From positions 1 to 11,436 of the forward strand of contig JBBTED010000115.1 in assembly GCA_038042445.1 (NCBI GenBank): a DNA stretch of 11,436 bases, in the 5' to 3' direction. Shown in pieces: positions 1 through 11,436 of this stretch. The notes beneath the pieces were generated by a model. That model was not told the DNA's origin and made no database searches. It was given only the letters and a program-made list of their open reading frames with translations. Both the position numbers and the translations under genes were made by a program. The stretch comes from Candidatus Firestoneibacteriota bacterium. GTDB taxonomy: Bacteria > Oederibacteriota > D2-FULL-39-29 > JBBTED01. Numbering within the stretch: the first letter of the stretch is position 1; each line of letters begins with the position of its first letter.

Positions 1-1813
1 CATAACTATCTGAACTTGTTGTCCACATCTGCCATGCCCCAGGCTGCACTCCTTCTGTTCTCGACACTGCTACTGCAAACCGCTCCCCTTCGCTTTGTGC
101 TTGTACTATATTCCCTGCTACATCGTATAGCTCATAGTCAACCCACCAGATGCCTTTAGAGGCAGTAGCTCCTACACCATAATTCACCGTCATTGCGAGG
201 GCAGAACCCGAAGCAATCTCTATTGCCTGCTCCTGCGTTGTCACAACATTCCTATCTGGGTCTAAAATTGTGAATTTTACTTTGCTCGCATTCGCCTGCG
301 TCTCTCCTTCTACTTGATTATACTTCACTTCAACTGGCACGCTCATGCTTTCCCCTGGCTTCACTGTTTGTATTGCCTTCTCCGGCTCCTTCGCCCACGA
401 AATCATATCTCGCACTAACGCTATTTCCTCTGTTGATGCCTGACTATGCCCATAAGCCCAATCTGTATACATTGATGACACCACTACCTTGCCCTCACCA
501 TACGAATACATCAACATACTCGGATACAAGTTCTTCGTTCTTCTCAGCAACACTGTTGCATCCCCTGGCCACTTCGTAAAATACCCGTCCACATTCACAT
601 TCGGTGTATTCGTTGTTTGCCCCGCAAACATCGGATGCTCTGTTGTAATTGACACACTCGCATTCTGACAGTTCTGATCCTCCAACCAACCATAAGCACT
701 TATCTCGTCCCCACAAGGCAACACATTGAAATCATATCCGTGTTGTTGTGAAAACACCACAAGTGTTCCTCCTGCCTTCACATACTCCTCAAGCTGTACC
801 TTGAAAAAATTTGAATCACTTAAACCATATAATCCACCACTTGGTATTACTAATATCGGCTGATTGCCTGCTATATCTGAGGAAGAAAAATTTATAAATA
901 TTTCCCGCACAGGTTCTGGAAATGTATTAACAAGATTATTGCTTGAACTACTATAACCAGTTTGTAGAATTGCTACATCAGCTACTGTTTCATACTCTTG
1001 CCAAAATAATTCTTGATTACTACCAAAACTTATATATAACTTGGAAATCTGCAATTCAAGATTATTAAGATAACTCTGATTTGCTATTGAATTATCTGGA
1101 AGATTTTCAAAATATGTATTTCTTTCCTCTACAAGCTTTAAAAATTTATAGTAATTTATAACGTTAATTTTATTCTTCTTTACTGCAAGTCTGTAATATG
1201 TATCATCTAAATTTATTGCTGCAAAATTACTGTCTGCTACAGAAAATGTCTCATCAGGATGACCTCCACCAGGACCAAATGCTGAACCAACACCAGCTAT
1301 TCCACTACCACCTGTAGCACCACTTTGAGGCTTATAACCAGTAAGAGAATTTAATGGATTTAGGAACGTTCCATTTTTGCGAATTTCAAAATGTAGATGA
1401 TGCCCAGTAGATCGTCCTGTGCTATCGATTTTACCTAATTCTTGCCCTTTGTCAACTCTAACACCTTCTGTTATTTTTCCATTAATACTTTCTAAATGAG
1501 CATATACAGTTTCATAACCATCACTATGTTTAATAACAACAGCTTTACCATAAGTAGTACTTTCAATTTTATCATAAACTTTAATCACTTCTCCACCTAC
1601 TGATGCATAAGCATTTTGCCCTTTAATTAAACCTGCTGATTTACCTACGATATCAAGCCCATTATGTGGATCAGGTTTTGGTTGCAATGTCCTTGAATAA
1701 TATTTGAAATTAGTATCTACAGGATCTCCAAAATCAAGTGCAAGCACCTTGTTATATACACTAAATATCAGTAAAAAAAGAACACTAATAATTTTTATAC
1801 TCTTGGATTTCAT
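1..1813 (-). CDS. Large exported multidomain protein, 3'-truncated by the window edge: signal peptide, M23 family Zn metallopeptidase, Gly-rich linker, class I glutamine-amidotransferase-like domain, Ig-like domain
   Basis: Not in the ORF track because it has no stop in the window. Hand translation from ATG 1813 (alternative 1816; AGGAGG at 1819-1824) gives 604 sense codons to the edge: MKSKSIKIISVLFLLIFSVYNKVLA (signal peptide), then PHNGLDI...YGKAVVIKHSDGYETVYAHL...GVRVDKGQELGKIDSTGRSTGHHLHFEIRKNGTFLNP (M23 HxxxD and HxH motifs, ~1345-1670), GATGGSGIAGVGSAFGPGGG, then PILVIPSGGLYGL...QLEEYVKAGGTLVVFSQ...HPMFAG...YSYGEGKVVVSS...ALVRDMISWA (GATase-like pattern, ~385-980), then VKFTILDPDRNVV...GIWWVDYELYD. 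Confidence 0.92.
   Translation of the reverse strand, partial: MKSKSIKIISVLFLLIFSVYNKVLALDFGDPVDTNFKYYSRTLQPKPDPHNGLDIVGKSAGLIKGQNAYASVGGEVIKVYDKIESTTYGKAVVIKHSDGYETVYAHLESINGKITEGVRVDKGQELGKIDSTGRSTGHHLHFEIRKNGTFLNPLNSLTGYKPQSGATGGSGIAGVGSAFGPGGGHPDETFSVADSNFAAINLDDTYYRLAVKKNKINVINYYKFLKLVEERNTYFENLPDNSIANQSYLNNLELQISKLYISFGSNQELFWQEYETVADVAILQTGYSSSSNNLVNTFPEPVREIFINFSSSDIAGNQPILVIPSGGLYGLSDSNFFKVQLEEYVKAGGTLVVFSQQHGYDFNVLPCGDEISAYGWLEDQNCQNASVSITTEHPMFAGQTTNTPNVNVDGYFTKWPGDATVLLRRTKNLYPSMLMYSYGEGKVVVSSMYTDWAYGHSQASTEEIALVRDMISWAKEPEKAIQTVKPGESMSVPVEVKYNQVEGETQANASKVKFTILDPDRNVVTTQEQAIEIASGSALAMTVNYGVGATASKGIWWVDYELYDVAGNIVQAQSEGERFAVAVSRTEGVQPGAWQMWTTSSDSY
189..220. repeat. Half of a GTCATTGCGAG...CGAAGCAATCTC palindromic element, in frame within the CDS
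   Basis: The sequence gtcattgcgagggcagaacccgaagcaatctc has paired ATTGC/GCAAT and GGG/CCC arms and reads EIASGSALAMT on the coding strand. The termini match, from my recall, a widespread bacterial palindromic repeat family. Confidence 0.65.
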
Positions 1814-1822
1814 CATAACCTC

Positions 1823-2983
1823 CTAATAAACTTGATAATAAAGAATTTTGTGTTCCTCGTATATATGCACTAATAGATATTTACCATCTTTTGTAAGAAA
1901 TATACCAACTCTACCATCAGTATTAATCACTCCCGCAGACATTTCTAATAATTTATCTTCCTGAACATCAATAATAAACAGATTATTATTTAACATATCT
2001 CCTACTTTTTTACCTACAACCACTACAAATCGTCCATCATAAGACAGCTCCAGTAAATAAGATGTTTCACGAATTGGAGATTTTATCATAGATAAAGCAG
2101 CCTGAATAGAATATTCTTTTATAGTAGCTTTCTGTGGCAGATTCATAAGAGTAATTTTATCTGTATAAAGCATTAATAAACTTTTACCATCTCCAGAAAG
2201 AACTCCAAAACCTTCAATTACAACATTACCATTTTTATCATAAACCATACCGTTATGCCTTATTTCTGAATAATTATAAGGACAGATAGATATATAATTA
2301 GCATTTTCTGAAATTGATACTATACCTTCAGTATATGGCCTCTCCCATAACATATTCCCAGATTTATCAAAAAGACGCAATTTGTAAAAGGGATTACTAG
2401 AAAGTGCAATATAATTAGAATCAGGAGAAAAAATAATGTTGTCATCACCTGAGTTATTACTATAATTCCACAATATATTTCCTATTGAATTCATTAATAC
2501 AAAGTCTCCTTCTGGGCCTTCACCAGCACCAGCACCAGCAGCAATTAGTTGCCCATTAGGTGATAAATACAGCATTCCTCCCACTTCTTTATTCCAAAGT
2601 TCTTTACCTTTTTTAGTGACATAATGCACTTTATGATTCCAACCAAATTCCTGTAAATTTATGTTATTATTCCAGACATATTCCTCTGTCCATGCAGTTA
2701 CATAAATAATATAATTGCCATCCTCAGAAATACCTATTTCAAGTGGTTGTCTATCTACTTTTGGTCCCCAATGAAATCTTTCATTCCCACCTTTATCATA
2801 AAGGATAATTTGTTTGCTCCATTTAGAACTTAAAATTATATCACCACTTACTCCTGCCATTTGCAAATCTGTAATCGCAAATGGCAGTTTTTTCTCCCAC
2901 AATAGTTTTAGTTGCAATGCCTCTGCTTTTATCGTAAACATCATAACAAAATTTATCACCATTACTATTATAGTCTTAAACAT
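1823..2983 (-). CDS. Secreted beta-propeller protein (WD40/YVTN/PQQ-like blades)
   Basis: 386 aa. N-terminal signal peptide ending in AEA. Repeated blade motifs: ISEDGNYI, LSPNGQLI, FSPDSNYI, ISENANYI, LSGDGKSL, LSYDGRFV, LTKDGKYL, plus G-x-x-LW motifs. RBS AGGGGG at ~2992-2997. Its TAG stop overlaps the RBS of the next gene. Confidence 0.85.
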   Translation of the reverse strand: MFKTIIVMVINFVMMFTIKAEALQLKLLWEKKLPFAITDLQMAGVSGDIILSSKWSKQIILYDKGGNERFHWGPKVDRQPLEIGISEDGNYIIYVTAWTEEYVWNNNINLQEFGWNHKVHYVTKKGKELWNKEVGGMLYLSPNGQLIAAGAGAGEGPEGDFVLMNSIGNILWNYSNNSGDDNIIFSPDSNYIALSSNPFYKLRLFDKSGNMLWERPYTEGIVSISENANYISICPYNYSEIRHNGMVYDKNGNVVIEGFGVLSGDGKSLLMLYTDKITLMNLPQKATIKEYSIQAALSMIKSPIRETSYLLELSYDGRFVVVVGKKVGDMLNNNLFIIDVQEDKLLEMSAGVINTDGRVGIFLTKDGKYLLVHIYEEHKILYYQVY

Positions 2984-3005
2984 AATTTTTACCCCCTACT
3001 GTAAA

Positions 3006-3070
3006 TCAGACACCAGACTACAGACCATAAATACATTTTTTTAGTCTAAAATCTGATGTCTAATGTCCGA
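3006..3070 (-). repeat. Inverted arrays of 7-nt units (core CAGAC/GTCTG) forming a long imperfect stem
   Basis: mRNA sense: TCGGACA TTAGACA TCAGATT TTAGACT ... TGGTCTG TAGTCTG GTGTCTG A. Most arm mismatches are G-U pairs on the minus strand. Confidence 0.7.
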
Positions 3071-3072
3071 AT

Positions 3073-3186
3073 TTATCCCTGACGCTGCTTATGTGTAGGT
3101 TCTTTACATATTACTCGAACTACACCTTTGCGTTTTATAACTTTGCACTTATCACAAATCTTTTTTACGGATGCTCTAACTTTCAT
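3073..3186 (-). CDS. rpmJ: 50S ribosomal protein L36 (Zn-ribbon type)
   Basis: Not in the ORF track (37 aa). Hand translation gives [37 protein letters not shown]. Its start overlaps the infA stop (ATGA). Confidence 0.98.
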
Positions 3187-3401
3187 TTTTGTCTATATGT
3201 TATTCTTCCTCTTGTCAAATCATACGGAGAAAGTTCTACTGTAACTTTATCTCCAGGAAGAATTTTTATAAAATGCATTCTCATTTTACCGCAAATATGT
3301 GCCAAAACTTTATGTCCACCCTCTATTTCAACACGAAACATTGCATTTGGCAAAGCTTCTAATATCGTTCCCTGAACTTCAATTGCTCCTTCTTTTGGCA
3401 T
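3183..3401 (-). CDS. infA: Translation initiation factor IF-1
   Basis: 72 aa with [10 protein letters not shown]...[33 protein letters not shown]. Canonical position between map and rpmJ. Confidence 0.99.
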
Positions 3402-3436
3402 AAATTTTCATAACTACAAACAACAAACTACTTATA

Positions 3437-3459
3437 GCAAGGCTAAAGCCTTGCCCTAC
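3437..3459 (-). repeat. GTAG-type REP-like hairpin in the map-infA spacer
   Basis: Minus strand GTAG-G-GCAAGGCT-TT-AGCCTTGC: a perfect 8-bp inverted repeat preceded by GTAG, with no U-tract after it. Confidence 0.7.
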
Positions 3460-3466
3460 ATAAACT

Positions 3467-4213
3467 TCATATTTGTGTTAGTATTTCAGTTTTATCTTCT
3501 AAAATTACAACTGTATGTTCAAAATGTGCTGATGGCAACTTATCTTTAGTAACTGCTGTCCATCCATCCTTTAGAATTTCAACATCCAAACAACCTAAAT
3601 TCACCATTGGTTCAATAGCTAAAACCATTCCTGGCTTTAAACGTGGTCCCTGCTCTTTTTTACCAAAATTAGGTACCTGTGGTTCCTCATGAACAGATTT
3701 TCCAATTCCATGTCCTACAAAATCACGCACTACTGAAAATCCATTGCTCTCAACAAAAGTCTGAACTGCATTAGAAATATCTCCAACTCTGTTACCATCT
3801 TTTGCTTCATTAATTCCTAAATATAATGCCTTTTTAGTTACATCCATAAGTTTTCTTTTTTTTTCATTTATTTTACCAACAGCAAATGTTTCTGATACAT
3901 CCCCACAATAACCTTTATAATTAACACCTATATCAAGACTAATAATATCGCCTTCTTCCAATTTTCGGTATGAAGGTATTCCATGTACAACAACCTCATT
4001 CACAGATGTACATATACTTGCAGGATACCCATTATACCCTTTAAATGCAGAAATTGCACCTCGTTTTTTAATCTCACATTCTGCAATTTTTTCAAGTTCA
4101 AGTGTAGTTACTCCAACTTTTACTTCTTTTGAAAGAACATTTAAAATTTCAGCCGCAATACGATTACCTATACGCAATATAGCAATCTCATCACGAGATT
4201 TTAACATTATCAT
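3467..4213 (-). CDS. map: Methionine aminopeptidase type I
   Basis: Motifs SVNEVVVHGIP, DIG, GD, GHGIG, HEEPQVPN, AIEPM and AHFEHT. Synteny with adk and infA. Confidence 0.99.
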   Translation of the reverse strand: MIMLKSRDEIAILRIGNRIAAEILNVLSKEVKVGVTTLELEKIAECEIKKRGAISAFKGYNGYPASICTSVNEVVVHGIPSYRKLEEGDIISLDIGVNYKGYCGDVSETFAVGKINEKKRKLMDVTKKALYLGINEAKDGNRVGDISNAVQTFVESNGFSVVRDFVGHGIGKSVHEEPQVPNFGKKEQGPRLKPGMVLAIEPMVNLGCLDVEILKDGWTAVTKDKLPSAHFEHTVVILEDKTEILTQI

Positions 4214-4869
4214 TACTGTAAATCAAGTATATCAAAGATTTTTTTCGATACAACAGGAATTCCACCTTCACCACTTATTTCTCGCAACAATTTAAGTTGT
4301 GTATAATAATCAAGTAGTGGCTGAGTTTGCTTCTTATATACTTCAAGACGATTCAGAACAACTTCTTTTTTATCATCATTTCTTTGATATAATTTCCCTC
4401 CACACTTATCACAAACACCTGAGACTTTTGAAGGAAGTGTATTGCTGTTAAAATTTGCACCACATTTTTCGCACAATTGACGTCCTGTTAATCTATTGAT
4501 TAATACTTCTTGTGATACTTGCAAATTAATAACTATCAGTTGCCTTACGGCAACCGCTACATTATTATTTAAAATTTCGTTCAAAGATTCTGCTTGTTCA
4601 ACAGTTCGTGGAAAACCATCTAGAATAAATCCATTTTTACAATCATTAAAAGACAATCGTTCTTGGACAATATTTAGTATTAAATCATCCGTAACAAGCT
4701 CGCCTTTATCCATATAAGTTTTTGCTTTTAACCCAAGATTAGTTCTGTCCTTAACTGCCTGCCTCAAAATATCACCTGTAGAAATTTTAGGAACATTGTG
4801 TTTCTTTGTTATTTCCTCTGCAAATGTTCCCTTTCCAGAACCCGGCGCACCAAGTAAAATTATAATCAT
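4213..4869 (-). CDS. adk: Adenylate kinase with Zn-binding LID
   Basis: P-loop GAPGSGKGT, ISTGDILR, GFILDGFPRT and LID CEKC...CDKC. The likely start is ATG 4869 (MIIILLG) rather than the GTG at 4890, which lies inside secY. Confidence 0.98.
   Translation of the reverse strand: MIIILLGAPGSGKGTFAEEITKKHNVPKISTGDILRQAVKDRTNLGLKAKTYMDKGELVTDDLILNIVQERLSFNDCKNGFILDGFPRTVEQAESLNEILNNNVAVAVRQLIVINLQVSQEVLINRLTGRQLCEKCGANFNSNTLPSKVSGVCDKCGGKLYQRNDDKKEVVLNRLEVYKKQTQPLLDYYTQLKLLREISGEGGIPVVSKKIFDILDLQ
4539..4560 (-). repeat. GTAG-preceded hairpin in frame inside adk
   Basis: Minus strand GTAG-CG-GTTGCC-GTAA-GGCAAC. It is a GC-rich patch in AT-rich DNA and encodes VAVAVRQL. Confidence 0.5.
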
Positions 4870-4876
4870 TATTTTA

Positions 4877-6181
4877 TTAAAATGCACCACGTGATTTAAT
4901 TTTACCCTGTTTCATAAAACCTTCATAATGACGCATCAAAAGATGTGACTCTATTTGTTTCATCGTATCCATTGCAACACCAACAACAATAAGCAAAGAA
5001 GTTCCACCAAAATAAAAAGGAATGTTTATTTTTCGCATAACAATATCAGGCACAATTGCTATAATCACTACAGCTAAAGCACCAACCAATGTTACTCTTG
5101 TCAATATTTTATCTATAAACTCTGCTGTTGGTTGACCAGGCCTAACCCCTGGAATAAACCCTCCATATTTTTTAATATTTTCAGCTATATCAACTGGATT
5201 AAATACTATTGCAGTATAGAAATAACAAAAAAATACTATTAAAACAAAATACAGTGTTTCATGCAAAAATGCCCCTGGAGAAAGCCATTCTGCTATTTTT
5301 TCTGTAAATACATTATTTGTAATAAATTTTGCTATAGTTGCAGGAAACATCACAACTGATGAAGCAAAAATTATAGCAATAACTCCTGAATGATTAACTT
5401 TAAGTGGAAGATAAGTACTCTGCCCACCATAAACACGTCTACCTACAATTCTTTGTGCATATTGAACAGGAATTTTTCTATTACCAGCTTCTATAAAAAC
5501 AACAAATGCAACAAGTGCAAGAACTCCTGTTAATACAAATAAAGTTAGAAACAGTGATAGTTCACCTTGCAATACTAATTTCGTTGTATTTATTATTTCC
5601 TGAGGTACACGTGCTACAATACCTGCAAATATTAACATACTAATTCCGTTTCCTATTCCTCTTTCCGTTATCTGTTCTCCAAGCCACATTAAAAACATAG
5701 TACCTGTAGTAAGTGTCAAAACAGTCATAATTTGGAATGAAAGCCCCCAATTTATTACTATATTTTTACCCACATTGTGCATCATATATGTCATTCCAAA
5801 ACCTTGTATAGCGCATAATACAACTGTTCCGTATCGTGTATATTGAGTTATTTTTTTTCTTCCAATATCCCCTTCTTTAGCAAGACGCTCCAAAGCAGGA
5901 ATAACAGCTGTTAAAAGCTGCATAATTATTGATGTGCTTATATACGGCATAATACCCAATGCACACACAGAAAATGTTCTAAATGCACCACCTGAAAATA
6001 AATCCAGCAACCCTAAAATACCACCTGCTTGTGATTTGAAAAATTCATTTAAAGCATGAGCATCTATACCGGGTGTTGGAATATGCGAACCCAATCTATA
6101 AATAGCCAAAGCACCAAGTGTAAATAAAACTTTTTTCTTTAACTCTGGAATTTTAAATATATTGACAAAAGCTTCAAGCAT
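4877..6181 (-). CDS. secY: Preprotein translocase subunit SecY
   Basis: 434 aa polytopic membrane protein with LGIMPYIS, WLGEQITERGIGNGIS, FIPGVRPG and GGTSLLIVVGV motifs. Confidence 0.99.
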   Translation of the reverse strand: MLEAFVNIFKIPELKKKVLFTLGALAIYRLGSHIPTPGIDAHALNEFFKSQAGGILGLLDLFSGGAFRTFSVCALGIMPYISTSIIMQLLTAVIPALERLAKEGDIGRKKITQYTRYGTVVLCAIQGFGMTYMMHNVGKNIVINWGLSFQIMTVLTLTTGTMFLMWLGEQITERGIGNGISMLIFAGIVARVPQEIINTTKLVLQGELSLFLTLFVLTGVLALVAFVVFIEAGNRKIPVQYAQRIVGRRVYGGQSTYLPLKVNHSGVIAIIFASSVVMFPATIAKFITNNVFTEKIAEWLSPGAFLHETLYFVLIVFFCYFYTAIVFNPVDIAENIKKYGGFIPGVRPGQPTAEFIDKILTRVTLVGALAVVIIAIVPDIVMRKINIPFYFGGTSLLIVVGVAMDTMKQIESHLLMRHYEGFMKQGKIKSRGAF

Positions 6182-6656
6182 AGTTTTCTATTGTTCCACC
6201 GGCTGCTTCTATTTTCTGTTTTGCAGATTTACTAAACTTGTGTATTTTTATTTTAAATGGTTTTGTAACATCTCCATCACCTAATAATTTTATACTTTTA
6301 GTATCTTTAATAAGACCACTTTTCAGCAAACTATCCGGTGTTATCTCTTCCAAACCAGTAAATTTTTTATCTAAATCACGTAAATTAACTATTTGTTGCT
6401 CCACTCTAAAAGGATTTTTAAATCCACGTTTTGGTGTCCTTCTAATAAGAGGCATCCTTCCACCTTCAAATCCTGGACTCCTGCTATAACCTGAACGAGA
6501 CTTCTGACCTTTATGTCCCTTACCACTAGTTTTGCCATGCCCAGAACCAGTTCCTCTACCTATCCTCTTTTTGTTTTTTTTAGCACCTTTATTCCATTTT
6601 AAATTTGAAAGCATATTCATACTTTCAGTTGTAGCTACACCATTACCATTGGTCAT
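6174..6656 (-). CDS. rplO: 50S ribosomal protein L15
   Basis: [26 protein letters not shown]...GFEGG...PKRGF. The start is uncertain: ATG 6656 overlaps the rpsE stop, and internal Met13 or Met15 are alternatives. Confidence 0.97.
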
Positions 6657-7126
6657 ATCTTTACCTCTTTTGTCTCTTCTTTTTTGAGCATTGACAATGC
6701 CATCATTGTAACCTTCACTAAATTATGTGGATTACTAGAACCTATACATTTTGTCAAAACATCAGTAATACCAGCAAGATCCATTATTGCCCTAACTGTA
6801 CTACCTGCTATTACTCCAGTTCCTCGTGAAGCAGGTCTTAAAATTATTTTTGAAGCACCGTATTTAAATTCAATTTCATGAGTAATCGTTGTTCCTTTCA
6901 TAGGTATTGGTATAACATTTTTTTTAGCATCTTCAATACCTTTTCTAATCGCATCGCCTATTTCATTTGCTTTGCCAAGACCAGTTCCAACATTACCATT
7001 TTTGTCTCCAACTACAACTACTGCACTAAAACTAAAACGTTTGCCACCTTTTACAACCTTTGCAACACGTTTTATCGAAACAGTACGTTCTTCAAACTGT
7101 GTATTCCCTATATCAATTCTTCTCAT
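6653..7126 (-). CDS. rpsE: 30S ribosomal protein S5
   Basis: [22 protein letters not shown]...GKANE...[12 protein letters not shown]. Confidence 0.99.
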
Positions 7127-7137
7127 AATTTTCTATT

Positions 7138-7205
7138 TATGGTCCGTATTTTTTCACCGGACTATAATGTTTTGTTTATGGTCTGTCTTCTTTCACCAGA
7201 CCATA
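7138..7205. repeat. Two tandem 29-nt hairpin units (7138-7166, 7177-7205)
   Basis: tatggtccg-tattttttcac-cggactata and tatggtctg-tcttctttcac-cagaccata, period 39. Same family as 8160-8268. Confidence 0.9.
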
Positions 7206-7220
7206 TTTTTTTACCTAATT

Positions 7221-7583
7221 TTAAAATTTTAGGCCCGCATTTCTTGCCGAATCAGCAAGTTCTTTTATGCGACCATGATAAAGATATCCAGACCTATCAA
7301 AAACTACTTTTATTATTTCTTTTTTTAACAATTTCTTTGCCATTAATTCACCAAGAGCTTTTGCAGCAGAAATATTTTTTGTACTGGTCAATTTTCCTTT
7401 TAACTCAGGAGAATATGTAGCACAACCGGTTATTACCTTCCCAGTTTCATCATCTACTGCCTGAACACTTATATGCTTTTGACTCCTAAAAACACATAAT
7501 CTCGGAACATTCATTGTTCCAAATATTTTCTTCCTTATTCTTATATGTCTTTTTTTCTGTGCAATTTTTTTATCAGTTTTCAT
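7221..7583 (-). CDS. rplR: 50S ribosomal protein L18
   Basis: RHIRIRKKIFGT..PRLCVFRS...VVFDRSGYLYHGRIKELADSARNAGLKF. Confidence 0.99.
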   Translation of the reverse strand: MKTDKKIAQKKRHIRIRKKIFGTMNVPRLCVFRSQKHISVQAVDDETGKVITGCATYSPELKGKLTSTKNISAAKALGELMAKKLLKKEIIKVVFDRSGYLYHGRIKELADSARNAGLKF

Positions 7584-7590
7584 TTGATAT

Positions 7591-8148
7591 CTATTTCCCT
7601 CCAGTACCTGCCGTAATTGCAGCTTTACCTACTTTTTTCCTTACATATTCATTTGTATATCGTATTCCTGTCCCTTTATAAGGCTCTGGTGGCCTAACTG
7701 CCCTGATTTTAGCAGTAAATTCACCAAGAAGCTGTTTGTCACTCCCAGATAAAGTTATTGCAGTCTGCTTCTCTACTTTTATTGTAATTCCCTGTGGTAT
7801 ATTAAATACTACTGGATGTGTAAAACCAACTTGCAAAGTAAATTTATCATTTTCAACAAAAGCTTTAAATCCTATTCCAATTATTGCTAATGTTTTCTGA
7901 AATCCCACTGTAACCCCATCAATCATATTAGAAATATTAGCTCTCGTAACACCATGTAAAGATTTATGGAGTTTATTCTCAGTTGGTCGTTTTACAAATA
8001 TTTTACCATCAGATATTGAAACTGTAATATCAGAATGTATATTATAGGTAAGTTTACCTTTAGGTCCATCAATTGTAATTAATTGACCTTTTATATCTAC
8101 TTTTACACCCGATGATATTACTATTACTTTATTTCCTATTCTAGACAT
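7591..8148 (-). CDS. rplF: 50S ribosomal protein L6
   Basis: MSRIGNK...GPKGKL...RPPEPYKGTGIRY..E.VRKKVGK. Confidence 0.99.
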   Translation of the reverse strand: MSRIGNKVIVISSGVKVDIKGQLITIDGPKGKLTYNIHSDITVSISDGKIFVKRPTENKLHKSLHGVTRANISNMIDGVTVGFQKTLAIIGIGFKAFVENDKFTLQVGFTHPVVFNIPQGITIKVEKQTAITLSGSDKQLLGEFTAKIRAVRPPEPYKGTGIRYTNEYVRKKVGKAAITAGTGGK

Positions 8149-8159
8149 AATTTTCTATT

Positions 8160-8268
8160 TATGGTCCGTCTTCTTTCACCGGACTATAATTCTTTCCCTT
8201 ATGGTTGGTATTTTTTCCACCAGACCATAATTTTTTGTTTATAGTCTGCCTTCTTTCACCAGACCATA
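8160..8268. repeat. Three tandem 29-30-nt hairpin units (8160-8188, 8200-8229, 8240-8268)
   Basis: tatggtccg-tcttctttcac-cggactata; tatggttgg-tattttttccac-cagaccata; tatagtctg-ccttctttcac-cagaccata. Period 40. Confidence 0.9.
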
Positions 8269-8270
8269 CT

Positions 8271-8660
8271 TCACCATATATAACCTATAATTTCTCCACC
8301 TATTTTTTTTGCACTTGCTTCTTTACCTGTCATTATCCCTAAAGATGTAGAAATCAAAACCGAACCAAACCCTCCAAATATCCTAGGGATTTCTCTATAC
8401 CTTTTGTAAATTCTTAAGCTTGATTTACTAACTCGCTTTATTCCAGCAATAACCCGTTTATTACCTTTTAAATATTTTAAAAATATTCTAATAATTCCGC
8501 CTTTTGCATCAGGAAGATGTCTATAATTTTGTATATATCCCTCACTCAACAATAGTTTTACTATCTCAAGTTTAAGCTTAGATGAAGGAATATCCACTTG
8601 TTCATGCAATTCCTTATTAGCATTCCTAATTCGTGTAAACATATCTGCTATTGGATCCAT
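8271..8660 (-). CDS. rpsH: 30S ribosomal protein S8
   Basis: MDPIADMFTRIRNA...PSSKLK...EGYI...ISTSLGIMT...IGGEIIGYIW. AGGGG RBS upstream. Confidence 0.99.
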   Translation of the reverse strand: MDPIADMFTRIRNANKELHEQVDIPSSKLKLEIVKLLLSEGYIQNYRHLPDAKGGIIRIFLKYLKGNKRVIAGIKRVSKSSLRIYKRYREIPRIFGGFGSVLISTSLGIMTGKEASAKKIGGEIIGYIW

Positions 8661-8689
8661 TCTTTTCCCCTTTTACTTACCAATACAAT

Positions 8690-8714
8690 GTGAAAAGTTT
8701 TTGATACTTTTCAC
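8690..8714. other. Perfect 9-bp inverted repeat (possible weak terminator, processing stem or binding site)
   Basis: gtgaaaagt-ttttgat-acttttcac, located 11 nt after the stop of the large ORF. The stem is AT-rich and has no clear U-tract. Confidence 0.5.
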
Positions 8715-8725
8715 CTAAAAAACTT

Positions 8726-11436
8726 TTATTTTAATTCTAAAATCAATAAGATTTTGTCTATTTTTACTTTGTCTTTTTCGGATTTGTGTTTCTTATCTTT
8801 TATTTTTACTGCATCTAAGCTTTTTATCCATACATCTATATGATCGTGTTTTTCATTTGCTATATCTGCTATCACATCTGCATCTGTGGATTTTATTGTG
8901 TACCAGCCTTCATCTGTTGGTGTTATATCTCCATTTATCTGATGCACATCTACCCATTTACCACCTCTAAAGCATTTCCACTTTCCGCCTTCCTTCTTCT
9001 GCTTCTCCATGCTCCATACCTCTATGTATGGATTTTCTTTGTCACTCGCTTCACTTCCATCTGCTTCATATTCTTGAATTTTTAATTTTACCACAACTCC
9101 TGTTATATTGCCAGTTATTTTCTTTGTGTTATATTTATATACTTTGTGATGCTCTTTTGGTCCTCCTATTGAACCTGTGCCTACTAAATCTCCTTCCATC
9201 TTTTTTGTCCATATCTTATACACCATCACATCTTTGCTTGCTTTGTTGTTGGTTGTATCAAACTCTGATATTGTATTATCTGGATTTACTTCTACATAAA
9301 TACTATGTGCTCCTGTTTGACTTGGATTCCATTCTACTCGTACTATTACTTCGCCACCATTTTTACCTATTAAATCTATACTTCCCTCTGCTATGTATAA
9401 TCCACCTTCTTCTGGGTTTCCATCGTAAAATCGTACTGATACATTCCTTGCATCCGTTTTTCCATAATTATATACTTTCGCTGTTATGTTTAATTCTGTG
9501 TTCTCAAATTCTTCATTTGGATATTCTATTGTTACATCTGATGCACTAATTGCTAAATCTGGTAAACTTGAACCATACGCAAATTGGACTTCTTTACTAC
9601 TTATTAAACCTTGTGCATTTAATTCTGCCTTAATTGTATGCCAACCTGCTTGCACAACTGGTATTGAAATTATCAATTCCTCTGTGCTTCCTGTCCATAC
9701 TATATTCTGACTATTTATATAATTTCCATCTAAATATATTGTTAATATCCCTTGTTCATTTTGTTTCCCATATAAAGTCACTTTTGCATCTACTGGCTCT
9801 GTTATTGTTGGATATTCTGTTTTATCTGTTGTTAATCCAAGTAATACTGCTTTGCCTACATCAAAACTCTTGGCTCCTGATACCAACAACATTTCACTAT
9901 TAGTATACATCGCATATATCAATCTGTGTATTCCTGTGCTTTCTGTAGATACTGTCCATGTATAATTAAATTTATTTTCTCCTTTTACCAAATATGTACT
10001 CTCATTTATTACTTCTATTGTTGTTTGATTTGGCTCTATTAACCACGCCTTTATTATCACTGGTGTTATATCGCTATTACTATTTGCACTTAAACTTAAT
10101 GTTACTTGTTCACCTATATTTGGCTCTACCTTATCTAATTTTGCCTCTAATATTTGAACCTGATACCCTGCTATATCTATTAGATATGTATAACTCTTTC
10201 CCGCAAAACTGTAACTTATTGTTTGCGTGCCTGCTATCATTTCACCCGGCAATACAAAACTTAATGTTGTTATGCCTGTAGATATTTCTATACTTTCGCT
10301 GTAATTTGGTCCTGTTATACTTATCGCTCCTGCTTCACTGCTTTCTATTTTTATCGTTACTGTTTCTCCATGATTATACACCTGCTTGTCTGTGGTTAAT
10401 GTTACAACATCCACTTTTTTCGGCACATACACTGAATCTAACCATATTGACCTACCTGTTTTAAAATATATTCCAAAACTTAATTTTTGCCCTGTATGTT
10501 TTACAGGTATTGATGCAAATTCTATTGTTTGAGTTCCACTATTTAGAACAAAATCCTGAGTTGATGCCCACTCATTAAATTGTGCATTGGCTTTTAATAT
10601 TATATCTGTTGCTTGCAATAAATTAGTTATTGTTAAATTAAGTCTTGCCTGCTCCCCTTCTATATAACTTTCCTTGTCTAAACTCGCTATAACTGATATT
10701 TTTATACCATTAACTTTGAAATTTATATCGTAACCTGTATCATTCAAATATACTTTACTCGTATAATTGCCGTCTTGTATATCCTCAGGAATTGTAAATT
10801 CAAATACACAAGAACCTTCTTCTCCAGAATTTAACCATACATATTTTGTCTGGTCTAATGCATCAAATATTGCAAATCTTACTTTTGCTTGTCCCTTTAT
10901 GTCACCTGTATTTCTTATATTCAAATTTACACTCGCCATAGCTCCTGCCAAAAATTCTATACCTGCTGGCAAATTCGTAATTTCAAACTTAGCTCCACTT
11001 ATACTAATTTGTTTTGTTTCACTTGCTATTACCTGCCCTGAATAAAGCAATTCTATTTTTACGTCAAACGTTCCTCCATACTGCGGCGTTATTGCAAAAT
11101 TATAGTTTTGTTCTGCATTAATTCCTAAATTCACATTTACTTCCTCATTCAAAAATATATTCGTTATTCTTAAACTACCCTCATATTCATTTATTCCTGC
11201 ATTTTTTACTTTTACTAATAATGGAAAACTTCCATTTGAAAATTCTCCTAAATTAACGCTCAACAATCCTTGATTATATTTCCCTACTTTAAAATTTATC
11301 CCTCCTGTTTCATAATATGTGCTGTAACCTACTTCGTAATTCCCTGACACCAAATTCTCCAGCACAAGATTATCACTTATGTTTTGTCCTGCTGATACTG
11401 TACAATTCACAACTTTGCTTATTATATTTTGCCCAT
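8726..11436 (-). CDS. C-terminal part of a very large surface/secreted-type protein with tandem Ig-like beta-sandwich domains and a CARDB domain; 5'-truncated
   Basis: The frame stays open upstream of GTG 11410 to the edge (...GQNIISKVVNCTV), so the protein is >900 aa. Recurrent domain starts: SLDKESYIEGE, TTDKQVYNHGE, KLDKVEPNIGE, TTDKTEYPTITE. CARDB signature LPDLAIS...ITAKVYNYG...VSVRFYDGNP...IYVEVNPDNTISEFDTTNNKAS at ~9230-9565. Confidence 0.88.
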   Translation of the reverse strand, partial: GQNIISKVVNCTVSAGQNISDNLVLENLVSGNYEVGYSTYYETGGINFKVGKYNQGLLSVNLGEFSNGSFPLLVKVKNAGINEYEGSLRITNIFLNEEVNVNLGINAEQNYNFAITPQYGGTFDVKIELLYSGQVIASETKQISISGAKFEITNLPAGIEFLAGAMASVNLNIRNTGDIKGQAKVRFAIFDALDQTKYVWLNSGEEGSCVFEFTIPEDIQDGNYTSKVYLNDTGYDINFKVNGIKISVIASLDKESYIEGEQARLNLTITNLLQATDIILKANAQFNEWASTQDFVLNSGTQTIEFASIPVKHTGQKLSFGIYFKTGRSIWLDSVYVPKKVDVVTLTTDKQVYNHGETVTIKIESSEAGAISITGPNYSESIEISTGITTLSFVLPGEMIAGTQTISYSFAGKSYTYLIDIAGYQVQILEAKLDKVEPNIGEQVTLSLSANSNSDITPVIIKAWLIEPNQTTIEVINESTYLVKGENKFNYTWTVSTESTGIHRLIYAMYTNSEMLLVSGAKSFDVGKAVLLGLTTDKTEYPTITEPVDAKVTLYGKQNEQGILTIYLDGNYINSQNIVWTGSTEELIISIPVVQAGWHTIKAELNAQGLISSKEVQFAYGSSLPDLAISASDVTIEYPNEEFENTELNITAKVYNYGKTDARNVSVRFYDGNPEEGGLYIAEGSIDLIGKNGGEVIVRVEWNPSQTGAHSIYVEVNPDNTISEFDTTNNKASKDVMVYKIWTKKMEGDLVGTGSIGGPKEHHKVYKYNTKKITGNITGVVVKLKIQEYEADGSEASDKENPYIEVWSMEKQKKEGGKWKCFRGGKWVDVHQINGDITPTDEGWYTIKSTDADVIADIANEKHDHIDVWIKSLDAVKIKDKKHKSEKDKVKIDKILLILELK

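Follow-up and report, generated by a model that had tools for sequence, protein, structure and literature searches.

Polymorphic toxins, such as CdiA/CdiI and Rhs systems, consist of a large exported scaffold with a variable C-terminal enzyme domain and an immunity gene encoded immediately downstream. A related pairing on a smaller scale is found in Pseudomonas aeruginosa where, in the passages of PMC3391265 considered here, Tsi1 is described as a partial β-propeller acting as periplasmic immunity protein against the wall hydrolase Tse1. Giant genes of Omnitrophota encode exported proteins of more than 25,000 aa with C39/S8 peptidase N-termini and β-helix filaments, according to the passages considered of a preprint (bioRxiv 10.1101/2023.11.21.568195). 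The locus analyzed here is one of two paralogous two-gene modules, each predicted from sequence to encode an exported β-propeller followed by a coupled giant Sec-exported protein. The giant consists, in order, of a signal peptide, a wall-hydrolase head, a junction motif, a helical domain, a glutamine amidotransferase (GATase)-like core and a long Ig-type array.

The window is an entire contig of 11,436 nt from an uncultivated groundwater bacterium, Candidatus Firestoneibacteriota bacterium. Two exported genes are located on the minus strand, namely the propeller gene (1823..2983, 386 aa with an N-terminal signal-like helix; assigned via ORF, model and Foldseek) and then the giant gene (ORF 2..1816), from now on referred to as giant B, of which the N-terminal 605 aa are encoded before it runs off the contig. 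The junction between them (1817..1825, minus strand) reads ...TAT TAG GAG GTT ATG ATG and the TAG stop codon of the propeller gene (1825..1823) therefore overlaps the AGGAGG (1824..1819), with the first ATG of giant B found at 1816, about 2-4 nt past AGGAGG. The tight coupling of two signal-peptide genes put forward in the sequence-only reading can thus be read directly from the DNA, and the two genes are predicted to be translationally coupled. That reading also had the second gene running off the window; the ORF (1816..2) is open at its end and contigs from other public runs reach beyond position 1, so the gene truly continues. A promoter scan before the propeller gene returned sites no more frequently than in shuffled sequence, and no terminator was found by a scan between rpmJ and the propeller gene.

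Giant B begins with a putative signal peptide (aa 1-26, ...KVLA/LD; 1739..1816, minus strand), assigned by eye from the translation and modeled as a helix over residues 4-25. The variable head that follows (aa 50-154; 1355..1669, minus strand) matches Pfam family PF01551 with an E-value of 1.5e-24 and 86.4 bits against a cut-off of 28.7, covering positions 2-96 of the 96-position profile; NCBIfam M23 matches were all sub-threshold. M23 domains are recognized by HxxxD and HxH motifs and a third catalytic histidine. The translation contains HNGLD (H51..D55), H107 and HLH (H140, H142), with all five residues invariant across the seven aligned M23-headed relatives (7/7), and the intact active site reported directly after the signal peptide is thus upheld. 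The head qualifies as a genuine M23 domain and is predicted to be a catalytically intact cell wall hydrolase. Among solved structures it is closest to the M23 peptidases 3slu and 6muk (E about 3e-13) and, like these and other members of the LytM/lysostaphin-type family including ShyA (6u2a), it possesses all zinc-binding and catalytic histidines as well as the aspartate. The M23 enzymes known to date are small, either autolysins, bacteriocins or phage tail proteins, whereas here the M23 domain forms the tip of a giant protein. To our knowledge, no M23 domain has been described as the N-terminal tip of an Ig-array protein of more than 2,500 aa. The Gly linker expected after the M23 domain is present at aa ~160-185 and, together with the junction motif GGGHPDETFSV at its end (aa 183-193), spans 1238..1339 of the minus strand (regex and translation).

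Across the family, the motif PGGDHPDD.F.V is found after the head. It was matched by regex in 63 of 72 giants, with a variant recognized by eye in 8 more, and occurs only twice in this genome, once in each module. The motif precedes a four-helix domain (aa 205-278; 983..1204, minus strand; model pLDDT >90) that co-varies with the head between the two paralogues, which share only 3-30% identity there. Identity breakpoints are located ~100-130 aa past the junction motif, at the start of the constant core (aa 281-475; 392..976, minus strand), a class I GATase-like α/β domain delineated by fold comparison and conservation. The AlphaFold2 model of giant B has pLDDT >90 over aa 200-590, and VIA-align gave Z-scores of 15-16.5 to GH42/GH29-type middle domains, ThuA-like proteins and glutamine amidotransferases, with Foldseek (E 7.8e-9 to GH42) and an Atlas comparison also pointing to the GATase fold first suggested from the translation. 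Based on the model, the core is a class I glutamine amidotransferase by fold. Compared with GH42 middle domain, ThuA-like and class I GATase structures (5xb7, 1t0b), 180-188 residues align to the core with Z-scores of 15.7-16.5 and rmsd values of 2.6-3.2 Å. As in GH42 β-galactosidases, a β-sandwich comes after this fold, but giant B has no glycosidase barrel attached to its core. The core carries its own set of polar residues that are near-invariant among 261 members (Q357, E379, D380, C383, D410, R426, Y437 and D452), and the Cys-His-Glu triad of GATases is apparently not retained as such: the cysteine C383 is kept in 259/261, but a histidine at the triad-like place (H457) in only 139/261. 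The next-but-one residue after H457 is Gln in 210 of the 261.

The first Ig-like β-sandwich of the stalk (aa 483-582; 71..370, minus strand) is apparent in the model, in line with the Ig-like domain named earlier; at the sequence level it yields only weak matches to MG2 (E 0.031) and FixG_C. MG2 and A2M bait-region-like sandwiches are common to the giants and bacterial α2-macroglobulins, whereas an N-terminal enzyme and a GATase-like core are foreign to the latter. Assignment as a bacterial α2-macroglobulin was tentatively rejected because no thioester-domain family was listed by Pfam in the two giant fragments of the window or, at E <= 1e-5, in 74 relatives.

The second module is encoded on contig C12 in the order L5, S14, PD40 propeller (E 2.4e-15) and a giant gene with an Amidase_3 head (E 4.4e-14); its apparent site of insertion lies between rpsN and rpsH. 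The cores of the two paralogues share 80% amino acid and 83% nucleotide identity from aa ~315 of giant B onwards, with identity upstream of this point at background level. The segment of the window common to C12 (1..853, 83% nucleotide identity) is also a compositional island with a GC content of about 0.47 versus 0.30 and a GC3 of 0.44 versus 0.13-0.16. An assembly chimera at the GC jump was considered and rejected because contigs from three other runs, belonging to three studies, bridge the breakpoint. At the opposite end of the window, 8726..11434 (minus strand) encodes the C-terminal 902 aa of a paralogous giant (Pfam, synteny), with CARDB, A2M_BRD and MG2-like sandwiches and a last stretch of ~170 aa without assigned domain. 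This fragment is 87% identical at the amino acid level to the end of contig C33, aligns to aa 1685-2301 of P0064, a protein of 3,067 aa that is the closest full-length relative of giant B (aligned from aa 25), and on the basis of synteny is most likely the end of giant A, which starts on contig C12. A T9SS C-terminal sorting domain of the Por_Secre_tail type was not found on it by Pfam at E <= 0.1; one relative, P0077, does have a T9SS-type sorting domain. Both paralogues are broken at the same homologous positions, at contig ends. The middle of the giant genes was not found in the bin by tblastn with the closest full-length relatives, the only matches being an incomplete Ig-like ORF, located at the end of contig C118, and an unrelated Reg_prop protein on contig C21.

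Proteins with this core form a large, as yet unnamed family of 922, 774 and 561 clusters (50% identity) at E-value thresholds of 1e-3, 1e-10 and 1e-30, respectively. Full-length members are 2,500-4,600 aa long and occur in many uncultivated phyla, with groundwater and sediment lineages including Nitrospirota, Omnitrophota, Elusimicrobiota, Chloroflexota and some archaea. The heads of 74 scanned members include M23 (8), thioredoxin (4), PGAP1 (4), RHS (4), Zn_dep_PLPC (2) and Amidase_3 (1), and NlpC/P60 and Exo_endo_phos (EEP) heads are additionally found in the family. Heads were assigned by Pfam scans and a later boundary, since clustering that included the helical pre-core segment lumped 83-125 proteins. 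Diverse N-terminal enzyme domains on a constant body, as anticipated by the sequence-only reading, were thus recovered by searching with the core, which yielded M23, Amidase_3, NlpC/P60, PLC-like, PGAP1, EEP, thioredoxin and RHS heads. Some members are headless, with the junction motif found straight after the signal peptide. Literature searches returned no description of this giant family; the lipocone paper PMC12419801 was, in the part considered, not relevant to it.

The propeller upstream of giant B was modeled with a pLDDT of 90.3 and a pTM of 0.87 as an all-β protein of about 32 strands, and in this model it has the repeated four-stranded blades of a propeller. Foldseek matched it to WD40-type propellers (E 1e-13 to 1e-14, TMq up to 0.61). 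Pfam matches were marginal (PD40 22.2 bits against a cut-off of 20.9, DUF5711 24.7 against 26.3) and an NCBIfam search gave no match. Its homologues fall into 43 further clusters at 90% identity, none of which carries a name. Members of this family, about 350-420 aa long, are encoded directly upstream of six additional M23-headed giants (19-36% identity).

Upstream partners are a general property of these loci. Of the 70 metagenome loci at which a start was called, 61 have an upstream ORF on the same strand that ends no more than 150 nt from the giant start, and head and partner clusters coincide (head0 with p0 in 28/31, PLC with p1 in 10/11, M23 with p2 in 7/8). Class p2 is the propeller family of the window, and the one exceptional M23 locus, L042, has a different partner. 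Propellers are also located upstream of the Amidase_3 head of this genome (1/1), NlpC/P60 heads (2/2, near-identical loci) and two PLC-like loci. The commonest heads, which are PLC-like, are instead accompanied by a lipoprotein with CarboxypepD_reg and TPR domains or by a protein of ~325 aa without Pfam family. The earlier proposal that each giant has an upstream propeller is hence retained for M23 heads and, in the wider form of a coupled exported upstream gene, for most loci, but fails for most other heads. Partners are 250-420 aa long, and signal peptides or lipoboxes were found on 26/28, 9/10 and 7/7 members of the three largest classes.

On the core tree, three pairs of sister cores carry a different head as well as a different partner, namely WIN_A/WIN_B (support 100), L041/L078-79 (100) and L013/L018 (99), and the identity profiles of sister pairs change sharply at the core. 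Sequence comparison indicates that, between closely related cores, a change of head goes along with a change of the upstream partner gene. For M23 and p2, four independent contrasts comprise three concordant, no opposite and one unchanged case (sign test p 0.25), a test in which three to four contrasts cannot reach significance. The L013 and L018 cores are 90-100% identical in amino acid sequence yet only 83% identical at the nucleotide level, which points to purifying selection; recent gene conversion as the sole cause of the conserved core was rejected on this basis.

A direct contact between head and partner was assessed by co-folding the M23 head (aa 27-165) with the propeller (aa 23-386) alongside three controls. 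The runs scored 0.57, 0.53 and 0.50 compared with 0.01 for the best control, shared at least 85% of contacts and gave a partner pLDDT of at least 81. For calibration, 116 of 157 solved complexes and 2 of 215 mismatched pairs pass; among the passes scoring 0.60 or lower are only 18 of the 157 solved complexes and both mismatches. Unless a pair was already likely to interact, a pass in the band obtained here is more often false than true. The interaction implied by the sequence-only reading accordingly received a verdict of weak support (0.53 versus 0.01), and this for a predicted contact only.

As in polymorphic toxins, close relatives among the giants share a conserved scaffold but differ in the enzymatic domain it carries, with sharp breakpoints between the two; a small cognate gene is located beside the variable end, and orphan cassettes are found nearby. 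The VENN and DPxGL demarcation motifs find a counterpart in PGGDHPDD.F.V, except that the giant breakpoints lie ~100-130 aa later. However, polarity is reversed, with an N-terminal variable domain right after a predicted Sec signal peptide and the partner encoded upstream, rather than a C-terminal variable domain with a downstream immunity gene. The scaffold of GATase-like core and MG2/CARDB domains is unrelated to filamentous haemagglutinin or RHS shells, and the candidate partners are large exported propellers or TPR lipoproteins. Tse1/Tsi1, in the passages of PMC3391265 considered, similarly pairs a wall hydrolase with an all-β propeller-like binding protein encoded by the adjacent gene, a binding that is only predicted for the propeller described here. 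Tse1, a small NlpC/P60-type amidase, is delivered via the T6SS, and its partial propeller Tsi1 is encoded downstream (PMC3391265); here, the hydrolase tips a giant Sec-exported protein and a full propeller is encoded upstream. Omnitrophota giants are likewise very large, exported, from uncultivated bacteria and proposed wall attackers; the terms "M23" and "macroglobulin" have no occurrence in the text, and the passages considered do not describe an upstream partner or head swapping (bioRxiv 10.1101/2023.11.21.568195).

We hypothesize, with an even chance of being right, that the head is an envelope-degrading warhead on a stalk, that the partner is a head-specific periplasmic immunity protein or inhibitor and that both are exchanged as a cassette against the core. 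The head would be carried at the far end of the stalk and act on the peptidoglycan of other cells or, in lipase-headed relatives, on membranes. The partner would bind its specific head in the periplasm of the producer, and the propeller would most likely keep the M23 enzyme inactive, shielding the producer's own wall during export; by analogy with effector-immunity pairs its role would be of the immunity or inhibitor type. New specificities could arise by exchange of partner gene, head and helical domain against the conserved core. More tentatively, and somewhat less probably than not, the family as a whole may represent a widespread and undescribed class of polymorphic effectors of reverse polarity, in which a core with Ig stalk carries a swappable N-terminal warhead with a cognate upstream exported partner, the two being exchanged jointly, and the Cys-bearing core and PGGDHPDD junction may process or release the head. 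Hosts of such systems would be uncultivated bacteria and some archaea, and the kinds of warhead would span peptidoglycan hydrolases, phospholipases, lipases, nuclease-like and redox domains.

Lipoprotein adaptors are known to position and regulate housekeeping endopeptidases, and the upstream protein could similarly be an accessory subunit (an export or assembly chaperone, an anchor, an adaptor positioning or regulating the hydrolase, or a target-binding co-subunit of the tip) instead of an antidote, making the giant an enzyme-tipped adhesin or a scavenger of envelope debris. We consider this unlikely but a serious contender. Headless giants retain a coupled upstream gene, of class p4 (CarboxypepD_reg repeats) in 4 of 10, and the partner can therefore not be solely an inhibitor of the head. 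TPR lipoproteins with a CarboxypepD_reg-like domain make up the most frequent partner class, and the co-fold indicates contact at most, not inhibition. In 9 of 74 relatives the giant itself contains a fused propeller (NHL, Reg_prop, PQQ), and in the same-class relative G001 a propeller is fused to the C-terminus of a giant preceded by a HEAT-repeat lipoprotein, so a structural or binding role fits as well as that of an antidote. A general export factor would be expected to follow the core, yet sister cores have unrelated partners and no motif common to the different partner classes was found. Further, homology to partner-type or head-type genes was found for 8 of 28 ORFs located second upstream, and such orphan or tandem arrangements are typical of immunity arrays.

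The head might also open the producer's own peptidoglycan for passage of the giant protein or its structure, much as flagella and secretion systems use specialized hydrolases, with the propeller restricting where and when it is active. Each module of this genome does encode a peptidoglycan hydrolase, and both are located in or beside ribosomal-protein operons with no terminator detected in front of them, which suggests constitutive, housekeeping-like expression. Nevertheless, we regard this explanation as improbable: in relatives the same scaffold carries phospholipase-C-like, PGAP1-lipase, EEP, thioredoxin and RHS heads, which are unsuited to wall passage, head swaps between near-identical cores would be unexpected for a housekeeping role, and the module was not found in 39 of 40 relatives searched and thus does not serve a core function. 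That the two genes are functionally unlinked and the variable heads reflect ordinary domain shuffling is hardly credible. Large repetitive surface proteins do often shuffle domains and most of the evidence is comparative, but the stop codon overlapping the ribosome-binding site, the coupled upstream ORFs across the metagenome loci, a single propeller family directly upstream of 7 of 8 M23-headed giants (19-36% identity) and a co-fold score far over the controls all argue against it.

The two-gene unit looks like an undescribed weapon-and-safeguard system. If true, it would represent a new architecture by which microbes arm themselves against neighbors, with an N-terminal weapon on a giant surface protein and its safeguard encoded upstream. 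New hydrolase-inhibitor pairs could then be drawn from the matched heads and partners. A structure of the conserved core, which is an unassigned domain, would be worthwhile, and the system would open up a very large family of giant "hypothetical" proteins to functional study for the first time.

Every gene in the 11,436-base window is encoded on the minus strand. The window is the complete contig C115 of a 2.81 Mb genome bin (181 contigs, completeness 90%), and the sequencing runs in which its DNA occurs are labelled groundwater metagenomes. In coding direction, a C-terminal fragment of a very large protein (902 aa, 11434..8726; Pfam CARDB, A2M_BRD and MG2-like sandwiches) is followed by rpsH (8660..8271), rplF, rplR, rpsE, rplO, secY, adk, map, infA and rpmJ and then by the flagged gene pair. 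A 9-bp hairpin with a poor T tail lies past the stop of the upstream giant and ahead of rpsH (8690-8714, minus strand) and represents the sole terminator-like site within 8100-9000. The first ORF of the pair, propeller B (2983..1823, minus strand), encodes 386 aa that begin with a hydrophobic, signal-like helix; its TAG stop runs into an overlapping AGGAGG, and the second ORF, giant B, starts 4 nt further on (1816..2, minus strand). The tight coupling of two signal-peptide genes described in an earlier sequence-only reading is directly visible here, and the assignment of the upstream gene as a beta-propeller agrees with its structural model (pLDDT 90.3, pTM 0.87; WD40-type structural matches).

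The 605 residues of giant B are the N-terminal part of a protein left open at the contig end. They comprise an N-terminal signal peptide, an M23 peptidase domain (aa 50-154, Pfam E 1.5e-24), a Gly-rich linker, a helical domain (aa 205-278), an alpha/beta domain from now on referred to as the core (aa 281-475, window 392-976, minus strand) and a beta-sandwich (aa 483-582). The M23 active site is intact (H51xxxD55, H107 and H140xH142), as had been claimed. The helical, core and sandwich domains were delimited in an AlphaFold2 model with pLDDT >90 across aa 200-590, and the previously proposed succession of Gly linker, GATase-like fold and Ig-like sandwich is recovered from sequence and model together.

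Structural alignment with VIA-align identified the core as a class I glutamine-amidotransferase fold, with Foldseek and ESM Atlas in agreement. Z scores were 16.5 for the middle domains of GH29/GH42-type enzymes, 15.7 for a ThuA-like protein and ~15 for true GATases, at rmsd 2.6-3.5 Å over 171-194 residues. Q357, D380, D410, Y437 and D452 (giant B numbering) are kept in 260 of 261 family members, C383 in 259, R426 in 255 and E379 in 250. The GATase triad is not conserved, the GATase-type His being kept in only 139 of the 261. C383 is the lone Cys of the core and, with the near-invariant acidic residues, could form a catalytic or processing site. Possible roles of the core include oligomerisation as in GH42, ligand or metal binding and self-processing at the junction motif that follows the head, the variable N-terminal domain. 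Neither core nor junction has a model in Pfam or NCBIfam.

A core profile search returned 922 clusters (representatives at 50% identity) at E <= 1e-3 and 561 at E <= 1e-30, and a word-indexed search limited to proteins of 1,060-3,025 aa gave 62 matches. Named sources are MAGs of Nitrospirota, Dehalococcoidia, Anaerolineae, Thermodesulfobacteriota, Elusimicrobiota, Thermoplasmata and Methanophagales, and the proteins carry generic names such as 'hypothetical' or 'PKD domain-containing'. At full length, members span ~2,500-4,600 aa. The closest of them, P0064 (3,067 aa), matches the N-terminal fragment in the window from its residue 25 onward, including the M23 head, and aligns with the C-terminal fragments over aa 1685-2301. 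Judged by the genomes searched, the module is sporadic in this lineage, since the core was found in one of 40 phylum relatives (G001, E 2.7e-37) and no propeller B orthologue was found in the other genomes of the 98 in the phylum (best partial match 2.9e-12, self-match 7.8e-140). In G001, which belongs to the same class, the locus (contig C82, 1424-14927) has three consecutive large genes of 1,702, 848 and 1,856 aa. In the first, the core is accompanied by Big_5/Big_7 domains and, at the C-terminus, by a Reg_prop-like propeller; the third is similar to the C-terminal giant fragment of the window and has NHL-like repeats at its end.

Among 74 members that start with Met and have 150 or more residues ahead of the core, the head was M23 in 8, thioredoxin, PGAP1-like hydrolase and DUF6531 with RHS repeats in 4 each, Zn-dependent phospholipase C (PLC) in 2 and Amidase_3 in 1; the remainder had Ig-type domains only or nothing recognisable. 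Metagenome loci add an Exo_endo_phos head (E 1.2e-15) and an NlpC/P60 head (E 5.1e-5, just over the cut-off). Two further head classes with weak PLC matches show by eye an H-x3-D-x5-H pattern, which we take, as a lead, to be that of zinc phospholipases C. The anticipated diversity of N-terminal enzyme domains on a constant body is thereby established. A PGGDHPDD.F.V-type motif directly follows the head, whatever its kind: a regular expression found it in 63 of 72 giants, and inspection by eye revealed a variant in 8 of the 9 missed, the ninth having a miscalled start. In headless members it stands straight after the signal peptide, and this genome contains exactly two instances, one per module. 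At two loci (L049 7182-7787, L016 433-954) a headless or short-headed giant is immediately preceded by a small Zn-phospholipase-C-like ORF; there, either the head seems to be produced as its own polypeptide or the gene is split. Some metagenome loci are giant-gene arrays with two cores in tandem (L018 4245-5084 and 8717-9490; L013 1-400); the first 'giant' of L018 has only 790 aa.

A metagenome scan yielded 79 loci, with the giant start callable in 70. In 61 of these, a same-strand ORF of at least 90 aa, the partner, ends no more than 150 nt from the giant start, often overlapping it, and almost always begins with a signal peptide or lipobox. This coupled, exported upstream gene tracks the head: with heads and upstream proteins clustered separately by BLASTP, the cross-table was nearly diagonal. 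The largest head class is found with a ~270-aa partner with weak CarboxypepD_reg and TPR matches (28/31), PLC heads with a ~325-aa partner without a Pfam family (10/11), M23 heads with the window's propeller family (7/8, window included), NlpC/P60 heads with NHL propellers (2/2, near-identical loci) and headless giants with CarboxypepD_reg-repeat proteins (4/10). The M23-linked propellers are 19-36% identical and have a C-terminal YYYQ[VIL]Y in common. The expectation of an upstream propeller for each head thus holds for M23, NlpC/P60 and the Amidase_3 head of this genome, but the largest class and PLC heads mostly have non-propeller partners. Of 28 second-upstream ORFs, eight show homology to genes of the partner or head type; among them are partners in tandem, small PLC-like ORFs and an orphan partner from a different class.

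On a quick IQ-TREE core tree of 72 rows, head type requires 16 changes against a minimum of 9. Between the members of three well-supported sister pairs (the two modules of this genome, L041/L078-79 and L013/L018), head and partner are both different; their identity is 60-100% in a ~280-aa core versus ~20% in head and helical domain, and often falls to a similar level in the tail. The L013 and L018 cores share 90-100% aa identity at only 83% nt identity, which indicates strong purifying selection and argues against recent conversion as the sole cause of their likeness. For M23 and its propeller, 3 of 4 independent contrasts point in the same direction and none in the opposite (p 0.25; n=4 cannot reach significance).

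The second module of this genome, module A, lies on contig C12 (L003), where rplC...rplX, rplE and rpsN are followed by a signal-peptide PD40 propeller (Pfam E 2.4e-15) and a giant gene running off the contig end, whose first ~240 residues are Amidase_3 (E 4.4e-14) instead of M23. Giants A and B share 80% aa and 83% nt identity from giant B residue ~315 to the contig end (window 853..1 with C12 8721..9573), with identity at background upstream of that point; the propellers are distantly alike (the B-family profile matches propeller A at 1.2e-6). Head and partner have been replaced in a cassette-like manner within this genome. An assembly chimera at the junction near 853 is ruled out, because the breakpoint is spanned, without difference, by contigs of three further public runs (three studies); several of these contigs continue beyond window position 1, so giant B does run off the window, as stated earlier. 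A compositional island begins exactly at this breakpoint (window 1-853, C12 8721-9573), with GC ~0.47 versus 0.30 and GC3 0.44-0.48 versus 0.13-0.20, in a genome of GC 0.32. The C-terminal fragments are host-like (0.33), and core GC3 in 51 other loci is only slightly above that of head (+0.065) and tail (+0.034).

Since rpsN is directly followed by rpsH in 13 of 13 relatives examined, the C12 module most likely ends in the window fragment 11434..8726. A >8 kb module of propeller and giant appears to have been inserted inside the spc operon between rpsN, at the end of C12, and rpsH (window 8661-8725 with C12 6517-7788). Module B sits after rpmJ, at the place expected for rpsM, which was not found in this genome bin. 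An 87%-identical twin of the window's C-terminal fragment at the end of contig C33 (L004) is a candidate for the end of giant B. The four contig ends (window 1, window 11436, C12 9573, C33 45345) break at two shared homologous positions (...TTSSDSY, GQNIISKVV...), a pattern suggesting that the two copies are almost identical in their unassembled middle, which was collapsed or binned out. Contig C118 ends within another open ORF (11777-12877), which starts internally behind an aminotransferase gene. Over its final ~270 aa it shows 36% identity to the part of P0064 immediately past the core; this ORF may be either a fragment or a third relative with a different start.

Co-folding paired the M23 head (aa 27-165, alignment depth 7) with propeller B (aa 23-386, alignment depth 6). 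The pair scored 0.57, 0.53 and 0.50 against 0.01 for the best control (tool verdict 'weak support'), with at least 85% of contacts in common between runs and partner pLDDT of at least 81. In the tool's calibration, 116 of 157 solved complexes reach the pass mark, as do 2 of 215 mismatches, and passes at <=0.60 comprise only 18 of the 157 together with both passing mismatches. The co-fold modestly raises the odds of head-propeller contact and speaks to contact, not inhibition.

The system had been likened to polymorphic toxins with the variable part at the N-terminus. In function it would resemble a polymorphic toxin paired with an immunity gene, and the head does vary; however, the defining polarity differs, the variable end here being N-terminal and the partner upstream, and so does the scaffold. 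A bacterial alpha-2-macroglobulin is unlikely, as no thioester family was found in the window's two giant fragments or in the 74 relatives scanned, and T9SS cargo was rejected from the C-terminal fragment. An Omnitrophota giant gene was likewise rejected, the preprint text containing neither 'M23' nor 'macroglobulin' (bioRxiv 10.1101/2023.11.21.568195). No prior description was found in the literature searched, which left most subscription journals outside its coverage; one may exist elsewhere.

We propose that the head serves as an envelope-degrading warhead carried on the tip of a long Ig stalk, because the heads recognised so far in the family are wall hydrolases, lipases, nuclease-like and redox domains. 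This list is typical of interbacterial effectors. That the head opens the producer's own wall is a weaker rival. The main rival concerns the partner, which may be an adaptor, chaperone or co-subunit and not a pure antidote: headless giants retain a partner gene, propellers occur as internal fusions in 9 of 74 giants, and in G001 the upstream gene encodes a HEAT-repeat lipoprotein and a propeller is fused at the giant's C-terminus. A precedent for an antidote is Tsi1, a periplasmic, partly propeller-shaped immunity protein against a wall hydrolase (PMC3391265). In the favoured reading, the partner would bind the warhead in the producer's periplasm, most likely keeping it harmless to the producer.
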